This document shows, piece by piece, positions 1-64,000 of a stretch of 64,000 nucleotides of DNA (position 1 is its first letter; each line of letters begins with the position of its first letter). The translations under genes were made by a program, and so were the position numbers. Location of the stretch: assembly GCA_027482225.1 (NCBI GenBank), contig JAIXWD010000017.1, forward strand, positions 42,436 to 106,435, given 5' to 3'. Source of the stretch: Bacteroidota bacterium. Lineage in GTDB: Bacteria > Bacteroidota > Bacteroidia > UKL13-3. The notes below the pieces were generated by a model, which made no database searches, was not told the origin of the DNA, and worked only from the letters and a program-made list of their open reading frames with translations.

Positions 1-1
1 T

Positions 2-1096
2 TTATTTGCAGCCTTAGCCCTTACTCCTTGTTTATTTGCCCAAGACATAGCTAGTGTTTCGCTGCCAGAACTCAACCAGAGTCATCCAGAAGAAGATGAA
101 GTGGTGGAGGTATCAAGCCAAGAAAAACATTTTTCTAATTTACGCCAACTTACTTTTGGTGGCGATAATGCAGAGGCATATTTTAGTTTTGATGGTAAGA
201 AATTAACCTTTCAAAGTAATAACCCAGCTTGGGGATTAAAGTGCGACCAAATTTTTTGGATGGATATTGAAGAGGCGGCAGATAACCGCATCTATCAACC
301 GTTAAATGTAAGTAACCTACAAGGCCGAACAACTTGTAGTTATTACATGCCTGATAACAAACGCATAATTTATGCTTCTACTTTTAAGTCTGGTATCGAA
401 TGTCCGCCAGCACCTGAAACCAGTGGTCGTTACCTATGGTCAATAGACCCAAACTATGATATTTTTGTTGGTGATGAAAATGGAAAAGTATTAAAACAAC
501 TAACCGAAGTTTCTGGCTATGATGCCGAGGCAGTAGTATCGCCCAAAGGAGACAAAATTTTATTTACCTCAACCCGGGATGGAGATTTGGACTTATACAT
601 CATGGATATTAATGGCAAAAATGTTAAACGTTTAACCAATACATTGGGTTATGATGGTGGTGCATTTTTTTCTCCTGATGGAAGTAAAATCGTGTTTAGG
701 GCTAGTCGTCCATTAGGCACAGATACGATTGATTACAAAAGCTTGCTTTCAAAGGGTTTGGTAGCGCCAACCAATATGGAAATTTATACCATGAATGTTG
801 ATGGCAGCAATTTGCAACAGATTACAAAATTAGGAAAAGCCAATTGGGCGCCTTTTTACCACCCAAGCGGAAACAAAATCATCTTTTCATCAAACCACCA
901 CAGCGATAAAGGTTACGATTTTCAGCTGTTTATGGTTAATACCGATGGAACAGGTTTAGAGCAAATAACATTTGAAAGTAAGTTTAACGCCTTTCCAATG
1001 TTCTCTCCTGATGGGAAAAAATTAGTGTTTTCATCGAACAGAAACAACGGTGGAACCCGCGATACCAATGTGTTTATTGCCGATTGGGTAGAGTAG
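2..1096 (+). CDS. TolB-like PD40/WD40 beta-propeller periplasmic protein (5' end outside window)
   Basis: Repeated 'xSPDGxKIVFxS' PD40 motifs. The frame is open from base 2 (LFAALALTPCLFAQ..., the tail of a signal peptide), so the true start lies upstream of the window, not at 101. Confidence 0.85.
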   Translation, partial: LFAALALTPCLFAQDIASVSLPELNQSHPEEDEVVEVSSQEKHFSNLRQLTFGGDNAEAYFSFDGKKLTFQSNNPAWGLKCDQIFWMDIEEAADNRIYQPLNVSNLQGRTTCSYYMPDNKRIIYASTFKSGIECPPAPETSGRYLWSIDPNYDIFVGDENGKVLKQLTEVSGYDAEAVVSPKGDKILFTSTRDGDLDLYIMDINGKNVKRLTNTLGYDGGAFFSPDGSKIVFRASRPLGTDTIDYKSLLSKGLVAPTNMEIYTMNVDGSNLQQITKLGKANWAPFYHPSGNKIIFSSNHHSDKGYDFQLFMVNTDGTGLEQITFESKFNAFPMFSPDGKKLVFSSNRNNGGTRDTNVFIADWVE

Positions 1097-1303
1097 CCCC
1101 AAACAAATCTTGCACATTCTTTTTACAGCATAAATAAAGTGATGAAATAATTAATCTTATTTGTACACTTTTTTACTTTGCTAAAGCCACATGATTATTC
1201 CATCTAATGTAAAAAATTCGGCTTATGCATCACCAACTACTGTATAATTTGGTACAAAGGTTAGGCTTTTGGGCTATTTTTAACTAAGTTCGTGCCACTC
1301 AAA

Positions 1304-3010
1304 ATGACTAAACGCTGGTTACCAAAAGAAGAACCCTCAAAAGATATCGTTGAAAACCTTTCATCGGCTATCAACGTAAACAAAACACTTTCTGGTGTTT
1401 TGGCCCAAAGGGGTATAATTACTTTTGAGGCTGCTAAAAAGTTTTTTCGACCACAATACGCAGATTTACACGACCCATTTATTATGCTTGGTATGGATAA
1501 AGCCATTACCAGGATTGAACAAGCCATAGCTACAAATGAGAAAATTTTAATCTATGGTGATTACGATGTTGACGGAACAACTTCTGTTGCAATTGTTTAT
1601 GCATTTTTGTTGGCCCGCTATCCCAATGTAGATTTCTATATTCCAGATAGATATATCGAGGGGTATGGCATTTCATTTAAAGGAATTGATTGGGCTTCAG
1701 AAAATAACTTCTCGTTAATTATTGCTTTAGATTGTGGGATAAAATCTGTAGATCGTGTGGCTTATGCCAAAGAAAAAGGCGTTGATTTTATTATTTGCGA
1801 TCATCATTTACCAGGTGAGGTAATTCCCGATGCAGTAGCTATTCTTAATCCCAAACAATTAAATTGCCCTTATCCGTTTAAAGAACTTTCAGGCTGTGGA
1901 ATAGGGTTTAAATTAATACAAGGATATGCTGCTAAGCATTATATCCCTTTTGCCGAAGTTGAACAATACATCGATTTAGTAGCTATAAGTATTTCTGCTG
2001 ATTTGGTTCCAATTTTGGACGAAAACCGCATATTGGTGCATCATGGATTACGTAAGTTAAAATCAAACCCAAATAAAGGTTTAAGCGCATTGTTAGATAC
2101 CTATGCCGTTAAACCAGAATATAGCGTAAGTGATGTGGTGTTTTTTATTGGTCCGCGTATTAATGCAGCTGGCCGTATTGCCGATGCAAAAGATTCTGTT
2201 CGATTGATGACATCAAACGATTATGCCACGGCAAAAGAAATAGCAGAGTTGGTAAACCAACACAATACTGAACGTAGGCTATTTGATAGTGATATTACCT
2301 TACAAGCTTTTGAAATGATTAAGCATGATGAACAATTTGCCGACCGCAAATCAACGGTATTATTTAATAATGCATGGCACAAAGGCGTAATTGGTATTGT
2401 TGCTTCACGTTTAATAGAAAAGTTTTATCGCCCAACCATTATTTTAACCGAAAGTAATGGACTTGCAACAGGTAGCGCGCGTTCTGTTGAAGGTTTTGAT
2501 TTATACAGCGCCATTGAAGAGTGCAGCGATTTATTAGAGCAGTACGGAGGCCATACACATGCTGCAGGTTTAACCTTAAAGTTAGAAAATGTAAAACCAT
2601 TTGCCGAAAAATTTGAACGCATTGTTTCATCCAATATAGTAGAGCGCAGCTTAACACCCGAAATTGAATATGATGCTGAAATACTGCTTCGTTCCATCTC
2701 TCCAAAGTTTTTTAATGTACTAAAACAATTTTCTCCATTTGGCCCAGGAAATCAAAGCCCAATGTTTATGAGCAAAAATGTTTGGGAAGTTGGCGATGTG
2801 ATGATAGTAGGAAATAACCACTTAAAAATGAGCATCACCCAAGAAGATGGCGGACGTATTTTTAAGGCCATTGCATTTGGTTTAGGCGAGCATTACGACA
2901 AAGTTTCTCAAGGCATATCGTTTGATATTTGTTACACGGTAGAAGAGAACCACTTTAACGGGCATGTTAACCTCCAACTCAACATCAAGGATATTTTGTT
3001 TAGAAGTTAA
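1304..3010 (+). CDS. recJ: ssDNA-specific exonuclease RecJ
   Basis: YGDYDVDG, DCG, DHH, GPRINAAGR, HKGVIGIVASRL, GSARS and GGH motifs. ATG at 1304 preferred over GTG at 1292. Confidence 0.97.
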   Translation: MTKRWLPKEEPSKDIVENLSSAINVNKTLSGVLAQRGIITFEAAKKFFRPQYADLHDPFIMLGMDKAITRIEQAIATNEKILIYGDYDVDGTTSVAIVYAFLLARYPNVDFYIPDRYIEGYGISFKGIDWASENNFSLIIALDCGIKSVDRVAYAKEKGVDFIICDHHLPGEVIPDAVAILNPKQLNCPYPFKELSGCGIGFKLIQGYAAKHYIPFAEVEQYIDLVAISISADLVPILDENRILVHHGLRKLKSNPNKGLSALLDTYAVKPEYSVSDVVFFIGPRINAAGRIADAKDSVRLMTSNDYATAKEIAELVNQHNTERRLFDSDITLQAFEMIKHDEQFADRKSTVLFNNAWHKGVIGIVASRLIEKFYRPTIILTESNGLATGSARSVEGFDLYSAIEECSDLLEQYGGHTHAAGLTLKLENVKPFAEKFERIVSSNIVERSLTPEIEYDAEILLRSISPKFFNVLKQFSPFGPGNQSPMFMSKNVWEVGDVMIVGNNHLKMSITQEDGGRIFKAIAFGLGEHYDKVSQGISFDICYTVEENHFNGHVNLQLNIKDILFRS

Positions 3011-3029
3011 CGCACTCTATTTTTTTTAT

Positions 3030-4202
3030 CTATTCTTCCTCTCCACCCTGCATAGCCGAAAGCAATTTGTATGCACCCTCGGTAACAATATTTTTATTGC
3101 TTAAATCTTGGGTTGATGTAAAGGCTGTAAAGCCGTTTTCTTCGCCAAATTTTTCTACCTCAACACGGGTAAAAGCATAACTGTCGTTTAGTTTTTTACT
3201 CAAAAAAAATAGATATGACTTGCCTTCAAAATCAACAAATGCATTATTAGGTAAAGTACTGCTTGCATTGGCTTTTACATCAATATAAGCAGTTAAATAC
3301 ATGCCCGGTAAAAGGTCTTTGTCTTCTTTATTTAAATGGCAATGTACGCGAACGGTTCTGTCCTCGCTAATTTCTCGGCCAATTAAATGTACCTTGGCAA
3401 AACGTTCTTGGTTTTCGTTGGCCAAAGTAAATGCTACTTTCTGACCGATTTTTATGTGTTGAATGTCTTTTTCAAACACACTAATTTCTGCGTGTAAATG
3501 TTCGGTATCTACAATTTCAAATAAAACCGTATTGGCTGTAACAAACGCACCGATATTTACATTTACCTTGGTAACATACCCGTTAATAGGAGAGATAAGG
3601 GCAACCGTTTTTTGAAAATTACCTTTTTCTAACTTAACCACATCAATTTGTATTAACTCTAACTTAGCACGTAAACCATTAACGCGGGCTTGCATTACTT
3701 CAAAATCTGTTTTGGCCTTTTGTAGAGTTTTTCTACTGTTTATTTCTTCTTTAGCTAACTCTTGTTGCCTATCGAGTTCGTTTTTTAAATAAGTAAGCGT
3801 GCTTTTATTTTCTAAATAATCTTGCTGTAATTGAATGTAATCAGGGTGTTCCATTTGTGCTATTACTTCGCCTTTATGAACATGCATGCCTTCTAATAAG
3901 TTTGTGCTTTTTAAAAAACCACCATAAGGCGCAGAGATACTGATCAAGTTTTGTGGCGGCACATCCAATTTACCATTTGTTTTTATTTTTTGGTTGATGT
4001 TTTGGCTAACAGGTTTTGCTAAAACAATACACGCATTGTTAAATTGGGTTGATGATAAAACAATGATTTCTTTAGCAATACTATCAATATTTTTCTCGGC
4101 AACTTCAGTATTTTTTTTATTGCCGCAAGCCACCCCAAATAAAACGGTTGTAGCTATAAGTATGATGTTATATTTTAAATTTTTCATGTTGTTATTTTTC
4201 AT
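3030..4202 (-). CDS. RND efflux periplasmic adaptor (CzcB/CusB-like), lipoprotein
   Basis: Lipobox-like GVAC, barrel-sandwich and coiled-coil MFP layout, LLPGMY motif, directly downstream of the CzcA-type pump. Confidence 0.9.
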   Translation of the reverse strand: MKNNNMKNLKYNIILIATTVLFGVACGNKKNTEVAEKNIDSIAKEIIVLSSTQFNNACIVLAKPVSQNINQKIKTNGKLDVPPQNLISISAPYGGFLKSTNLLEGMHVHKGEVIAQMEHPDYIQLQQDYLENKSTLTYLKNELDRQQELAKEEINSRKTLQKAKTDFEVMQARVNGLRAKLELIQIDVVKLEKGNFQKTVALISPINGYVTKVNVNIGAFVTANTVLFEIVDTEHLHAEISVFEKDIQHIKIGQKVAFTLANENQERFAKVHLIGREISEDRTVRVHCHLNKEDKDLLPGMYLTAYIDVKANASSTLPNNAFVDFEGKSYLFFLSKKLNDSYAFTRVEVEKFGEENGFTAFTSTQDLSNKNIVTEGAYKLLSAMQGGEEE

Positions 4203-7200
4203 TAATTCCAGCTAAAAATTGTAGTTTAAAAATGGAGTTATTGTGTTCCTTTACTGCAAGCCAATAATCTTGTTTAATTAATGTGGCATTGCGCGTGGCG
4301 TTTAAATATTCGGTGTAACTGATATTGCCTTGTTTGTATGATTTTTGTGCTTGATTATGCACGAGTTCTGCGTTTGGCAAAGCACTGATTATGTAATAAT
4401 CTAAATTGTTTTTGGCACGTTTATATTCAGCAATAGCTGTTTTGTGCTCATTGATTAAGTTGATTTCGTATTGCTGGTAATGTTGCTCTGATATGCGAAA
4501 TTGTATTTTTGCAGCTTTTATCATGGATGCATTCGGAAAATACCACAGAGGAATATTAACACCCAATAAAAAACCTTGAAAACGATTGCTAGACGTGGCA
4601 ATGCTGGCATCATTATAATTTGAAGACCCGATTAGGGTTTGGTTAAAATAACCTACTTTAATATCGGGTAAGGCTCTATTTAACTCCACATTTTTTTGTT
4701 GCTGGGCAATGCTAATTTGTTGTTGCATATAAGCCAACATAGGGTTGTTTTTTATATGTGATGAATCAATATTTAATTCCAGTAGTATAGGTTTTAATTC
4801 GTTTTCTTTTAATGTTATGGAATCGCTTGTGTTTAGCAAAGTCATTATTTGAAACATACTTGCATCTATCTCTAGTTGGTTTTGTTTTAGCTGATTTTTG
4901 GCTTCCATAAAATGCATTTGTGCAGTAGATTTTTCCAGTAAAGTGGCCTCGCCTGCATCATATCTTAATTTTTCTGCACGAGCAAAAGTTTGATAAAGGC
5001 TATCTGTTTTTTGCAGTAACATTTGCTGTGCATATAAATATTGTAGATGTGTATAGGTTTGCCTTACTACAAAGGCCAAATTATTTTTAACATGTTGCAC
5101 CTGGTGTTGCTCAGCCTTTATTTGGTTATTACCTAGTTTATTTTGTGCTATAAATAACGTTGGAAACGGAATACTTTGTGTAACCGTAAGGTTATTATCG
5201 TTTTTATAAAAGCTATTGTATTGCCCCTGCATGTAAGTAAAATCTGTTTTAGGCAATTCGGTTGCGGTACGCTTAATAACTTTTTGGTAGTTAATATTGG
5301 TTTGGTTTGCTGCTATACCCGCATTATTACTCAAGGCTTGTTGAACTGCTTCTTGCATGCTTAAGTTTTGGGTTGATTGCGCATAAGAATTCAAACCAAA
5401 TAAAAAGATTAACGGTAGCACAACAGCAACTTTTTTACTTTTTAAGTAGGTGCTTTTTTCAAACAACAAATACAACACAGGTAAAATAAATAAGGTTAAA
5501 AAAGTTGCTGATACCAAACCACCAATTACAACAGTTGCTAATGGTTTTTGTACTTCAGCACCACTGCCATGTGAAAGCGCCATTGGTAAAAATCCTAATG
5601 AAGCAACTAAAGCTGTCATTAATACGGGGCGCAACCTGCTTGATGAACCACGAACAATTATTTCTAGCGGATTTTTAGTTTCGTTTAATTTAAGGTGATT
5701 AAACTCTCCAATTAATACAATACCATTTAATACCGCCACACCAAACAAGGCAATAAAACCAATCCCAGCTGAAATACTAAATGGCATATCGCGCATCCAT
5801 AAAGCAACAATGCCACCAATGGTACTTAATGGTATAGCAGTAAAAATTAGTATAGCCTGCTTAAACGAATGGAAAGTAAAAAACAAAAGCATGAAAATTA
5901 ATAACAAGGCTATAGGAACGGCTATTGCCAAACGATTACGCGCATCTTCCAAGTTTTTAAATGCACCGCCATAAGTGGTATAATAACCGGGTTCAAAATT
6001 AATTTCTTTTTCAATTGATTTTTTGAGATCATCGACAACTGTCTGAATATCGCTATTACGCACATTAAATCCAACCACAATTCTACGTTTTGCATCATCT
6101 CGTTGTATTTGGTTGGGTCCAACTTTAAGTTGTACATCTGCCAATTGCTTTATTGGAATTTGATTTCCTTTTGGTGTGGTAACAAATAAGTTTCTTAAAT
6201 CTTCAATATCTTTTCTGTTACTGGCATCAAGCCTAACTACCATATCAAATCTCTTTTCGTTTTCAAAAACTAATCCTGCACTTTCACCTGCAAATCCTGC
6301 ACGTATGGCCATATTAACATCACTAATATTTAAACCAAACAATGCAATTTTTTCTCGATTGTAATTAACCACTACTTGCGGAAGGCCACCCACTTGCTCA
6401 ACATAAACATCAGACGCACCATTTGTTTTTTGTGCTATTGCACCAATTAGTTTTGCGTAATGTGCAAGTTGATTTAAATCTTCGCCATAAATTTTTACAA
6501 CCACATCTTGTCTTGCACCAGTCATTAATTCGTTAAATCGCATTTGTATTGGTTGTTGAAAACCGTAACTAACTCCAACCATGTTTTCTTCAAGTTTGAG
6601 CTGCATTTTTTCTGCTAATACTTCACGTGTTTCAGCAGAAGTCCATTCGTCTTTTTCTTTTAATATAACCATTAAATCGCAAGCCTCAACTGGCATTGGA
6701 TCGGTCGGAATTTCTGAAGAGCCAATTTTACCAATAACTTCTTTTACCTCTGGGAAATTATCTAGCAATACTTGTGCTGATTTCTGAGCAGCATCAACCG
6801 TTTCACTCAAACTACTACCAGTCATAATGCGCGTTTCTACTGCGAAATCACCTTCATCTAATTGCGGAATAAATTCGCCACCAAGGGTCATAAACAAAAC
6901 AATGCTACCCACAAAAACCGCTACAATTGCACTCAGAACAATTGCTTGTTTACGAATCACCCAAACAAAAGAACCATGATAAATCACTTGCAGTTTGGCG
7001 ATCATTTTATCAGAGAAAGTTGGTGTATGGTTTGTGTTTTTACTTAATACCAAAGCGCTCATCATGGGCACGTAAGTAAGCGATAAAATAGAAGCACCAA
7101 TAATGGCAAAGCTCACAGTTTGCGCCATGGGTTTAAACATTTTACCTTCTATGCCAACCAATGCTAAAATGGGTATGTAAACTATTAAAATAATGATTTG

Positions 7201-8556
7201 ACCAAAGATGGCGCTCTTCATTATTTTTGACGCGGAGTGTTCTACCTCAATATTCATGTGTTGTTGGGTAAGTGTTGTTGTACTTTTTCTCAGTCCTAAG
7301 TAATGTAAAGTTGATTCAACAATAATTACTGCACCATCTACTATCAAACCAAAATCAATTGCACCTAAACTCATTAAATTACCCGATACACCAAACAAGT
7401 TCATCATGGATACTGCAAATAACATGGCCAAAGGAATTACTGATGCCACAACCAATCCTGCCCTGAAATTACCGAGCATCAACACCAAAACAAAAATTAC
7501 AATAAGTGCACCTTCTAAAAGATTTTTGCTCACCGTACCAATAGCATTGTTCACCAATTTGGTTCGATCTAAAAAGGGTTCAATAACAACGCCTTCTGGT
7601 AAAGTTTTTTCTATTTGTGTAATGCGCTCTTTTACGTTTTTAATAACCTGAGAGGAGTTTTCACCTTTCAGCATCATTACCACTGCACCAACTACTTCTC
7701 CTTGATTGTTGCGTGTCATTGCGCCATAACGAATGGCTGATCCCAACTTCACCTCACCAATATTTTTAATTAAAATAGGAATTCCGCTTGATGTATTTTT
7801 TACTACAATTTTATCAATGTCTTCTTTATTGGTAATTAAGCCCTCTATTCTAATAAAGTAGGCATTAGGTTTTTTATCAATGTACGCACCACCTGTATTT
7901 TGGTTATTTATTTGTAGTGCATGGTGTACCTCGTTAATGCTTATATTTAGGCTCTTAAGCTTTTCTGTATGTAATGCAATTTCGTACTGTTTTAAATTGC
8001 CACCAAAACTACTTACATCTGCTACACCTTTTGTGCCTAATAACTGCCTACGTACAATCCAATCTTGTATGGTACGTAACTCCATGGCGTCATAACGTTT
8101 TTCATAACCGGGTTTGGTATGAATTACATACTGAAAAATTTCTCCTAAACCTGTTGTAAGCGGTGCAAGTTCTGGATTTCCCATACCTTCAGGAATTTGC
8201 TCTTTGGCTTTCCCTATGCGTTCATTTACTTGTTGGCGAGCCCAATAAACATCAATATCATCATCAAACACAATGGTAACTACCGATAAACCAAACCTAG
8301 AAAATGAACGTATTTCGTGTATTCCTGGAATAGTTGCCATGGTTTGTTCAACAGGAAACGTTACAAAGCGCTCAATATCCTCGGCACCGCTACTTGGCGC
8401 TACCGTAAGTATTTGTACCTGATTGTTGGTGATGTCGGGTACTGCATCAATAGGTAATTTACTTAACGAGTAAATACCCCAAATAACTAATGTAAGTGTA
8501 AATAGACCTACAATAAATTTATTCCGAACGCTAAATCGGATTATAGCTTCTAACAT
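4192..8556 (-). CDS. CusA/CzcA heavy-metal RND transporter fused to a C-terminal TolC/CzcC-like outer-membrane factor
   Basis: LPIDAVPDITNNQVQI, GAIDFGLIVDGAVIIVE, RLRPVLMTALVASLGFLPMA and GAEVQKPLATVVIGG motifs; extra ~400-aa helical OEP-like C-terminal region. Confidence 0.93.
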   Translation of the reverse strand: MLEAIIRFSVRNKFIVGLFTLTLVIWGIYSLSKLPIDAVPDITNNQVQILTVAPSSGAEDIERFVTFPVEQTMATIPGIHEIRSFSRFGLSVVTIVFDDDIDVYWARQQVNERIGKAKEQIPEGMGNPELAPLTTGLGEIFQYVIHTKPGYEKRYDAMELRTIQDWIVRRQLLGTKGVADVSSFGGNLKQYEIALHTEKLKSLNISINEVHHALQINNQNTGGAYIDKKPNAYFIRIEGLITNKEDIDKIVVKNTSSGIPILIKNIGEVKLGSAIRYGAMTRNNQGEVVGAVVMMLKGENSSQVIKNVKERITQIEKTLPEGVVIEPFLDRTKLVNNAIGTVSKNLLEGALIVIFVLVLMLGNFRAGLVVASVIPLAMLFAVSMMNLFGVSGNLMSLGAIDFGLIVDGAVIIVESTLHYLGLRKSTTTLTQQHMNIEVEHSASKIMKSAIFGQIIILIVYIPILALVGIEGKMFKPMAQTVSFAIIGASILSLTYVPMMSALVLSKNTNHTPTFSDKMIAKLQVIYHGSFVWVIRKQAIVLSAIVAVFVGSIVLFMTLGGEFIPQLDEGDFAVETRIMTGSSLSETVDAAQKSAQVLLDNFPEVKEVIGKIGSSEIPTDPMPVEACDLMVILKEKDEWTSAETREVLAEKMQLKLEENMVGVSYGFQQPIQMRFNELMTGARQDVVVKIYGEDLNQLAHYAKLIGAIAQKTNGASDVYVEQVGGLPQVVVNYNREKIALFGLNISDVNMAIRAGFAGESAGLVFENEKRFDMVVRLDASNRKDIEDLRNLFVTTPKGNQIPIKQLADVQLKVGPNQIQRDDAKRRIVVGFNVRNSDIQTVVDDLKKSIEKEINFEPGYYTTYGGAFKNLEDARNRLAIAVPIALLLIFMLLFFTFHSFKQAILIFTAIPLSTIGGIVALWMRDMPFSISAGIGFIALFGVAVLNGIVLIGEFNHLKLNETKNPLEIIVRGSSSRLRPVLMTALVASLGFLPMALSHGSGAEVQKPLATVVIGGLVSATFLTLFILPVLYLLFEKSTYLKSKKVAVVLPLIFLFGLNSYAQSTQNLSMQEAVQQALSNNAGIAANQTNINYQKVIKRTATELPKTDFTYMQGQYNSFYKNDNNLTVTQSIPFPTLFIAQNKLGNNQIKAEQHQVQHVKNNLAFVVRQTYTHLQYLYAQQMLLQKTDSLYQTFARAEKLRYDAGEATLLEKSTAQMHFMEAKNQLKQNQLEIDASMFQIMTLLNTSDSITLKENELKPILLELNIDSSHIKNNPMLAYMQQQISIAQQQKNVELNRALPDIKVGYFNQTLIGSSNYNDASIATSSNRFQGFLLGVNIPLWYFPNASMIKAAKIQFRISEQHYQQYEINLINEHKTAIAEYKRAKNNLDYYIISALPNAELVHNQAQKSYKQGNISYTEYLNATRNATLIKQDYWLAVKEHNNSIFKLQFLAGINEK

Positions 8557-8626
8557 AGTTTTACTATGAATAAAATTTGATTAAGAAAATAATGCGCAAG
8601 AATTGGCGCAATGAAACAACGCTTAT

Positions 8627-9031
8627 TTAGGCAATTTTAGGTGGTTGCCATATTGATGCGGCATTGTTGCTTGGCACATGTTCATTAACAATAGCAAAAT
8701 GCTCTGCTTGAGAATTAAAATCAGGGTGTAGAATATTTATGCCCACGGTGGTTACAGCTAAAGGAATAACCTGCACATGTTGGCAATGTTGTTTTTGTGT
8801 ACCCGGTAAGTTTTCATGCTCATGTGCATCAGTTTGCATGTGTTCGGTATTACCGTAATGCAATTCTATAAAGGCAATTACACCAATAGATTCGTGCTCG
8901 GTTAAGTGATGAAAGTAATGCGCAGCCAATGCAGGTAGTCTTAAAACCTGATGCATAATTGCATCGGGTAAAGTAATACTTGTGGTAAGTACAAAAAGTA
9001 ATATGTATTTAGCTACTTTCAATATCAACAC
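8627..9031 (-). CDS. His-rich small protein ending IWQPPKIA, upstream of the metal RND pump
   Basis: N-terminal hydrophobic segment, many His residues (HYFHH, HEHENLP, HCQH), C-terminal WQPP; co-oriented with czcA. Confidence 0.75.
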   Translation of the reverse strand: MLILKVAKYILLFVLTTSITLPDAIMHQVLRLPALAAHYFHHLTEHESIGVIAFIELHYGNTEHMQTDAHEHENLPGTQKQHCQHVQVIPLAVTTVGINILHPDFNSQAEHFAIVNEHVPSNNAASIWQPPKIA

Positions 9032-9109
9032 AAAGTAAGGCTAATATTTTTATAAATACAATGACTTGTGATGTGAACCTCATTAGTGGTTTCAAACCCT
9101 GACGATGGT

Positions 9110-11197
9110 TTAAATACTTCCATTCCACTTTCTTACAAACCACTCTGTAGCTAACATCATCATCAACAAAACAAAAATCCACTTTAAATCAATCCAGCTT
9201 TTTACATCTTGATTTTGATAAATGATAGGCTTGATGCGCTCGTTCTTTTGAATAGCATCCGCTATTTTATTCATGTTGTTGAGGTAGTACATCTCGCCAC
9301 CTTGCTGGGTGGCAATTTCATTTAATAATTGATGGTTTGCGGTGGTTTGTGCAAACTCCATCTGCAATGGTTTTACAATAAATTGCCCTTTTACCTTTTG
9401 TGGTTGAGTGCCAACAGTTGTGTTGGCCTCAAAGTCGTAGGTTCCACTAGGCAATAAACCAACATTGAGCGTATATGCGTTATTGGTTTTATTAAAAGTA
9501 AAGGTGTAATTCTTGCCTTTACTATTTTTTAACACCATACTTAATTCAGGGTTATTAACTAACTGGTAACTTTCGTTGTACAATTCTGCATCAAATACCA
9601 CTGATTCGTTTTCTTCAATTTCTTTTTTACTGTTTACCCTAAAACGGCTTTGGTCTTTTTTGCTAGTTAGGTATTGAACCATACCACCCCAAATGGTTGA
9701 TGAAGTTTTTTGTTGACTGATGGCATAATCATACATACGCCATTTCCAGTAACCTTCTGCACAAAAAAAGCCACTTTTACTATTACTTCCTTTGGCAAAA
9801 AACACTAACGGATATTCTGTTTTTACGTAACCAATTTGTTGTTTAAATAAAACCTCCGCTTCGCCATTAATTTTATAACTACCAAATGGTGCCATTACAG
9901 GAGGAAACTTTTTAAGGTGTTCTTGCTCTTCTTTACTTAATGTAAACAAACTAAAGTTATTGTTATAAATTGGAGTCACTTCGTTCATGTTAACTATGCG
10001 TGTTCCGCCCACTTGTATGGTTGGTTCTAACTGGTTTAAATAACCCAAATTTGTTTGTGCCCCTATAACAAATAAAATCGGAATGTTCATTTCTTTGAGC
10101 TGTTTCAACAGAACTGTTCCTTCTCCATTATTTCCAGGCAATTGGTGGGAAATAACCAAACTATATTGTGCTAAATTATTTGGTGTTTGTTGTTGTGATA
10201 TGATGAATGTATTGGTGGTGTAGTTCTCTTGTTGGTTTAATGTTTTTTCAATAGCTGCAACATCAGGGTGCGGGGTGTATGCTAATAAGGCAATTTTTTG
10301 TTTTCCATCAATTACATTAATAAATAAATCCATACGGTTGTTTACTAAACTTACTTCATTGGTTATGGCACTTGCTTCAACAATTAAATGTTGTGTACCT
10401 ACTTCGTTTGCAGTAAGGTTGGTTAATAGCGTATTAAAATATTTGTTACTTAGTAGCAGTTGTTGTTTAAACGTTGGTTTACCATTTTGTGTAATGGTAA
10501 TTTGTGTTGATTGGCCTGCTGCAGCAAAGGCAGCCAAATCTATTTGTAATGGAAAATTGTTGCCTTTAAAAACAAGCTGATTGGTGCGTACATTTTTTAT
10601 TAGCACATCTTTACGTTGTATTGTATCGCCTAGGCCAATTGTAAATACGGGTGCTTTAAGTTCGCTTGCTGCTTGTAGCGGATTTTCACCCTTGTTATAT
10701 AAGCCATCGCTGGCTAAAATAACAGCACCAAGATTTATACCATCGTACGTATTTTTTAGGGTAATGAAAAGTTGGTTAAGGTTGGTTTCTTTATCTATAA
10801 AGTCAGGTGATGTTGCTAGTTTACTTTCTTTACCAACAAGGTATTGCACCACATCATAATCATTACCCAGTTCTTTTTGTAAAATCTCAAATTGGTTGTT
10901 TAATGCTTTTTTTAATTGCAAGCTATCATTACCCATAGTAACGGACTGCGAGTTATCTACCGCAAATACAATTACTGGTTTTTGGGTTTGAGTAGTAATT
11001 AACTTTACCAACGGTCCAAGCAACAAAACCATCAAAATGAATAAAACAGAAAACCTAAATGCATGTATTAGCCACAAAAGTTGTTTAGCTCTTTTGCCTT
11101 CAACGTCTATAGGATTATTGCGGTACAAAAACCATGTTGCAGCAAGTGCAAGCAAAGCACCAATTATACCAAACCACCAAGGGTATTCAGATAACAT
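9110..11197 (-). CDS. Membrane-anchored vWA-domain protein
   Basis: Two N-terminal TM helices, MIDAS-like DNSQS and ASDG motifs, C-terminal TM with EWFVRKW. Confidence 0.75.
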   Translation of the reverse strand: MLSEYPWWFGIIGALLALAATWFLYRNNPIDVEGKRAKQLLWLIHAFRFSVLFILMVLLLGPLVKLITTQTQKPVIVFAVDNSQSVTMGNDSLQLKKALNNQFEILQKELGNDYDVVQYLVGKESKLATSPDFIDKETNLNQLFITLKNTYDGINLGAVILASDGLYNKGENPLQAASELKAPVFTIGLGDTIQRKDVLIKNVRTNQLVFKGNNFPLQIDLAAFAAAGQSTQITITQNGKPTFKQQLLLSNKYFNTLLTNLTANEVGTQHLIVEASAITNEVSLVNNRMDLFINVIDGKQKIALLAYTPHPDVAAIEKTLNQQENYTTNTFIISQQQTPNNLAQYSLVISHQLPGNNGEGTVLLKQLKEMNIPILFVIGAQTNLGYLNQLEPTIQVGGTRIVNMNEVTPIYNNNFSLFTLSKEEQEHLKKFPPVMAPFGSYKINGEAEVLFKQQIGYVKTEYPLVFFAKGSNSKSGFFCAEGYWKWRMYDYAISQQKTSSTIWGGMVQYLTSKKDQSRFRVNSKKEIEENESVVFDAELYNESYQLVNNPELSMVLKNSKGKNYTFTFNKTNNAYTLNVGLLPSGTYDFEANTTVGTQPQKVKGQFIVKPLQMEFAQTTANHQLLNEIATQQGGEMYYLNNMNKIADAIQKNERIKPIIYQNQDVKSWIDLKWIFVLLMMMLATEWFVRKWNGSI

Positions 11198-11226
11198 GTT
11201 TTAGTTAAGTTGTTTATTGTAAAATT

Positions 11227-11258
11227 AAAACGGGCAACATAATAAAGTTGCCCGTTTT
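11227..11258 (-). terminator. Intrinsic terminator after fabG
   Basis: AAAACGGGCAAC-8nt-GTTGCCCGTTTT inverted repeat. Confidence 0.75.
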
Positions 11259-11280
11259 TAAAACGATTCTCTTTTTATCG

Positions 11281-12030
11281 CTATTGCATTACCATTCCAC
11301 CATCAACACATATGGTTTGCCCGCTTACATATGTTGACAAATCTGAAGCTAAGTACAATACAGCGTTAGCTACATCTTCGGGCGATCCACCACGCTTTAA
11401 TGGAATACCTTTAACCCATTCAGCCCTTACTTCATCGCTCAAGGCCTCAGTCATTTCTGTTTCAATAAATCCAGGGGCAATAGCATTACAACGAATGTTG
11501 CGTGAACCCAGTTCTTTGGCAATAGATTTTGTTAAACCAATCATTCCAGCTTTTGATGCAGCATAATTAGCTTGTCCTGCATTACCTGTTATGCCAACTA
11601 CTGAAGTGATGTTGATAATAGAACCAAAGCGGTTTTTCATCATTGGGCGTTGAACGGCTTTAATCATTGCAAATGCCGATTTTAAATTGGTATCCATTAC
11701 CTCGTCCCACATTTCTTCTGTCATGCGCATTAACAGGTTATCTTTAGTAATGCCTGCATTGTTTACCAATATATCTAAGTTGCCAAATTCAGTAACTATT
11801 TCGTTTACCAATATTTCTGCTTCTGCAAAATGCGCTGCATTACTTTGGTAGCCTTTGGCCTTAACCCCAAGAGCAGATAGTTCAGCTTCAAATGTTTTTG
11901 CTTTTTCTACCGAGCTTACAAATGTAAAAGCCACGTTGGAGCCTTGTTGAGCTAGTTTTAAAGCTATACCTTTACCTATGCCACGGGTAGCCCCGGTAAC
12001 TAATGCGGTTTTTCCTGCTAATAATGTCAT
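11281..12030 (-). CDS. fabG: 3-oxoacyl-ACP reductase
   Basis: TGATRGIG, NNAGIT, YAASK and PGFIETEMT SDR motifs. Confidence 0.95.
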   Translation of the reverse strand: MTLLAGKTALVTGATRGIGKGIALKLAQQGSNVAFTFVSSVEKAKTFEAELSALGVKAKGYQSNAAHFAEAEILVNEIVTEFGNLDILVNNAGITKDNLLMRMTEEMWDEVMDTNLKSAFAMIKAVQRPMMKNRFGSIINITSVVGITGNAGQANYAASKAGMIGLTKSIAKELGSRNIRCNAIAPGFIETEMTEALSDEVRAEWVKGIPLKRGGSPEDVANAVLYLASDLSTYVSGQTICVDGGMVMQ

Positions 12031-12350
12031 GATTGTTAATTTTAAACTTTGGTAAAACTATACTCTATCGTGGTTTTACGCAAATATTCTTTTCCAAATT
12101 TTACATTAAAAACGACTTGACAATTAAGCGGTTGTAAATTAACCCTTTTTTTACATCCCCCTAACAAGCCTGTTTCTTATTAGCTGCAGCGTAATAATGG
12201 TTTTAATTATGCACCATAATTTGGGTTTAAAAATTATTAGTTTAAAACTGGTATAATCATCCAATAGGTTAAGGGTGGTGAATATTTATCAGTATTCTTT
12301 TAGTAATAACCTGAGCGTATGCTTTAAATTATTAGTATTAGTTTTGCAGA

Positions 12351-12700
12351 ATGAATTTTTTCTCGGCTCAAGAAACGCTTACTATTACACTAACTCTTTT
12401 TGCCATTATTGATATTTTTAGAACCGACCCCGATGAAAAATCAGGAAGCATAATACCTATTGCTTTTCAATCATTGCAGGAAGTGGGACTTTAACTATCA
12501 TCATCTCTTTAAAAGCGGTTTATCAAATGCAAAATATTGTGTTGGGCATTGTACTTAATTTAATTATTGTTTACATCGTACTTAAATCTAGCAAACACAT
12601 AGAGCACGTACTAGGTAAATCGGGGTTAATATTGGTACGTAAATTTTTTGGAATTGTGTTGTTGGCTATTGCGGTTAAGTTATTTAAAACCAACCTATAA
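12351..12700 (+). pseudogene. MarC-family membrane protein pseudogene (internal deletion plus frameshift)
   Basis: Reads MNFFSAQETLTITLTLFAIIDI/FRTDPDEKSGSIIPIAF, then shifts frame near 12468 into IIAGSGTLTIIISLKAVY...LGKSGLILVRKFFGIVLLAIAVKLFKTNL*. This is a recognisable MarC N-terminus and C-terminal half with the middle missing. Confidence 0.8.
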
Positions 12701-13090
12701 TTACTACGTTTTAAATATAATGAAAACGGCATTTACGAATACAATGATGCTAAAGGCCTCTTGTATCGTTTTGATTTCAAACATATTAAATGGTTTGCCA
12801 TGTGCGGTATGCTTAATTCTGATGCTTAGAAACTGAAATGCATTTAAAATAACAAGGCAATCAAACAGCTAATAAATATAATGGTACTAAACCCTTAACA
12901 TTTAAGTTAATCTATTTTTTGGAAAAGTTAATGACCATCATAAGTAAAGGGTATTAATAGCTAATAAATATTAAGTAAAAGAATAGAATAGATGGGTTTC
13001 ATTTTGAAGATTTTAACTCTATTACGAAGTAAATTTTTTTTAAAACATACAAAAATGTAGTTTCGCACATTATAATACTAATTAATTGAG

Positions 13091-13438
13091 ATGAAGCAAC
13101 ATATTGAATCAATAAAAAAGACCCTTGCTGGTGAAGGAATTGGAGCTAATGTAATTGACCAATTAAAGGAATTACGCGACTGGTTTAAAGCCAACCGTGA
13201 AGAGCCTGGTTATGTAAAAATGATCCGTTTGGCCTACGAGAACATTGAGGAAAACAATGACTATACTTTTTTATACTTAGAGGAAGAAGATGGTAAAGGT
13301 AATTTAGAATATTTTATTGATTTGTTGGCCGACTATAATAACAAATACAATAAAGAAGAACTACAAGATATTAAAAACTTAATGTTGGGTATTGAGCCTG
13401 AAGATGAGGAAGAAGATCAACCAGAAGTGGCTGAGTAA
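13091..13438 (+). CDS. Small acidic hypothetical protein
   Basis: 115-aa ORF with a -7-like motif (TAGTTTCG 13058-13065) upstream and a terminator downstream. Confidence 0.8.
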   Translation: MKQHIESIKKTLAGEGIGANVIDQLKELRDWFKANREEPGYVKMIRLAYENIEENNDYTFLYLEEEDGKGNLEYFIDLLADYNNKYNKEELQDIKNLMLGIEPEDEEEDQPEVAE

Positions 13439-13458
13439 TTTATTATAAAATTTATTTG

Positions 13459-13494
13459 AAAAGGCTGTCTCAATTTTTTGAGGTAGCCTTTTTT
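13459..13494 (+). terminator. Intrinsic terminator
   Basis: AAAAGGCTGTCTCAA...TTGAGGTAGCCTTTTTT hairpin with U-tract. Confidence 0.75.
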
Positions 13495-13641
13495 AATGAT
13501 TTACAGGTTTGGTCTTTACCATCCGCTTTAATATTGTACTAGTTATATTACTAAAATGATGTATTTAAGATAGGATTAATATTTGTTTCATAAATACCTT
13601 ACGCTTTAATGGCCTAACTAACAGGTCAAATTTTACTTATT

Positions 13642-13677
13642 AAAAAGCCCGATAAACTATTGTTTATCGGGCTTTTT
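13642..13677 (-). terminator. Intrinsic terminator after dxs
   Basis: AAAAAGCCCGATAAAC-TATT-GTTTATCGGGCTTTTT perfect inverted repeat. Confidence 0.8.
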
Positions 13678-13697
13678 AGACATGTATTTAATTTTGT

Positions 13698-15620
13698 TTA
13701 TGCTGAAATACTTTCTTTTATTAAACTACGTACTGTTTTAATAATGCTATCTACATCATAACCACACTCTGCATAAAGTTCGTTCGGTTCCCCATGTTCA
13801 ACAATCCGATCGGGCATGCCTAACATTTTAATTTCGGAATTGTATTTATGTTCAGCCATAAACTCTAAAACAGCACTTCCAAAACCGCCAATAGTAGTTC
13901 CGTCTTCTATGGTAATAATCTTTTTGTATTTGGAAAAAACATTGTGTAATAAATCTGCATCAATAGGTTTAACAAAACGTAAGTCAAAGTGCCCAACACT
14001 TATCCCTTCAGTTGCTAATTTTTCAATGGCAGTTGCCGCCATATTACCTACCGTACCAAAACTTAAAATGGCCAATTCGTTTCCATCTCTCAATACCCTA
14101 CCTTTTCCAATTTGCATTTCTTTTAATGGAGTTCTCCATTCGGGCATCACACCATTACCTCTTGGGTAACGTATGCTAATTGGTCCTGCATTTTTATCCA
14201 AACTAGCTGTGTACATCATATCGCGCAGCTCTTCCTCATTCATAGGTGCACCAACAACCATGTTAGGTACACAACGCATGTAGGGCACATCAATCATACC
14301 ATGGTGTGTTTGTCCATCTGCACCGGCAATGCCAGCACGGTCCATACATAATACCACGTGTAATTTTTGCAAAGCAACATCATGCACCACCTGATCATAA
14401 GCACGTTGCATAAATGAGGAATAAATATTACAAAATGGTACCAAACCTTGCGTGGCTAATCCTGCACTAAAAGTAACTGCATGTTGCTCGGCAATGCCTA
14501 CATCAAATGCGCGATTTGGCATGGCTTTCATCATTATATTCATTGATGAACCTGAAGGCATTGCAGGTGTAATGCCTACAATTTTTTCATTTTTCTCGGC
14601 CAATTCAACTAAAGTATGTCCAAATACATCTTGGTATTTTGGAGGCTGTGGTTTGTCGGGTGTACTTTTATAAATTTCTCCTGTAACTTTATCAAATAAA
14701 CCCGGAGCATGCCATTTGGTTTGGTCTTTTTCAGCTAAAGCATAACCCTTGCCTTTAACAGTAACACAATGCAGTAACTTAGGTCCTGGTATTTTTTTTA
14801 AATCGTTCATCACCTTAACCAAGTGGTTCACATCATGTCCATCAATTGGGCCAAAATAACGGAACTTTAATGATTCAAAAAGGTTGCTGTGTTTAAGTAA
14901 CCCACCCTTAAGTGTGTCGTGTACTTTAGAGATGATATCTTGCGAAACGTGCCCAACACCTTTTAACTTATCAAGCGCTTTCCAAACGTCATCTTTAAAT
15001 TTATTGTAAGTAGGAGATGTGGTAATATCTGTTAAGTATTCTTTTAGTGCACCCACGTTAGGGTCTATACTCATACAGTTGTCGTTTAACACCACAATCA
15101 AATTGCTATCTTCAACTCCTGCATGATTTAGTCCCTCAAAGGCTAATCCAGCTGTCATAGCACCATCGCCAATAATAGCAATGTGTTGCCTATCTAATTC
15201 TCCTTTTAAACGGCTTGCAACAGCCATACCCAATGCAGCTGATATGGAAGTAGACGAATGTCCTACTCCAAATGTATCGTATTCGCTCTCGGCACGTTTT
15301 GGAAAGCCGCTTATGCCTTTGTAAACCCTATTGGTATGAAATTCATTTCTACGACCAGTTAATATTTTATGGCCATATGCTTGATGCCCAACATCCCAAA
15401 CTAATTGATCGTATGGCGTATTAAATGCGTAATGTAAAGCCACAGATAGCTCTACTACCCCAAGGCTTGCACCAAAATGGCCACCGTATACCGAAACGGT
15501 ATCAATAATGTATTGCCTCAACTCCGCACAAACGTTGACTAAATCTTCTTCTTTAACCTTGCGCAAATCGGCAGGAAACTCTATAGGCTTTAAATGCTTA
15601 CCAGGTTTAATTTCCATCAT
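13698..15620 (-). CDS. dxs: 1-deoxy-D-xylulose-5-phosphate synthase
   Basis: GGHFGASLGVVEL, WDVGHQAY, GDGAMTAG, DVGIAEQHAV and IRYPRG motifs. Confidence 0.97.
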   Translation of the reverse strand: MMEIKPGKHLKPIEFPADLRKVKEEDLVNVCAELRQYIIDTVSVYGGHFGASLGVVELSVALHYAFNTPYDQLVWDVGHQAYGHKILTGRRNEFHTNRVYKGISGFPKRAESEYDTFGVGHSSTSISAALGMAVASRLKGELDRQHIAIIGDGAMTAGLAFEGLNHAGVEDSNLIVVLNDNCMSIDPNVGALKEYLTDITTSPTYNKFKDDVWKALDKLKGVGHVSQDIISKVHDTLKGGLLKHSNLFESLKFRYFGPIDGHDVNHLVKVMNDLKKIPGPKLLHCVTVKGKGYALAEKDQTKWHAPGLFDKVTGEIYKSTPDKPQPPKYQDVFGHTLVELAEKNEKIVGITPAMPSGSSMNIMMKAMPNRAFDVGIAEQHAVTFSAGLATQGLVPFCNIYSSFMQRAYDQVVHDVALQKLHVVLCMDRAGIAGADGQTHHGMIDVPYMRCVPNMVVGAPMNEEELRDMMYTASLDKNAGPISIRYPRGNGVMPEWRTPLKEMQIGKGRVLRDGNELAILSFGTVGNMAATAIEKLATEGISVGHFDLRFVKPIDADLLHNVFSKYKKIITIEDGTTIGGFGSAVLEFMAEHKYNSEIKMLGMPDRIVEHGEPNELYAECGYDVDSIIKTVRSLIKESISA

Positions 15621-15759
15621 AATTTTATTAACAGCTTAACAAGGCAAATGTTTATTATTCTATTGCTTTGCTTTGGCTTTTATTACAAACGGTAAAAGTA
15701 CGTATTTGGTTTAAAGTATAAAAATAATGTTCGCAACCATTGAAATTGTTTAGCATAAG

Positions 15760-15804
15760 CATAAGAATGCCCCCATTAAGTGTCTAACTTTTTGGGGGCA
15801 CCCA
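15760..15804 (-). mobile_element. Probable IS3-family left-end remnant (IRL only), also forming a hairpin
   Basis: Minus strand TGGGTGCCCCCAAAAAGTTAGACACTTAATGGGGGCATTCTTATG resembles IS3/IS150-group ends (TG...CCCCAAAAGTTAGACA) followed by an ATG. No transposase ORF follows. Confidence 0.5.
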
Positions 15805-15831
15805 AAGGAGCAATTTTTTGTAGTATAAATG

Positions 15832-16638
15832 TTATAATCTTGCGTCTGTTATTAATAAGTCTTCACGTGTTGGTACACATATTACTGGAATTGGCGAGTT
15901 GTTAACCATTTGTTGAGCAAACTTACCCAAGAAAAACGAACCTAGTTGAGGCTCTTGTTCGGTCATAATTACGATTAAGTCAGCTATAATTTCTTCAGCA
16001 TACATGATGGTTGCATTGGTGATATTACCTCCCAATCGTTTTTCTGAAGTCCATGAAATATTATGATCTTCAATACTATTAATGGCCTGGCGTGAGTAAT
16101 TATTTATAACATGCTCGGCTTCTTTATCTTTTCCAGTTGAAACGCCTAAAATGTGTATGCTAGCTTTTAGTGCTTCAGCCAAATCAATGGCTACAGGTAT
16201 TTTTTGTCTTGATTCAAAAGAGGTATCCATTGGAACAACTATCATTTTAAAGTCTGTTGATCGGGCATCATCTCTGATGGTAAGAACCGGACATTTAGCA
16301 GAACTCACTACCTTATTTGCATTACTACCTAACCAAAATTCCTGAAAACCAGTATTTCCGTGTGTTCCCATTACAATTAAATCAGCCTGCACGTCAAGCG
16401 ATTTAACAATAATTTCTTTATAAACACTGCCCTTACTCTCGGAGTAGGAGTGAGGCGTTGTACCCAGAACACTGGCTACTTTTTGTCTCACCTCATCAGA
16501 GGTAGAGTCTTCTGTTACATGATGCACATAAAGTGAAGCACGATATGCATTGGCTAACGATAAAGCAGCCTTAAGAGCCATGGTTGAGCAACTTGATGTG
16601 TCAACCGCTACAATTATTTTGGTGATGTGTGTGGCCAT
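15832..16638 (-). CDS. Universal stress protein (two USP domains)
   Basis: IIVAVDTS, ADLIVMGTHG..G, LGSNANKVV...CPVLTI and a second USP domain. Confidence 0.92.
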   Translation of the reverse strand: MATHITKIIVAVDTSSCSTMALKAALSLANAYRASLYVHHVTEDSTSDEVRQKVASVLGTTPHSYSESKGSVYKEIIVKSLDVQADLIVMGTHGNTGFQEFWLGSNANKVVSSAKCPVLTIRDDARSTDFKMIVVPMDTSFESRQKIPVAIDLAEALKASIHILGVSTGKDKEAEHVINNYSRQAINSIEDHNISWTSEKRLGGNITNATIMYAEEIIADLIVIMTEQEPQLGSFFLGKFAQQMVNNSPIPVICVPTREDLLITDARL

Positions 16639-16700
16639 AAATTAATGATTTTATTAAGTACAATGTAAATAAAAATAGCCACACTACCAAATATAATGCG

Positions 16701-17483
16701 CTATTCGCCTTTAAATTCTGGCTTGCGCTTTTCGTTAAACGCGCTAACTCCTTCTTTATAATCAGCGCTTCTACCTGATATTTCTTGACAGTATGCTTCA
16801 TATTGTAGCATTGTGTCTAAGTCGCTGTGGAACGATTTATTCAACATTTTTTTCATTAAGCCAATTGCCTTCGTTGGTGCATTAGCATAATACTCGGCAA
16901 TTTTTAAAGTCTCTGTATCTAAATCCTCGTGTTTAACAACGCGGTTTACCATACCCCACTCTAAAGCTTGGCTTGCCGTAACTTTTGTGCCCATTGTTGC
17001 TAATTCAAATGCACGTGCCGATCCAACTATACGCGGTAAAAAATAACTCGAACCAGAATCTAAAACTAAACCTACATTAATAAATACTTCAATTAAAGAG
17101 GCATTTTCACTGGCTACAATTATGTCGCTAGCCAATGCCATACTGCAACCAGCACCAGCAGCTACTCCGTTTAATTTACAAATAATTGGAACTGGTAAAT
17201 TGCGCATTGCCTTTATCATAGGGTTATAGCGCGTATACAAACTATCGCTTAATGAGCGGTTTTTTGCTCCCGCTATCGACTTTAAATCTTGTCCGCTGCA
17301 AAATGCCTTGCCCGCTCCTGTTAAAATAACTACACGTATTGATTTATCGCGATCAATCTTTTTTAATGCATCAATTACATCAAAACTTTGTTGCTCATTA
17401 AAAGCATTAAAAACATCTGGCCGATTAAGTGTTAATGTGGCAATGCCATTGTTAACTTCAAATAAAATAGTTTCGTATTGCAT
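16701..17483 (-). CDS. Enoyl-CoA hydratase/isomerase (PaaG-like)
   Basis: LNRPDVFNA, AFCSGQDL, NGVAAGAG and C-terminal EKRKPEFKG. Confidence 0.9.
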   Translation of the reverse strand: MQYETILFEVNNGIATLTLNRPDVFNAFNEQQSFDVIDALKKIDRDKSIRVVILTGAGKAFCSGQDLKSIAGAKNRSLSDSLYTRYNPMIKAMRNLPVPIICKLNGVAAGAGCSMALASDIIVASENASLIEVFINVGLVLDSGSSYFLPRIVGSARAFELATMGTKVTASQALEWGMVNRVVKHEDLDTETLKIAEYYANAPTKAIGLMKKMLNKSFHSDLDTMLQYEAYCQEISGRSADYKEGVSAFNEKRKPEFKGE

Positions 17484-17521
17484 AAGTGTATTGTTTTAGT
17501 TTAACCAATCCCTGCTTGTGC

Positions 17522-18340
17522 TTATGTAAAAAGCTCTTCAAAAACACGTTTGGTTTCGGGGGTGGCAAGTTCATGTTTTTTTTGCAAAATAAATATCCGC
17601 CTATTCTTTAATTTATTAATATATTTTATCATACCATTTGGTGGTGTGATGCTGTCGTTTTTACCCACAATTAGTATTACATTTATATTGCTGTTATTAA
17701 GGGTTTGAGCAAAGGTTTTAAAATTTGTTTTTAACTTACGTTGGGCGTACCAAGTATTAAATACTTTTTCAATACGTTCTTGTTTACCAACAAATTTCGA
17801 GGTGAAAACGTACACACTTCGAGCTAAAATTTTCCAATGGTATAATCGCTCAACCCAGCTTTGTAAAGCCCCTGGTGTATTAACGAAATATTTAAAAAGA
17901 TATAAACCCAAAGGATTATTTGTAGTAAAATTTAAAAATTTGTTAAACGAAAATGTGGGTGGAGACAACAAAATAAAATAATCAATGCGATGGGAGAAAT
18001 TACGCACCAAAGCCCTTGCTAATCTGGCGCCCATACTAAATGAACAAACTGAAAAATTTTCAGCATGAAGGTCCTCTTGTTTGGCAATTCCACTCACAAT
18101 GTTCTGCATGTCCTCATCTAAAAAATCTTCTTGTTCTTGCCATACACTATCACCATGCCAAAAAAAATCAATGGCTATTATTGTAAATTGTTTTCCCAGA
18201 ACATCCTCAAAATAAGCATATTCTCTACCTGTTTGGTTGTATCCATGGAAAGCAACCATTACGTTTTTGCCTGTCCCAAATCGGTGGTAAGATATGCATG
18301 AGTTTTTGTATAGAAATAGGTTCTTATCCATGATTTTCAT
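17522..18340 (-). CDS. Alpha/beta hydrolase fold protein
   Basis: FHGY, HGDS, nucleophile elbow SFSMG, GKND, C-terminal His. Confidence 0.8.
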   Translation of the reverse strand: MKIMDKNLFLYKNSCISYHRFGTGKNVMVAFHGYNQTGREYAYFEDVLGKQFTIIAIDFFWHGDSVWQEQEDFLDEDMQNIVSGIAKQEDLHAENFSVCSFSMGARLARALVRNFSHRIDYFILLSPPTFSFNKFLNFTTNNPLGLYLFKYFVNTPGALQSWVERLYHWKILARSVYVFTSKFVGKQERIEKVFNTWYAQRKLKTNFKTFAQTLNNSNINVILIVGKNDSITPPNGMIKYINKLKNRRIFILQKKHELATPETKRVFEELFT

Positions 18341-18383
18341 GTTTCAATTCTCATCATTGCTTACATAAACTTATCTTTACCGC

Positions 18384-19715
18384 ATGGCTAAAATTGATAC
18401 GGCAAAAATACGGAACTTTGTTACGCACGATGTGTGGCATGTAAAGTTAGATAAATTTCCAAAATGGCAGCGTGGAATGATAAAAATTTTACGCGTTAGC
18501 ATATTAGCTGTAAAGGATTTTGTTCGCAAAAATTTAGCCTTACGTGCATCGGCACTTACCCTATACTCTTTACTATCTATTGTTCCTGTTGTAGCTATGA
18601 TATTTGGCATTGCACAAGGATTTGGACTACAAGAATATTTAGATAGCCAGTTGAAAAATATTTTGGTTGGACAACCCGAGGTGTTAGAAAATGTAATGAA
18701 TTATGCGCATAATCTCTTGGGTAGTACAAAAGGTGGAGTAATTGCTGGTTTGGGTTTTGTATTGTTGTTGTGGAGTGTTTTACAAGTATTATCTAATATC
18801 GAGGAAGCATTTAATTCTATTTGGGATGTACAAAAACCGCGAACCATGGCTAGGCAGTTTACTGACTATTTATCCATGATGTTAGTTGCTCCGATCTTTA
18901 TTGTAATTTCAGGTGCGGCAAATATTTATATAACAACTCAGGTACAAAATATACTAATTCATCTTAGTTTTTTAGGTCCTGCTATTACAGAGTTAATTAT
19001 TATTTCATTACAGGTTTTACCTTATATCACCACAAGTATTTTGTTTTTCTTCTTGTATTTGGTTATGCCTAATACACGTGTCAAGCCCAAGGCTGCTCTT
19101 ACTGCAGGAATTATTGCTGGTTGTGTGTTTCAGGTGTTTCAATGGGCTTACATTGCTTTTCAAATTGGCGTATCGAGATACAATACTATTTATGGTAGCT
19201 TTGCTTCTATTCCTTTATTCATTACTTGGTTACAGTTTAGTTGGATGATAGTATTGGTTGGTGCAGAAATCTCATTTAGCGTACAAAATATTGCCTTATT
19301 TGAATCAGAAAAACAAACGGGGAATATTAGTCATAAAATGCGGATGCTATATTGTTTGTATATCATGCATTTTATAGCCAAAAAGTTTAAAGATGCATTA
19401 CAACCCCCAGATGCTTCAGAGATTGCAACAAAATTAAATTTGCCTTTGAGTTTAACACGAAGTTTATTAAGCACAATGCAGAAATGCGATTTACTTGCTA
19501 AAACAATAGAAGAAGGTAAAAATAAAGACTATTGTTATGTACCTGCACTTGATTTACAATATTTAAGAGTAGGATTTATAATAAATAAAATTGAAAGTTT
19601 GGGCCAACTAAAAAAACACGAAGGAGAGGTCTTACATCAAATAAAATTAACCTACATCGCATTAGAAAATGCCATGAACCAGTCATCCGAAAACAAACAC
19701 ATTTTAGAATTTTAA
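18384..19715 (+). CDS. YihY/BrkB-family membrane protein with C-terminal wHTH-like domain
   Basis: ASALTLYSLLSIVP, IEEAFNSIW and YGSFASIPLFITW...LVGAEI motifs. Confidence 0.9.
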   Translation: MAKIDTAKIRNFVTHDVWHVKLDKFPKWQRGMIKILRVSILAVKDFVRKNLALRASALTLYSLLSIVPVVAMIFGIAQGFGLQEYLDSQLKNILVGQPEVLENVMNYAHNLLGSTKGGVIAGLGFVLLLWSVLQVLSNIEEAFNSIWDVQKPRTMARQFTDYLSMMLVAPIFIVISGAANIYITTQVQNILIHLSFLGPAITELIIISLQVLPYITTSILFFFLYLVMPNTRVKPKAALTAGIIAGCVFQVFQWAYIAFQIGVSRYNTIYGSFASIPLFITWLQFSWMIVLVGAEISFSVQNIALFESEKQTGNISHKMRMLYCLYIMHFIAKKFKDALQPPDASEIATKLNLPLSLTRSLLSTMQKCDLLAKTIEEGKNKDYCYVPALDLQYLRVGFIINKIESLGQLKKHEGEVLHQIKLTYIALENAMNQSSENKHILEF

Positions 19716-20285
19716 ATGGTTGAGCAAATTACCCCTGATATGCTATTGTATGCATATAGCACCGGAGTTTTTCCGATGGCTAACCAAGAGGAAGGGGATG
19801 TTATTTATTGGATTGAACCTGAGTTCAGAGGGGTTATTCCTTTAGATGAATTTAAAGTAAGCAAATCGCTAAGGCAAACTTTACATAGTGGAAAATATTA
19901 CGTTACTATTAATAGAAATTTTGAAAGCGTAATGCGTGCTTGTGCTAATCGAGAAGAAACTTGGATAAGTGAAGAGATTATACAAGCATACTGCAAATTA
20001 AACCAAATGGGATATGGGTTTAGTTTTGAAACCTGGAACCAAAAACATGAATTGGTTGGTGGGCTTTATGGCTTTGCAATGGGTAAGGCTTTTTTTGGCG
20101 AAAGTATGTTTAGTACCCAAACAGATGCAAGTAAAGTAGCCCTATATTGTTTAGTTGAGTGGATGAAAGAAAACCAATTTACGTTATTAGATACACAGTA
20201 TATTTCTGATCATTTAAGAACATTAGGTGCAATAGAAATTACAAAAGCACAATACAATAAATTGCTTGCTGATGCATTGGCATAA
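19716..20285 (+). CDS. aat: Leucyl/phenylalanyl-tRNA--protein transferase
   Basis: AYSTGVFPM, LVGGLYG, FFGESMFS, DASKVAL and LLDTQ motifs. Confidence 0.95.
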   Translation: MVEQITPDMLLYAYSTGVFPMANQEEGDVIYWIEPEFRGVIPLDEFKVSKSLRQTLHSGKYYVTINRNFESVMRACANREETWISEEIIQAYCKLNQMGYGFSFETWNQKHELVGGLYGFAMGKAFFGESMFSTQTDASKVALYCLVEWMKENQFTLLDTQYISDHLRTLGAIEITKAQYNKLLADALA

Positions 20286-20458
20286 ATTGAAATTGTTGTT
20301 GATTGTTGTAATGTATAGTTTAATTAAAAGCATTTTGCTTATGTATGTTATTTTACATAGCGATTGTTATAAAAAGTATATGCTAACTGAAATACAATTA
20401 TGCTAACGGTTAAATATTAATAATGTTGAATTTGGGTTAATGTACTAATATTGTGTGT

Positions 20459-21124
20459 ATGCAACGGTTGTTTTTTATATTAATGATGTTGTTTGCCTCT
20501 GTGGCAATTGCCCAAACAGATAGTTCTGATTTGGTGGATGAGGACGAGGATTCGTTTGAGTGGCTTAAAGGCGATATGAATGAAGACCAAGAGTTTGGTA
20601 TACGCTTGGGTACAAACACAACTACAATGTTGGGTGGAGAATTGGACAATCCAAGGCCAATGTTTGGGTTAAATGGTGCTGTTTATTATCGTAAAAAGGT
20701 ATCGCCAAAAAATGCCTTTCAACTTGATTTAGCAGTAAGTTTACGTGGCAGTAATTTTGATAATCCAGTTGGTAAATACAACAAACTTGTTACTTATTAT
20801 TTAGATTTACCAATTACATGGGTTAGATCAATAAACGCTAATAACAGTTCTCACTTTATTGCAGGGCTACAATATTCTCATCTACTTAATACATCAATTT
20901 TTATCAACCCCAACACGGTTGCCGAAAATGAAAAACCAAAGTTAAAACCGAACGATGTTTTATTGGTTGCAGGTACTCAGTTTTATGGTGGCTTTGTTGG
21001 TTTTCAAATTGTGGCTAAGTATGGTTTGTTAAACATTAACAACGGCTTAATAAGTGGATTAAATCCGCTGTTTAAAAACAAGGATATTCATAATTTTGTA
21101 CTTGAAATAAATTTACTTTTTTAA
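20459..21124 (+). CDS. Outer-membrane beta-barrel (PorT-like) protein
   Basis: Signal peptide ending AIA|Q, YYLDLPI strand, terminal Phe. Confidence 0.7.
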   Translation: MQRLFFILMMLFASVAIAQTDSSDLVDEDEDSFEWLKGDMNEDQEFGIRLGTNTTTMLGGELDNPRPMFGLNGAVYYRKKVSPKNAFQLDLAVSLRGSNFDNPVGKYNKLVTYYLDLPITWVRSINANNSSHFIAGLQYSHLLNTSIFINPNTVAENEKPKLKPNDVLLVAGTQFYGGFVGFQIVAKYGLLNINNGLISGLNPLFKNKDIHNFVLEINLLF

Positions 21125-21154
21125 TCAACCCTAACAGGGCAAATACCAAACACT

Positions 21155-21973
21155 GTGAATCGTAACGAACTTGTTAATCAAATTAAATTAAAGAAAAGCT
21201 TTTTGTGTGTTGGATTAGATACTGATATCAAAAAAGTACCTGTACATTTATTACAAGAAAAAAACCCAGTATTGTCTTTTAATAAAGCCATTATTGATGC
21301 CACAAAGGATTATTGCGTGAGTTATAAAATTAATACTGCCTTTTATGAGGCAGAGGGCGTTAAAGGATGGCAAACAATGCAGGATACTCTGAACTATATT
21401 CCTAAAAATATTTTCACCATTGCTGATGCAAAGCGCGGTGATATTGGTAATACCAGTGATATGTATGCACGTGCTTTTTTCGAGCACATGAGTTTTGATT
21501 CTGTAACACTTGCACCATATATGGGACAAGATTCTTTATCTCCATTTTTTAAATACGAAAATAAATGGGGTATAGTATTGGCTTTAACATCAAATCCGGG
21601 TAGTGCAGATTTTGAGCAACAACAGATTGGTGATCATAAATTATACGAACGTGTAATAAAAACTTTTGCAGCATTAGCAACAGATAAACAATTAATGTTT
21701 GTAGTTGGCGCAACTAAACCTCAAGAGTTGGGCGAAATACGTAAACAAGTGCCTGGTTATTTCTTACTGGTTCCTGGTGTTGGCGCACAGGGGGGTAGTT
21801 TGGTTGATGTAGCAAAACATGGCATGAACAAAGATTGCGGCTTGTTGATTAATGCATCTCGCAGTATTATATACGCAAGCAACGGAATTGATTTTGCAAA
21901 AAAAGCTGCAGAGGAAGCAAAACTAATGGCAGACGAAATGGCTCTGTTGCTGCACAATTATGGTATTATTTAA
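21155..21973 (+). CDS. pyrF: Orotidine-5'-phosphate decarboxylase
   Basis: [26 protein letters not shown] and [10 protein letters not shown] motifs. Confidence 0.96.
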
Positions 21974-22078
21974 ACATTGAATCAGTAATAAAAACAGGCT
22001 TAATTGTAAATAGAGTTAGGGTGATATGGTAATAAGAAAAAACAACTAAATTTGTTTTAACCTTAAACCCTAATTACA

Positions 22079-23335
22079 ATGCGAGAAGACTTACTCCAAT
22101 TTATTTGGCAACAAAAAGCGTTGCTTAAATATGAACTTAAAACCACTGATGGTAAACGTATTGAGGTAATAAAAACGGGCTCGTTAAACATCGATGCAGG
22201 GCCTGATTTTTTTAATGCCCGCATTAAAATTGAAAATACCATTTGGGCTGGTAATGTTGAAATACACTTGAAAAGTAGTGATTGGATTAAACACAAACAC
22301 CATACAGATAAAGCCTATCATAATGTTATTTTACATGTAGTATTTGAGCACGATCTTGATTTAAATATTCCAACATTAGAACTTAAAAGCTATCTATCTA
22401 AAAATCTACTCGACAACTACCATTTATTGCAGCAATCTGCCTTGCGTGTTCCTTGTCAGAATATGATAAGTTTACCAGAGCGCATTAAGCTGGAGCTGTT
22501 TTTATATCGATTATCGGTTGAGCGTTTAGAGCAAAAATGTGTTGCACTTGAGCAAGAGTTAATCCAATATAAAAATAGTTGGGAAAAGCTGTTTTATGTA
22601 ACAACAGCCAAGTATTTTGGAATGAAAATTAATGCAGAACCTTTTGTACAATTGGCACAGAATATTCCTGCTATACTATTCGCTAAACACAAACACAATC
22701 CAACCCAAATTAACAGTTTAATATTTGGAGTAAGTGGTTTTTTGCCAGCACATCAACCTGATAATTATACTGAAGAATTGGAACAAGAATTCTTTTTTTT
22801 AAGAAATAAATATAATTTGATGCAACTGAATAAAAGTGTTTGGAAATTTGCTAAAACGCGGCCAGCAAATTTCCCAACAATTAGGCTTGCCCAATTTGCC
22901 ACATTGGTGCACCAGTCGGCACATTTATTTAGTAAAACGATGGAAGCCGAATCGTTACAAGAGGTTAAAAAACTTCTATTGGTTGTGCCCTCTGATAAGA
23001 TTAACCTCAACTGCTTTCATCATGCAAACCACATTTTGGAGCCAGTAATGGGCGAACAGTTTCTAAATCACTTGATTATTAATGTAGTTGTACCAATAAA
23101 ATTCTTATTCGGCAAACACATGCTTAACGAATCATATTGCGAACAAGCTTTAAATTGGCTAGAAGAAATTAAACCCGAAAACAACAGTATCGTTAAATTT
23201 TGGAAAACCTGTGGCATCAAACCAAATCATGCCTTACATTCGCAAGCATTAATTCAGTTAAATCATAATTATTGCACACAACACAAGTGTTTAAATTGTG
23301 CAATAGGAAACCATATATTGTATAAACATGTATAA
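22079..23335 (+). CDS. DUF2851-family protein
   Basis: GPDFFNA, WAGNVEIH, NVILHVV, RPANFPTIRLAQ and C-terminal CxxCxIG. Confidence 0.88.
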   Translation: MREDLLQFIWQQKALLKYELKTTDGKRIEVIKTGSLNIDAGPDFFNARIKIENTIWAGNVEIHLKSSDWIKHKHHTDKAYHNVILHVVFEHDLDLNIPTLELKSYLSKNLLDNYHLLQQSALRVPCQNMISLPERIKLELFLYRLSVERLEQKCVALEQELIQYKNSWEKLFYVTTAKYFGMKINAEPFVQLAQNIPAILFAKHKHNPTQINSLIFGVSGFLPAHQPDNYTEELEQEFFFLRNKYNLMQLNKSVWKFAKTRPANFPTIRLAQFATLVHQSAHLFSKTMEAESLQEVKKLLLVVPSDKINLNCFHHANHILEPVMGEQFLNHLIINVVVPIKFLFGKHMLNESYCEQALNWLEEIKPENNSIVKFWKTCGIKPNHALHSQALIQLNHNYCTQHKCLNCAIGNHILYKHV

Positions 23336-23888
23336 ATTAATATTTCTGTTTTGTTGTATTTTTTTATTTAATGATTTGTTCTCTCAGCAGGTTGTTTTTT
23401 CAAATCATAAATTAAATAAAACAATTGTTGTAAAACCTGGTTGTAAAGTTTTTTTAGGCTATAAAGGCTATAACGGTATGCAAGAGTTTGCATCTAACAC
23501 GGTAACAGATATTACTGATAGTACCATTACTTTAGGGGTTGATTTAAGTTTTTGGTTTCCCAATAAAAAGCCTAACCCATCAACTAATCAATATAAAATA
23601 ATCCGATTAAGCGATATCACCCATTTTAGAAAAAGAAGCATGGGTGGGGAGTTGTTAAAAAATGCAATGCAAATTGGAGCAGCAATAGGTTCAATATATT
23701 TATTATCAGATTTATATAGAAACAGTACTACAAGCAGAAGTAATGCTATTCTTATTTCGGCAGGTGTAGGAGTGGTATTAAATTTTACAGTAAAAATGAT
23801 TTTCCCCGAAAATGCAAAATATCGAATGAAAGATGGGTGGACCATAAATTTAAAACCCAATGAACTGATACCAGTTGGCAGAAATTAG
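23328..23888 (+). CDS. Hypothetical exported/membrane protein
   Basis: Signal peptide (LFS|Q), two C-terminal hydrophobic segments, overlaps the upstream stop. Confidence 0.7.
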   Translation: MYKLIFLFCCIFLFNDLFSQQVVFSNHKLNKTIVVKPGCKVFLGYKGYNGMQEFASNTVTDITDSTITLGVDLSFWFPNKKPNPSTNQYKIIRLSDITHFRKRSMGGELLKNAMQIGAAIGSIYLLSDLYRNSTTSRSNAILISAGVGVVLNFTVKMIFPENAKYRMKDGWTINLKPNELIPVGRN

Positions 23889-23949
23889 CCTTAGTTTAAA
23901 TTAATTTGCCAATTTGTGATTGAAGCGATTAAATTTGTCTGTGGCTAAG

Positions 23950-24168
23950 ATGGAAAAGAAAATAAAATACTTTGTAGAGAAATATGCTTTTGGTGTATGC
24001 AGCGATCTTGGTGAAAGATTTGGCATTGCTTCTTCGCGCATCAGATTGTATTTTATTTATACTTCTTTCATAACAATGGGTTCCCCAATTATTATTTACC
24101 TGATTTTTGCTTTTTGGCTCAATGTTAAAAAATACGTTCGCCAACGTTTAACCCTTTGGGATTTATAA
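23950..24168 (+). CDS. PspC-domain protein
   Basis: FGVCSDLGERFGI...IRLYFIY motif; ATG at 23950. Confidence 0.85.
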   Translation: MEKKIKYFVEKYAFGVCSDLGERFGIASSRIRLYFIYTSFITMGSPIIIYLIFAFWLNVKKYVRQRLTLWDL

Positions 24169-24192
24169 GCTAGATTAACGCTAATTATTATT

Positions 24193-25308
24193 TTGAAAAA
24201 GCCCGCAATTATTTTCGCAGTTCTCTCCGTATACATTGTAGCTGCTTTTGCCTGGTGGACATACGCTCACATAAAAAGTAGCAAGGATATTTTTATTGAG
24301 CAAGGGAAATACATAGAGCTGCTTCCCTATAAGGCTTCACTTGATGTACGTGGTGCTGTTGATCAAGAAATGTTTAGAGATACAGTTAGTTTTAAATCTT
24401 ATTTTAACTTTAATTATCCCGAGCTAAATCTTGAATTCGATCACACCCAAGATCCCATTTATAATTATGCAATTACACCCAAGAAATCAGCCATAGAAGC
24501 TATAAACAAGCAATATAAGCGTAGGGTATTGATGTATGGCACTGAGGGCATTGTGATGGTATTGCTCTTATTTTGGGGTATTATTTGGATTTATAGGAGT
24601 TTGCAAAACAGGCTTAACCTTAAGCGCCAACAAAGTAACTTTTTATTATCTATTACACATGAACTTAAAACACCTATTGCCTCTATTAAACTATACCTAG
24701 AAACATTGTTAAAGCGACCTAATTTGGATAAAGCACAGGCAGAAGTTATGATGCGCAATTCCTTAAATGATGTAACCCGTTTGCGAGATTTGGTCGAAAA
24801 CCTTTTAATGGCTGCACAATTAGACACACATCAATTTACGTTGAGCTTTGCTTCTATCAATATTTCAAATCTTATATATGAAGTGTCAGAAAAATATGTT
24901 CTTCCACGTAATTTACAGCATAGGTTAAAGGTACAAATCCAGCCCGATGTTTATGCCAACATTGATGCAATTGCTATGGAAATGGTGATCATTAACTTGT
25001 TAAGTAATGCATTTAAGTACTCTCCTGATGATAAACCTGTTACAGTTACATTGCACAACGAGGGCAGTGAAGTAAAGATTAAAGTAATTGATGAGGGTAA
25101 GGGTATTTCTGTTGAAGAAAAAAAAAGTTTATTTAGTAAATTTTATAGGGCCGAAGACGAAAACGTGCGAAAAAGCAAAGGCACAGGACTTGGTCTGTTT
25201 ATTGTAAAAAATTTACTAAATCACCACAATGCCTCGATTATTGCAAACGATAATAGCCCTTCAGGGGTTATATTCGAAATAACATTACAAAATCATGTCA
25301 CAGCATAG
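24193..25308 (+). CDS. Sensor histidine kinase
   Basis: Two TM helices, THELKTP H-box, NLLSNAFKYS, DEGKGI and GTGLGL. Confidence 0.93.
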   Translation: MKKPAIIFAVLSVYIVAAFAWWTYAHIKSSKDIFIEQGKYIELLPYKASLDVRGAVDQEMFRDTVSFKSYFNFNYPELNLEFDHTQDPIYNYAITPKKSAIEAINKQYKRRVLMYGTEGIVMVLLLFWGIIWIYRSLQNRLNLKRQQSNFLLSITHELKTPIASIKLYLETLLKRPNLDKAQAEVMMRNSLNDVTRLRDLVENLLMAAQLDTHQFTLSFASINISNLIYEVSEKYVLPRNLQHRLKVQIQPDVYANIDAIAMEMVIINLLSNAFKYSPDDKPVTVTLHNEGSEVKIKVIDEGKGISVEEKKSLFSKFYRAEDENVRKSKGTGLGLFIVKNLLNHHNASIIANDNSPSGVIFEITLQNHVTA

Positions 25309-25996
25309 AATATTATTGGTTGAAGACGAAGAGCATTTGCAACATGCCATTAAACTTAATCTTGAATTGGAAGGATATGTGGTACATGCAGTTGGGGACG
25401 GCAATAATGCTATCAAGGCCTTCAGAGAAGAGAAGTTTGATTTAGTTATTCTGGATATTATGCTTCCTGAAACTGATGGTTTAATGGTTTGTGAAAACAT
25501 AAGGCTTTATGATGCCAATGTTCCAATTATGTTTTTATCGGCAAAAAATACAGCAGCTGACAGGGTTTTAGGATTAAAAAAAGGTGGCGATGATTACATG
25601 ATAAAACCTTTTGATTTAGAGGAATTGTTAATACGCGTTAAAAAGCTAATAGAGAAAAACGTCCGAATGCACCAACATGCTGACCAAAAAACGGGCAGTT
25701 TGTATAAGTTTGGTCCAAATTGGATTAACTTTGAAAGCTATGAAGCTCAAGGCGTAAATGGTAAAATAGACTTAACCAAAAAGGAAATTTTGTTGATGAA
25801 ACTACTCATCGAGAATAAAAACCAAGTGGTAAGCCGCGAACATATATTAAAAGTTGTTTGGGATTATACCGTGATTCCTAATACCCGAACCATCGATAAT
25901 TTTATATTGTCATTACGTAAATACTTCGAAATTGATCCCAAAGAACCTCGATATATTCAAAGTGTGCGTGGGGTAGGATACAAATTTGTGGTTTAA
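25295..25996 (+). CDS. OmpR/PhoB-family response regulator
   Basis: LLVEDE, LDIMLP, KPF, wHTH with SVRGVGYKF. Confidence 0.94.
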   Translation: MSQHRILLVEDEEHLQHAIKLNLELEGYVVHAVGDGNNAIKAFREEKFDLVILDIMLPETDGLMVCENIRLYDANVPIMFLSAKNTAADRVLGLKKGGDDYMIKPFDLEELLIRVKKLIEKNVRMHQHADQKTGSLYKFGPNWINFESYEAQGVNGKIDLTKKEILLMKLLIENKNQVVSREHILKVVWDYTVIPNTRTIDNFILSLRKYFEIDPKEPRYIQSVRGVGYKFVV

Positions 25997-26382
25997 AGCT
26001 TAATACATTCAACCAAATAGTAAAAAGATATAAAAGCTCCTTGTATGTTATATATATAATATATGTTAAAAAAGCTTCGCTTTAGTTAATACTATTTTGA
26101 TATAGCCTTGCAATATGAAAACAACTAATAAGGAGTGATTTTAATAGTTGTGTTTTTTAAATTATTAGTTTCTTTAACCAAATATTAAAGCTTAACCAGG
26201 TGATAAATTTAAAAAACATAAATTCGTGGAAATAATTTTAATATGTGTCAACCCCCATTTTGCCCTTATTACAAGCAATTAAATCAGCAAACAAGTTTTT
26301 TCTTCATGTTTTTTTCACATTTAGTTGTGAATTATAAAATGATGGCGTACTTTCGCCACCCCGAAAACTAAACTTATAGGTT

Positions 26383-26826
26383 GTGGATACATTAAGTTAC
26401 AAAACAAAATCGGCCAATAAAGCTACTGTTACTAAAGAGTGGTTTGTGTTTGATGCGGAAGGCCAAACAGTTGGACGTTTTGCCACTAGATTGGCAAACA
26501 TTTTAAGAGGAAAGCACAAGACTAGCTTTACGCCTCACGTAGATTGCGGTGATAACGTAATTATTATCAATGCTGATAAAATTCGTTTCACAGGTAATAA
26601 AATGAACGACAAAGAATATGTGTTCTATTCAGGTCATCCTGGTGGACAACGCTTCGTATCAGCTAAAAATATGATGGCGAAACGTCCTACTTATGCCGTA
26701 GAGCACGCTATTGAAGGTATGTTGCCAAACAATAAACTTGGCCGCGAAATCTTCAGAAATCTTTTCGTTTATGCAGGTAGCGAGCATCCGCACGCTGCTC
26801 AACAGCCAAAAGCATTAAAATTCTAA
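26383..26826 (+). CDS. rplM: 50S ribosomal protein L13
   Basis: LRGKHK, TPHVDCGD and HPHAAQQP motifs. Confidence 0.98.
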   Translation: MDTLSYKTKSANKATVTKEWFVFDAEGQTVGRFATRLANILRGKHKTSFTPHVDCGDNVIIINADKIRFTGNKMNDKEYVFYSGHPGGQRFVSAKNMMAKRPTYAVEHAIEGMLPNNKLGREIFRNLFVYAGSEHPHAAQQPKALKF

Positions 26827-26829
26827 GAG

Positions 26830-27216
26830 ATGGAAGTTATAAACGCATTAGGTAGAAGAAAAACTTCAGTTGCTCGAGTATATATTACAGCGGGAACAGG
26901 AAAATTTGAAGTAAACGGTCGTGAGTCAAAAACTTACTTTCCTACAATAGTATTGCAGCACAGTATTTTCCAACCATTCGAAATTACAGGAACAACAGAT
27001 CAGTTTGATGTTAGTTGCAATGTAGTTGGTGGTGGAGTTGCTGGACAGGCAGATGCCATTAAATTAGGTGTTGCCCGTGCTTTAGTAAAACATAATCCAG
27101 AATTGAAACCAGCTCTAAAGGCAGTAGGTTTAATGACACGTGATCCTCGTATGGTTGAGCGTAAAAAACCAGGTCAGAAGAAAGCTCGTAAGCGTTTCCA
27201 ATTCGTTAAACGTTAG
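26830..27216 (+). CDS. rpsI: 30S ribosomal protein S9
   Basis: [10 protein letters not shown] and [26 protein letters not shown]. Confidence 0.98.
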
Positions 27217-27237
27217 TCTTTATTTTTTAAAAATTAT

Positions 27238-27981
27238 ATGTCACAAATCACACAACAAGAGTTGTTGGAAGCTGGTGTGCACTTCGGTCACTTAACCCGC
27301 AAATGGAATCCTAAGATGGCTCCGTACATTTTTATGGAGAAAAATGGAATCCACCTTATCGATCTTAACAAAACTGCTGTTAAGCTTGAAGAGGCCGCAA
27401 ACGCCATCAAAAACATTGTAAAATCAGGTCGTAAAATCCTTTTTGTTGCAACAAAAAAGCAAGCAAAAGAAATGATTGAAAATGAAGCTAAGCGCGTAAA
27501 CATGCCTTTCGTAACCGAGCGTTGGTTAGGTGGTATGTTAACAAACTTCAGTACCGTTCGTAAATCAATCAAGAAATTGCAAACCTTAGACAAAATGGCT
27601 GTTGATGGTACTTATACCAACATGGCTAAGAAAGAACGTTTAATGGTTGAACGCGAAAAGGAAAAATTACACAGAGTTTTAGGTGGTATAGCCGACCTAA
27701 ACCGTTTACCTGCTGCTTTATTTATTGTAGATATTAAGCGTGAGCACATTGCCATTGCAGAAGCACACAAATTAAATATCCCAACCTTTGCTATGGTAGA
27801 TACCAACTCAGATCCAACTGTTGTTGATTTCGCTATCCCTGCAAATGATGATGCTGCAAAATCAATCGCTTTAATATCTCGTGTTATTACTGATGCTATT
27901 GTGGAAGGCCTTGCTGAACGCAAAAAGGAGAAGGAAACAGACACCGATAAAGAAAAAACAGAAGAAACTGTTGAAGCATAA
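27238..27981 (+). CDS. rpsB: 30S ribosomal protein S2
   Basis: [25 protein letters not shown] and PANDDA. Confidence 0.98.
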
Positions 27982-27991
27982 ATTTTTTACT

Positions 27992-28017
27992 AAAGTCGGC
28001 CCACAAGGCCGATTTTT
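27992..28017 (+). terminator. Terminator-like hairpin between rpsB and tsf
   Basis: AAAGTCGGCC-CACAA-GGCCGATTTTT. Confidence 0.55.
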
Positions 28018-28066
28018 GTATAGCGTTTAAAGTAAAATTATTTAATTATCATATAATAATAATACA

Positions 28067-28897
28067 ATGAGTACTATTAGTGCTGCTGATGTAAACAAAT
28101 TGCGCCAAATGACAGGCGCTGGTATGATGGACTGTAAAAAAGCCCTTACCGAAACTAATGGCGATTTTGACGCTGCTGTAGATTTCCTTCGTAAAAAAGG
28201 TGCTAAAGTTAGTGCAGCTCGTGCCGATAGGGATGCAAAAGAAGGTGCAATTATTGCAAAAACTTCTGCCGATAACAAATTAGGAATCATCATTCAATTA
28301 AGTTGCGAAACAGATTTCGTTGCTAAAAATGAAGACTTCGTGAAATTTGCAAATAGCATTGCAGATCTTGCCTTAGCAAACAAACCAGCTAATGCTGATG
28401 CTTTAAAAGCATTAGATTTAGGCGGTCAACCACTAAGCGAGCGTTTAATGGAACAAGTAGGTAAAATTGGTGAAAAAATTGACGTAGTTAAATACGAAAT
28501 TGTTGAGGCAACCAACGTAGTAGCATACATTCATGGTGCAAACCGTTTAGGTGTATTGGTTGCTATGAACAATGCACCAAGCGAGGCTAACCTTGTTGCT
28601 GGAAGAGATGCTGCTATGCAAGTTGCTGCATTAAATCCTGCTGCGGTTGATAAAGATGGTGTTGATTCTACTGTTATTGAGCGTGAGTTAGAAATTGCTA
28701 AAGACCAAGTTCGTGCTGAAGGAAAACCTGAAAACATGATTGAAAAAATTGCTCAAGGTAAATTGGCTAAATTCTACAAAGAAAATACCTTATTAAATCA
28801 AGAGTTTGTTAAAGATGGTAGTTTAACTGTTGCACAAATGCTTGATAAAGCAGAAAAAGGCTTAACAGTTACTTTGTTTAAACGCATTTCGCTTTAA
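28067..28897 (+). CDS. tsf: Elongation factor Ts
   Basis: LRQMTGAGMMDCKKAL, CETDFVAKN and GKPENMIEKI. Confidence 0.98.
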   Translation: MSTISAADVNKLRQMTGAGMMDCKKALTETNGDFDAAVDFLRKKGAKVSAARADRDAKEGAIIAKTSADNKLGIIIQLSCETDFVAKNEDFVKFANSIADLALANKPANADALKALDLGGQPLSERLMEQVGKIGEKIDVVKYEIVEATNVVAYIHGANRLGVLVAMNNAPSEANLVAGRDAAMQVAALNPAAVDKDGVDSTVIERELEIAKDQVRAEGKPENMIEKIAQGKLAKFYKENTLLNQEFVKDGSLTVAQMLDKAEKGLTVTLFKRISL

Positions 28898-28918
28898 TTT
28901 AATAACATAACAGAAATT

Positions 28919-28947
28919 AAAAGTCGCTTGAAAAAGCGACTTTTTTT
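28919..28947 (+). terminator. Intrinsic terminator after tsf
   Basis: AAAAGTCGCTT-GAAA-AAGCGACTTTTTTT. Confidence 0.85.
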
Positions 28948-29209
28948 GTGCCATTCACTTCTAATTTTATTTTAATAACATACTTTACCCTTTAGTAATA
29001 AGCATTATCTCATTTACCTATGAAAGCGTTTTACTAGCATCTTAAAATAATCGTGTAAATCAATAATATCAATAGACTAAACCCCATTGGATATTTCTGA
29101 TTTACCGTTGAAAACAAATAATTTCTCTAATTGCAGGTATGAGCTTATATTTACCTCCACAATAGTAAATGTACACTAGTGCGGTTTAATTTTCGTTTAT
29201 AGTATTTTA

Positions 29210-30568
29210 ATGAAACATACTTTCTTTTTTCTAAGTTATATATTCTTTTCGTGTTTAGCATCTAATGCACAAACACATGGTCAGGTTATTGATGAAATTG
29301 CAGCGGTTGTTGGTGATAATATCATCATGCAATCAGAAATTGAGGTAGAATTTCAACAACTACAAAAAGACATTGGATCACTAAACGATAGTGCCCGTTG
29401 TGCCATCATGCGTCAAAAAATTGTAGAGCGTATGTTACTTACACAATCCCAATGGGACAGTATTCCTTTAGGTGACGAAAGGGTTGACGCTGAACTGGAA
29501 AAGCGTATTCGTTTCTTTTCTTCGCAATTTATGGGTGGACAAAAAGAAATGGAAAGTTATTATGGTAAAACCATTACTGAAATTAAAGCCAACAACAGAG
29601 AGAAAATAAAAGAAGGATTATTGGTTCAAGAAATGCAAAGTAAAATTTTACGTGATGTTAAAGTTTCTCCAACTGATGTAAAGAAGTTTTTTAATGAATT
29701 AGACAAATTAGACAGTCTTCCATACTATAGCGCAGAGGTTCAACTAGCGCAAATTATCATGATTCCTAAAGTTAGTAAAGAAGCAAAGGAGCTAGCATTT
29801 GAAAAAATTAGCGAGTTACGTGAACGTATTTTAAAGGGTGATAATTTTGGCACACTTGCTTTAATATACAGTGATGATAAAGGCTCGGCACAAAAGCGCG
29901 GTGAGTTAGGTTATTTTACACGTGGAGATATGGTGCCAGAATTTGAGGCTACTGCTTTTAAACTAAAGCCCGATAGCGTTTCGAAAATTATTGAAACAAA
30001 ATATGGTTATCATATTATGCAGTTGGTAGACAGAAGAGGAGACGACATTAATGTGCGACATATATTAATTAAACCACAAGTGTTTAGAAGCGATGTGTCG
30101 CGGACCAAAGAAATTTTGGACAGCATATTGTGGCAAATAAAAATTGATTCCTTAACGTTTGAGAAAGCAGCATTAAAATTTAGCGATGATGAAAATACCA
30201 AACCTAATGGTGGTTATATTACTGACGGAACTATTGGAACCAATAAAATTCCTTTAGATGAACTGCCAAAAGACATCTTTTTTCAGATAGAAAAACTAGA
30301 ACCTGGTAAAATTACCGAACCTGAACAGATTACATTGCCAACACCTGATAAACAACAAGCTTGGCGTGTGTTTTACTTAAAATCTGAGGCTGCCCCACAC
30401 CGTGCAAACTTGCGAGATGATTATCAAAAAATGCAAGCGTTAGCCCTACAACGCAAACAAATGCAAGCCATGCAAAATTGGATAGAGAAACACAAAAAAG
30501 CATTTTATATACAAATTAGTGAGCAGTATAAAACCTGCGGTAACCTTAATGAGTTTATCACTAAATAA
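29210..30568 (+). CDS. surA: SurA-like parvulin peptidyl-prolyl isomerase/chaperone
   Basis: Signal peptide, IDEIAAVVG, MVPEFEATAF, ETKYGYHIMQL and VRHILIKP. Confidence 0.85.
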   Translation: MKHTFFFLSYIFFSCLASNAQTHGQVIDEIAAVVGDNIIMQSEIEVEFQQLQKDIGSLNDSARCAIMRQKIVERMLLTQSQWDSIPLGDERVDAELEKRIRFFSSQFMGGQKEMESYYGKTITEIKANNREKIKEGLLVQEMQSKILRDVKVSPTDVKKFFNELDKLDSLPYYSAEVQLAQIIMIPKVSKEAKELAFEKISELRERILKGDNFGTLALIYSDDKGSAQKRGELGYFTRGDMVPEFEATAFKLKPDSVSKIIETKYGYHIMQLVDRRGDDINVRHILIKPQVFRSDVSRTKEILDSILWQIKIDSLTFEKAALKFSDDENTKPNGGYITDGTIGTNKIPLDELPKDIFFQIEKLEPGKITEPEQITLPTPDKQQAWRVFYLKSEAAPHRANLRDDYQKMQALALQRKQMQAMQNWIEKHKKAFYIQISEQYKTCGNLNEFITK

Positions 30569-30579
30569 CTATTTTATAA

Positions 30580-31551
30580 ATGAATATATCAAACTTTACA
30601 AACGATGTGGAAGCGGCCAATGCGCTTCACCAAAAATATAAAGAATTAAAAAGCGAAATAGGTAAAGTAATTATAGGTCAACACGATGTGGTTGATGCCG
30701 TATTGATGTCGATTTTTGCAAATGGACATACATTATTAGTAGGTGTTCCTGGTTTGGCAAAAACATTATTGGTGCGTACCATTTCTGAGGTGTTGGATTT
30801 GAATTTTAGTCGTATACAATTTACCCCTGATTTAATGCCTAGTGATATTACTGGTAGCGAAATATTAAATGATAAACGTGAATTTAGTTTTGTGCGTGGC
30901 CCTTTGTTTGCTAATATTGTTTTGGCCGATGAGATTAACCGTACGCCACCAAAAACTCAAGCGGCTTTGTTAGAGGCCATGCAAGAACGTAATGTAACCG
31001 TTAACGGTAAACTACATCATTTAGAGCAACCGTTTTTTGTATTGGCTACTCAAAATCCCATTGAACAAGAAGGAACATACCCTTTACCAGAGGCTCAATT
31101 AGACCGTTTTATGTTTAATGTTATTTTAGGATATCCTACATTAGAAGAAGAGTTGGAAGTAATAAAAAACACCACTGGAAACTATCAAGCTAAGCTAAAT
31201 AAGATATTACACGGTAACGACATTTTAGCTTTCCAACAATTGGTTCGTAAAGTGCCAGTAGCCGATAATGTATTGGAGTATGCAGTTAAACTAGTAGCAC
31301 AAACTCGACCAAATACTCCTTTGGCAGGTGCAAAAGTAAACGAGTACGTTAGCTATGGTGCTGGTCCTCGTGCTGGGCAGTTTTTAGTATTAGGTGCTAA
31401 ATGTCATGCTTTATTACGCGGTAACTACAGCCCCGATATTGATGATGTGAAAGCAGTTGCATTTAACGTGTTGCGACACCGTATTGTTAAAAACTATAAG
31501 GCCGAAGCAGAAGGCGTAACCATAGAGAAGATAATACAAGGCTTGATGTAA
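30580..31551 (+). CDS. MoxR-family AAA+ ATPase
   Basis: GVPGLAKT, RIQFTPDLMPSD, DEINRTPPKTQ and ATQNPIEQEGTYPLPEAQLDRF. Confidence 0.95.
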   Translation: MNISNFTNDVEAANALHQKYKELKSEIGKVIIGQHDVVDAVLMSIFANGHTLLVGVPGLAKTLLVRTISEVLDLNFSRIQFTPDLMPSDITGSEILNDKREFSFVRGPLFANIVLADEINRTPPKTQAALLEAMQERNVTVNGKLHHLEQPFFVLATQNPIEQEGTYPLPEAQLDRFMFNVILGYPTLEEELEVIKNTTGNYQAKLNKILHGNDILAFQQLVRKVPVADNVLEYAVKLVAQTRPNTPLAGAKVNEYVSYGAGPRAGQFLVLGAKCHALLRGNYSPDIDDVKAVAFNVLRHRIVKNYKAEAEGVTIEKIIQGLM

Positions 31552-31553
31552 AA

Positions 31554-32174
31554 TTGGCTTTGCACGAAACCATGAACAGAACTTTTGCCATTTTAGTTTC
31601 GGTTATATTTCATCCAGTGTTTGTTAACCTTTTGGGTTTTGTTGCGGTAATAGAATTAAATCCGCATTTGCAAGCAGGATTAACGCCACAAGCCAAATGG
31701 TTTTATATGGTGTATGTGTTTATTAGCACGGGATTAATTCCTTTATTGGTGGTGTTAGCACGTAAGGCCTTTGGTTTTAGCAACAGCATTATGCTAAACG
31801 ATGCAGATGATAGGCACATACCCTACATTGTAACAGCTACTGCTTATCTTTTTGGTTATTATCTATTCGTTAAAATGGGTACACCACACGTTATGCAAGG
31901 TTATATGTTGGGTAGTGCATGTATTTTGGTGGCGGTGCTTATTATTAATTTTCGTACTAAAATAAGTGCACATACAACTTCATTAGGTGCATTGGTTGGG
32001 TTGATATTGGCCTTATCACCCATTATGGTGTTTGACGTAAGAATATTTTTAATACCCTTGTTATTGATTAGTGGATTAACAGCAACCTCTCGCCTGGCTT
32101 TAGAAGCACACACACATCAACAACTATATTCTGGTTTTGGGTTGGGTTTTTTATTCATGTGGTTGATGCTTTAG
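31554..32174 (+). CDS. PAP2-like integral membrane protein
   Basis: Multi-TM protein with KISAH and SRL..xAHT motifs. Confidence 0.7.
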   Translation: MALHETMNRTFAILVSVIFHPVFVNLLGFVAVIELNPHLQAGLTPQAKWFYMVYVFISTGLIPLLVVLARKAFGFSNSIMLNDADDRHIPYIVTATAYLFGYYLFVKMGTPHVMQGYMLGSACILVAVLIINFRTKISAHTTSLGALVGLILALSPIMVFDVRIFLIPLLLISGLTATSRLALEAHTHQQLYSGFGLGFLFMWLML

Positions 32175-32199
32175 TAATTGTTAAATCAATAGCATTAAT

Positions 32200-32880
32200 A
32201 TGAAACATCATCAGAACAACATACTTTTATTTATTACTTGCCTAGCAATTGTTTTATTTAATTCGTGTGGTATGATTTATATACGTGCCATTGGTGTTAA
32301 GCCTTTTAAGCCTGTTAATGAAGAGCAATTGATTTCCTATTTAAGTTCACAAAATGTAAGCATTGAAAATGTTTATCAAATAGACTCGGTAAGTTTTGTG
32401 CAACTCATCAACACAAAGAAAAAAGATACTTTAATTTACAACAAACTACATTTGTGGGTTCAAAACCATGTTCAGCCTTTACAAACCATTTGCTTTGATA
32501 ACGAAACACAAAAGCCGATTTATGCATATTTTAATTGTATTGCAGAAAGTAAAGGATTAACACAGTTTACTTGGAATAAAAACAAGGAATTGGAATCGTT
32601 TCCGCCCAAGGAATATACTTCAGAAAATTGCATAGACTCATTGTTTACAATGAGTGAATTGACAAATACCATGGTTGATTTTAAGGGCAATCAACTAAGA
32701 TTACAAAATAACGGTAAAAGATATAATGTGTTTTAATACTATTCATTGTTTGTTCAAAAACAAGCAAACAACATCATTAAAGAAACAATAACTCACTTAA
32801 ATAAATACGCACCTAACGAGTATAATCTCTACTTCGTTAATTTTGATAATTGCCTGTATCAATTAACTAAAAGTAATTAA
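32200..32880 (+). pseudogene. Hypothetical lipoprotein interrupted by a single in-frame TAA (32734-32736)
   Basis: Lipobox FNSC. The same frame stays open for 47 codons after the TAA (YYSLFVQKQANNIIKE...LYFVNFDNC...) and ends at 32880, abutting the convergent gene. Confidence 0.65.
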
Positions 32881-33633
32881 CTAGTTACCCGAAGCTACAA
32901 AATAAAAATCGCCACCTTCGTATTTAATTGCTTCGTTTGGGTTAATGGGTTTTAAAGCAAAATCAACCAAAGCATTTATTTGGTAACCCAAAGGCAAAAA
33001 CAAATCAAAAATAAGTTTACGGTTTTCGGCACTGCTAATTTCCATTTGTATGGTGGGTTTAAACTTAGTAATGGTTTTTATAAAATGAGGCATTACGTAA
33101 ATCTCATAGCCTTCTATATCACACTTTAAAAAATCAAAGCGGGTTAGGTTGGCAAACAACTCATCGGGCACACGCATGTTTACATCATAGGTTTGCATGT
33201 TATTTTGTTTCGTATCTCCATCAATCACCTTGGTTAATCCATGTCTAAAAACACCATCAACCACAGGTGTTCCCATTTGTATGGTTTTGTTTTCGCCACC
33301 CAATGCGGTTTGGTGTAAGGTAATATTACCTAAACCAAATTGTGTGGTGTTTTTAATAAATAACTTAGCAAATAAATCTACAGGCTCTACTGCATGTACA
33401 TGTCCATTGGGGCCAGCGTATTTTGATAAAAAAACCGAGTAATAACCAACGTTTGCACCAATATCAACACAAACAAAACCGGGCTTAACCAACTCTTTTA
33501 AAAAAAACAACTCCGGGTATTTTTTCTTTAAAAATCCACCGCGTATCAAACGGATGTATACATCACTTACCAAAGCCAAATACTTTTGGTGGCCAAGCAT
33601 GTCTAATAAAAGTGCGCGCAGTTGTTTTTCCAT
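32881..33633 (-). CDS. FkbM-family SAM methyltransferase
   Basis: VDIGANVGYY, AVEP and KCDIEGYE motifs. Confidence 0.92.
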   Translation of the reverse strand: MEKQLRALLLDMLGHQKYLALVSDVYIRLIRGGFLKKKYPELFFLKELVKPGFVCVDIGANVGYYSVFLSKYAGPNGHVHAVEPVDLFAKLFIKNTTQFGLGNITLHQTALGGENKTIQMGTPVVDGVFRHGLTKVIDGDTKQNNMQTYDVNMRVPDELFANLTRFDFLKCDIEGYEIYVMPHFIKTITKFKPTIQMEISSAENRKLIFDLFLPLGYQINALVDFALKPINPNEAIKYEGGDFYFVASGN

Positions 33634-33661
33634 GTTTATTTGGGAGGGTAAATTACAAAGT

Positions 33662-33907
33662 TTATTTTACTTCTTCGTAATCTATGTACTCACCAATGTT
33701 TTTATCGGCTGGTTTTTGTGTTTTATTAATTTTAGGGTTGATGGTTACATTCCCCTCCGGTTTCTGTTGGTCTGCTTTGTTATAATGGTGGTGATGATGC
33801 GTGTCAAACCTAAATACTTTTGTTCTTACTGTACCGCCCATGTATTTACCAAACAGCAATCTAAACAGTACATAAAATAAAAACAGGTATATTAAAAACT
33901 TAATCAT
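33662..33907 (-). CDS. DUF4834-like small membrane protein
   Basis: N-terminal TM, EGNVTI, C-terminal GEYIDYEEVK. Confidence 0.8.
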   Translation of the reverse strand: MIKFLIYLFLFYVLFRLLFGKYMGGTVRTKVFRFDTHHHHHYNKADQQKPEGNVTINPKINKTQKPADKNIGEYIDYEEVK

Positions 33908-33964
33908 GAGCTTAATTTATGTGTGTACAAATGTACTACTTAATATGCTTCACACCAACAAACT

Positions 33965-34795
33965 TTAACCTACTAAACTCACTTGTTTGCTGAAAATATT
34001 TTTACCTAAAAATGTACCTGCATGTTCGTTAAAATTGGCGGAATCGTCTGTGGTTAAATAATTTTGGGTACCGCCTTTGCTATAATATTGCTCCAATTCA
34101 GGGTGTCGGTTTAAATAATCAACCAAACTATCAGCTACTATTTTGCCTTGTGTAAGTATGGTAATGTGCTTAGGAGTATACTTTCTTATTTTATCAACCA
34201 ATAAAGGATAATGCGTACAGCCCAATAAAAATGTATCAATATCAGGTTGTTGTTGCAATAAGTTATTGATGTTTTTTTCAACAAAATAATCTGCGCCTGG
34301 ATTTAAATATTCGTTGTTTTCTACCAGCGGAACCCACATAGGGCAGGATTCTTGAAACACTTCAACATCAGGGTAAAACTTATTTATTTCTACAACATAC
34401 GATTTAGAAACAACAGTTCCTTTTGTTGCAAAAACGCCTACTTTTTTTGTTTTGGTATATTTACCTACTACCTCTGTTGTTGGTCTGATAACACCTAGCA
34501 CACGCAAATGTGATTCGAGGTTCGGTAAATCTTTCTGCTGTATGCTGCGTAATGCCTTTGCCGATGCTGTATTACAAGCCAGAACTACTAAGCTGCATCC
34601 TTGTTCAAACAGGTGTTTTACGCATTGTAAAGTGTATTCGTAAACAGTTTCAAAACTGCGTGTACCATATGGTGCGCGTGCGTTGTCGCCCAAATACAAA
34701 TAATCGTACTGCGGTAATGTTTGTATAAATTCTTTTAATATGGTTAGTCCTCCATAACCACTATCAAAAACACCAATAGGTCCGGGTTTTATCAT
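33965..34795 (-). CDS. murI: Glutamate racemase
   Basis: FDSGYGGLT, ACNTAS and LGCTHYP motifs; likely start MIKPGPIG at 34795. Confidence 0.96.
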   Translation of the reverse strand: MIKPGPIGVFDSGYGGLTILKEFIQTLPQYDYLYLGDNARAPYGTRSFETVYEYTLQCVKHLFEQGCSLVVLACNTASAKALRSIQQKDLPNLESHLRVLGVIRPTTEVVGKYTKTKKVGVFATKGTVVSKSYVVEINKFYPDVEVFQESCPMWVPLVENNEYLNPGADYFVEKNINNLLQQQPDIDTFLLGCTHYPLLVDKIRKYTPKHITILTQGKIVADSLVDYLNRHPELEQYYSKGGTQNYLTTDDSANFNEHAGTFLGKNIFSKQVSLVG

Positions 34796-34830
34796 ACCGC
34801 AACTTAGTTTAAAGTTGTATTTAACGCAAT

Positions 34831-34869
34831 AAAAAAGTTCGCATAACAATTATAGTTATGCGAACTTTT
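34831..34869 (-). terminator. Intrinsic terminator after the secreted nuclease gene
   Basis: AAAAGTTCGCATAAC-7nt-GTTATGCGAACTTTT perfect 15-bp stem. Confidence 0.8.
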
Positions 34870-34887
34870 ATTCAAAAATTGAATTGG

Positions 34888-37800
34888 TTATTTAATAACA
34901 ACACGCTTGGTGGCAACGCCTTGTTGCGTGGTTACTTTTATAACATACAATCCTTTTCTGTTAATGTTAATTTGGGTTGATGTGGTGGTATCAACCAACT
35001 TGCCGGTAACATCAAATATTTCAATTTTATTTAATTGAATATTTGAAGGCATGTTTACAAAAACAACATCATTACTTGGCACTGGATAAACATTTACCAA
35101 CTGATTAATTAAATCGTTTTTGCTTAAGCTGTTTACCAACTTAATGTTAAAGTTTAAGCTATCAAAAGCAGCAAAAGTTGGGTTTTTTAATGCGCTAACC
35201 TCTTTAACCCAAACGGTAATGTTGTTGTACACGTTAGGTAATGTAAGGTTAAAGCTATCTGCTATTATGTTGTTGGCAATAGTAATCGTGTCAAATGTAT
35301 TGGTTTTTATGTTAAGCCCTGTATATTTAACTTCCACTGTATCTACAAAAGTTTTATTCCAGCTGATGGTTTTGGTTTGATTGCCTTCCCATGTAGCATC
35401 TGGAACAGTTGTAATTTTAATAGCAGATTGTACAATATTAAATGTGCCCGAAACAGAAGAAATGGTTGAATTATTCGGATTGATAACACGTATTCGAGCA
35501 GTAGTGGTTGGTACTGATGTTAAATTGAATGTATATGAACCGTTTACAGCAGCAGTGCTACCTATTGTTGTGAAAGGGGTTGCTCCAATTTGAATTTGAA
35601 CCACAAGTGAGTCTAAGTTTTGTTGATTCCAAGTAACAGTGTAAAATTTACCCCTTACCCAAGTTTCACCAGCTTTAGGGTAGGTAATGGTTATCAAATT
35701 AATCTTAGAGTTTAAGGAGTCAAAAGCAGCAAAAGTTGGGTTTTTTAATGCGCTAACCTCTTTAACCCAAACGGTAATATTGCTGTACACATTTGGTAAA
35801 GTAAGATTAAAACTATCAGCAGTAATGTTGTTGGCAATTATAATCGTGTCAAATGTATTGGTTTTTATGTTAAGCCCTGTATATTTAACTTCCACTGTAT
35901 CTACAAAAGTTTTATTCCATCTAATGGTTTTCGTTTGATTGCCTTCCCATGTAGCATCTGGAACAGTTGTAATATTAATAGCAGATTGTACAATATTAAA
36001 TAAACCCGATGCCGAGCTAATAGTTAAGTTGGTTGGATCGATAACACGCACACGAGCAGCATTAGTTGGTGCTGTTGTTAAGTTAAAAGTATATGCTCCA
36101 TTTGCAGCAGCTACTCTTCCTAAAGTTGTGTAGGGGCCAGCATTGGTTTGAATTTGAACCACCAATGTATCTATGTTTTGTTGATTCCAAGTAACAGTGT
36201 AAAATTTACCCCTTACCCAAGTTTCGCCAGCTGTTGGATAAGTGATGCTTACATTACGAGGCACATCAATTCTAAAAGTATTGGTGCTTGAATCTGCAAT
36301 TGCATTATTTGTTTTACTTTTAATACGCACCATAGCGTTATTGGTAATTGTATTAGGTATGTTCCAGCTATATGTTCCTCTGCTACCAGGAACGGTATCT
36401 GTAATCGATATCCATTGAGCTGTTGCTGCGGTACGGTATTCTATTACAACAGTATCAATATTCTGTTGGTTCCAAGTAATATTTTGTACACTACCCACCA
36501 TAAATGTTTGTCCGCCATTTGGTGATGTTAAGTCAACCAAAATTGCATTTGGAACTGGCACATAAGCCATAGTAGCAAAGTTTATTCTGTTTACCCAACT
36601 TGGGTTATCTATAAATGGATTGCGATTTTTTTGTGAAGTGAAAATATACTCGTTACGTGCAATTTCAATTGGGCTAGGCGGATCTTGTTGGTGCCATTGT
36701 AAAAGCAGGCTAATATCCTGGCCTGCAGGTAAACGCCATTGGTTACTACGCTCGCCATTATATCGTACCAACATGTAAAACAATGCACGAGCTAAATCAC
36801 CCTTTTGTTCATTACGTGGTTCATACACTGTAACGCCATTTGCATTTGTGCCCAATTTACCAGAACCTGTTGGCGAGGTACTTGTTGCATTTAATACCAC
36901 ACCAAAAGGATTATTGCTTCTTATTGCGTTAGCGTTTGTTTGATCTGCAGGAAACAGGTTATGCATGTCATTGTATTCTAAAACTTCTTTTCCTCCTATC
37001 ACTGGCCAACCGCTACCTGTGCCACCATTACTTGGCATCCAACTTTGGGCAAAGGTGTGCTCACGTGTAAGTGTTCCGCTATTTGTACCAGTCCACCAAA
37101 TAAAAGGATCTTGATATACATGTCTTAAACCAGTATACACACATTCAACAACTTTACGTCCCATGCTGGTATCGCGCGCTAAATAATTGTTTACCATGGT
37201 TGATGCGTAGCTGCTGTAAAAAACAGTATCGTGTGGTGTTCTTATCCTGCTGCCTAAAGCAGTTACAAAGTTAAAATTGTTGGTATCAACATTAGTATAG
37301 TAGCTTCCCGGAGTACCATTTTGTGTGGTAGTTGTTGCACTTGGTGCAGCGGTTGTATTGTAATTTTCAAAACCTGCTGGACCGTTAAATGTAAACGCAG
37401 CAAATGAATAAGTGGTGTTTGCTAAAATATAATTGGGGCGAAGTAATGTTGTATCATCTCCAATATAAGCTACTTGTGCATTGCCAATGTAATCACCACG
37501 TTGGTAGGTAACGCCATCAATTGGTGTTTCATTGATGGTAGCCGCTGTTTTACGCAACAAAATATATTTTTCTGCACCATCTGCTCTGTTAAAGCTTACA
37601 TTAAAAGTATGTGTTTTAACACCACTTATATTAACTGCACCAACTTGGTTGTTGGGCTCGGTAGCAAATTGTCCGCCTACACCGTAAAGGTTTACATTAA
37701 ATGGATTACGGTCGCTATCTGTGCTGTATATTTTTAGGGTTGCAAAACGAGATCCGTTTGCACTTGGGTTAAAATACACCGAGAAGGTGTCTGTTCCATT

Positions 37801-38505
37801 GTTAAATGGGGTAATGCTATCAAAAGCACCAATACTAAAGTCGCTCGCATTTGTTCCCGTTAATTTAATGCTATCAACTTTTAAGTTTGCTGATACGCCA
37901 AAATTTTGCAATGTAAATAATTTGCTTGGCCCATTGCCGTAAGCAAAGGTGTTGCCGTTTATTAAGGTTACATTATTTTGTTTAACCAAAATACCAGTAG
38001 CAGGAGGCGGAGAATTTAGTATCAATACACTATCAAGCGCCACATTGGTGCCGGATTGTTTATCCGCATAAAAAAACCGTACATACCTACTTGCTGAATT
38101 CAGCGATTCAGCGTAACGCGTAAGTGTTGTTGTCATTGCTGTAAAGTTGCGAATGTCAGTCCAGGTTAAACCATCAACCGACTCTTGTACTTTAAAGGAA
38201 CCCGTAAAAGGAGGATTTGCTCCAAAACCTGTTCCTCTAATGTAGTAACTTAAATTACCAGGTTTATCATTAAACCAAACGGTTAAAAACTCTCCGGTTG
38301 CATCAAGCCTGCACGAAAGTCCATCAGCACCAACAGAAAACCCGTTTCCCGAGTATGTTAAATTACCGTTTGTCCCCAATCCTGTTGTCCACCCAATTGG
38401 CGGGGTAGAAATACCAGGAGTAGTAAAATTCCAGCTTGTTGGTAATACCGCTTGTGCAAATGCCAATATTGGCATCATGCATATTAAAAAGAATATTTTT
38501 TTCAT
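34888..38505 (-). CDS. T9SS-secreted endonuclease I-family nuclease with Ig-like domains and an internal tandem duplication
   Basis: Signal peptide MKKIFFLICMMPILAFA|Q; EndA motifs REHTFAQSW, DMHNLFP, RSNNPFG, YEPRNEQKGDLARALFYM..RY, NRNPFID; C-terminal T9SS domain VYPVPS...GLYVIKV...TKRVVIK. Confidence 0.88.
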   Translation of the reverse strand: MKKIFFLICMMPILAFAQAVLPTSWNFTTPGISTPPIGWTTGLGTNGNLTYSGNGFSVGADGLSCRLDATGEFLTVWFNDKPGNLSYYIRGTGFGANPPFTGSFKVQESVDGLTWTDIRNFTAMTTTLTRYAESLNSASRYVRFFYADKQSGTNVALDSVLILNSPPPATGILVKQNNVTLINGNTFAYGNGPSKLFTLQNFGVSANLKVDSIKLTGTNASDFSIGAFDSITPFNNGTDTFSVYFNPSANGSRFATLKIYSTDSDRNPFNVNLYGVGGQFATEPNNQVGAVNISGVKTHTFNVSFNRADGAEKYILLRKTAATINETPIDGVTYQRGDYIGNAQVAYIGDDTTLLRPNYILANTTYSFAAFTFNGPAGFENYNTTAAPSATTTTQNGTPGSYYTNVDTNNFNFVTALGSRIRTPHDTVFYSSYASTMVNNYLARDTSMGRKVVECVYTGLRHVYQDPFIWWTGTNSGTLTREHTFAQSWMPSNGGTGSGWPVIGGKEVLEYNDMHNLFPADQTNANAIRSNNPFGVVLNATSTSPTGSGKLGTNANGVTVYEPRNEQKGDLARALFYMLVRYNGERSNQWRLPAGQDISLLLQWHQQDPPSPIEIARNEYIFTSQKNRNPFIDNPSWVNRINFATMAYVPVPNAILVDLTSPNGGQTFMVGSVQNITWNQQNIDTVVIEYRTAATAQWISITDTVPGSRGTYSWNIPNTITNNAMVRIKSKTNNAIADSSTNTFRIDVPRNVSITYPTAGETWVRGKFYTVTWNQQNIDTLVVQIQTNAGPYTTLGRVAAANGAYTFNLTTAPTNAARVRVIDPTNLTISSASGLFNIVQSAINITTVPDATWEGNQTKTIRWNKTFVDTVEVKYTGLNIKTNTFDTIIIANNITADSFNLTLPNVYSNITVWVKEVSALKNPTFAAFDSLNSKINLITITYPKAGETWVRGKFYTVTWNQQNLDSLVVQIQIGATPFTTIGSTAAVNGSYTFNLTSVPTTTARIRVINPNNSTISSVSGTFNIVQSAIKITTVPDATWEGNQTKTISWNKTFVDTVEVKYTGLNIKTNTFDTITIANNIIADSFNLTLPNVYNNITVWVKEVSALKNPTFAAFDSLNFNIKLVNSLSKNDLINQLVNVYPVPSNDVVFVNMPSNIQLNKIEIFDVTGKLVDTTTSTQININRKGLYVIKVTTQQGVATKRVVIK
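35162..36238. repeat. Intragenic tandem duplication, 558-bp (186-aa) period
   Basis: TCAAAAGCAGCAAAAGTTGGG at 35162 and 35720; protein repeats ITYP.AGETWVRGKFYTVTWNQQN...KNPTFAAFDSLN twice. Confidence 0.92.
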
Positions 38506-38830
38506 GTTTAAACGCTTAAAAAGCTGTGCAATATAATTATTGTTGGTGTAAAACAACTCGTTATCAGTCAATTTTGTGAGTTAAAATACCTGCATGGCAT
38601 TTTAATTTGCCATCATTGTTATGCGGCTTATGCATGCGGTTAAATGATAAAATCATCAACAGTTTTTTTCATGTATCTAATTTCTAAATAGTCTTAACCA
38701 TCCTTTAACAGACAGAGGATAAGCCTTACGTTTAGCACAGTTCGTGTTTGCGTCTATTTTCTTACATCTATGATACTTTGTTTTACAAAATAATAATCCG
38801 GGTTAATTGATTATTTTCGCACCTCAAACT

Positions 38831-39664
38831 ATGGCACTCGATCAACTTGATGATGAATTTGTGGATCAGAAGGAAATGAGTTTCTTCGATCATATTGATG
38901 CTTTCAGAGGGCATATTGTAAGGTCTGTTATAGCTATTTTAGTACTTGCTATTGCTGCCTTTTTTAACAAATATATTTTGTTTGATGTCATTATATTTGG
39001 TCCTGTTCATACCGATTTTTGGACATACCAAGTATTGTGTGATTTGTCTCATTTGGTTACCGATGGTGATGAGTATTGTATCAAAGAAATGGGTTTTGTG
39101 CTTTCTAACATCAGTATGAGTGGGCAATTTACCGAGCATATTTTTGTTTCTTTTGTTGCAGGGTTAATCCTCGCTTTCCCTTATATTTTATGGGAGTTGT
39201 GGCGTTTTATGAAGCCAGCATTAAGCACCAAGGAGATAAAGTATGCAAGAGGCTTGGTGTTTTTTAGTTCATCATTGTTTTTCATCGGTATATTGTTTGG
39301 TTATTTCTTTCTATCACCACTTTCTATCAATTTTTTAGGTTCATACAAAGTGAGTGAGTTGGTTAGTAATGAAATTAATCTCGATTCTTACGTGTCGTTT
39401 ATTGCTACGTTAACTTTTGCAACAGGACTCATTTTTGAAATGCCTATTTTGGTCTATTTCTTGGCTAAAATTGGGGTGCTAGGTAGTGGGTGGATGCGCA
39501 AAAACAGACGTTACGCAGTAGTGGTTATTATGGTGTTGGCTGGTTTGTTAACTCCATCTCCCGATATTGCTAGTATGGTGCTTATGTTTATTCCACTTTA
39601 TGGTTTATATGAGTTAAGCATATTGGTAGCGGTTAAGGTTGAAAAAGGAAATGTAATTAAGTAA
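38831..39664 (+). CDS. tatC: Twin-arginine translocase subunit TatC
   Basis: EMSFFDHID, WRFMKPAL, FEMP and LTPSPD...LYELSI; ATG at 38831 after -7 motif TATTTTCG. Confidence 0.95.
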   Translation: MALDQLDDEFVDQKEMSFFDHIDAFRGHIVRSVIAILVLAIAAFFNKYILFDVIIFGPVHTDFWTYQVLCDLSHLVTDGDEYCIKEMGFVLSNISMSGQFTEHIFVSFVAGLILAFPYILWELWRFMKPALSTKEIKYARGLVFFSSSLFFIGILFGYFFLSPLSINFLGSYKVSELVSNEINLDSYVSFIATLTFATGLIFEMPILVYFLAKIGVLGSGWMRKNRRYAVVVIMVLAGLLTPSPDIASMVLMFIPLYGLYELSILVAVKVEKGNVIK

Positions 39665-39685
39665 TTAATTGTAAACTAATATCAT

Positions 39686-40117
39686 ATGAAAATAGCAATT
39701 GGTGGCGACCACGCAGGTTTTACTTACAAACAAGAAATAATAGGCATGTTAACGCAAGCCGGACATGAGGTAAAAGACTTTGGTCCGTTTAGCGATGCTT
39801 CTGTTGATTATCCTGATTTTGCACATCCCTTGGCAACTTCTGTTGAGCAAGGTGAAAACGAATTGGGCATTTTAATTTGTGGTAGCGGCAATGGTGTGGC
39901 TTTAACAGCCAATAAGCACCAAGGTATTCGTGCCGCGTTGTGTTGGCTGGATGAATTGGGGGCACTTGCCCGTCAGCATAACGATGCAAACGTATTGTGC
40001 ATACCTGCTCGCTTTATCTCTTTAGATTTAGCCAAGCAAATAACCAATACATTTATTAGCACTCCGTTTGAAGGTGGTAGACACGGAAACCGTGTAAACA
40101 AAATTTCGTGCGCTTAA
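39686..40117 (+). CDS. rpiB: Ribose-5-phosphate isomerase B
   Basis: GGDHAG, DYPD, ICGSGNG, ARQHNDANVL and FEGGRH. Confidence 0.96.
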   Translation: MKIAIGGDHAGFTYKQEIIGMLTQAGHEVKDFGPFSDASVDYPDFAHPLATSVEQGENELGILICGSGNGVALTANKHQGIRAALCWLDELGALARQHNDANVLCIPARFISLDLAKQITNTFISTPFEGGRHGNRVNKISCA

Positions 40118-40126
40118 TTTCTTAAT

Positions 40127-41035
40127 GTGAGCACCAATATCCCCGACATATTACGAAAACTTTATAGTGGCGATAAACGTGCTTTAGCGCGCTGTATCAC
40201 TTTGGTTGAAAACGAATGGCCTGGATATGAACAATTGTTGCAGCAACTTACCTTTGCTAAAAATACTCCCGTTATTGGTATTACTGGTCCTCCGGGTGCT
40301 GGTAAAAGTACACTTATTGGAGCCTTGGCAGGATACATTACCTCATTAGGGAAAAAGTTAGCCATTATAGCGGTTGACCCTAGTTCACCTTTTAATCGTG
40401 GTGCACTAATGGGCGACAGGCTGCGTATGAGCGATCATTACCTTAACCCCAATATTTTTATACGCAGCATGGCAAGTAGAGGTAGTTTAGGTGGGTTAGC
40501 GCCTAAAATATTTGAGGTGGCAGATATCATCAAAGCATCAGGTTTTGATTACATCATTATTGAAACAGTTGGTGTAGGACAAAGTGAAGTAGAAATTGCT
40601 GCATTGGCTGATACAACAGTTTTAGCATTAGTACCTGAGGCCGGGGATGATATTCAAACCATAAAAAGTGGGGTGATGGAAATTGCCGATGTGTATGTAT
40701 TAAACAAAGCCGACAGAGATGGTGCAAACACTTTTGTAAAAAACCTAAGCATGCTGGCTCATACCAATGCACACGATGGCTGGGAGGCTCCTGTAATTAA
40801 AACTGTAGCTACAAAAAATGAGGGCTTGGTTGAGTTGTTAGATGCTATAGAAAAGCACCACCAACATGAATTTAATAGCCATAAAAAAGCACATTTAATG
40901 ACCGAAAAAGCCTTGATGTTGATACGTAATTTGCGTACTAAAGATATTTCATTTGAAACCATTGAACAAGAATTGCAGCAATTAATGAATGATAAAAACT
41001 TTAACCTCTATCAATATGTTTCTAAATTTACTTAG
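40127..41035 (+). CDS. meaB: Methylmalonyl-CoA mutase-associated GTPase MeaB/ArgK
   Basis: GPPGAGKST, AVDPSSP, GDRLRM, ETVGVGQSE and NKAD. Confidence 0.93.
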   Translation: MSTNIPDILRKLYSGDKRALARCITLVENEWPGYEQLLQQLTFAKNTPVIGITGPPGAGKSTLIGALAGYITSLGKKLAIIAVDPSSPFNRGALMGDRLRMSDHYLNPNIFIRSMASRGSLGGLAPKIFEVADIIKASGFDYIIIETVGVGQSEVEIAALADTTVLALVPEAGDDIQTIKSGVMEIADVYVLNKADRDGANTFVKNLSMLAHTNAHDGWEAPVIKTVATKNEGLVELLDAIEKHHQHEFNSHKKAHLMTEKALMLIRNLRTKDISFETIEQELQQLMNDKNFNLYQYVSKFT

Positions 41036-41050
41036 GAGCTATTATCAAAG

Positions 41051-41626
41051 ATGAATATTTGTATCATATCGGGTTCTGCTAGGGCCAATAATAACACCTT
41101 AAGGGTGGCAAAAGCAATTTCACAAAGGTTAATTGCTATAGGGCATCAGGTTTCGTTAATTGATTTTATAGGTTACGATATTCCACTTATTAATCAAGGT
41201 GAAATAAAGGCAGATAACTTTTCTCCGTTTCAACAAAGTATAGCTGATGGTATGCTGAACGCTAATTCTATAATTGTAATAACACCAGAATACAACTGGA
41301 GCACCACGCCCGAAATTTTAAACTGGTTACATCGTTTTGGAGATAAAAAATTTGCTAACTTATTTAACGATAAAGTTTTTTCTACTGTTGGCGTATCTAC
41401 CGGAAAAGGAGGTAAAGCACCTGCCATACACTTACACAGCATCTTAAATAAAATCATCAGCTTTACGGATTTAAACAGTGTGGTTTCTCCTAAAATTTTT
41501 GAATCACATTATACCAAAGAAGTACTAGACGAGCATGGGGCTTCACTAGGAAATGATATGTTTGATGCTGGTTTAAATGACTTTATTCATTACACTTTGC
41601 GCGTAACGCAAAGGTGGGTGGGATAA
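41051..41626 (+). CDS. NADPH-dependent FMN reductase family protein
   Basis: ISGSAR and TPEYNWS motifs. Confidence 0.88.
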   Translation: MNICIISGSARANNNTLRVAKAISQRLIAIGHQVSLIDFIGYDIPLINQGEIKADNFSPFQQSIADGMLNANSIIVITPEYNWSTTPEILNWLHRFGDKKFANLFNDKVFSTVGVSTGKGGKAPAIHLHSILNKIISFTDLNSVVSPKIFESHYTKEVLDEHGASLGNDMFDAGLNDFIHYTLRVTQRWVG

Positions 41627-41772
41627 GTTACTGCCTCGCTTGTTGGCGACTATAGCGTAAGTTATTATTTCGTAACCCCCGTGCGTATAAGCAAGTATTA
41701 AAACGAAGTTCAGCGGAGCTAAATGAGTTAAGGTACTACTTTAAAACCTACTTTGATTTTCTTAATATTCCC
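41627..41772. repeat. Decayed half-unit and linker of the palindromic array
   Basis: GTTACTGCCTC, GGCGACTATAGCGTAA, GCAAGTATT and ATGAGTTAAGGTACTACTTTAAAACCTACTTTGATTTT are diverged copies of segments in intact units and linkers. Confidence 0.6.
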
Positions 41773-42373
41773 CCTCTCGATACACTTCACTGCGTTTCGT
41801 ACTCGAGGTGGCTGAGATTTTCAATTGATACAATTTAGCCTACTCGAGCCTAGTGGTGACCAAAGCGTCAGCATGAGCTTCGGGCGGGTTGTGTGTATGC
41901 TCTTGTATCGAGAGCATGAGTGAATTGAACAATCCCCTCTCGATAAAATTGCCCCAATGCTCTGGCCAATTGAGCAATCACTCGAGGTGGCTGAGATTTT
42001 CATTTGTAAAGTTACAGCCTCATCGAGTTTGCCTTGGGTAGATTGTGGGTGGAGCAAGTATCGAGATGAGTAAAAGGAACTCCTTTTAAACGTACTTTGA
42101 TTTTTTTAACAATCCGCCTCTCGATACACTTCACTGCGTTTCGTACTCGAGGTGGCTGAGATTTTCATTTGATACAATTTAGCCTACTCGAGTGAGCTTC
42201 GGGTGGGTTGCGCGTATGCGCTTGTATCGAGAGTGGGAATGAATTAAACAATCCGCCTCTCGATACACTTCACTGCGTTTCGTACTCGAGGTGGCTGAGA
42301 CTTTCAATTGATAGGTTATAGCCTCATCGAGTTTGCTTTGCATGGCCTGTGCTGATGAGCAAGTATCGAGATG
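41773..42373. repeat. Left array: four nested-palindrome doublets (41773-41914, 41936-42068, 42117-42233, 42256-42373)
   Basis: Each unit is CCTCTCGATA-variable-ACTCGAGGTGGCT-~23nt-AGCCT(AC/CA)TCGAG-variable-TATCGAGA(G/T). The second half is an imperfect inverted copy of the first. Confidence 0.93.
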
Positions 42374-42376
42374 AAG

Positions 42377-42688
42377 CTACTTTCTACTTTTAACGAATTT
42401 CTTTTTGGATAAAGTTGGTAGTTTGTGAAAATTCTCCTCAATCAAAGCTTGCTTTTTAGCCCTTGACCATTTCTTAATTTTTTGTTCAAAATAATATGCA
42501 GATTCTGGGTCGGTAAATGTTTCATAAAACAATAATTCAATCGGCCTTCTGTTGAAAGTGTAACTACCAGGGTATTTTCCCGATTCATGTTCATTTATTC
42601 TTTTATCGAGATGATTAGTCATTCCAATGTAGAAACTATCATCAGCGCACTTTAAAATGTAAACATAGAATATAGGGTGTATATGCAT
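42377..42688 (-). CDS. Stand-alone small GIY-YIG nuclease (UPF0213/YhbQ-like)
   Basis: FYVYILKC...SFYIGMT..LDKRINEH...YTFNRRP...FEQKIKKWSRAKKQALI, with catalytic Tyr/Arg/Glu positions present. ATG at 42688 preferred because the TTG at 42694 lies inside a -7 promoter motif. Confidence 0.92.
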   Translation of the reverse strand: MHIHPIFYVYILKCADDSFYIGMTNHLDKRINEHESGKYPGSYTFNRRPIELLFYETFTDPESAYYFEQKIKKWSRAKKQALIEENFHKLPTLSKKKFVKSRK

Positions 42689-42691
42689 AGT

Positions 42692-42699
42692 CAAATATA
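42692..42699 (-). promoter_or_regulatory. Bacteroidota -7 promoter element of the GIY-YIG gene
   Basis: Minus-strand TATATTTG matches TAnnTTTG, 3 nt before the ATG. Confidence 0.55.
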
Positions 42700-42739
42700 A
42701 TTCATTTTATAATTCAATACGGTTCATCTTAACAATCTA

Positions 42740-43489
42740 CCTCTCGATACGACCCGATTACTCGGGTCACTCGAGGTGGCTATTTGATAAGTTACAGCCT
42801 CATTGAGCCTGGTGGTGACCATAGCGTCAGTGTTTGCCCCGAGTACTCGGGGTAACGAGATGTGGGATTTAATTTGAGAATCGCCTCTCGATAACCCGAG
42901 TACTCGGGTCCCCAATTCTCAGGCCATTGAGCAATCACTCGAGGTGGCTGTTTCTTCCATTTGTTTAGCTACAGCCTCATCGAGTTTGCCTTGGGTTGTG
43001 GGTAGAGCAAGTATCGAGATGAGTAAAAGGAACTCCTTTTAAACGTACTTTGATTTTTTTAACATTCCGCCTCTCGATACACTTCAATGCGTTTCGTACT
43101 CGAGGTGGCTGAGATTTTCAATTGATACAATTTAGCCTACTCGAGCCTAGTGGTGACCAAAGCGTCAGCATGAGCTTCGGGCGGGTTGTGTGTATGCGCT
43201 TGTATCGAGAGCATGAGTGAATTGAACAATCCCCTCTCGATAATATTGCCCCCATGCTCGGCCCTTTGAGCAATCACTCGAGGTGGCTGAGAGTTCCATT
43301 TGTTAAATTACAGCCTCATTGAGTTTGCTTTGGGTGATTTGTGTGTAGGTGCTTGTATCGAGATGTAGGATTTAATTTGAGAATCACCTCTCGATAACCC
43401 GAGTACTCGGGGCCCCAAATTCAATGGCCCATTGAGCAATCACTCGAGGTGGCTGAGATTTTCGTTTGATACGTTATAACCACATCGAG
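42740..43489. repeat. Right array: five doublets (42740-42862, 42884-43021, 43070-43211, 43233-43365, truncated 43387-43489)
   Basis: Same four conserved boxes and same orientation as the left array; the last unit lacks the closing TATCGAGA box. Confidence 0.93.
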
Positions 43490-43501
43490 CAATCGCTATA
43501 T

Positions 43502-44863
43502 TTACCGTTTAGCCTTCAACTCATCTTCACCCAATTTGTGTTCCCATTTTAATGAACCATTTTTATCAAAGCACTGCATACTTAAAATTCGTTTACCACG
43601 GGTTCCGCTAATACTTATGTTGCAAAAATTATTTTCCATTACCAATGTATTGGCAACACGCATAGGGTTATTAAATTCGAGGCTTTTACTTATATCACTG
43701 GCACGGCTGCTGATGGCGCTGCTTGTTAAATCATGTAACGCATAGCCAAGGCTGGTTTCAACCGTTGTGTTTTTAATCAATTCGGTATGATGCCTATCGC
43801 CTGTTAAAAATATCACGCCACTAATTTTATTTACTACTATAAAATTAATGATGCGTTCGCGTTCTTTCTTATAAAAATTATAACTTTCTTTATCTGTGTT
43901 TTCATTTAAAAACTGGCCACCAATTGCAATAAATTTAAACGGTGCTCGGCTATAAACTAAGTTATTAAATAACCACTGTATTTGCTGTTCGCCAAGTTGT
44001 GTTTTATCTGGGTTTAACGAGTCGTTTAAAAACTGGTAATCCCTAAAATAACGGTCGTCAAGCATAAAAAAATCAGCATCGCTAAAACTAAACATACTAT
44101 AAATGCCTTGGTTATTTTCGCCATACGTTTTATTGGCCCAATAGCTTTTAAAAAGACCCAATGTGGTTTCTTTTAATGGGTATGTTTTACAGGCATCATT
44201 ACTTCCAAAATCATGGTCATCCCAGGTTGCATAATGGATACGCGATGCCAAAAATGGTTGTAAGTTTTTATCTGCACGGGTATGTTGGTACCTGTAATTT
44301 AATCCACTAATACTCCCATAATCCGCTTCACGCGTGTAGGTGTTATCACCCAACCACAACATAAAATCGCTAGGTTTTTCATTCATTTTAAGTAAAATTT
44401 CAGTTCCTTGTCCATAAGGTTTCCCTGGTCTATCATATGCGCTATCATTTACATACAAACAACTGCCCACTAAAAAATTAAAATCAGGTGCGTTGGTTCT
44501 CCACTCCCACAAAGGTTTGGTTTTAAAAGTGAGTGGATATGGGAAATTAGCTACTTTGCCATCCAATAAAATCTGGTAATTATACGTTTTACCCATAGCC
44601 AAATTGCCAATTATAAAATGGTGGTTGGTTATTTGGCAATTGTCAACGGTTTTGGTTAGGGTTGATGCATTTTTAGTATCATCGTTTGCAATCCAATATT
44701 GCAGGCATACTTTTTTAGCACATTGGGTTTGGAGCCAAATGGCCGTTTCTCTATGTTCCATATAACCTGGCATTGGCCCTGCTAAAATGGTTGGCTTTTG
44801 TGCAAAAGATTCTAAAACAAAAAAGGTTAAAACAGTAAGTAAAATTGATTTTAAGATAACCAT
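43502..44863 (-). CDS. phoD: Alkaline phosphatase D family protein
   Basis: Signal peptide, GSC, WLGDNTY, WDDHDF, LDDRYFR and LTGDRHH. Confidence 0.9.
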   Translation of the reverse strand: MVILKSILLTVLTFFVLESFAQKPTILAGPMPGYMEHRETAIWLQTQCAKKVCLQYWIANDDTKNASTLTKTVDNCQITNHHFIIGNLAMGKTYNYQILLDGKVANFPYPLTFKTKPLWEWRTNAPDFNFLVGSCLYVNDSAYDRPGKPYGQGTEILLKMNEKPSDFMLWLGDNTYTREADYGSISGLNYRYQHTRADKNLQPFLASRIHYATWDDHDFGSNDACKTYPLKETTLGLFKSYWANKTYGENNQGIYSMFSFSDADFFMLDDRYFRDYQFLNDSLNPDKTQLGEQQIQWLFNNLVYSRAPFKFIAIGGQFLNENTDKESYNFYKKERERIINFIVVNKISGVIFLTGDRHHTELIKNTTVETSLGYALHDLTSSAISSRASDISKSLEFNNPMRVANTLVMENNFCNISISGTRGKRILSMQCFDKNGSLKWEHKLGEDELKAKR

Positions 44864-45081
44864 ATGGATATGATTTTTATCATTAGTAAAGGTACAAAGG
44901 TTACTAAAGGAAAATGAAGATACCGCCTTGCTTTGTTAGTTAATTGTAAATCAACACAATAAAAAATTTACAGACAAAAAAAACCAAACTTGTAAAAAAC
45001 TTGTTGGTAGTGCTATTAAATCACTTATATTTCACCAAATTTGCATCCCTTTAATTTAATATTAAGGATTAACATCCAACA

Positions 45082-45945
45082 ATGAGACAGTTAAAAATTA
45101 GTAAGCAGTTTACCAACCGTGAGAGTAAATCGCTAGACAAGTACCTGAACGAAATTAGTAAAGTTTCCATGATTGATGCCCAAGAGGAAGTGGAACTTGC
45201 ACGTAGAATACGTGAAGGAGATCAGGTAGCACTAGAACGATTGGTAAATGCAAATCTTCGTTTCGTGGTTTCGGTATCTAAACAATACCAAAATCAAGGT
45301 TTAACCTTAGGCGATTTAATTAACGAAGGAAATTTAGGACTTATTAAAGCTGCCAAACGCTTTGACGAAACCCGCGGTTTCAAATTTATCTCATATGCCG
45401 TTTGGTGGATTCGTCAATCTATTTTACAGGCGTTAGCCGATCAATCACGTATTGTTCGTTTACCGTTAAATAAAGTAGGTTCAATTGGTCGTATTGGTGG
45501 TGTTGCAGCTAAATTGGAGCAAAGATTAGAGCGAGAGCCAACAGTTGAAGAAATTGCCATTGAAATGGACTTACCACTACAAGAAGTGGAAAACGCATTG
45601 CGTTCAACAGGAAGGCACTTATCTATTGATGCACCTTTAACCGAAGGCGAGGATAACACCTTGTTAGGTATTTTAGATAGCAACGATGAGCCAAGACCAG
45701 ATGTGCAATTGATTAACGAGTCGTTGCAAAAAGAAATTAACCGTGTTATTTCTACACTTAGCGAAAAAGAACGCGATGTTTTGAAATATTACTACGGATT
45801 AGATGGTGGCCCAGCGCACACCCTAGAAGACATTAGCGAAAAAATTGGTTTAACGCGTGAGCGTGTTCGTCAAATTAAAGAAAAAGCTTTACGCAGATTA
45901 CGTAAATCTAGTAAGAGTAAAATCTTAAAAGCGTATTTAGGATAA
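45082..45945 (+). CDS. RpoD/SigA-family sigma-70 factor (Bacteroidota short type lacking region 1.1)
   Basis: MRQLKI start, [30 protein letters not shown] and [13 protein letters not shown]. Primary sigma versus paralogue cannot be decided from this window. Confidence 0.92.
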
Positions 45946-45976
45946 ACACTAAACAATTTTTCGTTTATAATTCATT

Positions 45977-46010
45977 AAAAACATCTGCCACAAAACGGCA
46001 GATGTTTTTT
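45977..46010 (+). terminator. Intrinsic terminator after the sigma factor gene
   Basis: AAAAACATCTGCC-7nt-GGCAGATGTTTTTT. Confidence 0.85.
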
Positions 46011-46071
46011 ATTTTTGACAGGTTCAATACCCATAATTGGTATGGGTTTAATTTTTGATTGAAACCAAAAC

Positions 46072-46905
46072 ATGCAAAACAATTTTAGGCCACAAGGCTT
46101 TAGTATATTACCACCTGTTGTTAAAAACCTGATTATTATTAACGGGTTATTATTCCTTATTAGTGTTGTTCTCGAAGATCGATTAGGATACAACTTGAAT
46201 CAAAAATTCGGTTTGTATTATCCCGAGTCTACTTTATTTAGGCCGTTTCAAATTATTACGCATATTTTTATGCATGGCAGTTTTATGCACTTGTTTTTTA
46301 ATATGTTTAGTTTGTGGATGTTTGGTAGCGCATTAGAAAATTATTGGGGTCCGAAACGGTTTTTTGTGTATTATTTTGTAACTGGGTTTGGTGCAGCAGC
46401 GCTTCATTTGGGTATTAATGCTTACGAAATTAACCAGGTAAAAGAAGTAATTAATGCCTACTTGTCAAATCCAAGTTACGAGGCGTTTTATGAAATTCAA
46501 CAATTAGATACACGCCTTTTTGATGTTGATCAATTGCAAGATTTTTTAAGAAACTGGAGTACAGATAAGGCAAACCCTCAATACACACAATATGCTCGCG
46601 AAATTGCAGAAGCGCTTCTGCAGCGCAAGCTTAACGTGCCAACAGTTGGTGCAAGTGGTGCTGTTTATGGTTTGTTACTGGCATTTGGTATGTTGTTTCC
46701 AAATACTTTGTTGTTTATGATTTTTATTCCTGTACCCATTAAAGCCAAATATTTTGTAATGCTTTATGGCTTGCTAGAGTTGTATCAAGGTATTTCAAAT
46801 AATCCGGGTGATAATGTGGCGCATTTTGCCCATTTAGGTGGCATGCTTTTTGGCTTCATCTTAATTAAGTATTGGAATAAAACACGTAGAGATACGTTCT
46901 ATTAA
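46072..46905 (+). CDS. Rhomboid intramembrane serine protease
   Basis: HLFFNM, GASG and AHFAHLGG. Confidence 0.93.
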   Translation: MQNNFRPQGFSILPPVVKNLIIINGLLFLISVVLEDRLGYNLNQKFGLYYPESTLFRPFQIITHIFMHGSFMHLFFNMFSLWMFGSALENYWGPKRFFVYYFVTGFGAAALHLGINAYEINQVKEVINAYLSNPSYEAFYEIQQLDTRLFDVDQLQDFLRNWSTDKANPQYTQYAREIAEALLQRKLNVPTVGASGAVYGLLLAFGMLFPNTLLFMIFIPVPIKAKYFVMLYGLLELYQGISNNPGDNVAHFAHLGGMLFGFILIKYWNKTRRDTFY

Positions 46906-46918
46906 GTAGTCTATTCTT

Positions 46919-47785
46919 ATGAATCTCTTTCAGGAAATAAAACAAAATTACCTACTAAATAATCATGCTGTTAAGCGTATCATAGCTGCAAATGTTGCCG
47001 TTTTTTTAACACTTGCCGTGGTAAATGTGTTTTCGTTTTTATTTAATAGTGGTGTTTCAACACAATCGTTTACCAGTTATTTTACTTTACCCGCCAACCT
47101 ATCTGCCTTTGCCTTTAAACCTTGGAGTATATTTACATACATGTTTTTGCATAGCGGCTTTTTGCACATATTATTTAACATGCTTTGGTTGTATTGGATG
47201 GGTGGTTTGTTACATGAATATTTAGGAAACAAACGTGTTTACCAATCGTATTTTTTAGGAGGTATTTTTGGAGGGGTTGTATACATATTGGCCTATAATG
47301 TTTTTCCTGCTTTTAATGAGGCTAAACAAGCTGCATATGCACTTGGTGCATCAGCAGGGGTTTTAAGTATTGTAATATCAGTCGCAACACTTCTTCCAAA
47401 TTACCAAATTCGGTTGCTTTTTTTTGGTGATGTTAAATTAAAGTGGATTGCAATAATTAGTGTAATACTTGATTTAATTAGTATACCAAACGGAAACGCA
47501 GGTGGGCACATTGCACATATAGGTGGAGCTATATTTGGTTTTTTATTTATTAAGCACCTTTATACCAACACGGTTTTTGATAAATTTTTTGATACAATAG
47601 GTAGCCTTTTTAGTAAAAAATCAAAATTGAAAGTACACTACAAAACAATGCACAAAGGCGATAAAGTAAATGTGCGTGTTACCCAAAAGGATGTGGATTT
47701 GATATTGGATAAAATATCAAAAAGTGGTTACGAAAGCTTGAGTAAGCGAGAAAAAGAAATTTTGTTTAAAGCTAGCAATGATTAG
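46919..47785 (+). CDS. Rhomboid protease with C-terminal VDxILDKISKSGYESL domain
   Basis: HILFNM, GASAG and AHIGG. Confidence 0.92.
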   Translation: MNLFQEIKQNYLLNNHAVKRIIAANVAVFLTLAVVNVFSFLFNSGVSTQSFTSYFTLPANLSAFAFKPWSIFTYMFLHSGFLHILFNMLWLYWMGGLLHEYLGNKRVYQSYFLGGIFGGVVYILAYNVFPAFNEAKQAAYALGASAGVLSIVISVATLLPNYQIRLLFFGDVKLKWIAIISVILDLISIPNGNAGGHIAHIGGAIFGFLFIKHLYTNTVFDKFFDTIGSLFSKKSKLKVHYKTMHKGDKVNVRVTQKDVDLILDKISKSGYESLSKREKEILFKASND

Positions 47786-47787
47786 TT

Positions 47788-48873
47788 ATGTTTATAGTTA
47801 ACCGAATAGTATTTATTTTAAATAGCATAGCAATTTTAGCGCTACTGGCTACCTATGCTGCACCATATATCAGCCCCGATTTGTTATGGCCAGTTGCTTT
47901 TTTAGGCTTAGCTTTTCCAGCGGTGGTTTTACTAAATGTGCTGTTCATTATCTATTGGTTGATCTTCTTTAACATGAAGTTTCTTTTTTCATTAGCAACA
48001 ATCGTAATTGGATGGGGGCATATTACCAAATTTGTGCAGTTAAATGCAAAAAAGCTCGAGCAAAAACAACCTCATTCAATTAATGTAATTACATTTAATG
48101 CAAGGTACTTTGGTTTGTTTGATGGAAAAGGAAAAGAAGATGTAGATATATTTTCGGAGAAACTAGATAAGCTTGCTCCAGATTTATTATGTGTGCAGGA
48201 GCTCAGTAATATTTCGGTTCCAGATTCTAGCATTGCTTATACCGCTTTTAAAAAGAAGTTCGAGAATTATAATAGGGTAAATATTAAACTACAAAAGGGT
48301 AGGTGGCAGTGCGATAATATTGGTATTTTAACCAAGTTTCCTGTTGTAAATAAAGGTGTTGTTGAACATGATCTAAGTAGCGGTAACTACACCATTTTTG
48401 CCGATATAGTTGCTTATGGAGATACCCTACGTATAATAGCAACCCACTTGCAATCTATTAAGTTTGAGCGTAGAGATTATGAGGCCGTTAAAGACATTAA
48501 ATTAGAAAATGACGCAAAGAAAGTAGATGCCTACAAAAGCATTGTTTCTAAAATGAAATATGCTTTTTTAATGCGTGCAAAGCAAACAGATAGCATTGCC
48601 TATTTTATTGAAAAAAGTCCTTATAAGTTGATAGTTTGTGGCGATTTTAACGACTCCCCATTATCCTACGCATACCGCACTATTAAAGGGGAAATGAAAG
48701 ATGCATTTACTGAAGCTGGTAGTGGATTTGGAAGAACCTATGTTGGCGCTATGCCTAGCTTTAGGATTGATTACATTTTTGGTGACAACCGCTTTATCTT
48801 TTATAATTATTATGCTAAGGCTTTTGATTTTAGCGACCATAAAATGGTGAGTTGCAGTATTAAAATAAAATAG
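47788..48873 (+). CDS. Endonuclease/exonuclease/phosphatase family protein
   Basis: Three N-terminal TMs, TFN, CVQE, THLQS, CGDFND, RIDYIF and SDH. Confidence 0.92.
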   Translation: MFIVNRIVFILNSIAILALLATYAAPYISPDLLWPVAFLGLAFPAVVLLNVLFIIYWLIFFNMKFLFSLATIVIGWGHITKFVQLNAKKLEQKQPHSINVITFNARYFGLFDGKGKEDVDIFSEKLDKLAPDLLCVQELSNISVPDSSIAYTAFKKKFENYNRVNIKLQKGRWQCDNIGILTKFPVVNKGVVEHDLSSGNYTIFADIVAYGDTLRIIATHLQSIKFERRDYEAVKDIKLENDAKKVDAYKSIVSKMKYAFLMRAKQTDSIAYFIEKSPYKLIVCGDFNDSPLSYAYRTIKGEMKDAFTEAGSGFGRTYVGAMPSFRIDYIFGDNRFIFYNYYAKAFDFSDHKMVSCSIKIK

Positions 48874-48876
48874 CAT

Positions 48877-49461
48877 TTAATCTGCATTATTTTCTGCTTG
48901 ATTCTGCTTATATATTTTATACCAACTTATAAAACCTCCCACACAAATAAGCGTGTATACCACCATTAAACCAGCGTAGTAAAATAATTCTTGTTGGTAG
49001 TAAAGCATAACACTAAACGCATTTAGAGCAAACCAATACACCCAGCTTGTTAAAATTTTTCTAGCCTCTTTTATTGATGCCAATAAACCAAAAACAGTAA
49101 TAAAACTATCTAAGTATGGGCTTGCACTGTCGGTGTATTTATCAAATAAAAACGCACACAACAAGCTTAGCAAAGAAAAAAGGGAAATAAATTTAAGGTG
49201 AGTAGTAATATGCCAATTGTGAATGTGTTCGTTTTTTCGCTCTGCCTTTTTCCAATACCATAAACCGTATACACCTACTAATGCGTAATACAAACTTATA
49301 ATTGATTGAGCGTAAATTTTAGTTTGATAAAAAAGCCATATCCCTATTAATGATGATGCAATACCAAACCACCAGCCAATAGTTTTCTCGCGCATTAAAA
49401 GCAAGCTGTATAATATACTTAAACCCGCACCTGCAATTTCAAGGTAATTGGTAAACATCAT
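48877..49461 (-). CDS. PnuC-family transporter (probably thiamine, PnuT-like)
   Basis: Multi-TM protein with YGLWYW, PYLDSFIT and WVYW motifs; adjacent to a TPP riboswitch. Confidence 0.85.
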   Translation of the reverse strand: MMFTNYLEIAGAGLSILYSLLLMREKTIGWWFGIASSLIGIWLFYQTKIYAQSIISLYYALVGVYGLWYWKKAERKNEHIHNWHITTHLKFISLFSLLSLLCAFLFDKYTDSASPYLDSFITVFGLLASIKEARKILTSWVYWFALNAFSVMLYYQQELFYYAGLMVVYTLICVGGFISWYKIYKQNQAENNAD

Positions 49462-49537
49462 GCTTCAAAACTATGGATATTTTATTTCGTTGCTAATGTC
49501 TTTTTAAATCAATTTATATAAATCAAAAATCTAATTA

Positions 49538-49545
49538 TACATTTG
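49538..49545 (+). promoter_or_regulatory. -7 promoter element driving the TPP riboswitch leader
   Basis: TACATTTG immediately before aptamer P1. Confidence 0.6.
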
Positions 49546-49549
49546 CACC

Positions 49550-49640
49550 TGTCTTTGGGGTGGTAATGGGTTTTAAAACCTATTGCCTGAGATCATACCC
49601 TTGGAACCTGCCGAGGTAATGCTCGCGAAGGGAGTAGACA
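49550..49640 (+). ncRNA. TPP riboswitch aptamer
   Basis: GGGGTG...CTGAGA..ATACCC...AACCTG..CGAGGTAATGCTCGCGAAGGGA core; P1 TGTCT/AGACA. Confidence 0.9.
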
Positions 49641-49713
49641 AACTCATGGTTATTTATTTAGTTGGTGCACAATCTAACTCAGTAATCATTCCAAGAAGGT
49701 AAACAATTGATTT

Positions 49714-49744
49714 CAGCAACCTACCCCGGTTGCTGTTTTTGTTT
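49714..49744 (+). terminator. Riboswitch expression-platform terminator
   Basis: CAGCAACC-TACCCC-GGTTGCTG-TTTTTGTTT between the aptamer and the start codon. Confidence 0.75.
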
Positions 49745-49764
49745 AACCTTAATTAATTTATGTA

Positions 49765-52227
49765 ATGAAAAAATTATTTGGACTCATGCTTGCAATTGGA
49801 TTGCAGGTTACTGTCTATGCACAACAAAATGTTAGCGGCACAGTTAAAAACGCATCAACGCAACTAACTTTGGCTGATGTGTCTGTACATTTAAGTTCTA
49901 TTAAAAATGTAATCCGAACCGCACTTACCAACGAAAAGGGTGAGTTTACTTTTAAAAATCTAGGTAAAGGACAGTACACTTTAACCGTAAGTTTTGTTGG
50001 ATTTAAAACCATTTCTAAAAACGTAATTGTTGGAGATGTAAGCATTACGGATATGCTATTAATGTTGGAGCCCGCAACGGTTTTGAGTGGAGAAGCATTG
50101 GTACAAGCAACACGTGCAAAAGATAACAATGCTTCCACATTTACAAACATAAATAAACAAGAGCTGGCAAAACAAAACTTCGGCCAAGACTTACCATTTT
50201 TGTTAAACCTTACACCTTCAACTGTAATTAATTCTGATGCGGGCGCAGGTATCGGTTATACTGGTATTCGTATTCGTGGTATTGACCCCACAAGAACCAA
50301 TGTTACTATAAATGGTATTCCAGTTAATGATGCCGAATCTCATGGAACATTTTGGGTAAATACTCCCGATTTGGCATCCTCTGTAGAAAACATTCAGGTA
50401 CAACGTGGTGTCGGTACATCTACAAATGGTGCTGCTGCTTTTGGTGCAAGCATTAATATTCAAACAGATGGTTTATCGCATAAGCCATTTGCAGAAATAG
50501 CTAATTCTTTGGGTTCATTTAATACCAGAAAACATAGTGTAAAATTTGGTACAGGATTGTTAGACAACGGTTGGGCATTTGATTTACGTTTGTCTAAGTT
50601 AAATTCAGATGGTTTTATTGATAGGTCGTCTTCAGATTTAAAATCGTTTTTTACTAGCGCTAGTCGCTACGGTAAAAAAAGTTTATTTAAGGTAAACGTT
50701 TTTTCGGGTAAAGAAGTAACTTATCAAGCATGGAATGGCATTCCAGAACCTCGTTTAAAAAATAACTTAGAAGGTATGAATGAGTATGCCAACCTAATTG
50801 GAACAGACTTAAATCACTTGCTTAAATCAGGTAATAGAACTTATAATGAGTTTACTTATAAAAACCAAGTAGATAACTATCAGCAAGATCATTACCAACT
50901 TTTTTATACTTATTTACCCAATAAGTATTTAAAATTAAATATTGGAGCGCATTATACTTATGGCCGTGGTTATTATGAAGAGTTTAAACCAGGTGAGCGT
51001 TTATCAAAATACAAGCTTAATGATGTGATTCTTGTTAATGATACCGTAAGAAGTAGTGACATTGTAAGAAGACGTTGGTTAGATAATGATTTTTATGGTG
51101 TGGTGTTTTCTGCCATTTACGAGAAAAATAAGTTAACTGCCACATTTGGTGGTGGAGCCAATGTTTATGAAGGTCGTCACTTTGGCGAATTGGTATGGTC
51201 GCATTATGCAAGCAATAGTTTTTTAGGAACACGTTTTTATGATGGTAACTCAATCAAAAAAGAAGTGAACTTTTATGGTAAAGCGAATTATCAATTCACA
51301 GATAAATTTAGCTCTTTTGTTGATCTTCAAGTTCGTTCAATTAATTACGATTTAAAAGGCGTTGATCTAAATGGGTCAAATTATAATCCGTATGATTTTA
51401 GTTTGAATTACTTATTCTTTAATCCTAAGGCTGGTTTGTCTTATGCATTTAATCAGCGTACCAATTTATACGCATACTTTGGTATTGCCAATCGCGAGCC
51501 TGAGCGTAAAGACATTATTCAAGCTCCAGTTAATAATGTTCCAACATCGGAAAGGTTGTTTAACTATGAGCTAGGTTTTAGAAAACGCATGAATAAATTT
51601 AGTGTAGAAGCAAATGCCTATTACATGGATTACCAAAATCAGCTTGTAAATACCGGACAAATTAATGATGTGGGTGCATATAATCGTGTAAATGTGGCAA
51701 GCAGCTATAGGGCAGGTATTGAACTATTGGGGGGAGTACAATTATTAAAAAAACTTCGTTGGCAGGCAACGTTAACTTATAGCCAGAATCGAATTTATCA
51801 TTTTACTGAGTATATTGATGATTGGGATAATGGAACCCAGATAACCGAAATACATCATCAAAAGAAAATTGGTTTTTCACCAGATTGGATTGCATCCTCG
51901 GTATTAAGTTATACACCTGTTAAGCAATTACAAGTTGATTTGATTACAAAATATGTTTCAGAACAGTACTTGGATAATACAGAAAATGATAAAAGAAAAT
52001 TGGATGCTTTTTTGGTCAACGATATTCGAATTAACTATGATTTACCGATTACTTTTATGTTTAACTCAATTCGCTTAGGTGTATTGATTAATAATATACT
52101 TGATGTAAACTACGAGCCGAATGGATATACCTTTAGCGGTATAACTGGTGGTAGGCGATACGATTTCAACTATTACTATCCGCAAGCTGGAACAAACATA
52201 TTAGCTAATTTAATTTTAAGATTTTAA
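49765..52227 (+). CDS. TonB-dependent receptor, probably thiamine uptake
   Basis: Signal peptide, carboxypeptidase-regulatory-like N-domain, plug (SDAGAGIGYTGIRIRG...IQVQRGVGTSTNG), terminal F; under a TPP riboswitch. Confidence 0.9.
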   Translation: MKKLFGLMLAIGLQVTVYAQQNVSGTVKNASTQLTLADVSVHLSSIKNVIRTALTNEKGEFTFKNLGKGQYTLTVSFVGFKTISKNVIVGDVSITDMLLMLEPATVLSGEALVQATRAKDNNASTFTNINKQELAKQNFGQDLPFLLNLTPSTVINSDAGAGIGYTGIRIRGIDPTRTNVTINGIPVNDAESHGTFWVNTPDLASSVENIQVQRGVGTSTNGAAAFGASINIQTDGLSHKPFAEIANSLGSFNTRKHSVKFGTGLLDNGWAFDLRLSKLNSDGFIDRSSSDLKSFFTSASRYGKKSLFKVNVFSGKEVTYQAWNGIPEPRLKNNLEGMNEYANLIGTDLNHLLKSGNRTYNEFTYKNQVDNYQQDHYQLFYTYLPNKYLKLNIGAHYTYGRGYYEEFKPGERLSKYKLNDVILVNDTVRSSDIVRRRWLDNDFYGVVFSAIYEKNKLTATFGGGANVYEGRHFGELVWSHYASNSFLGTRFYDGNSIKKEVNFYGKANYQFTDKFSSFVDLQVRSINYDLKGVDLNGSNYNPYDFSLNYLFFNPKAGLSYAFNQRTNLYAYFGIANREPERKDIIQAPVNNVPTSERLFNYELGFRKRMNKFSVEANAYYMDYQNQLVNTGQINDVGAYNRVNVASSYRAGIELLGGVQLLKKLRWQATLTYSQNRIYHFTEYIDDWDNGTQITEIHHQKKIGFSPDWIASSVLSYTPVKQLQVDLITKYVSEQYLDNTENDKRKLDAFLVNDIRINYDLPITFMFNSIRLGVLINNILDVNYEPNGYTFSGITGGRRYDFNYYYPQAGTNILANLILRF

Positions 52228-52259
52228 TAAAAACGGGAAGCAAGGCTTCCCGTTTTTAT
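52227..52259. terminator. Bidirectional terminator between convergent TonB receptor and XRE-Fic genes
   Basis: ATAAAAACGGGAAGC-AAG-GCTTCCCGTTTTTAT. Confidence 0.85.
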
Positions 52260-53311
52260 TTTCCAATAATATCAATGTATCTTAACAATGCATCATGCTC
52301 TGTTTCGGCAACTAAGAGTAAAAAATCATTTTTGCCTTTATTAGTTTGAACCTTCTCAAGTGCGTTGTAGTAAGCCATTCTACTTTTTGCATCGCCTTTA
52401 ATATTGGCTATAATGTATCCATGTTTTAGCAATATTAAATTCATTACTAATCTTGATGTGCGTCCATTTCCATCAATAAAAGGATGAATAGTAACCAGTT
52501 TTTCGTGCATCTCTGCAGCTAAAATTACTGGGTGTATTTTTGTTTTGTTGGTTTGGTACCAAATAAAATATTCTTCCATTTTTTTTGCAACTAAAAAAGG
52601 AGCAGGAGGAACATGTGCGCTACCTTTAATCATTACTTGAACACTTCTGTACTTTCCTGCATTTGCCTGATCAATACCTCTTAAAATTAAATTGTGTAAG
52701 GTTAAAACCTCGCGTTCATTTACATCCGATTTTTTATCGATTAAATGTTTAACATAATCAATGGCTTCTTTGTGGTTAACAGCTTCTAAATGCTCACGCA
52801 TGGTTTTACCACTAATTGTTAAACCTTCGTTAATTACTAAATCAGTTTCTTTTAGCGTAAGTGTATTGCCCTCAATTCGGTTGCTTTCAAATGTGTATTC
52901 TAGCTCAAGTGCTTGTGCAATACGATAGCTATCAAACTCGCGAAATTTATCAAGTTTCTTTTTTAGCTTATCTATTTGAGATAAAAGTGTTTTAAGCCCC
53001 CTAGGCGTAGTAATGTTTTGAGGTTGATTGTTTTTGTATTTAACTTGTTCTTCGGCAGCAACAATGGCTTTAAGGGCTAATTCGTCATTTCCTATCTCAT
53101 AGAGTATTTTTTCTTTGAGCCAGTCTATCAGTAGGGTTTCCGTATTTAAATCTAATATTTCGGCAAGTTTTATTACCTGCTTACGTGTTGGTTTTCTTGC
53201 GCCCGATTCAAATTTACTAACTAAAGCTTGATCAATACCAAGTTGTTGAGCTACTTCGCGTGTCATTAAGCCTTTTTTTTCTCTGGCTGTTTTAAGTATT
53301 GATTTCATCAT
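52256..53311 (-). CDS. XRE-HTH-Fic fusion protein (class II, autoinhibited AMPylase)
   Basis: HTH (REVAQQLGIDQALVSKFESGARKP), inhibitory SNRIEGN, canonical HPFIDGNGRTSR; likely start MMKSILK. Confidence 0.92.
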   Translation of the reverse strand: MMKSILKTAREKKGLMTREVAQQLGIDQALVSKFESGARKPTRKQVIKLAEILDLNTETLLIDWLKEKILYEIGNDELALKAIVAAEEQVKYKNNQPQNITTPRGLKTLLSQIDKLKKKLDKFREFDSYRIAQALELEYTFESNRIEGNTLTLKETDLVINEGLTISGKTMREHLEAVNHKEAIDYVKHLIDKKSDVNEREVLTLHNLILRGIDQANAGKYRSVQVMIKGSAHVPPAPFLVAKKMEEYFIWYQTNKTKIHPVILAAEMHEKLVTIHPFIDGNGRTSRLVMNLILLKHGYIIANIKGDAKSRMAYYNALEKVQTNKGKNDFLLLVAETEHDALLRYIDIIGK

Positions 53312-53320
53312 GATTGAAAA

Positions 53321-53341
53321 TGTCATGACAAAAATAGTCAT
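53321..53341 (-). promoter_or_regulatory. -7 promoter element overlapped by inverted repeats (candidate XRE operator)
   Basis: Minus-strand TATTTTTG (53329-53336) inside ATGAC-N7-GTCAT, overlapping the palindrome TGTCATGACA (53321-53330). Confidence 0.55.
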
Positions 53342-53370
53342 TATTTTCTTTTAAAAAATAACTAATCCAT

Positions 53371-56247
53371 TTATTTTTTATCCTTCAGTTCATTTTTTAA
53401 ATAAATCCCAGTATGACTTCTTTTTTCTTTACTTATTTCTTCCGGTGTGCCAACGCATAAAACTTCACCACCATATTTACCACCTTCTGGTCCAATATCA
53501 ATAACGTAATCTGCAACTTTAACCATATCTAGATTATGTTCTATTACTAATACGGTATTGCCCTTGTCAACTAGTTTTTGTAATACATCTAATAATACTT
53601 TTACATCCTCAAAATGTAATCCAGTTGTGGGCTCATCTAAAATGTAAAATGTATTTCCGGTATCTCGTTTACTTAATTCTGTGGCTAATTTTACTCGTTG
53701 TGCCTCACCACCACTTAGTGTGGTACTTTGTTGACCAAGTGTAATGTAACCCAAACCAACATCATTTAATGCCTCAATTCTTCTAAGTATTTGCGGTGTA
53801 TTTTCAAAAAATTTTACAGCCTCTTCTATACTCATATCAAGCACATCATTAATAGATTTGCCTTTGTACCTTACTTCAAGTGTTTCTCTATTATAACGTT
53901 TACCGTTACAGGTTTCACACTTAACATATACGTCAGGTAAAAAATTCATCTCTATTGTTCGCATACCTGCTCCCTGGCAGGTTTCGCATCTACCACCTTT
54001 AACATTAAAAGAAAATCGTCCTGGTTTATAGCCTCTTATTTTTGATTCGGGTAAGCTGGCAAATAAGTTGCGGATGTCTGAAAAAACCTCAACATAAGTT
54101 GCTGGATTACTTCTAGGAGTTCTACCAATTGGACTTTGATCTATGTCAATTACTTTATCTACATGTTCAATACCACTAACTTTTTTGTAAGCAAGTGGCT
54201 TTTGATGTGAGCCATAAAAGTGTTGGCGTAAAATTGGATAGAGGGTATCATTAATCAATGTTGACTTACCACTACCACTAACACCTGTTACAGCTATAAA
54301 TTTACCTAGAGGGAAATCAACAGAAATATTTTTTAGATTATTACCTGATGCTCCTTTTAATGACAAGGTTTTTCCATTTCCTTTTCTTCGCGTTACAGGA
54401 ACCTCAATTTGTTTTTTACCATTTAGGTATTGCGCTGTGAGCGAATCTGATTTCAAAATATCACTCCAGCTTCCTTGAGCTGCAATGTGACCACCATGAA
54501 TACCAGCTCCATAACCTATGTCAAGAATATAATCACTTTCGGCCATCATATCCTTGTCATGCTCTACTACAATTACACTATTACCTACATCACGTAGCTC
54601 TTTAAGCGAGTGAATTAATCTGTTGTTATCTCTTTGATGTAGTCCAATACTTGGCTCATCTAAAATATATAAAACGCCCACCAATTGCGAACCAATTTGC
54701 GTTGCTAATCTTATGCGTTGAGCCTCCCCACCGCTTAACGTTCTTGATGGCGAATTTAGTGTTAAGTAATCAATGCCTACACCTAACAAAAATTTTATTC
54801 GGTTACGAATTTCCTTTAAAATTTCTGATGCAATAATCAGTTGTTTTTTGTCAAGGTATTTTTCAATATTTTCAAACCATTCTCCTAATGCAGTTATCTC
54901 TAATGATGCAAGTTCACTAATGTTCTTACCTCCAATTTTATAATGAAGTGATTCTTTTTTTAATCTTGCACCACCGCAATCTGGGCATGCATCTATAGTC
55001 ATAAATTCTTCTGCCCATTTTACAACAGAATCACTACTTTTTTCGTGATAGTGTCTGGTAATAAATGGAATCAATCCTTCCCATGTTGCGGTATAATTTT
55101 GAGTATAACCACTGTTGTATTGATACGGAATAACCAACGTTTCATCGCTACCAAGCAAAATTACGTCAAGTGCTTCACGGCTAATTTTTTCAATTGGATC
55201 TGCAAAACTAAATTTATATTTTTTAGCTATTTCACGTAGTTGCAAAAAGGTCCAATTGTCTCTAGGCTCACCTAATGGTGTAATAGCCCCTTTGTTTATA
55301 CTTATTTTTTTATCAGGTATAATATTGTTTTCATCTAAGACACTTACCACACCAAGTCCATCACATTTTGTGCATGCACCATATGGTGAGTTAAATGAAA
55401 AAGTGTTTGGTTGAGGTTCGTCATAACTAATTCCACTTTTAGGGTCCATCAAAAATTTACTAAAGTGAAATGCTTTTTCTTGTTTACCATCTCCAACCAA
55501 TAAAACAAGAGTTCCCTTACCCATTTTAAGCGCACTTTTTACACTTTCGTTTATCCTAAATCTATTGTCTTTTTTAGCATCAACCCGATCAATCAAAACT
55601 TCAATATCATGAATTTTATATCGGTCGGCTTGCATTTTGGGTGTAATATCTTTTACCTCTCCATCAAGCCTAACTTTTGTAAAACCTTGTTTACGTATCT
55701 GCTCAAAAAGTTCTCGGTAATGTCCTTTTCTTCCTTTTACTAATGGTGCTAATATCGCAATTTTGCTGCCTTCAAACTCTTGTATAATTCCCGAAACAAT
55801 TTGCTCTTCGGTCATTTTTACCATCTTTTCACCACTTACATAACTGAATGCATCGGCCGCTCTTGCATAAAGCAATCGCATAAAATCATAAATTTCGGTT
55901 ATGGTTCCTACTGTAGATCGTGGGTTTTTATTTACTGTTTTCTGTTCTATTGATATTACTGGTGATAGGCCATTAATTTTATCTACATCAGGTCGCTCCA
56001 TGTTACCAATGAATTGGCGTGCATATGCGCTAAAACTTTCCATATACCTGCGCTGACCTTCTGCAAAAATTGTATCAAAAGCTAATGATGATTTACCACT
56101 ACCGCTTATGCCTGTAATGGTAACTAATTTATTGCGCGGAATGCGAACATCAATATTTTTAAGATTATGCTCTCTTGCGCCAAGTATTTCAATATATTCA
56201 TCTTCGTTAATCGAATCAACAGATTCGGATTTTTTTGTTTTTGCCAT
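53371..56247 (-). CDS. uvrA: Excinuclease ABC subunit A
   Basis: GAREHNLKN, GSGKSSLAFDT, two LSGGEAQR signatures, zinc fingers. Confidence 0.98.
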   Translation of the reverse strand: MAKTKKSESVDSINEDEYIEILGAREHNLKNIDVRIPRNKLVTITGISGSGKSSLAFDTIFAEGQRRYMESFSAYARQFIGNMERPDVDKINGLSPVISIEQKTVNKNPRSTVGTITEIYDFMRLLYARAADAFSYVSGEKMVKMTEEQIVSGIIQEFEGSKIAILAPLVKGRKGHYRELFEQIRKQGFTKVRLDGEVKDITPKMQADRYKIHDIEVLIDRVDAKKDNRFRINESVKSALKMGKGTLVLLVGDGKQEKAFHFSKFLMDPKSGISYDEPQPNTFSFNSPYGACTKCDGLGVVSVLDENNIIPDKKISINKGAITPLGEPRDNWTFLQLREIAKKYKFSFADPIEKISREALDVILLGSDETLVIPYQYNSGYTQNYTATWEGLIPFITRHYHEKSSDSVVKWAEEFMTIDACPDCGGARLKKESLHYKIGGKNISELASLEITALGEWFENIEKYLDKKQLIIASEILKEIRNRIKFLLGVGIDYLTLNSPSRTLSGGEAQRIRLATQIGSQLVGVLYILDEPSIGLHQRDNNRLIHSLKELRDVGNSVIVVEHDKDMMAESDYILDIGYGAGIHGGHIAAQGSWSDILKSDSLTAQYLNGKKQIEVPVTRRKGNGKTLSLKGASGNNLKNISVDFPLGKFIAVTGVSGSGKSTLINDTLYPILRQHFYGSHQKPLAYKKVSGIEHVDKVIDIDQSPIGRTPRSNPATYVEVFSDIRNLFASLPESKIRGYKPGRFSFNVKGGRCETCQGAGMRTIEMNFLPDVYVKCETCNGKRYNRETLEVRYKGKSINDVLDMSIEEAVKFFENTPQILRRIEALNDVGLGYITLGQQSTTLSGGEAQRVKLATELSKRDTGNTFYILDEPTTGLHFEDVKVLLDVLQKLVDKGNTVLVIEHNLDMVKVADYVIDIGPEGGKYGGEVLCVGTPEEISKEKRSHTGIYLKNELKDKK

Positions 56248-56561
56248 GAAAGTAAATTAGCCATTTAATACAGCTAGATTATTAACCACGAAAGTAGGGT
56301 TATTGTTTGAGGTGTAAAAGACTTAATATACAACCATAAATTATACATTGTAGCATAATGTAGGAGTTTAATATTTATATACAACTTTTGTTAAATCCAC
56401 ATTGGAACTGCGGTTTTCAAATTGCTTTTACAATACAATCAACATAGAATGTGCTTTAGGCACCACTTAAGTTTGATGGCTAAACCAACCTTCTTTTTTT
56501 CTTTTATGTTTTCATTAATAGGTTTCGGAATAATAATCAGGGATTAAGTTATTTTAGCGGC

Positions 56562-57503
56562 ATGAATAATAATATTGGTATTGCTGTCCATGGCGGTGCT
56601 GGCACCATTTTGCGTAGTTTAATGACGCCTGAAAAAGAGGCTTTGTACATAAAAGGTTTGCAAGAAGCCATTGATGCAGGACATAAAATTTTAATTTCAG
56701 GTGGTTCAAGTGTTGATGCTGTTGAAGCAGCCGTAATGGCTTTAGAAAATTTCCCATTGTTTAATGCAGGTAAAGGAGCAGTTTTTACCAATAAAGGTAC
56801 GCACGAAATGGATGCCAGTATTATGGATGGTAAAACGCTTGAGGCTGGAGCAGTTAGTGGTATAAGCAATGTGCAAAATCCAGTAGCTTTAGCTCGTTTA
56901 ATTAAAGATAAAAGTGGGCATGTTTTTTTGTGTGGAAAAGAGGCTGAAGCATTTGCCAAAATGATGCAATTACCCATACAGCCTGACGAGTACTTTTTTG
57001 AGGAAAGCAGATACAAACAATGGCAAGAAGTTAAGGATAAGGATGGTTATCAACTAGATCATACGGTAAATAGTGGCGAAGGCAAAAAGTTTGGAACTGT
57101 AGGAGCCGTAGCTCTTGATTTGCATGGAAATATTGCTGCTGCAACTTCAACTGGTGGGATGACTAATAAACGTTTTGGTAGGGTAGGCGATAGCCCAATA
57201 ATAGGTGCAGGTACATATGCAAATAACCATACTTGTGCTGTTAGTTGTACTGGGCATGGCGAGTATTTTATACGTGCTGTTGTTGCTTATGATATTAGTT
57301 GTTTAATGGAATACAAAGGATACACACTTAAGCAAGCTTGCGATTATGTTGTAAAAGATAAATTAGTAAAACTTGGCGGTGAAGGTGGTTTGATAGCAAT
57401 TGACAAATCAGGAAATATCGAGTTACCTTTTAATAGCGAAGGTATGTACAGGGGTTACAAAAAAGGAGATACATCGGCCGTTGTAAAAATTTACGAAGAT
57501 TAA
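56562..57503 (+). CDS. iaaA: Isoaspartyl peptidase/L-asparaginase (Ntn hydrolase)
   Basis: HGGAG, FNAGKG, G|TVGAVA autocleavage Thr, TSTGG, GRVGDSPIIGAG and TGHGE. Confidence 0.93.
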   Translation: MNNNIGIAVHGGAGTILRSLMTPEKEALYIKGLQEAIDAGHKILISGGSSVDAVEAAVMALENFPLFNAGKGAVFTNKGTHEMDASIMDGKTLEAGAVSGISNVQNPVALARLIKDKSGHVFLCGKEAEAFAKMMQLPIQPDEYFFEESRYKQWQEVKDKDGYQLDHTVNSGEGKKFGTVGAVALDLHGNIAAATSTGGMTNKRFGRVGDSPIIGAGTYANNHTCAVSCTGHGEYFIRAVVAYDISCLMEYKGYTLKQACDYVVKDKLVKLGGEGGLIAIDKSGNIELPFNSEGMYRGYKKGDTSAVVKIYED

Positions 57504-57510
57504 AAGCATA

Positions 57511-57538
57511 AAAAAGGAGTTGAATTTAACTCCTTTTT
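57511..57538. terminator. Bidirectional terminator between iaaA and cphB
   Basis: AAAAAGGAGTT-GAATTT-AACTCCTTTTT. Confidence 0.8.
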
Positions 57539-57553
57539 AATTTAGATTTTTAT

Positions 57554-58423
57554 TTATGCCTTAGCTGTATCGTTAGCTATGAACTTTCTTTCTTTTAATA
57601 AATATCGGTTACCCCTAACCATAATACTTACACGTAAGTTATCTAATGCTATTGGTTCACCCATGCCAACTTCGGTAATGTTTGTGTGTCGTATGTCTCT
57701 TCCATCAACAATTACAACAGCACCGCTTCCTACAACTTCTAAGTTATTTCCACCAGTAACAATTACCCCTGTGTCTTCACCCAAACCTATACCTGTACAT
57801 TGCGGGTTACTCGCAACTGCTTGAGCCAATCGGTTAAAACGTCCGCGTTTATCAAAATGTGAGTCGATAATTACATTACCCATAAATGCCAAACCAGTAG
57901 TAATTTTAACCTCACCTTTTAAGTGAGCCAATTCGCTTTTGCCTTGATAAATCATGGTATTACTCATGGCCATTGCCCCCGCGCTTGTTCCTGCAATCAC
58001 AAAGCCTTCTTGGTTATAATATCTATCGTGTAGCACGTTGTATATTTCTGTACCACCAAAAATAGAGGTTAACCTAAGTTGGTCGCCACCAGTAAACATA
58101 ATACCATCAGCATTTTTAACACGATTGATAAACCCTTCTTCAAAAACATCTTCGCGTTTTCCAATGTCAATTACACCTATGTTTTTGCAGCCTATTTTAC
58201 CAAATGCATCTAAATAATTTTCACCTACCTCAACTGGTATTGAAGAAGCAGTGGTAATAACTTCAATGCGTTTCTCAACCCCACCAACTTCATCAATAAA
58301 GCGTTTTAATATGCCAAGTTCAAAGAAATTTAAGCGGTTACGCTGAATAAAACCCTGCTCTAAATCAGTTCCTTTGTCTTCTGCCCCCCCCACCGAAATC
58401 AGCTTTCCTTTAGGTATTTCCAA
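57554..58423 (-). CDS. cphB: Cyanophycinase (peptidase S51), cytoplasmic
   Basis: GGAEDK, FTGGDQLRL, GTSAGA, IDSHF, RGRFNRL and GEDT; no signal peptide; TTG start. Confidence 0.93.
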   Translation of the reverse strand: MEIPKGKLISVGGAEDKGTDLEQGFIQRNRLNFFELGILKRFIDEVGGVEKRIEVITTASSIPVEVGENYLDAFGKIGCKNIGVIDIGKREDVFEEGFINRVKNADGIMFTGGDQLRLTSIFGGTEIYNVLHDRYYNQEGFVIAGTSAGAMAMSNTMIYQGKSELAHLKGEVKITTGLAFMGNVIIDSHFDKRGRFNRLAQAVASNPQCTGIGLGEDTGVIVTGGNNLEVVGSGAVVIVDGRDIRHTNITEVGMGEPIALDNLRVSIMVRGNRYLLKERKFIANDTAKA

Positions 58424-58597
58424 AACAATGTTAATTTATATGTGAAGCAGCAAATATAAATGCATGCCTTGGTTACACAATTTTATTTTCCCCCTAACTT
58501 ACTTAATCCGCCTACAAAAACATACCGTTAGTTAATTCAAGTTTTTTATGTAAAATGCATGTAGTTAAAATCACCCCCAATTTTTATTCATTTTGCT

Positions 58598-61228
58598 ATG
58601 AAAATTTTAGACATCAAAGTAATGCGTGGTCCAAATTATTGGAGCGTTCGTAGGCATAAATTAATTCAAATGCGTCTTGATTTAGAGGAGCTTGAGCAGT
58701 TTCCTACAAATAAAATTGAAGGATTTGGTGAGCGTTTGCAAAAGCTTTTTCCTACCATGCATTCACATCGTTGTTCAATAGGCACACCTGGTGGTTTTTT
58801 TAAGCGGGTTGAAGAAGGAACATGGATGGGACATGTAATAGAACACATCGCGTTAGAGTTACAAACACTTGCAGGTATGGCTTGTGGATTTGGCCGAACA
58901 CGCAGTACGGGTAAAGAGGGTGTTTATAATGTGGTGTTTAGTTACATGGAGGAAAAAGCTGGAATATTCACTGCAAATGCATCAGTTCGTATTGCTGAAG
59001 CATTAATTGCTGGTAACGAATATCATTTGGCTGAAGATATCCAAAATTTAAGAGAAATACGTGAAGAAGAACGCCTCGGGCCAAGTACAGGTTGTATAGT
59101 TGATGAGGCTATAGCAAGAGGTATTCCCTATATCAGGTTAAACAGACACTCTCTAGTACAGCTGGGTTATGGTATGAATCAAAAAAGAATTAGAGCCACT
59201 ATTGCCAGCACAACAAGTAGTATTGCTGTAGATATAGCCTGTGATAAAGAAGAAACGAAAAACTTATTAGAAGCTGCAGAAATTCCTGTTCCTCGCGGTC
59301 GAATTGTATACAGCGAGGAAGGTTTGAAAGAGGCACTAGAGCGCATTAGTTACCCCATTGTAACCAAACCTGTTGATGGCAACCATGGTAAAGGTGCCAC
59401 AACTAATATTAACAATTGGGAGGATGCTATACGTGGCTTAGAGGCTGCAAAGAAATACTCGCGAGGGGTAATTGTAGAAAAGTTTATTACAGGGCAAGAC
59501 CATCGCGTGCTGGTTATTAATTACAAATTTGTTGCAGCTGCCATCAGAAAGCCTGCATCTGTAGTTGGTGATGGAATTAGTAATATTCAAGAATTAATTG
59601 ATAAAACAAACGAAGATCCACGTAGAGGCTATGGTCACGAAAAAACTTTAACGCAAATTAAAGTTGACGATTTTACCCTAGATATGCTAGCCAAAACTAA
59701 TCTTAACTTGGAAAGTATTTTACCTAATGGCAAAGAATTACTTTTAAAACCAACGGCAAATTTAAGTACTGGGGGAACCGCAATGGATGTAACCGATTTG
59801 GTGCACCCTGATAACATTTTTATGTGTGAACGTATTGCGCGCATTATAGGTTTAGATATTTGTGGTATTGATATCATGGCAGAAAACTTAACCGAACCAG
59901 TTAAAGATATTGGAGGCGCTATTTTAGAAGTAAATGCTGCTCCTGGCTTCCGCATGCATATTGATCCAGCTGAGGGTATTCCACGAAACGTAGCCGAACC
60001 AGTAATTGATATGTTATACCCCAAAGGAAGTAGTGCACGTATTCCTATCATTGCTGTTACAGGTACTAACGGAAAAACTACTACCACACGCTTAATGGCA
60101 CATATGGTAAAAACCATGGGATATAAAGTTGGCTATACCACAACAGATGGTATCTATATTCAAAATCAGTTAATGTTACGTGGAGATTGCACGGGTCCAG
60201 TAAGTGCAGAGTTTGTATTGAAAGATCCAGCAATTGATTTTGCAGTATTAGAAACTGCACGTGGCGGAATTCTTCGCGCAGGACTTGGTTTTCATAATTG
60301 CGATATTGCTATAGTAACTAATATTGCCGAAGACCATTTGGGCCTGCAAGATATTGATACCATTGAACAACTCACACGTGTTAAGGCTGTTGTGCCCGCT
60401 AGTGTTTTACCCGAGGGTTATGCCATCTTAAATGCAGATAATAAATATGCTGTAAGTATGGCTAAAGAGTGTGTATGTAAAATTGCATACTTTAGCATGG
60501 ACGAAAATAATTCTATAATCAAAGAACACATTAACAAAGGTGGGTTAGCTGCGGTATACGAAAACGGATATGTTACCATTTGTAAGGGTACTTGGAAAAT
60601 TAGAATTGAAAAGGCGGTGAATATTCCGCTTACGTTTGGCGGACGTGCAACTTATAATATAGCCAATGTATTGCCAACATTATTGGCTGGGTTTATTCGT
60701 AACTTTAAAATTGAAGATATACGTGTGGCTCTTCAAACCTTTATTCCTGGTCCTGCGCAAACACCTGGCCGTATGAATATTTTCCGTTTTAAAAACTTTG
60801 AGTTGATGGTGGATTATGCACACAATACATCGGGTTTTGAAGCCATTGGTGAAATGCTTAGTAAAATAGATGCTAACCATGTGGGTGTAATTGCTGGGGT
60901 AGGCGATAGAAGAGACGAAGATACCATTGGGCTTGGTAGACAGGCAGCTAAAATGTTTGATGAAATTGTAATTAGGCAAGATAAAAACTTACGTGGTCGG
61001 ACCGAAGATGAAATTATTGAATTGATAAAACGTGGTATCAAAGAGGTTGATCCTAATAAAAAAGTGACTTCGTTTAAACGTGAATCTGATGCGATTGACT
61101 TTGCCATAAAAAATGCCCGCAAAGGAACTTTTTTAACTATTTGTAGTGATGTAGTACCTGCTGCATTAGACCTAATTTTAGCGTTAAAAGAAGCTGAAGA
61201 TAAAGGAGAAGTCGAGTTGGGTAAATAG
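58598..61228 (+). CDS. cphA: Cyanophycin synthetase CphA1
   Basis: RGPNYWS, N-domain Cx19HxxEH, LGPST, ATP-grasp (KPVDGNHGKG, NLSTGG, EVNAAPG), Mur-ligase domain (GTNGKTT, ETARGG, DYAHN). Confidence 0.96.
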   Translation: MKILDIKVMRGPNYWSVRRHKLIQMRLDLEELEQFPTNKIEGFGERLQKLFPTMHSHRCSIGTPGGFFKRVEEGTWMGHVIEHIALELQTLAGMACGFGRTRSTGKEGVYNVVFSYMEEKAGIFTANASVRIAEALIAGNEYHLAEDIQNLREIREEERLGPSTGCIVDEAIARGIPYIRLNRHSLVQLGYGMNQKRIRATIASTTSSIAVDIACDKEETKNLLEAAEIPVPRGRIVYSEEGLKEALERISYPIVTKPVDGNHGKGATTNINNWEDAIRGLEAAKKYSRGVIVEKFITGQDHRVLVINYKFVAAAIRKPASVVGDGISNIQELIDKTNEDPRRGYGHEKTLTQIKVDDFTLDMLAKTNLNLESILPNGKELLLKPTANLSTGGTAMDVTDLVHPDNIFMCERIARIIGLDICGIDIMAENLTEPVKDIGGAILEVNAAPGFRMHIDPAEGIPRNVAEPVIDMLYPKGSSARIPIIAVTGTNGKTTTTRLMAHMVKTMGYKVGYTTTDGIYIQNQLMLRGDCTGPVSAEFVLKDPAIDFAVLETARGGILRAGLGFHNCDIAIVTNIAEDHLGLQDIDTIEQLTRVKAVVPASVLPEGYAILNADNKYAVSMAKECVCKIAYFSMDENNSIIKEHINKGGLAAVYENGYVTICKGTWKIRIEKAVNIPLTFGGRATYNIANVLPTLLAGFIRNFKIEDIRVALQTFIPGPAQTPGRMNIFRFKNFELMVDYAHNTSGFEAIGEMLSKIDANHVGVIAGVGDRRDEDTIGLGRQAAKMFDEIVIRQDKNLRGRTEDEIIELIKRGIKEVDPNKKVTSFKRESDAIDFAIKNARKGTFLTICSDVVPAALDLILALKEAEDKGEVELGK

Positions 61229-61583
61229 CTTAAAGTTAAACAACAACCTATGTATAGTTAACAATTTTAATATGATTTTAATTTTAAAAGTATGCCCAAA
61301 TCATAATAAACTGAGCTTATATAAAATTTTTAATTAAAAAGTTTTTTAGTCTAAAACACCAACTATATAAATATATATTAATAAACAACGGAATTTTGGA
61401 AAGTTGAAGAAACTTTAAATGTTGCATCAAAACATGATAAATATATAATTCAGAAATGGAAAGAGCTTAATAAGTAATAGGATAAATTAAAGAAGTTTTA
61501 TTTTGCTTTTTTCTGTTTATTAGTAAAGTAAACTTATTATATTAGTGATGAAGTTTAAAACTATATGGTAACTATTATAGTAA

Positions 61584-62150
61584 CTAATATAAGCGTTTGC
61601 TAATTATATCTAAAACGTGGTTATATAATTGTGCTGGAGTAAATTTACGCCAATTCACCGCATCCAAATCTCCACCAAAATTTAGGTAGTAATCAATATT
61701 ATTTCTTCTAAATTCGTCTAATACATGATCTTGAAAGTTAAGTGCCACTAACCAACCATCTTCAATATCTTGAAACCACTCTTCATAATAACAATCATCG
61801 CTAACATGAAAGTTTAATACGTTTTCGCCTATTAAGATAAACTTATTTATACCTTCTGCTATTAGTATTTCAGCTACTTCACGCTTTAAAAGCATCACAT
61901 CATTATTAATGGCATCGTTCCATTCGCCTATTAATTCAATAATGGCATAACCTTCACAGTATTCTGTAAATAATAGTTTTACATATAAGGTATTCGATCC
62001 AAAATCATCCCATTGAGGATGTATCAGGTAATTGTATATCTGATTGGTGAACTCAAACTCGCTGTACTCACGCTCAAAAAAAGGCGACTTGCTGTCGTGT
62101 TCAGCTTGGTAGAAGTCTCTCCACCTATAATGAGGTTCTATATCCTGCAT
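61584..62150 (-). CDS. Hypothetical protein (acidic, aromatic-rich)
   Basis: 188-aa ORF (IHPQWDDFGS, GEWND, DDCYYEEW) with -7 motif TAAATTTG just upstream. Confidence 0.8.
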   Translation of the reverse strand: MQDIEPHYRWRDFYQAEHDSKSPFFEREYSEFEFTNQIYNYLIHPQWDDFGSNTLYVKLLFTEYCEGYAIIELIGEWNDAINNDVMLLKREVAEILIAEGINKFILIGENVLNFHVSDDCYYEEWFQDIEDGWLVALNFQDHVLDEFRRNNIDYYLNFGGDLDAVNWRKFTPAQLYNHVLDIISKRLY

Positions 62151-62287
62151 GGTGCAAATTTAATGCTTCAATTGCTTATTTTGGAAGGCTTTTGAGGAAT
62201 CTTTAAATTTAACAATCAAGGCTTTGTAACTTCATATAAAAATGTATTTTTGCCCACCTAAGTTTAACATAACACTATTAAATTAAC

Positions 62288-63541
62288 ATGGCATATTTAT
62301 TCACTTCAGAATCGGTTAGCGAAGGCCACCCGGACAAAGTAGCCGATCAAATTTCGGATGCTTTAATTGACAACTTTTTAGCTTTTGATCCAGAATCAAA
62401 AGTGGCTTGCGAAACTTTAGTAACTACCGGACAAGTTATTTTGGCTGGTGAGGTTAAGTCTAAAGCTTATCTTGATGTTCAAACCATTGCTCGTGATGTA
62501 ATCAAGAAAATTGGTTATACTAAAAGTGAGTATATGTTTGAAGCAAATTCATGTGGTGTGCTGAGTGCTATTCACGAACAATCAGCAGATATTAATCAAG
62601 GTGTTGATCGCAAGAAAAAACAAGACCAAGGTGCAGGTGACCAAGGTATGATGTTTGGTTATGCTACTGCAGAAACTGACGACTACATGCCATTGGCTTT
62701 AGATCTTGCTCATAAAGTATTAATTGAATTAGCTGCTTTACGCAGAGAAAATAAAGCAATTAAATATTTGCGTCCTGATGCAAAAAGTCAAGTAACCCTT
62801 GAGTACAATGATAAAAACCAACCAGTTCGTATTGACTCAATAGTGGTATCAACACAACATGATGATTTCGATACAGAAGCCAAAATGTTAGCTAAAATTA
62901 AGAAAGATATCATTGAAATTTTGATTCCGCGTGTTAAGACTAAATATAAAAAATTCGCTAAGCTATTTAACAACGATATTAAATACCATATTAACCCAAC
63001 AGGTAAATTTGTTATTGGTGGTCCGCATGGCGATACCGGTTTAACAGGTCGTAAAATCATTGTTGATACATACGGTGGTAAAGGTGCTCATGGTGGTGGT
63101 GCATTCTCTGGTAAAGATCCAAGTAAGGTAGATAGAAGTGCTGCGTATGCTACACGTCATATTGCTAAAAACTTAGTAGCTGCAGGATTGTGCTCTGAGG
63201 TTTTAGTGCAAGTTTCATATGCAATTGGTGTTAAAGATCCAATGGGCATATACATCAATACTTATGGCACATCAAAAGTTAAATTAACTGATGGTGAAAT
63301 TGCTAAAAAAGTAGAAAAAATATTTGATATGACTCCTTACGGAATTGAAACTCGTTTGAAATTACGTAATCCTATTTACAGTGAAACTGCTGCATATGGT
63401 CACATGGGTCGTAAAAACGAAATAGTAACCAAAACATATGTTTCTCCTGATGGCAAAAAAATAACCAAAAAGGTTGAACTATTTACTTGGGAGAAACTAG
63501 ATTACATAGATAAAGTGAAAAAAGCTTTTGGTCTAAAGTAA
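62288..63541 (+). CDS. metK: S-adenosylmethionine synthetase
   Basis: [19 protein letters not shown] and [16 protein letters not shown]. Confidence 0.98.
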
Positions 63542-63560
63542 TCACTGATATCACATATTG

Positions 63561-63595
63561 AAAAGGGCAGAAAATCAATGATTTTCTGCCCTTTT
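63561..63595. terminator. Bidirectional terminator after metK
   Basis: AAAAGGGCAGAAAATC-AAT-GATTTTCTGCCCTTTT 16-bp stem. Confidence 0.85.
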
Positions 63596-63613
63596 AGTTT
63601 TCTTGATGTAATT

Positions 63614-64000
63614 TTAAAAACCAATAAACATAATTCCTGTAGCAAATGCTCTAACATCAGGAGCTTTGCTGTTGTTAAAATAAGGTGTTAACGCATAGTT
63701 GGCAAACAGCTTAACTTCTTTGTAACCAAGTCTAACGGTCCCGTCAACCCTAAAAGCATTTATGTTAAAATCGTCATTAAATGTAAACCTTTCATCAGAA
63801 CCTCTCGCTGTTGTTTCGGTAACAACTTTGGCTGTTGCTGCATATCTTACAATTGCACCTACAGCAATGTGAAATCCACCGTTAGCATTTTTTTTACTGC
63901 CTGGTGCATACTTAATTAGTAAAGGGGCATTTATATCATAGGTGAAGAGCTTATTTTTAGTAAGGGCAACACCTGCATCCGTGCTTGTTAATATATCACT
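63614..64000 (-). CDS. 3' part of an outer-membrane beta-barrel protein (start outside window; not in the ORF track)
   Basis: Open frame ...KNKLFTYDINAPLLI...DDFNINAFRVDGTVRLGYKEVKLFANYALTPYF...GIMFIGF*; alternating beta strands and terminal Phe. Confidence 0.8.
   Translation of the reverse strand, partial: SDILTSTDAGVALTKNKLFTYDINAPLLIKYAPGSKKNANGGFHIAVGAIVRYAATAKVVTETTARGSDERFTFNDDFNINAFRVDGTVRLGYKEVKLFANYALTPYFNNSKAPDVRAFATGIMFIGF

What the first reader, a model, noticed from the sequence alone, without database searches (positions are those of the whole stretch)
41627..43501. Lone GIY-YIG nuclease embedded in an array of nested-palindrome doublets: candidate REP/REPIN-like system with a non-HUH enzyme
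Seen: a ~103-aa GIY-YIG gene has four repeat units downstream (its stop is 3 bp from unit 4) and five upstream, all co-oriented. Together they fill the gap between two convergent genes. Every unit has box1 CCTCTCGATA, box2 ACTCGAGGTGGCT, box3 AGCCT(AC/CA)TCGAG and (except the truncated last unit) box4 TATCGAGA. Box4 is the reverse complement of box1 and box3 an imperfect reverse complement of box2. Box1/box2 and box3/box4 can also pair through CTCGA/TCGAG, so each unit can fold either as one long stem or as a branched two-arm structure. Established: REP doublets (REPINs/BIMEs) flank HUH-family RAYT genes in the same way, and the GIY-YIG family includes branched-DNA nucleases such as Slx1. Inference: this nuclease recognises or nicks its flanking palindromes and drives their maintenance or spread, as a functional analogue of RAYT-REP. 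I do not know of a characterised system of this type, but cannot exclude prior description.
Basis: partly seen in the sequence, partly recalled or inferred. Interest (0 to 1): 0.88.

Follow-up and report, generated by a model that had tools for sequence, protein, structure and literature searches.

The report
GIY-YIG nuclease gene nested in palindromic repeats
A tiny nuclease gene sits at a fixed position inside a cluster of palindromic DNA repeats, and relatives of the gene across a whole class of Bacteroidota carry matching repeats on both sides, which points to an undescribed nuclease-plus-palindrome genetic element.

Summary
Nine co-oriented four-box units fill the gap between an FMN-reductase gene and a PhoD gene. 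They surround one 103-aa single-domain GIY-YIG (UPF0213-like) gene. Each unit is two REP-like half-elements (TCTCGATA–hairpin–CTCGAR) in inverted orientation, so the cluster resembles an E. coli BIME.

The gene lies between two half-elements placed head to head. This layout is conserved. All 5 copies with at least 90% identity in 3 sister species have the same units on both sides. In the wider sample, 31 of 59 homologue loci have significant flanking inverted repeats, against 0 of 115 control windows. Repeat type clusters on the protein tree. In another genus a ~370-bp repeat–gene–repeat cassette is present or absent at one orthologous site and also occurs at other sites.

The half-elements do not track RAYT genes (0 of 30 Y1 transposase loci). 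However, they are as abundant, and form arrays, in genomes where no such nuclease gene was found. The claim that the nuclease drives their maintenance or spread is therefore not supported.

Best reading: a selfish, homing-like nuclease cassette whose enzyme acts on its cognate palindromes. Cleavage is untested. Six literature searches found no description of such a system.

The parts
41051..41626 (+). FMN reductase gene, left boundary of the repeat cluster (context)
   Evidence: ORF. Pfam FMN_red PF03358, E 3.5e-20.
41627..41760 (+). Degenerate half-element (decayed box3..box4) followed by the short repeat GAAGTTCAGCGGAGCTAAA. It corresponds to the intact half-element at the same place in G011.
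   Evidence: Read. Compared with L030. Repeats D8 and D11. Module count.
41773..41913 (+). Unit 1 (box1 41773, box2 41802, box3 41837, box4 41906)
   Evidence: nhmmer E 2e-35.
41936..42066 (+). Unit 2
42067..42116 (+). Long (51-nt) A/T-rich spacer between unit 2 and unit 3. The same spacer recurs at 43020-43069, and a variant at about 41730-41772.
   Evidence: Spacer table. Repeats D1 and D3.
42117..42232 (+). Unit 3
   Evidence: DNA fold z -4.2 on both strands.
42256..42371 (+). Unit 4. Its box4 head ends 5 nt from the stop codon of the nuclease gene.
42377..42688 (-). GIY-YIG nuclease gene, 103 aa from the ATG (ORF listing gives 105 aa from the TTG at 42694). Single domain, UPF0213-like.
   Evidence: Pfam PF01541, E 1e-18. 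PDB 1zg2, E 2e-13, and 1ywl. Y10, Y20, G22, R30, H34 and E68 are invariant in 30 to 33 homologues. dN/dS 0.03-0.07 against orthologues. Only copy in the genome.
42689..42739 (-). 5' spacer between the start codon and the head (box1) of unit 5. It contains TATATTTG just before the ATG, which may be a Bacteroidota -7 promoter box.
   Evidence: Read. The promoter consensus is recalled, not tested.
42740..42860 (+). Unit 5 (box4 variant TAACGAGA; carries two CCCGAnTACTCGGG hairpins)
42884..43019 (+). Unit 6
43070..43210 (+). Unit 7. 95% identical over 238 nt to the unit 1 region on the other side of the gene.
   Evidence: Repeat D3..
43233..43363 (+). Unit 8
43387..43480 (+). Unit 9, truncated (box1, box2, degenerate box3, no box4). 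It abuts the PhoD stop and is conserved at this position in G011.
43502..44863 (-). PhoD-like phosphatase gene, right boundary (context)
   Evidence: ORF. Pfam PhoD PF09423, E 1.9e-23.

Best explanation
**What it is.** The locus is a BIME-like cluster of REP-like palindromic half-elements. Each half-element has a head TCTCGATA(C), a variable hairpin and a tail (A)CTCGAR. Two kinds alternate in inverted orientation. In the middle sits a small selfish gene cassette: a 103-aa catalytic-domain-only GIY-YIG nuclease gene flanked head to head by two cognate half-elements.

**Shown.**
- The arrangement repeat, then 30-70 nt, then ATG...stop, then 5-50 nt, then inverted repeat is conserved among homologues across the class.
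- Each protein clade has its own repeat variant.
- The repeat-gene-repeat cassette is gained or lost as a unit.

**Inferred.**
- The nuclease recognises the quasi-palindromic pair of its cognate half-elements, as duplex or as an extruded hairpin or cruciform, and cuts there.
- Repair from a gene-bearing copy then carries the gene into gene-less doublets. This would be homing-like, comparable in logic to TnpB/IscB helping IS200/IS605 retention.
- The same breaks would locally duplicate units, which could explain the arrays around the gene.
- The nuclease is a tenant of the repeat family, not its replicator.

In this genus the cassette has stayed at one locus under strong purifying selection.
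For: **Orthologues.** The same units lie on both sides, on the strand opposite the gene, at all 5 copies with at least 90% identity in G003 (two copies), G005 and G006. The locus is PhoD..FMN_red in G003 and G006.

**Flanking inverted repeats.** Of 59 homologue loci with 200-nt flanks, 31 reach z>=5 and 27 reach score>=30. The 115 control windows in the same loci give 0 for both.

**Stereotyped architecture.** 33 of 45 loci with at least 43% identity have both motifs in the sense arrangement. 0 of 85 far windows do. The inner motif lies mostly 31-71 nt before the start.

**Cognate variants.**
- The 'extended' repeat type (18 rows) needs 2 changes on the protein tree, against a shuffled mean of 14.3; 0 of 500 shuffles are as low. 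13 of these rows, including the focal one, form one clade.
- All 15 intact extended-type proteins end in KK[KNED]F or KKKNF. None of the 15 intact proteins of the compact type (14) or with no such repeat (L012) does (my reading).
- Paralogues in one genome carry different repeat variants: G028 L007, L053 and L055; G018 L008 and L051.

**Cassette comes and goes (genus g33, 41 genomes).**
- The intergenic gap is 12-109 nt in at least 15 genomes, against 615 nt in G268.
- In G330, G334, G339 and G332 the match begins at query position 948-952, which is the outer end of the left repeat; in G356, also filled, it begins at 996.
- Cassette-only matches (about 952-1320) lie on other contigs.

**Selfish-gene signature.** The gene is present in 94 of 301 genomes and 59 of 168 genera, in 1-4 copies. 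About 18 of 127 matches have in-frame stops (my count).

**Functional enzyme.** dN/dS is 0.03-0.07 at dS 0.5-1.4, and the catalytic-type residues are invariant.

**Not RAYT-linked.** 0 of 30 Y1_Tnp loci have half-elements.

**Repeats independent of the gene.** G012 has 25 half-elements with arrays and no embedded gene, and G011 has 17. Of 71 genomes with at least 20 compact motifs, 36 lack a homologue (hand count).
Against: - No cleavage or binding data exist. Nothing shows that the enzyme touches the repeats.
- The direction of events is not determined. The near-empty G011 site (one doublet, no gene) could be an unoccupied target, or a collapse of the array by recombination between direct repeats.
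- At the g33 locus the empty sites lack the repeats too. That fits insertion of the whole cassette better than homing into an existing doublet.
- No target-site duplication or exact junction could be defined, because the flanks are only 70-80% identical.
- In the focal genus the gene is single-copy and vertically inherited. That is not what an actively mobile gene looks like.
- 12 of 45 loci lack the full sense arrangement. 5 of the 45 rows (L012, L050, L058, L070, and L011, which is not in the tree) have no such repeat.
- A 103-aa catalytic domain has no evident DNA-binding module.
- Related genomes share labels, so the tree clustering is not independent evidence. The tree is also poorly resolved: 23 of 42 inner branches are open.
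Confidence: 0.5

Rival explanations
1. RAYT analogue. The GIY-YIG nuclease is the replicator or maintainer of the palindromic repeats. It nicks them and spreads them through the genome as RAYTs are thought to do for REPINs. It is a domesticated, single-copy, vertically inherited gene.
For: - The gene is flanked by its repeats as RAYTs are flanked by REPs.
- It is single-copy, sits at the same locus and has dN/dS 0.03-0.07 in the focal genus.
- The repeats do not track Y1 transposases: 0 of 30 loci.
- G006 has 29 half-elements, the nuclease gene and no Y1_Tnp hit.
- The dispersed repeats are polymorphic between sister species.
- There is modest enrichment: 35 of 71 motif-rich genomes have a homologue, against 59 of 230 motif-poor ones (hand count, not corrected for phylogeny).
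Against: - G012 has 25 half-elements, including a 9-unit tandem array, with no GIY-YIG hit (E<=1e-5) and no Y1_Tnp hit.
- G011 has 17 without the gene.
- G010 and G015 have 40 and 26 with only a 43-45% homologue that has no flanking repeats.
- The three most motif-rich class genomes (202, 188 and 125 copies) lack a homologue at E<=1e-12.
- In G000 the best-conserved units all lie at the gene. The roughly 12 dispersed loci are diverged.
- In G268 the cassette's two arms share positions that differ from the abundant solo copies.
Confidence: 0.17
2. Cargo or regulatory reading. The repeats are a general intergenic element family, such as terminators, mRNA-stabilising stems or protein-binding sites, or MITEs moved by an unidentified enzyme acting in trans. 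The GIY-YIG gene was captured once between two of them and has since been carried along. Its nuclease acts on something else, for example repair or defence.
For: - The repeats are abundant without the gene.
- Most dispersed compact motifs sampled in G268 (9 of 11) are solo arms inside another ~60-nt repeat.
- The clusters sit between convergent genes, where terminators are expected.
- UPF0213 relatives in Firmicutes were solved as ordinary single proteins.
Against: - The position and orientation of the gene relative to the repeat heads are kept from 43% to 100% protein identity across many families.
- The protein C-terminus co-varies with repeat class.
- Paralogues in one genome keep distinct repeat variants.
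- A passive passenger would not be expected to keep cognate ends, nor to show dN/dS of 0.05 in one place and frequent pseudogenes elsewhere.
Confidence: 0.23
3. The units are genes for a structured non-coding RNA, present as a tandem sRNA or ribozyme-like array, and the nuclease gene is incidental.
For: - Each unit folds into a nested multi-stem structure, z about -4.
- The inner hairpin stems differ between copies while staying paired: GATTGC/GCAATC, GTCCCGA/TCGGGAC, AACCTGATG/CATCAGGTT (rows).
Against: - No Rfam family matches at E<=1 over the locus or at E<=0.1 over 10 other loci.
- Both strands fold equally well, z -4.16 against -4.18.
- Half-elements occur in both orientations at comparable numbers.
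- Half-elements occur alone and in any combination.
- The one RNA run that shares words with the stretch covers only PhoD, which is uninformative.
Confidence: 0.05

Closest known systems
REP/REPIN-RAYT systems and BIMEs of Proteobacteria
   Same: - Short imperfect palindromes dispersed in intergenic DNA.
- Doublets of two inverted copies.
- Mosaic tandem clusters in which two repeat kinds alternate with set spacers, often between convergent genes.
- One associated gene flanked by the repeats, single-copy and vertically inherited in the focal genus.
   Different: - The associated enzyme is a GIY-YIG nuclease, not an HUH Y1 transposase.
- 0 of 30 Y1_Tnp loci in the genus carry the half-elements.
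- The repeats are as abundant in genomes without the gene.
- Across the class the gene is patchy, multi-copy and often a pseudogene.
- There is no sequence homology to REPs.
- The GTAG tag of REPs (recalled, and seen in the title listing of PMC3733652) is not at the ends of the half-element consensus.
Free-standing GIY-YIG homing endonuclease genes (for example phage T4 Seg proteins and I-TevI; recalled)
   Same: - GIY-YIG catalytic domain.
- Patchy presence.
- Presence or absence at orthologous sites.
- Frequent decay to pseudogenes.
- A small self-contained cassette.
   Different: - Only about 100 aa, with no separate DNA-binding domain.
- Bounded by long cognate inverted repeats.
- Chromosomal, lying in intergenic repeats of Bacteroidota rather than in phage genes or introns.
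- At one tested locus the empty alleles lack the repeats too.
UPF0213 / YhbQ-type small GIY-YIG proteins (PDB 1zg2 BH0048, 1ywl EF2693)
   Same: Same size and single-domain fold family, with direct sequence similarity: E 2e-13 and 5e-9.
   Different: No link to repeats is on record for those proteins in what I searched. Their genomic flanks were not examined here.
TnpB/IscB accessory nucleases of IS200/IS605 (abstract listing of PMC10690162)
   Same: The proposed logic is the same: a nuclease encoded inside a small mobile element promotes the element's retention or copying by cutting sites that lack the element.
   Different: - TnpB and IscB are RNA-guided RuvC or HNH enzymes that work beside a TnpA transposase.
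- Here the nuclease is a protein-only GIY-YIG.
- No transposase lies in the cassette.
- No guide RNA was found.
IS elements and MITEs with terminal inverted repeats
   Same: - Terminal inverted repeats of 23-30 nt or more.
- Gene-less inverted doublets elsewhere.
- The cassette occurs at different loci.
   Different: - The only gene is a hydrolytic nuclease, a kind with no known strand-transfer activity (recalled).
- No target-site duplication could be defined.
- Cassettes of about 0.37-0.4 kb are smaller than any IS I know of (recalled).

Membership tests
GIY-YIG nuclease superfamily (UPF0213-like branch) | Match to the Pfam GIY-YIG catalytic-domain model above its gathering score | tested here: met
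   PF01541, 67.8 bits against a cut-off of 22.6, residues 9-81. NCBIfam gave no named family.
GIY-YIG nuclease superfamily (UPF0213-like branch) | Conserved Tyr (GIY), Tyr-x-Gly (YIG), Arg and Glu of the active site (roles recalled from UvrC and I-TevI work) | tested here: met
   Y10, Y20, G22, R30, H34 and E68 are invariant in 30 aligned homologues and in 33.
GIY-YIG nuclease superfamily (UPF0213-like branch) | Sequence similarity to solved UPF0213 proteins | tested here: met
   1zg2_A, E 2.1e-13; 1ywl_A, E 5.4e-9.
REP/REPIN-RAYT system | Short imperfect palindromes dispersed in extragenic DNA in many copies | tested here: met
   The half-element pattern occurs 19 times in G000 and 4-50 times in 13 of 16 other genus members, against controls of 0-1. 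nhmmer finds about 12 dispersed loci in G000.
REP/REPIN-RAYT system | Doublets of two inverted repeats (REPIN), able to form a long hairpin | tested here: met
   Units are inverted pairs. Folds give z -4.2 to -5.0.
REP/REPIN-RAYT system | The associated, repeat-flanked gene is an HUH Y1 transposase (RAYT) | tested here: not met
   The flanked gene is a GIY-YIG. 0 of 30 Y1_Tnp loci in the genus have a half-element within 1.5 kb.
REP/REPIN-RAYT system | The repeat population depends on the presence of the associated gene | tested here: not met
   G012 (25 half-elements, with arrays) and G011 (17) have no GIY-YIG hit. Of 71 motif-rich class genomes, 36 lack a homologue.
REP/REPIN-RAYT system | The associated gene is single-copy and vertically inherited | tested here: inconclusive
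   Met in the focal genus: one copy in G000, the same locus in G003 and G006, dN/dS 0.03-0.07. Across the class there are 1-4 copies per genome with a patchy distribution.
Homing endonuclease gene | Presence or absence of the gene at orthologous sites, and patchy distribution | tested here: met
   In genus g33 at least 15 genomes are empty and 5 plus the query are filled at one locus. 94 of 301 genomes have the gene.
Homing endonuclease gene | The enzyme cleaves the gene-less allele; the target is the insertion site | not testable with these tools
The G011 site keeps a gene-less doublet, but the empty g33 sites have no repeat.
Homing endonuclease gene | Nuclease domain joined to a sequence-specific DNA-binding domain (recalled for GIY-YIG homing enzymes) | tested here: not met
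   103 aa, with one Pfam domain covering residues 9-81. Relatives are 73-137 aa (near-length search only).
Insertion sequence or MITE | Terminal inverted repeats bounding the element | tested here: met
   Examples: a 27-nt perfect repeat in L051 and a 28-nt repeat in L083. 31 of 59 loci reach z>=5.
Insertion sequence or MITE | Encodes a transposase (DDE, serine, tyrosine or HUH) | tested here: not met
   The only ORF in the 0.37-0.4 kb cassettes is the GIY-YIG gene.
Insertion sequence or MITE | Target-site duplication at the ends | tested here: inconclusive
   Filled and empty sites are too diverged to align at the junction.
Slx1-type structure-specific nuclease | GIY-YIG domain followed by a RING or zinc-finger domain, working with an Slx4-like partner (recalled) | tested here: not met
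   There is no second domain in the 103 aa. A partner was not sought.
Known RNA family (Rfam) | Match to a curated covariance model | tested here: not met
   No match at E<=1 over window 40500-44500. No match at E<=0.1 over 10 related loci.

The most novel reading that the evidence does not exclude
Bacteroidota carry an unrecognised class of minimal genetic elements, about 0.4 kb upward. Their only gene is a ~100-aa GIY-YIG nuclease bounded by cognate REP-like inverted repeats. The nuclease cuts the palindromic repeat pair, perhaps in hairpin or cruciform form, and so copies its own cassette into the many gene-less doublets of a resident repeat family and reshapes BIME-like arrays. This would be the first repeat-associated nuclease that is not an HUH enzyme, and a protein-only counterpart of the TnpB/IscB homing logic.
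Probability: 0.4. Interest if true: 0.85.

Novelty: new variant of a known kind. Interest (0 to 1): 0.74.

Why it matters
- **A function for an unexplained family.** Small GIY-YIG genes are annotated only as 'GIY-YIG nuclease family protein' or 'putative endonuclease'. A conserved cognate link to palindromic repeats would give them a testable function.
- **A second enzyme fold linked to REP-like repeats.** Until now only HUH transposases have that link.
- **A possible source of recombination in Bacteroidota.** The repeat family is abundant, up to about 200 copies per genome. It may explain why assemblies break there and why intergenic regions vary.
- **A compact enzyme of practical interest.** A ~100-aa nuclease with a defined structured or palindromic target would be useful to enzymologists and tool builders.
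- **It can be tested.** Cultured carriers exist: Flavobacterium, Psychroflexus, Flagellimonas and Aquimarina are named.

Tried and rejected
**Tried without result, or rejected.**

- **Rfam.** Nothing over the locus or over 10 related loci.
- **NCBIfam.** No named family.
- **Long spacer as a gene remnant.** I tested whether the 51-nt long spacer is a remnant of the gene's ends, which would indicate a MITE formed by internal deletion. The spacers of G000, G003, G005 and G006 show only vague A/T-rich likeness to the gene's 3' end, so I dropped the idea.
- **RAYT association.**
  - The own genome has two Y1_Tnp genes outside the window, but no units lie near them.
  - None lies near any of 30 Y1 loci in the genus.
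  - Class-wide, Y1_Tnp is in 223 of 301 genomes, too common to discriminate.
- **Homodimer prediction for the nuclease.** No verdict: score 0.00, controls not run. This is evidence for nothing.
- **Public runs.**
  - 20 of the 22 listed runs hold the stretch or part of it, all freshwater, lake or unspecified metagenomes kept as contigs.
  - The contigs break at the repeats.
  - No contig joins across the gene.
  - The single RNA run covers only PhoD.
  - This is uninformative about expression or excision.
- **Exact insertion junctions and target-site duplications.** Filled and empty sites are too diverged to align there.
- **The search for related loci with the single protein.** It returned only 7 loci. 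The survey was done with the genome search instead.
- **The search of earlier findings.** It was closed, so no earlier findings were used.
- **Literature.** Six of the eight searches bore on prior description. A seventh searched typed motifs and an eighth RNA motifs.
  - No paper linked GIY-YIG genes with REP-like repeats. One search found 0 papers holding both 'GIY-YIG' and 'repetitive extragenic palindromic'.
  - I saw search listings and abstract starts only and read no paper in full.
  - Subscription journals and supplements were not searchable, so a prior description cannot be excluded.
- **Hand counts.**
  - The split 35 of 71 against 59 of 230.
  - The stop-codon count, 18 of 127.
  - The C-terminal motif split.
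- **Rows dropped.**
  - L088 (unpublished G190).
  - Loci with flanks under 200 nt.
  - Homologues under 43% identity.
  - Pseudogenes.
- **Unpublished genomes.**
  - The tallies include G190, and those also G114.
  - The 41 genomes include G361.
  - No named example rests on any of them.


Full report
**1. The observation**

The 1.9-kb gap between an FMN-reductase gene (41051-41626, +) and a PhoD-like gene (43502-44863, -) holds nine co-oriented repeat units and one small minus-strand ORF.
- box1 CCTCTCGATA and box2 CTCGAGGTGGCT are present in 9 of 9 units.
- box3 is present in 8 of 9 if TYGAG is allowed. box4 TATCGAGA is present in 7 of 9; U5 reads TAACGAGA and the truncated U9 has none.
- box2 occurs nowhere else in the window. 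Expected by chance 0.02; 0 of 100 shuffles reach 9.
- The ORF is a GIY-YIG domain protein (PF01541, 67.8 bits). It is 103 aa from the ATG used by its homologues.
- Its stop is 5 nt from box4 of unit 4.
- A decayed half-element also lies at 41627-41760.
- Units fold as nested stems equally on both strands (z -4.16 and -4.18). They fold as well in the shifted register box3..box4-spacer-box1..box2 (z -5.0). U4 alone was weak (z -1.46).

**2. Anatomy**

Dispersed relatives of the units in the same genome appear as box3..box4-spacer-box1..box2, and as lone halves.

Read on the proper strand, both halves are the same kind of object: a head TCTCGATA(C), a variable hairpin and a tail (A)CTCGAR. A unit is therefore two half-elements in inverted orientation, with two insert types alternating. 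The spacers come in a few fixed kinds of 23-24, 44-56 and 51-63 nt. This is the architecture of E. coli BIMEs (recalled), without sequence homology.

The nuclease gene occupies one spacer. It has the heads of two half-elements facing it on both sides: 369 nt between box4 of U4 and box1 of U5, and 369-373 nt in G003 and G005.

**3. The gene**

- It is the only such gene in the 2.72-Mb genome. The next tblastn hit has E 0.33.
- It resembles the solved UPF0213 proteins 1zg2 and 1ywl.
- Y10, Y20, G22, R30, H34 and E68 are invariant in 30-33 homologues.
- Against orthologues in G003 (two copies), G005 and G006, dN/dS is 0.03-0.07 at dS 0.5-1.4.
- Public names are only 'GIY-YIG nuclease family protein' or 'putative endonuclease'. 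Named carriers are Flavobacterium, Psychroflexus, Flagellimonas and Aquimarina.
- Record titles place the window's relatives in uncultured Bacteroidota.

**4. Is the association conserved?**

In the genus, yes.
- All 5 copies with at least 90% identity are flanked on both sides by the same units, on the strand opposite the gene.
- PhoD or FMN_red lies on the same contig as the gene in G006 and G003.
- G011 has no GIY-YIG hit (88% complete). There the two host genes are about 210 bp apart and hold one gene-less doublet plus the truncated last unit.

Beyond the genus, yes again.
- Of 59 homologue loci with 200-nt flanks, 31 have a flanking inverted repeat at z>=5, and 27 at score>=30. The 115 control windows from the same loci give 0.
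- The repeats come in two related grammars. The compact form is GTCA..YGAGC-N3-4-(G)TCGARG, 23-30 nt. The extended form has a hairpin inserted between ..TCGAG and GTATCGAR; the focal locus is of this kind.
- On the sense strand the order is always repeat, then 30-70 nt, then ATG...stop, then 5-50 nt, then inverted repeat. 33 of 45 loci with at least 43% identity have both motifs so arranged. 11 of 45 also or instead have the swapped order, as expected inside arrays. 0 of 85 far windows have it.
- Repeat type is clustered on the protein tree. The extended type (18 rows) needs 2 changes, against a shuffled mean of 14.3; 0 of 500 shuffles are as low. 13 rows, including the focal one, form one clade with support 81/87. 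The tree is short and poorly resolved, and kin share labels.
- All 15 intact extended-type proteins end in KK[KNED]F or KKKNF. None of the 15 intact proteins of the compact type (14) or with no such repeat (L012) does (my reading).
- Paralogues in one genome carry different variants (G028, G018).
- A second GIY-YIG subfamily ('GGSIYILTN') has a different flanking repeat, CCGTCATTGCGAG.., 64 nt, z 24-28 in L061.

**5. Does the cassette move?**

I queried the compact cassette of G268 with its flanks in 41 genomes of its genus. The cassette is a 28-nt repeat, the gene and the inverted repeat, about 370 bp in all.
- By coordinates, at least 15 genomes have only 12-109 nt between the two host genes, against 615 nt in G268.
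- Five genomes hold the cassette there. In four of them (G330, G334, G339, G332) the match starts at query position 948-952, which is the outer end of the left repeat; in G356 it starts at 996.
- Cassette-only matches (about 952-1320) lie on other contigs in several genomes. Inspection shows intact repeat-gene-repeat units in other contexts.
- The empty alleles carry no repeat.
- Class-wide, the gene is in 94 of 301 genomes and 59 of 168 genera, in 1-4 copies. About 18 of 127 matches have in-frame stops.

This is the signature of a selfish cassette. In the focal genus, by contrast, it has stayed put.

**6. Do the repeats need the gene?**

No.
- The half-element pattern occurs as follows (forward plus reverse; controls 0-1): G003 50, G010 40, G006 29, G015 26, G012 25, G005 21, G000 19, G011 17, G008 13, G014 12. 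The other genus members have 7 or fewer.
- G012 has neither a GIY-YIG hit nor a Y1_Tnp hit. Yet it holds tandem arrays, one of 9 half-elements, with no gene embedded.
- The compact motif TGAGC-N3-4-TCGAAG reaches 202 copies per genome, against controls of 0-6.
- Of 71 genomes with at least 20 copies, 35 have a homologue at E<=1e-12. Of the other 230, 59 do. The three richest genomes have none (hand count, uncorrected for phylogeny).
- Dispersed mosaic repeats are polymorphic between sister species whether or not the species has the gene. For example, a ~375-nt insert in G000 corresponds to about 45 nt at the orthologous site in G006 and G011.
- In G268, 9 of 11 sampled dispersed motifs are solo arms of another ~60-nt repeat, and the cassette's two arms resemble each other more than they resemble these.

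**7. RAYT test**

- The own genome has two Y1_Tnp genes outside the window. One has an internal TGA. The other is partly duplicated and has its own flanking hairpins.
- Neither of them, nor any of 30 Y1 loci in the genus, has a half-element within 1.5 kb. 4 of 5 GIY-YIG loci have 4-8 each.

**8. Reading**

Shown:
- a conserved, cognate nuclease-gene and palindrome module;
- gain and loss at the level of the cassette;
- independence of the repeat family from the gene;
- no RAYT link.

Inferred:
- The nuclease acts on the head-to-head pair of its cognate half-elements.
- The resulting breaks copy the cassette, in a homing-like way, and reshape the local arrays.

I put this at 0.5. The RAYT-analogue reading gets 0.17, passive cargo or a regulatory role for the repeats 0.23, and an RNA gene array 0.05. 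The remainder is for something not considered.

**9. Comparison and novelty**

The module works like a REP-associated gene or a homing endonuclease gene, but it fails defining features of both families:
- no HUH enzyme;
- no dependence of the repeats on the gene;
- no DNA-binding domain.

It also fails the definition of an IS, because it encodes no transposase.

Six literature searches bearing on prior description, plus a motif search and an RNA-motif search, found no description. I saw listings and abstract starts only, and supplements and subscription journals were not searchable. I therefore file it as a new variant of a known kind, with a 0.4 chance that it is a truly new class of minimal nuclease-only elements.

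**10. Limits**

- There is no biochemistry.
- MAG assemblies break at these repeats.
- Junctions are unresolved.
- The dimer prediction gave no verdict.
- The read and contig evidence was uninformative.
- The tallies include unpublished genomes (G190; also G114), and includes G361. No named example rests on them.

Noticed in passing
G000 contig C20:1336-3762 (locus L022; outside the window): A 188-aa Y1_Tnp (RAYT/IS200-like) gene is followed by a partial tandem duplicate of its first ~64 codons. Its 3' flank has the hairpin GACCCGAATGCTCGGGTT. This resembles the CCCGAnTACTCGGG hairpins inserted in units 5, 6 and 9 of the array (9 copies genome-wide, 4 of them in the locus). These small hairpins may be a separate, RAYT-type REP nested in the larger units.
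   Followed up: partly
G000 contig C22:126261-126605 (locus L021; about 20 kb beyond the window's end): A second Y1_Tnp match (E 1.7e-22) is interrupted by an in-frame TGA and split into two short ORFs. It is probably a pseudogene.
   Followed up: partly
window 41697-41720, and 8 other places in the genome: The short repeat GAAGTTCAGCGGAGCTAAA often directly follows a box4 head in dispersed copies and in sister species' spacers. Its role is unknown.
   Followed up: no
L061, L062, L063, L014, L016 (G021, G027, G035): A different small GIY-YIG subfamily (N-terminus 'GGSIYILTN', 38-42% identity) is flanked by an unrelated inverted repeat beginning CCGTCATTGCGAG. It reaches 64 nt and z 24-28 in L061. 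The link between nuclease genes and palindromes may therefore extend beyond one subfamily.
   Followed up: partly
301 genomes of the class: The motif TGAGC-N3-4-TCGAAG is a highly abundant dispersed repeat in many genomes. It reaches 202 copies, against 0-6 for the reversed control. I found no name for this repeat family.
   Followed up: partly
L036 3285-3976 (G015, between PhoD and FMN reductase): In G015 the same intergenic site holds two small co-oriented ORFs (135 aa and 79 aa) instead of repeats. They look like a toxin-antitoxin-type pair by eye, but I did not scan them.
   Followed up: no
L150 5985-6218 (G010:C131): A 77-aa ORF joins the first and last parts of the Y1_Tnp protein seen in L022, so it is an internally deleted remnant. 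It lies about 650 nt from half-elements.
   Followed up: no
window 41730-41967 and 43027-43264: A 238-nt stretch (spacer, unit 1 and the start of unit 2) is 95% identical to the stretch (spacer, unit 7 and the start of unit 8) on the other side of the nuclease gene. This points to recent duplication or gene conversion across the gene.
   Followed up: partly
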